Assembly (NCBI GenBank): GCA_039794085.1
Contig: JBDIWC010000093.1
Span: forward strand, 1-10,033
Length of the DNA: 10,033 nucleotides
Reading direction: 5' to 3'
Source: Gemmatimonadales bacterium
Lineage (GTDB): Bacteria > Gemmatimonadota > Gemmatimonadetes > Gemmatimonadales > GWC2-71-9
Both the position numbers and the translations under genes were made by a program. Shown one piece after another: positions 1 through 10,033 of this stretch. The notes below the pieces were generated by a model. It searched no databases, was not told where the DNA came from, and was given only the letters and a program-made list of their open reading frames with translations. The stretch's first letter is position 1. Each line of letters begins with the position of its first letter.

Positions 1-87
1 CCCTTGGCCCAAGGCAAGCTCCACCTCGGACACGCGCCACGGGCTCTGGAGGCCCAAAATCCTGCTATACAGATCTCGATCTCTCAT
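1..87 (-). CDS. ISL3-family transposase, N-terminal 29 aa (partial)
   Basis: Manual translation gives MRDRDLYSRILGLQSPWRVSEVELALGQG, resembling the recurrent ISL3 transposase start (LY..ILGL..PW.V..V.L). Not in the ORF track because it runs off the window. Confidence 0.8.
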   Translation of the reverse strand, partial: MRDRDLYSRILGLQSPWRVSEVELALGQG

Positions 88-127
88 GGATGCAGGCTAA
101 CTTACCCACTCGATCAGGGGAAGAGCC
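1..127 (-). mobile_element. ISL3-family insertion sequence, left end (continues beyond window start)
   Basis: The minus strand reads GGCTCTTCCCC from 127, matching the GGCTCT-type terminus of ISL3 elements. An ATG 40 nt inside opens an ISL3-transposase-like N-terminus. KilA-N homology stops abruptly at this point. Confidence 0.8.
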
Positions 128-528
128 GAAAGAGTTTGAATTCAACCGATATCCATGCGGCAAACTCGAAAGCGATGTCCTTGTGCGCAAAGGTACCCCC
201 GTAGCGGCCAGCTCTCGCCACCAGGCCGATCGCCCCGGTGCGGTCCACCCACTGCCTGAACCGTCAGGATGAAGCTGTTCAATCCCGCGCTCTTTCTAAT
301 CCCATCGAATTCGATGGGATTAAACTCGGAGTTGTTGAGGCTCTCCCAGATGCCGAGAAATTCGATGGTGTTCCGATTTCTGAGCCAGTTCGAGATCAGG
401 TAGTCGGTCCGCTCGGAGTCCTTGTGCCTTGCGATATCCGTGAGGGAGATGAAGTCCTGATTCCGATGGCCGAGGATGGTGACGTCTGTCCCTTTGACGC
501 TCACGACGGCTTTGCGGGCTTTCGTCAT
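128..528 (-). pseudogene. KilA-N domain DNA-binding protein, frameshifted and IS-interrupted
   Basis: Strong RBS (GGAGGAGG) before the ATG at 528. Typical motifs DFISLTDIAR, NWLRNRNTIEFLGIWE and FNPIEFDGIR..AGLNSF. One extra base near 258-260; the shifted frame continues RQWVDRTGAIGLVARAGRYGGTFAHKDIAFEFAAWISVEFKLF, then meets the IS end at 127. Confidence 0.88.
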
Positions 529-552
529 GCACTCCTCCTCCCTACGGTTCCG

Positions 553-1980
553 CTACTGGACGCCAAGTCGGCCCTTGACCGACTCGATCAGCTTCGGCGC
601 GTCGTACCCCAGCCCCTCCTTGAACACCAGGGTCACGTTGCGGATCTCGGCGGGCCGCGCGATCGGGTCCCCCCGGATCACCACCAGGTCGGCTCGCTTT
701 CCCACCGTGATGCTTCCGAACTCGTCGAACCCACCGAGGACGCGCGCCCCGTTGGCCGTGATGATCTCGATCGCCTTGAGAGGGGTGAATCCCGCCTCGA
801 TCAGCAGTTCATACTGCCGCTGGTCGCCGAAGCCGGGGAGGGCCCCCCCGTTGCCAGTCGGATCCACCCCCGAGGCGAGCACTCCCCCCGCGTCGACGAA
901 GGATCGTTCGAAGGCCATCGCATTCTTCAACTGGGCCTCCGTCACCCCGAAGGCACCCGGCTGGCCCAGCCGCTCGCGGGCGGCGAGATACCCCTCCCGC
1001 GCGCCGGGGTGCATCGCGTCGAGCACCCGCTGCTCCAGCGGCGGGCGCCCCGGCACGAAGAGTTCATAGACCACGAGCGTGGATGTCATCGGCACGTTGG
1101 CCGCCACCATCTCCCGGAAGGTGGCCTGGACCGCCGGTCCCTTCACGTCCACCGTGGCCCAGTCGAACCGTTCCGTGGGACACTGGTCGGGTTGCTTGTC
1201 AGGGTGGTATTCAAAGTTGGTGAGGAGGCCGTGTTCCAGGTTGTCGATGCCGAGCGCCACCGCCTCCCGGAATCCGACGGAGCAGAGGTGGGCCGTGACC
1301 TTGACCCCATGTTTGTGCGCCTCGTCGATGGCGGCGCCGAGTGCGGCTCGGCTGATGCCGGTATACGCCTTGAACCAGGTGACCCCCTCCTCCGCCCAGT
1401 AGCGCACCACGCGCCGGGCATCCTCCGGTGTGTCGACGCGGACCATCATTCCGGTGTTGCCGGTGCCGCCGGTGATGTACGGCCCGGTGATGTACATGCG
1501 GGGACCGACCGCCTCGCCCCGTTCGATGGCGTGGGAGAGGTTCAATTCTTCGTACGGCGCCCGGCTGCCGGTGGTGCGAGTGGTGGTGACCCCCGAGGCG
1601 AGGTAGAGCCGGGGGCTCGCCATCGGTGAAAACATGGTGGGCCATCCCGCCGCCCCGTAGTACGAATGGTCGTGCAACCCCACCAGGCCGGGAATCACCG
1701 TATGCCCGGTCAGGTCCACCACCCGGGCCGCCGGGGGGATGGTGACGGTGGCAGCGGGTCCAACCGCCTGGATCCGGCCGTCCGCGATGAGGATGGTCTG
1801 GTCCAGCGCGGGGGCGTTGCCGAGCCCGTCGACCACCCGTACATGGGTGAGGGCCACGATCGGCTCACCCACGGACACCCAGGGTCGGAGAGCGGCGGGC
1901 ACCTGGGCGGAGAGGGCAGGAGCCCCGGACGGGGCCAGGGCGAGAGCGGGGAGGAAGCGGAGGAGTCGAAGAGCGCGCAT
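553..1980 (-). CDS. Secreted metal-dependent amidohydrolase family protein (imidazolonepropionase-like)
   Basis: Motifs DLTGHTVIPGLVGLHDH (HxH), GVTT, KVTAH, LEHG, SGVD and C-terminal GSITVGKRADLVV. The ATG at 1980 is preferred over 2010 because it has a GAGG RBS and opens a signal peptide (MRALRLLRFLPALALA...SAQ). Confidence 0.9.
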   Translation of the reverse strand: MRALRLLRFLPALALAPSGAPALSAQVPAALRPWVSVGEPIVALTHVRVVDGLGNAPALDQTILIADGRIQAVGPAATVTIPPAARVVDLTGHTVIPGLVGLHDHSYYGAAGWPTMFSPMASPRLYLASGVTTTRTTGSRAPYEELNLSHAIERGEAVGPRMYITGPYITGGTGNTGMMVRVDTPEDARRVVRYWAEEGVTWFKAYTGISRAALGAAIDEAHKHGVKVTAHLCSVGFREAVALGIDNLEHGLLTNFEYHPDKQPDQCPTERFDWATVDVKGPAVQATFREMVAANVPMTSTLVVYELFVPGRPPLEQRVLDAMHPGAREGYLAARERLGQPGAFGVTEAQLKNAMAFERSFVDAGGVLASGVDPTGNGGALPGFGDQRQYELLIEAGFTPLKAIEIITANGARVLGGFDEFGSITVGKRADLVVIRGDPIARPAEIRNVTLVFKEGLGYDAPKLIESVKGRLGVQ

Positions 1981-2022
1981 GGGAGATGCCTCACGAAAGC
2001 GAGGGAACACGGCGTCGGGCGA

Positions 2023-4173
2023 TCAGGGATCCACCGTCATCAGGGTCATCATGCCGGCGGAGAGGTGTTCGGCGATATGACAGTGTACCATCCAGCGCCC
2101 CGGATTGGAAAGCTCCAGGAGCACCAGGGCGGTGGATCCCGCGGGGAGAAGCAGGGTGTCCTTCCAGACCAGATTGGGCACCGGCTCCCCGTTCCGGGCG
2201 AGCACCAGCACCCGCTGTCCATGAAAATGCACCGGGTGCGCCATGGCGTGGAGGGTGTTCCGGTCGTTCACGAGCTGGATGGCGACGGTGCTCCCGACCC
2301 GGAAGCGCCAGTTGATGTCCATGTTCTCCCGGCCGGTGGCCCGGTCGCGGAGGATCCATTCGACCTGGTCCGAGGTGGGGAGCCAATCCATCATCGGCAT
2401 GGTGCTGTTCCACTCCACCGCGGGGAACCAGGGCAGGTCGAGCTGGAGCGCCTCGGTCAGCGCAGGGGGGAGGTCGCGCGTGCGGAGGGTCAGGACGAGT
2501 TCGTGGTCGGGAGGGAGCAGTCTGCGATCCCGGTACCGGTTCACCTCGCGGGTCAGGTCCCCGTCGTGCCGGAGCCGGCTGAAATCCGCGGTGAGGCTTG
2601 GAGTAACGAGCGTGGTCCGCACCTCCACAGTGCCGAGAGTGTCGACCTCGCTGAGGAACGCTCCGACCACATGGTCGATCCCCTGGACCCGGTTGGTGAT
2701 CGCGTGCCGCCCCGGCTCGGTGAACTGGACCTCGACGATGTATCGCTGGGCCGGGGCGATCACCACGCTCTCCGCCCACGCTTCCCTCTCGAACCGGCCG
2801 AGATCGGCTCCGACCACCTTCACCCGCGCGGAGCCGAAGCCGAGATTGAAGGTGCGGGTGTTGGAGACGTTGGTGAGGAAGAAGCGCACGACCTCCGCGC
2901 GCTCCACCGACAGGGAGTAGTCGGGGTCGCCATTGACCAGCAGCACGTTGCCGAACCGCCCCATGAGGGCGTGGGTGGTGGCGTCCGCACCCCAGGGTAT
3001 CGGACCCGTCTCGCCGAGGAGGAGATCGTCGAGCATGAGGACCTCCTCCCGGTGCACCGGGGAGTACCAGGCGGGTGACGCGGGGTCCACCAGCATGTTG
3101 CCGTAGAGACCGAGATCCTGCTGGATCTCCTCGCGCACATGCGGGTGATACCAGTAGATCCCGGCATCGGGGAAGTGGACCCGGTACCGGAAGGAACCGC
3201 CTGGAGGAACCGGCGCCTGGGTGACACCGGGAACGCCGTCGAACCGGTTGTCGAGCCGGAGCCCGTGCCAGTGGATGGTGCTGCTGTCTCCAATCGCGTT
3301 CTGGAAGTGGACGGTGATGGTGGCGCCCTGGGGCACCCGAAGGAGAGGCCCAGGATACTGGCCGTTGTAGCCATACATGAGGACGGTCCGGTCCTGGAAG
3401 GTCCGGCGCACGAGGCCAGCCACGAGAACAAGCGAGTCGCCATCCGCCAGGGTGAGGAGTTCGCGAGGCCGGGACTCGGCGATGGCTGCGGTGTCACTTG
3501 CGGTAGGCAGGAAGGGAGTGGCACCCGGAGTGAGGCCCGCGATGCCCGGCATGGGGCTCATCCCGGGTCGCATGGGGGGCATCGGCCAGGGGGAGTGGTC
3601 GCCGTGGCGATCGGACAAGGAACCCTCCCCTTCGGTGAGCACCGGCAGGAGATGCCGCTCCATCCGGATGCTCGGCGACGTCCCTCTCAAAACCAAGCGT
3701 CCTTGGCGGGTGACAGTGGCGGGGTCGGACTCGGCGGACACCAGGATGAGGAACTTGGTTAGCGAGACCTCGCCGAGTTCGGTGACCCCGTTGGTGACCT
3801 CGCCGAGACGCACCATCGGATCGAACTGCGGAGTGGTGGCCCATGCCACGTAGGCTCTCGAGCCATCGAGGAGCGCGGGATCGGGGAGACCGGTGATGGT
3901 GGCCACCAGCTGGTGCCGGTGGTGACCGTCGCGGGTGACGGCGAGGTCGAACGGTGTCTCGGCCTGCCGGAGTTCGACCAGGCCGGAGGCGTCCGGAAGG
4001 TCGGGTCGTGGCACCAGTGGGATGCACCAGAGGTCGGGGGCGGGATGACCGATGGTGGTGTCGGGACGGCAGAGGGAGCCTCCCTGTGCCGACGGAGATG
4101 GCACGGACGCGCCGGTGGCGACCAGGGTGGCGAGGATGACGGCGCCGAGTGGGAGCGAAGGGGCAAGGGGCAT
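2023..4173 (-). CDS. Multicopper oxidase (laccase/CueO/CopA-like, 3 cupredoxin domains) with N-terminal extension
   Basis: All four copper-binding motifs are present: HWHG, WYHPH, HPVHFHG and HCHIAEHLSAGMM (Met axial ligand). Hydrophobic signal peptide and a His/Met/Pro-rich linker precede the core. Confidence 0.95.
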   Translation of the reverse strand: MPLAPSLPLGAVILATLVATGASVPSPSAQGGSLCRPDTTIGHPAPDLWCIPLVPRPDLPDASGLVELRQAETPFDLAVTRDGHHRHQLVATITGLPDPALLDGSRAYVAWATTPQFDPMVRLGEVTNGVTELGEVSLTKFLILVSAESDPATVTRQGRLVLRGTSPSIRMERHLLPVLTEGEGSLSDRHGDHSPWPMPPMRPGMSPMPGIAGLTPGATPFLPTASDTAAIAESRPRELLTLADGDSLVLVAGLVRRTFQDRTVLMYGYNGQYPGPLLRVPQGATITVHFQNAIGDSSTIHWHGLRLDNRFDGVPGVTQAPVPPGGSFRYRVHFPDAGIYWYHPHVREEIQQDLGLYGNMLVDPASPAWYSPVHREEVLMLDDLLLGETGPIPWGADATTHALMGRFGNVLLVNGDPDYSLSVERAEVVRFFLTNVSNTRTFNLGFGSARVKVVGADLGRFEREAWAESVVIAPAQRYIVEVQFTEPGRHAITNRVQGIDHVVGAFLSEVDTLGTVEVRTTLVTPSLTADFSRLRHDGDLTREVNRYRDRRLLPPDHELVLTLRTRDLPPALTEALQLDLPWFPAVEWNSTMPMMDWLPTSDQVEWILRDRATGRENMDINWRFRVGSTVAIQLVNDRNTLHAMAHPVHFHGQRVLVLARNGEPVPNLVWKDTLLLPAGSTALVLLELSNPGRWMVHCHIAEHLSAGMMTLMTVDP

Positions 4174-4256
4174 CGGACCGTGGCTGAGTGAGGGTCGAAG
4201 GGGCCGCCCGGGGATGCCTCGAAGATATCACCGAGTGTGACGATCCGTGCGTTCGA

Positions 4257-4304
4257 AGAGGAGACGCCCTTGCCTGCCGGAGGGGGAGGTGTCGACACTC
4301 TTCC
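4257..4304 (+). repeat. 48-bp direct repeat, copy 1
   Basis: agaggagacgcccttgcctgccggagggggaggtgtcgacactcttcc; 46/48 identical to 7651-7698. Confidence 0.95.
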
Positions 4305-4659
4305 GAGAGCCGGAGTCGGTGCGCGCGGCTATCCGGAAGCGGCTGCGGGAGCTGGTCCGTCGTCGTTATTGATTGCGTGACGCCAGCCTCCGGCGGAAGT
4401 CCATCGCCATCATCGAGTCATCATGGGGTGTGGGGATGTTCATCGGTGACTAGTTCGGAGAATACAAGGGGAGAAGGCAGAGGCGTCTATTCCGGTGTGG
4501 GGGACCGGAATGGTTGGGGTTGAGTGACATGGTGCAACCCGGCTAAAGGCCGAGCCGGCACGGACAACACTGATATCGGTCAGTGGCACTCACTCGTGCT
4601 GGCTGACTTGTCAGTTGTCTGACGTTTGTCCCTTCTAGTCAGGGAGAGCGGAAAGACCC

Positions 4660-4688
4660 TTGACGACTTCCCTCGCATGCGCTAGATT
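4660..4688 (+). promoter_or_regulatory. Putative sigma70 promoter for the peptide cassette
   Basis: TTGACG (4660-4665), 17-nt spacer, TAGATT (4683-4688), upstream of four co-oriented genes. Confidence 0.6.
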
Positions 4689-4692
4689 GTTT

Positions 4693-4791
4693 GCGGTAGT
4701 GGTCTCCTCGCGGTAGTGGTCTCCTCGCGGTAGTGGTCTCCTCGCGGTAGTGGTCTCCTCGCGGTAGTGGTCTCCTCGCGGTAGTGGTCTC
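4693..4791. repeat. Perfect 17-bp tandem repeat (GCGGTAGTGGTCTCCTC) x5 plus a 14-bp partial unit
   Basis: Read directly; units start at 4693, 4710, 4727, 4744, 4761 and 4778, with no spacers. Confidence 0.97.
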
Positions 4792-4847
4792 GGCCGTGGG
4801 ACCCCCTTGAGTGGCGCGATCGAGCCCGCCATTGGAACGGAGGCATT

Positions 4848-5321
4848 GTGCCTGCTCACAAGTTTTGGTTGACAGTTGCAAGTACCCTTGTCCCCGCCCT
4901 GACAGGCTGTGTCCAGGACATTCCGCCCATCCTCCATCAGGTACTGGAGGATGGGCGTGTTGTCGGTGACGTCATTCCAGCGCGCGACACGGTCGTACTC
5001 CTTCTCTACGCCCCTTCGGATTGCCTGGTCTGTGGAAGCCCCGTGTCAGAGTGGAGGGATTGGGCGAGCATCTCTCCTGACACAAGAGGGTGGATGTTGG
5101 TTGTGTCCCGCAACCCCTCGTCGATTGAGTACCGGCATCTTGCCGCCCTGCGCTTGGCACCGCTGAACATTCTTGATCGCGACATCGGGAACGTCCCGAC
5201 GCCACGGGTTTATTGGATTGTCGACAAGGCAGTCGCCGATTCCGCGGTAGGGAGGGAACAGATACCCTCGTTCTATAACCAGGTCGCCTCATGGTCGCGA
5301 CGACCCAAGCAAGTCGAGTAA
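4848..5321 (+). CDS. Thioredoxin-like (CxxC) putative lipoprotein
   Basis: GGAGG RBS before the GTG start. Lipobox-like LTGC at residues 18-21. Hydrophobic strand followed by CxxC (VVLLLYAPSDCLVC), and a later VPTPRVYWIV segment resembling the cis-Pro loop of thioredoxin folds. Confidence 0.7.
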   Translation: MPAHKFWLTVASTLVPALTGCVQDIPPILHQVLEDGRVVGDVIPARDTVVLLLYAPSDCLVCGSPVSEWRDWASISPDTRGWMLVVSRNPSSIEYRHLAALRLAPLNILDRDIGNVPTPRVYWIVDKAVADSAVGREQIPSFYNQVASWSRRPKQVE

Positions 5322-5416
5322 TTCTAAAGTCGAGCAAGGGCAGGCAGAGGGTCGCGGGGCAATCGGGGTTGGGAAGGCGAAGATTGTCAACAATGTCTCT
5401 GTCAAGGAGGTAGCAT

Positions 5417-5605
5417 ATGCGTGCGATTGCGGTGTCGCTGGTGCGACTGGGGATGGTGGCGGTGGCGTTTCTGCTGGTCACCCCGGGGGTGAGCAACGCG
5501 CAGGGTTGCCTCCTGTGCAAGCTTCACGCGGACGGCACGTGCGCTATTCCGGCCCTGGAGTACCACTGCGGGTGCTGCAAGAACGTGGGAGAACTCGAGC
5601 CCTGA
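5417..5605 (+). CDS. Secreted Cys-rich mini-peptide 1 (28-aa signal + 34-aa, 6-Cys mature peptide)
   Basis: AAGGAGG RBS at 5404-5410. Sec-type signal ending SNA|Q. Mature sequence QGCLLCKLHADGTCAIPALEYHCGCCKNVGELEP. Reading frame, length and stop are conserved in the paralog. Confidence 0.88.
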   Translation: MRAIAVSLVRLGMVAVAFLLVTPGVSNAQGCLLCKLHADGTCAIPALEYHCGCCKNVGELEP

Positions 5606-5652
5606 GGCTTCATCCGTGAGTCAGGATGTCAGAATCATCTGGCCGGGTGCGA

Positions 5653-5747
5653 AGGGTGTATTCGATTGTTGTGAAGGCGGTCGCTGATGCCGCCACTTCG
5701 CAGCAGGATCGTGTCATGGTCGCGATGAGTCGAAGTTAGTCGAGTAA
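5653..5747 (+). pseudogene. Decayed duplicate of the 3' end of the thioredoxin-like gene
   Basis: From 5653 it translates as RVYSIVVKAVADAA, versus RVYWIVDKAVADSA at 5205. Downstream tcatggtcgcga...gtcgagtaa matches 5289-5321, with a deletion and frameshift in between. Confidence 0.75.
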
Positions 5748-5845
5748 GAGTGCTGCGGTCGACTAACACAAGAGGGAAGGTCGCGGGGTGATCGGAGCGG
5801 GGAAGGTGAAGGTTGTCAACAATGTCTTTCTCAAGGAGGTAGCGT

Positions 5846-6034
5846 ATGCGTGCGATTGTGATGTCGCTGGTGCGACTGGGACTGGTGGCGGTGGCCTTCC
5901 TGCTGGTCACCCCGGGGGCGAGCAACGCGCAGGGTTGCGGCCTGTGCAAGAGGCACGCGGATGGGACGTGCAGTCTCCCGACCATCGACAACGACTGCGG
6001 GTGCTGCAAGTTTGTGGAGGAACTCGAACCCTGA
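5846..6034 (+). CDS. Secreted Cys-rich mini-peptide 2 (paralog of peptide 1)
   Basis: AAGGAGG RBS at 5833-5839. Mature sequence QGCGLCKRHADGTCSLPTIDNDCGCCKFVEELEP. 47/62 aa identical to peptide 1, with all 6 Cys conserved. Confidence 0.88.
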   Translation: MRAIVMSLVRLGLVAVAFLLVTPGASNAQGCGLCKRHADGTCSLPTIDNDCGCCKFVEELEP

Positions 6035-6216
6035 TGCTCGTGTCGTGACCTACGATGCCGGTCTCTTCTGGTAGGCATCGGGGGATACACTCGACGTAGT
6101 TGGTGCAGTAAGGTCGTATCGTGCCCAGCTCGGTGATTGCCCCGCGGCCCCACTCGCTTGGTGCGATGAACACTCCGATGGTAACCGGATGAAAACCGAC
6201 TTCGAGGAGATGCGAG

Positions 6217-7401
6217 ATGAGACTTGTTGCCGAGTGGGTTCTTTGGGCAATAGTCCGAGGGGGGAGCCTTGGCCTGATGGTCGCCGGCTGCGCTGGCACA
6301 GACCAGCCGAGCGCGGCCTTCCGATCAGTTGGGCGAGTGTCGGGAAGCGGCCCTCTGCTGCATCTCATCGATAGCGTATCCCTTGAAGAGAATGACACGC
6401 TGTACCTCGGATCTCCCGGGACGAGCTTTGCCGTCGCCGAAGATGGAATGATCTACGTTCCGGACATGTCGCGCGACGAGGTCGTGCGCTACAGTCCTGA
6501 TGGTGGCATTGATGGCATTGTCGGGCGTAAGGGATCGGGCCCGGGGGAGTTGCGTGGGGTGGGTGTGGCGATTGACGTTAAGGACTCGATACTCTTGGTG
6601 CGAGGATATCAAAACTACCGGATAAGCACCTTCAGGGCGAAAACGGGTGAGTACATCGGTGGGGTACGCTATGAGGGATACCTCTCATCCCTCAGTGTTG
6701 ATGGAACGGTGGCGTGGTATGCCACGATGACCCCTGGTAGCGGTAAGGTATTCGGGTCGTTCGACGCCGTGAGCCCGGAGGAAGCCGCCGACCGGCCGGT
6801 TCTCAGTGGCCGGTTGCTCGACATTCCAATCGAGTACCGTGACCTTCCGGGACTGGACATTATGAACAACGGGCACCTCGTGGTCCGGGGTGATACCATG
6901 ATTGCGGGGTTTGGGGCACTCGATTACCTGGTCATTGCCACACCCAGCGGCACTGCAATCGACACCTTGGTTCTCCCGGCTCGGCAGCGCCGGGGAGCAC
7001 CGTCAGCCGTTCTAGCCAAAGTGTACCGACCGAGGAGCGGGCCACCTTCAGTCACATTCAGCGCGGTTTCCAATTTTGCCGGCATCTGGGCCCTTCGGGA
7101 TGGAAGGATACTTGTGTATCATCGCGACTTGGAGGTATCCGGACCAGAACGGAGCGCTCCTGTCACAGGAAAGGCTTACATCAGTATCCTGTCACCGGAT
7201 CTCCGGATGGCATGTCTCGATGGCGAGCTGCCGTATCCGGAAGCGGCATATCCACGAATCGACGTGCAGAACGACACCATATATGCTCTGGACCAGATGG
7301 TGCAACCCGCTCCGGCCACCGGAACCCGAACCGTGGTTCGGAAGTTTGTGGTTGATGATGGATCGTGCGACTGGTTCCCGGTTCGCCGTCCAGGTCCCTG
7401 A
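6217..7401 (+). CDS. 6-bladed beta-propeller (NHL/TolB-like) putative lipoprotein
   Basis: GAGGAG RBS. Lipobox-like VAGC at residues 22-25. The segment FAVAEDGMIYVPD...VVRYSPDG...VGRKGSGPGEL is characteristic of NHL-like 6-bladed propellers; repeated beta-strand blades follow. Confidence 0.85.
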   Translation: MRLVAEWVLWAIVRGGSLGLMVAGCAGTDQPSAAFRSVGRVSGSGPLLHLIDSVSLEENDTLYLGSPGTSFAVAEDGMIYVPDMSRDEVVRYSPDGGIDGIVGRKGSGPGELRGVGVAIDVKDSILLVRGYQNYRISTFRAKTGEYIGGVRYEGYLSSLSVDGTVAWYATMTPGSGKVFGSFDAVSPEEAADRPVLSGRLLDIPIEYRDLPGLDIMNNGHLVVRGDTMIAGFGALDYLVIATPSGTAIDTLVLPARQRRGAPSAVLAKVYRPRSGPPSVTFSAVSNFAGIWALRDGRILVYHRDLEVSGPERSAPVTGKAYISILSPDLRMACLDGELPYPEAAYPRIDVQNDTIYALDQMVQPAPATGTRTVVRKFVVDDGSCDWFPVRRPGP

Positions 7402-7650
7402 CGACCGGGGATACCGAGTGTCGGTGAGTGCGCTTATGGCGGGTCAGGGGATGATTAACGCATAGTCGGGGCCATTGTCCGTCGCCGTCTTCGTCACCTC
7501 CTCCCGCACCCTGTACTTCGGGCCACGACATCGTCGCCAGTATGATCCGAGGTGGGATCACCGACGCCGCCTATCCGGCGAACCCTGGAGCCGCCAGCGC
7601 AAGGAGACCAGTTTCGGCAAGCCGGGGTGGGCTCCCCCATTGCCGGCGGG

Positions 7651-7698
7651 AGAGGAGACGCCCTTGCCTGCCGGAGGGGGAGGTGCCGATACTCTTCC
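7651..7698 (+). repeat. 48-bp direct repeat, copy 2 (contains promoter-like TTGCCT-N18-GATACT)
   Basis: agaggagacgcccttgcctgccggagggggaggtgccgatactcttcc; 2 mismatches to copy 1; ends 35 nt before the ATG at 7734. Confidence 0.95.
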
Positions 7699-7733
7699 CG
7701 GGACAAGGCGCCCTTTCTCCTTCCGAGTCGATC

Positions 7734-8357
7734 ATGACGTCACCCCTGAGGACCACTCTGGTTCACGTTGCCTTGCTCGGCCTTGCCCCGCTGGCGACAC
7801 TGGCCGCTCAGGGCGGGCCACCGATGCCGCAACGCCTGGATGGTTACTGCCAGGGGGAGAGCTGCCACTTCGGGTGCCGGGCGGTGGCGCAGAAGGAGAT
7901 TCCCCTTCGGGTCCAGGACGAAGCCGGTGCTCCGGTCTCCTCCCGTGTCGCTCCCGGAGACACCGTGACGGTGACGACCGGAGCCCTCTGGGTGCGCGCC
8001 CCCGGGATCGTGCAGCTCCGACGCGACACCGTTCTCGCCACCGACGATGGAGTCCCTCGAACCGACACGCTGCGCCTGGCGCGGGGAGACACTCTCCATG
8101 TCATTGTCTATCGTGAACTCGGTACTTGGCGCTGGTGGTTTCGCGGGCAGGAAGGGGAGGGGGTGGAGTTCTGGAACGGGGAGGCACAGCGGTACTTCGG
8201 GAGAGGACGCGAGAACCTCGCCGCGGTGTCCCACACCGAGCCGAGCACCGAGATGTGGTTGCACCTCGAGGCGGGAGCGGGGATGAGCGGGTGGTGGATG
8301 AGGACGTGGGACCATCTGGAGCTGATCCGGGGGGAGGACCTCTACTGCGTGCACTAA
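7734..8357 (+). CDS. Secreted hypothetical protein (Cys motif, possible SH3b-like segment)
   Basis: The in-frame ATG at 7734 within ORF 7542..8357 opens a signal peptide (MTSPLRTTLVHVALLGLAPLATLAA|Q). CQGESC motif, an IPLRVQDEAGAPVSSRVAPGDTVTV segment reminiscent of SH3b, and host-like high-GC codon usage. Confidence 0.75.
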   Translation: MTSPLRTTLVHVALLGLAPLATLAAQGGPPMPQRLDGYCQGESCHFGCRAVAQKEIPLRVQDEAGAPVSSRVAPGDTVTVTTGALWVRAPGIVQLRRDTVLATDDGVPRTDTLRLARGDTLHVIVYRELGTWRWWFRGQEGEGVEFWNGEAQRYFGRGRENLAAVSHTEPSTEMWLHLEAGAGMSGWWMRTWDHLELIRGEDLYCVH

Positions 8358-8483
8358 CCGGGGTATAGACTCTGTCCTATGTCCCAATCCGGCCGAGCCG
8401 GAACCAAAATGGCTCACAACCCCTGGGTCACAGTTCCGCTGGACTGCCCCCCTCGTGAACAACCCTTGGGCCAATCTGCCGAT

Positions 8484-8560
8484 GTGTACGGGCCGTTCGT
8501 GAACGGCCCCTGGGTACGAACTGCCGGCGTGTACGGGCCGTTCGCGAACGGCCCGTACAC
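8484..8560. repeat. Two tandem REP-like palindromes
   Basis: Perfect 32-bp palindrome gtgtacgggccgttcgcgaacggcccgtacac (8529-8560) and an imperfect copy gtgtacgggccgttcgtgaacggccc (8484-8509), lying between convergent genes. Confidence 0.85.
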
Positions 8561-8664
8561 TGTTCTCCCTGTCACCCGCGGCGGCCCATGGGCCGCCGGT
8601 GTTGGTTTCCGGCCGTCGCCAAGAACATTGTTGTCGTTTTGTGTTCGATTTCGTCCGTAAGGGA

Positions 8665-8755
8665 CTATGTCCTACGTCCTATGTCCTATGTCCTACGTCC
8701 TATGTCCTATGTCCTATGTCCTATGTCCTATGTCCTATGTCCTATGTCCTACGCC
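8665..8755. repeat. Heptamer tandem repeat (CTAYGTC) x12 plus one degenerate unit
   Basis: ctatgtc/ctacgtc units from 8665 to 8748, then ctacgcc. It overlaps the stop codon of the ERCC4 gene. Confidence 0.97.
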
Positions 8756-9839
8756 CGTCCTGCGGTCCCAACACCACCCAGCGGAGTCCCCGGCCTGCCC
8801 CACGCCGATCGAGACGATATTCCCTTTCGAGTCCCTGGAGGATACGCCTGATCCGGACGAGGGAGACGTCCGGAAACATCGCGGCGACATCGGCGGTGGC
8901 GAACTCGGTGGGCATGTCACGCAGCGCCGCGTGCCGGATGCGGTCGTCGAGGTTGTCTTGACCGGTGGGAGTGTACTCCTCCACCACTCCCGCCACCAGG
9001 TCGAGCTGAGGGTTGGCGTTGCCCTCCAGTGCTGCTCCGCACGCCGCCAGATACCGCTCGGCCCAGAGGTTCGCCTGCTTCCGGCTCCCGGCGTAGATGA
9101 TCGGGAGTCGAGGATGGAGAGCGGAGAGTTCGGCGAGGACCCGGGCCACGTGGCTCGCGGGCCAGCGTCCGGCGAGCCGGCGCTCGTTCAGGAAATCGCC
9201 ATACTGGGCCTCCACCACGACCACCGACCGGTCAAGCCGGGCCAGATCGGCCCAGTGATGGTGCAGCGCCTGGATGGCTCCGATGTCACCCAGCAGGTTG
9301 TCATAGGACTTGCGCTCGATGACCACGGACACACGGTCGTCGGTGAGGAGGGCGTAGTCCCCGACCTGGAGCTTGCGACGCACCACGGTGGCGCCGGGAA
9401 ATCGCCAGGGGTACTTCTCCTGCGTGTCGATCGCGATGGTGACACCGCCGGGCGTGTCCCGCAGTTCCAACCGGGTGCGGGAGCGGTGGGACCGGATGCC
9501 CGACTCGGTGCGGAAGAAGATCTGCTCGTAGTCTCCCGTCCCATCCGCCCGCGGCTTGTGCACCACGAGAAACTCGCACCGCTTCCGGAGCGGACGGTCG
9601 AGTACCACGGCGAGCTTCCGACCCACACGGGACAGGTTGGCCACCGGCACCTGCTCGAGCGGGCGCAGCACCTCGGTGGGATCATCCTCCCGTTCGCGGA
9701 CGCAGAAGATCTGCTGGCCGGGGCCGGGCCAGGCCGACTGCGCTCTCACGGCGAGCAGCACACGACCCTCCTGCTCGATGCGGATCCGCACCGGGAAGCG
9801 GGCGTTGGTGGTGCGTTCGAGGATCCAGAGGGCCGGCAT
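8742..9839 (-). CDS. ERCC4 (XPF/Mus81-like) domain-containing putative nuclease with possible C-terminal winged helix
   Basis: IAIDTQE...RKLQVGDY...VVIERKS...VVVVEA fits the ERCC4 signature (D.RE, GDY, ERK). The C-terminal segment EFATADVAAMFPDVSLVRIRRILQGLE...GRGLRW is wHTH-like. The ATG at 9839 (MPALWILERT) is preferred over 9959. Confidence 0.85.
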   Translation of the reverse strand: MPALWILERTTNARFPVRIRIEQEGRVLLAVRAQSAWPGPGQQIFCVREREDDPTEVLRPLEQVPVANLSRVGRKLAVVLDRPLRKRCEFLVVHKPRADGTGDYEQIFFRTESGIRSHRSRTRLELRDTPGGVTIAIDTQEKYPWRFPGATVVRRKLQVGDYALLTDDRVSVVIERKSYDNLLGDIGAIQALHHHWADLARLDRSVVVVEAQYGDFLNERRLAGRWPASHVARVLAELSALHPRLPIIYAGSRKQANLWAERYLAACGAALEGNANPQLDLVAGVVEEYTPTGQDNLDDRIRHAALRDMPTEFATADVAAMFPDVSLVRIRRILQGLEREYRLDRRGAGRGLRWVVLGPQDGRRT

Positions 9840-9874
9840 CGGTTCTCGGGGCGGGGGAGCTGCAGGAGAACATA

Positions 9875-10033
9875 GTAGCCCCGTGGGGGAAGTTTGAAGT
9901 GTGGTAGGGAGTAGGGAGATTGCATGAGAAGGTCCAACCCCCAGATTAAGCGAAGTCACCCGTGGGGGTGCTCCAAAAGGAAACCGGGCTCGGAGCCCAC
10001 AACCTGGAGGTTGGACCTATGCCGAATATAACG
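9875..10033 (+). mobile_element. Possible IS110-family left non-coding end and start of its transposase (partial)
   Basis: 15-bp inverted repeat (9930-9944 / 10004-10018) enclosing two small hairpins, with a GGAGG RBS inside the 3' arm and an ATG at 10019 (MPNIT...). The layout recalls IS110 leaders; the family call is pattern-based only and the left boundary is approximate. Confidence 0.45.

Follow-up and report, generated by a model that had tools for sequence, protein, structure and literature searches.

Do four neighbouring genes in the genome of a hot-spring member of the Gemmatimonadales, coding for a thioredoxin-like CxxC lipoprotein, two small Cys-rich peptides and a beta-propeller lipoprotein, belong to one dedicated system for exported disulfide peptides, as an earlier note on this DNA had proposed? 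The window, meaning the whole stretch of 10,033 nucleotides that was analysed, was compared with the rest of its genome, with related genomes and with known protein families and folds. The gene cassette is a real, conserved and uncharacterised module, and its parts, their linkage and their probable functions are considered below in that order.

The cassette and its genomic setting

The module and its surroundings comprise the following features:
4257..4304, + strand, left-hand 48-nt direct repeat flanking the module (repeat search)
4660..4688, + strand, sigma-70-like promoter motif, TTGACG-17 nt-TAGATT (motif search)
4693..4791, + strand, tandem array of the 17-nt unit GCGGTAGTGGTCTCCTC, 5.8 copies, 100% matches, between the promoter-like site and the first gene
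4848..5321, + strand, predicted thioredoxin-like lipoprotein, 157 aa, with C59LVC62 (open reading frame, lipobox, motif)
5417..5605, + strand, 62-aa precursor of six-Cys peptide 1, with a predicted signal at 1-28 and a mature part of 34 aa
5846..6034, + strand, 62-aa precursor of six-Cys peptide 2, tandem duplicate of peptide 1
6217..7401, + strand, predicted six-bladed NHL-type beta-propeller lipoprotein, 394 aa, lipobox VAG/C25 (AlphaFold2 model)
7651..7698, + strand, right-hand 48-nt direct repeat, 96% identical to the left one (repeat search)

All of the open reading frames were present as claimed, pointing in one direction downstream of one promoter-like site in the order CxxC lipoprotein, two 62-aa six-Cys precursors and 394-aa propeller lipoprotein, and export signals and strong ribosome-binding sites were found for 4/4 of the products. 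The host belongs to the Gemmatimonadales and not to the Bacteroidota, and its genome has a GC content of 66.8% (~67%), compared to ~60% between the 48-nt repeats, which exist in only these two copies in the whole genome. The remaining genes of the window code for a KilA-N protein, an amidohydrolase, a multicopper oxidase, an unknown 271-aa product and an ERCC4 nuclease. The stated absence of a classical RiPP enzyme or exporter held within the window, where no rSAM, LanM, YcaO or ABC-peptidase gene was found; with MNIO and the peptidase-ABC exporter included, the same was true of the window and of 34 flanking ORFs of related loci, which sets the cassette apart from RiPP and class II bacteriocin clusters. 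The stretch is contained in 15 public runs, all of which are DNA metagenomes.

TTGACG-17-TAGATT was the sole promoter-like site in 4200-7700, and shuffles of the region yielded 1.1 such sites, so that the window site taken alone is not above chance. The site is kept in the near-identical relative G001, and a near-identical arrangement was found on another contig (C35) of the same genome, where a promoter-like sequence TTGACA-17-TAAATT is followed by an array of GCGGTAGTGGTCTCCTC and then by a paralogous CxxC gene. The array comprises 3.7 copies at this equivalent place and ~2.6 copies in the G001 ortholog, and on metagenome contigs, where its depth is ~7 times that of the flanks, it follows other promoter-like sequences. 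RNA folding of the 5′ leader with the array gave no sign of a structured leader, the fold being less stable than those of shuffles (z +1.8).

The peptides and their linkage to the lipoprotein genes

The two peptide precursors are 76% identical, each with AGGAGG 7 nt upstream, and both carry a Sec-type signal ending in SNA/QG ahead of a mature part with the Cys pattern C-x2-C-x7-C-x8-C-x-C-C. They lie within a 300-nt duplication (5347-5646 vs 5776-6075, 81% identical), and a metagenome contig with the one-copy form was found, joining 5406 to 5835. A crude dN/dS between the two genes was ~0.5, in signal and mature parts alike, and thus no positive selection is shown. No match to the peptides was found in Pfam or NCBIfam, and a search of 5.8 billion protein clusters with peptide 1 returned close relatives only. 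At the C-terminus the window's two mature peptides are acidic, not cationic; they contain no Trp, while many of the peptides from other modules have Trp or aromatic residues right before the first Cys. Across the modules the peptides are hypervariable and their signal peptides conserved, and the Cys number is even in 37/38. Many of the relatives' peptides end in Gly, and many predicted mature peptides start with Gln. In G001 the two peptide ORFs are conserved at 85% and 100%.

The earlier note had proposed that linkage be checked by collecting homologs of the CxxC gene and the propeller, and these homologs do adjoin Cys-rich exported peptide genes. By profile search, the CxxC family is present in 36/401 Gemmatimonadota genomes and 19/147 genera. 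From the CxxC side, linkage was counted in 34 loci, none of them in the window's own genus; a same-family propeller adjoins the CxxC gene strongly in 32/34 and weakly in the 2 others, and an ORF with a Cys motif near its C-terminus adjoins it in 29/34, leaving 5/34 without a peptide ORF. Six of these 29 ORFs were counted without a fixed start or signal peptide, and the background of the peptide filter was 0.074 per kb. The peptide ORFs recur over four families of the class, and CxxC, propeller and short exported Cys-rich peptide genes are linked across a class of Gemmatimonadota, as expected of a dedicated module. Within the window's own genus the CxxC gene lies next to a propeller gene in 12/20 loci, several of the other 8 being cut by contig ends. 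Among 34 flanking ORFs, unrelated Pfam families were found, with no transporter, peptidase or radical-SAM enzyme and no other recurrent gene. The closest propeller ortholog, 49% identical and from a different species of the genus, stands beside neither a CxxC gene nor a peptide gene, and a locus search with the single propeller as query returned the near-identical relative only.

With the propellers as starting point, linkage was also found throughout the window's own genome, where a candidate peptide was defined by a signal-like start and at least 4 Cys, on the same strand and within 1 kb of a propeller. Such a candidate accompanies 22/66 propeller-profile ORFs (44/66 are without one), compared to a mean of 2.0 (sd 1.4, maximum 8) in 200 random placements, an 11-fold enrichment. 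Four of the five DsbA-family loci of the genome directly adjoin propeller ORFs, and three of those four also have a Cys-rich peptide gene, so in sister modules a DsbA-family gene replaces the thioredoxin-like gene. The fifth adjoins VKOR, and this general DsbA-VKOR pair could oxidise the cassette peptides anyway. In several relatives (L045, L046, L050, L052, L060) the peptide gene abuts the propeller frame or overlaps it by a few bases, which suggests that peptide and propeller are produced together.

The two lipoproteins

The CxxC gene starts with GTG, 5 nt past GGAGG, and its product, a member of an unnamed family of 579 representatives, carries the lipobox LTG/C21, the Cys of which is kept in at least 90% of 80 family members. 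Judged by their lipoboxes, both this protein and the propeller are predicted bacterial lipoproteins. In the model, which is poor (pLDDT 59.7), C59xxC62 stands after strand 48-53 and ahead of helix 65-75, i.e., at a helix start, and the order of strands and helices fits a thioredoxin fold; a conserved Pro is found at the expected cis-Pro place (P119, in 66/80 family members). The top Foldseek matches of the model were all of thioredoxin fold (PilB N-domain, CcmG, Etrx1, StoA and DsbE) and all weak, with a best E of 6e-3 and TM of 0.38-0.43. Alignment of the family with the genome's own Redoxin proteins by hhalign gave an E of 2.7e-4 and a probability of 41%, with the CxxC in register.

Family databases added little to this assignment. 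The window protein matched no Pfam family at E<=1 and stayed below the curated cut-offs of the thioredoxin-type models considered (Thioredoxin_8, Redoxin and AhpC-TSA, each with its own); among 12 relatives one matched AhpC-TSA (E 0.052), and among 55 representatives none matched at E<=0.01. The family profile found nothing significant among PDB sequences (thioredoxin at E 0.47), a word-based homolog search with the family alignment returned only 3 proteins, all without names, and in the ESM Atlas the protein fell into unnamed clusters, in one of which 14% of members carry Redoxin. As modelled, the protein weakly resembles TlpA/DsbE/Prx-type thioredoxin folds. With TlpA, DsbE, ResA, CcmG and the peroxiredoxins it shares the strand and helix order, the CxxC at a helix start and the Pro at the cis-Pro place, and with pneumococcal Etrx1 a lipid anchor, which is here predicted from the lipobox. 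Unlike the TlpA/DsbE/ResA/CcmG type, it has no Trp before the first Cys, it matched no Pfam thioredoxin-type family (window protein, 11 aligned relatives and 55 representatives), and the invariant Cys of its family motif, C-[FL]-[STA]-C, is the second (80/80 members) and not the first (69/80). Because this invariant second Cys aligns with the peroxidatic Cys of peroxiredoxins, the chemistry of the family may not be classical disulfide formation.

The propeller was modelled with AlphaFold2 at a pLDDT of 79.9 and a pTM of 0.80. Superposition of the model on the Brat NHL domain (5ex7_A) with VIA-align gave a Z of 24.1 and an rmsd of 2.9 over 259 residues, with many NHL domains at Z 20-24, and points to a six-bladed NHL-type fold. 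The best-covering structural match was the Bacteroides DUF4221 protein 3s9j (VIA Z 20.8, 314 residues aligned; Foldseek E 2.9e-10). In sequence, all Pfam matches fell below cut-off (PQQ_2 E 0.0037, DUF5128 E 0.16, DUF1375 E 0.33), as did the NCBIfam ScyF NHL model (31.8 bits, cut-off 350), so the NHL assignment is structural. The lipobox Cys is invariant in 19/19 propeller paralogs, and common to them are also a GxGPGE motif and two C-terminal Cys that are near-invariant, C333 and C384; these two could themselves be the real substrate. The propeller could also be an enzyme acting on peptide ends: a peptide-amidating lyase (PAL), to which the model is a weaker fold match (Z 18.0) and to which the C-terminal Gly of many relatives' peptides would be suited, or a glutaminyl cyclase, given the N-terminal Gln of many predicted mature peptides.

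Proposed function, rival explanations and known systems

Given these parts, the locus may be read as a self-contained envelope cassette, the peptides of which are likely folded by the CxxC lipoprotein and then likely bound by the propeller, a reading to which we give about an even chance. The two six-Cys peptides would be exported via Sec, with signal cleavage at SNA/Q; the membrane-anchored thioredoxin-like lipoprotein would then oxidise the six Cys of each peptide to three disulfides, and the folded peptide would be bound by the propeller lipoprotein, perhaps through the conserved C-terminal tail. Counted in favour of this reading are the three-way gene linkage, the exchange with DsbA-family genes and the even Cys number of the peptides; counted against it are the 5/34 loci without a peptide, the 49% identical ortholog that stands alone, the 44/66 propeller ORFs lacking a candidate peptide, the weak fold matches of the CxxC protein, a first Cys kept in only 69/80 family members, the propeller's own two near-invariant Cys and the general DsbA-VKOR pair. 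The system is apparently undescribed, as the earlier note had suspected: neither the peptides nor the CxxC protein has a name in Pfam or NCBIfam, and no description of such a cassette was found in the literature searched.

The short ORFs might be no genes at all and their adjacency chance, since GC-rich DNA gives many such ORFs and 124 candidates pass the peptide filter genome-wide, most of which look spurious. This we regard as extremely improbable in view of the strong ribosome-binding sites and canonical signal peptides, the 85% and 100% conservation in G001, the recurrence across four families of the class and the 11-fold enrichment beside propellers; conservation, recurrence and enrichment contradict it directly. 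Real peptides could still be toxins, i.e., secreted and bacteriocin-like, folded by the CxxC protein and captured at the envelope by a propeller that protects the producer. Small, exported, Cys-rich, hypervariable products with conserved signal peptides would suit that role, as would the position of a partner gene right next to every peptide gene, the presence in each genome of many paralogous cassettes that have diverged, and a copy number that differs between strains. Orthologous pairs also differ more in the peptide than in the propeller, with identities of 29/36 in the mature peptide vs 357/372 in the propeller for one pair and 85% vs 99.7% for a second. We nevertheless consider toxin and immunity unlikely, as no dedicated exporter, lysis gene or regulator recurs next to the module, the window's mature peptides have an acidic C-terminus instead of a cationic one, and the crude dN/dS of ~0.5 between the two copies bears no sign of diversifying selection.

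Two further readings shift the role of the peptide. It could be a stable cross-linked small subunit on a propeller enzyme, like the light chain of methylamine dehydrogenase, with the CxxC protein in the part of MauD. Gene content is alike in outline to mau (a propeller, a small Cys-rich exported protein and a membrane-anchored thioredoxin-like protein), and the abutting or overlapping genes of several relatives and the Trp or aromatics just ahead of the first Cys in many module peptides would agree with it. This seems improbable for a propeller that is six-bladed NHL, not seven-bladed, and for window peptides without Trp and with a mature part of only 34 aa; moreover, a catalytic subunit would not vary as much as these peptides do, and the flanks contain no recurrent MauE-like or MauG-like gene. 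Alternatively, the lipoproteins could be a split NHLRC2/SOQ1-like redox pair working on other envelope proteins, with the peptides as regulators, reduced-Cys metal-binding accessories or bystanders. The CxxC-propeller pair is indeed the most constant (34/34 loci, 2 of them weak, vs 29/34 for peptides), the family's Cys pattern is atypical for an oxidase, and in NHLRC2 a TlpA-like domain is joined in one chain with a six-bladed NHL propeller, towards which the Cys motif points (PMC6107167). However, propeller-peptide pairing reaches well past the CxxC-containing modules, DsbA can stand in for the oxidoreductase where peptide and propeller are retained, the Cys motif is not CC(I/V)NC, and the best 150 of the 579 family representatives measure 112-279 aa, none long enough for a fusion, all of which makes such a pair quite unlikely.

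Beyond the reading of the locus as a folding and binding cassette, a wider proposal is possible, though we think it rather doubtful: a widespread envelope system in which a hypervariable disulfide-knotted peptide has a private NHL-propeller receptor and a private oxidoreductase (of the new thioredoxin-like family or DsbA), expanded to dozens of copies in one genome, dispersed in the form of small cassettes and serving as a peptide-receptor code for bacterial recognition or antagonism. If this is true, Gemmatimonadota produce large, fast-changing repertoires of small disulfide-rich secreted peptides, which standard genome miners miss because no modifying enzyme or exporter marks them and for which the constant pairing with an NHL propeller would offer a handle. 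Bacterial propeller lipoproteins without assigned function are a large class, for which a concrete hypothesis would also become available. We know of no biochemical substrate for NHLRC2 or SOQ1, and this question could be put to the test in a bacterial counterpart whose candidate peptide substrate is encoded by a neighbouring gene.

With NHLRC2 and SOQ1 the cassette shares the domain types, thioredoxin-like and NHL propeller, side by side on the non-cytoplasmic side of the membrane. It differs from them in having two separate lipoproteins (112-279 aa among the best 150 of 579 CxxC-family representatives), in the motif C-[FL]-[STA]-C in place of CC(I/V)NC, and in a Cys-rich peptide gene as part of the unit. 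The crystal structure of NHLRC2 shows the Cys motif turned towards the propeller's binding face, and for the bacterial homologs examined in that paper no conserved operon is reported (PMC6107167).

The Bacteroides DUF4221/DUF5128-type propellers (3s9j, BVU_1028; 4raa, BF0058) are likewise exported and six-bladed, have no assigned function and are the best-covering structural matches. In Bacteroidota, small exported NVEALA-type peptides lie beside such propellers, and the earlier note had drawn this parallel. Its interpretation stood as far as a dedicated, conserved and unnamed module is concerned; the NVEALA parallel held for the fold and failed for the sequence families. No PF14055 (NVEALA) match occurred among 34 scanned peptides, two of them from the window and 32 from elsewhere. 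A PF14055 search of the genome also gave nothing, but as it gave nothing in the control genomes either, it carries no information. PF17170 scored 11.6 bits on the window propeller against a cut-off of 22.9; the cassette moreover belongs to a different phylum.

The mau cluster codes for the MauB propeller, the Cys-rich light chain MauA and the thioredoxin-like MauD, and is thus similar as a trio of propeller, small disulfide-rich exported protein and dedicated thioredoxin-like protein. Methylamine dehydrogenase has a seven-bladed heavy chain and a light chain of ~130 aa with the Trp for the TTQ cofactor, whereas the cassette has a six-bladed NHL propeller and variable peptides, 34 aa long and free of Trp in the window, and no MauE or MauG partner occurs among the 34 flanking ORFs, which places it outside the mau type. 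In pediocin-type and bacteroidetocin operons a small exported disulfide peptide lies beside its own oxidoreductase, and the predicted exported disulfide peptides next to an oxidoreductase-like gene are a likeness to these thiol-accessory bacteriocin operons. The cassette departs from them in its Sec signal peptides, in place of double-glycine leaders with an ABC exporter or peptidase, and in having a propeller lipoprotein as the constant partner.

Gene content and surroundings of the module

Contig C93, whose 10,033 bases make up the entire window, comes from a 4.16-Mb metagenome-assembled genome of 66.8% GC, and the public runs containing this stretch are metagenomes from hot spring, biofilm and cave. 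The four reading frames that the earlier note had assigned to a secreted disulfide-peptide system were all found exactly as it had described them, each behind a good ribosome-binding site.

Genes of the module (contig C93)
4848-5321, + strand, lipoprotein with a CxxC motif (CxxC protein), 157 aa, lipobox LTG/C21, motif C59LVC62
5417-5605, + strand, peptide precursor 1, 62 aa
5846-6034, + strand, peptide precursor 2, 62 aa, 76% identical to precursor 1
6217-7401, + strand, propeller lipoprotein, 394 aa, lipobox VAG/C25

Both precursors carry a Sec-type signal ending SNA/QG and a mature part of 34 aa, in which six cysteines are spaced C-x2-C-x7-C-x8-C-x-C-C. The remaining window genes encode a KilA-N protein, an amidohydrolase, a multicopper oxidase, an exported 271-aa ORF and an ERCC4 nuclease; a Pfam/NCBIfam scan found no RiPP enzyme or exporter among the genes of the window, bearing out the absence of both that had been claimed.

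The single promoter-like element proposed ahead of the genes is present at 4660-4688 and is the sole one in the scanned region, but shuffles likewise give about one, so that its weight lies in recurrence rather than in the scan. The layout recurs on contig C35 of the same genome, where a paralogous module starts TTGACA-17-TAAATT, followed by an identical 17-nt tandem array and then a GTG start behind GGAGG. In the window this perfect array (4693-4791) lies between the strong promoter-like site and the first module gene, and the identical unit occupies the same position on C35 at 24172-24237 (about 4173-4238 of the fetched locus L013, minus strand), ahead of a module with proteins sharing only about 25% identity with those of the window. 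The number of copies differs between loci: the window has 5.8, C35 has 3.7 and the ortholog of the near-identical relative G001 has about 2.6. In metagenome contigs, the array is covered about 7 times as deeply as its flanks and is also found behind two or more other promoter-like sequences, and the leader carrying it, if transcribed, is predicted to be less structured than shuffles. The array may act as an operator common to the modules or as a switch based on copy number.

A 48-nt direct repeat (4257-4304 and 7651-7698, 96% identical and sharply bounded) flanks the whole 3.35-kb module and has just these two copies genome-wide. The module has a GC content of about 60% against the genome's 66.8%, and no integrase gene is present; the repeat pair could be the footprint of a cassette insertion. 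Another repeat, of 45 nt with near-perfect palindromes, and after it the 7-nt tandem repeat CTATGTC (12.4 copies), lie at 8453-8560 and 8665-8751. Residues encoded by the repeat recur in ORF artefacts at no fewer than five other contig sites (C18 twice, C23, C29, C85), indicating that this is a dispersed genome element.

Linkage of the gene types across genomes

The module is real and conserved. Three genomes of the window's genus gave 17, 18 and 6 matches to the propeller family, which is expanded there, and at the 20 loci fetched from this genus a CxxC-family gene adjoins the propeller in 12, several of the other eight ending at contig edges, while short signal-bearing Cys-rich ORFs adjoin many of the 20. 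Of 401 Gemmatimonadota genomes searched by profile, 36 carry the CxxC family; these carriers span 19 of the 147 genera, fall into four families and all belong to the window's own class. Outside the genus, a same-family propeller adjoins the CxxC gene in 32 of the 34 loci examined, the remaining two showing a weak propeller match, and a peptide ORF adjoins it in 29. Of these 29, 24 passed a filter for a signal-like start plus three or more cysteines within the last 45 residues (background 0.074 hits per kb, counting both strands); the other five, from a looser Cys-pattern search, are candidates by Cys pattern whose start and signal are not fixed, as is the peptide ORF in G098. Neither search gave a peptide ORF at five of the 34 loci (G204, G282, G367, G173 and G023). 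The linkage to short exported Cys-rich peptides, which the earlier note had named as its own check, thus holds from both the propeller and the CxxC side.

The order of the genes varies (CxxC-peptide-propeller, peptide-propeller-CxxC or peptide-CxxC-propeller) and no recurrent fourth gene was found; since 34 flanking ORFs fall in unrelated families, the unit comprises just three gene types. In the window's own genome, 22 of the 66 propeller-profile ORFs have, within 1 kb and on the same strand, a candidate peptide with four or more cysteines (26 peptides in all), compared to a mean of 2.0 (sd 1.4, maximum 8) in 200 random placements. No description of such a cassette was found in the literature searched.

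Five DsbA-family loci are present in this genome. One of these genes adjoins VKOR and is presumably a general oxidase; the other four directly adjoin propeller ORFs, three of them also with a Cys-rich exported peptide gene.

DsbA sister cassettes in the window's genome
C79, 8286-10529
C92, 6670-8751
C108, 202-3261
C3, 11524-15580

The DsbA family comprises known disulfide oxidases, and its members in the sister cassettes are membrane-anchored with a CPFC or CPGC motif. The strongest case for thiol-disulfide chemistry as part of the module comes from this substitution of the thioredoxin-like gene by an unrelated oxidoreductase, which also argues for the peptide and the propeller as the constant core.

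Properties of the three components

A model of the propeller, built from an alignment of 19 paralogs (pLDDT 79.9, pTM 0.80), aligned with the Brat NHL domain over 259 residues in VIA-align (Z 24.1, rmsd 2.9), and as modelled the 394-aa lipoprotein is a six-bladed NHL-type propeller. Its longest structural alignment, 314 residues at Z 20.8, was to a DUF4221 protein of Bacteroides vulgatus; the sequence reached no curated cut-off among Pfam and NCBIfam models. The paralogs have in common the lipobox cysteine, the motif GxGPGE and a pair of near-invariant cysteines in the C-terminal part.

The CxxC protein had no matches in Pfam and NCBIfam, and its relatives (11 aligned plus 55 further representatives) were likewise without a family match. 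Its model is poor (pLDDT 59.7), but its elements still follow the order of a thioredoxin fold, the CxxC lying at a helix start, and the top fold matches are all extracytoplasmic thioredoxins or peroxiredoxins, although weak (best E 6e-3). In hhalign, an 80-member profile of the family aligned in register with the genome's Redoxin proteins (E 2.7e-4, probability 41%). On these three grounds we call the protein thioredoxin-like with moderate confidence. At E<=0.001, a library of 1.84 billion proteins holds 579 representatives of the family, the best 150 of which are all 112-279 aa long and so stand alone rather than as propeller fusions. The second cysteine of the motif is present in 80 of 80 aligned members and the first in 69 (missing in 11), and the invariant one aligns with the peroxidatic cysteine of peroxiredoxins. 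Classical thioredoxin-type enzymes have the reverse conservation pattern.

The peptides also had no Pfam or NCBIfam match, which leaves two of the three components outside any named family. Among 5.8 billion clusters, a word-based search recovered nothing beyond the peptides themselves and one 84%-identical relative. The commonest framework among 38 module peptides is C-x3-C, 3-11 residues, then C-x-C or CC near the C-terminus, and 37 have an even number of cysteines; the six-Cys pattern of the window is a local variant of this wider class. Tails recur beyond the last cysteine, PPIIVEG-like and hydrophobic in many relatives from other genera and ELEP in the window's peptides. Despite differing Cys frameworks, 10 of the 26 propeller-adjacent candidates in the window's genome end in [LI]EP.

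Examples of peptides ending in [LI]EP in the window's genome
C27, 53902-54515
C71, 2108-2362
C103, 1193-1483
C104, 1181-1441
C109, 582-785
C53, 10431-10706

The shared tails could be docking or processing signals.

Several peptide loci vary in form. A metagenome contig from run X4 joins 5406 to 5835, skipping 428 bases and giving a one-peptide-gene form of the locus. In the near-identical relative (locus L031), the propeller is 99.7%, peptide 2 100% and peptide 1 85% identical to the window, and its peptide 1 (4002-4190, against window 5417-5605) carries at its C-terminus the residues of peptide 2, suggestive of gene conversion between these copies. In three paralogous modules (L015, on C22 of the window's genome at about 44100-44400; L025, on G001 C143; L020, on G002 C133), the peptide gene is split, with the signal and the Cys-rich part in different frames or the start unclear at an A-run, and in L025 the propeller gene is broken as well. 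Decay of the copies, misassembly or slippage could each account for this.

Proposed mechanism and known systems

As the sequences imply, the precursors would be exported by Sec and their signals cleaved. The lipid-anchored thioredoxin-like protein would then likely form or shuffle the peptide disulfides at the membrane surface, and the NHL propeller lipoprotein would likely bind the folded peptide in a stoichiometric pair, perhaps via the conserved tail. The latter two steps are suggested by the gene linkage, the even cysteine counts, the replacement by DsbA, and the direct contact or overlap of peptide and propeller genes in relatives, and we regard this biochemistry as plausible. Against it stand the atypical Cys pattern of the CxxC family and the propeller's own two conserved cysteines, which could be the real substrate. 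The CxxC loci lacking a peptide ORF also count against the mechanism, as do the 44 of 66 propellers in the window's genome with no candidate peptide within 1 kb and a 49%-identical propeller ortholog from another species with neither a CxxC nor a peptide gene beside it. As to purpose, the peptide-propeller pair might be a toxin with its immunity protein, or the peptide a small subunit of a propeller enzyme, or the CxxC protein and the propeller a split NHLRC2-like redox pair.

The module would belong to a known type, in which exported disulfide peptides have an oxidoreductase of their own; a categorically new system seems possible but less likely. The methylamine dehydrogenase trio offers an analogy that fails, as the cassette differs in blade number and peptide features. 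By fold, the Bacteroides DUF4221/DUF5128 propellers are nearest to the window propeller, though sequence membership fails. The nearest architecture is that of NHLRC2/SOQ1, proteins of unknown function that join a TlpA-like domain and a six-bladed NHL propeller in one chain and have their Cys motif turned towards the propeller (PMC6107167). Compared to these proteins, the cassette is split into separate genes, carries another Cys motif and adds a peptide gene.
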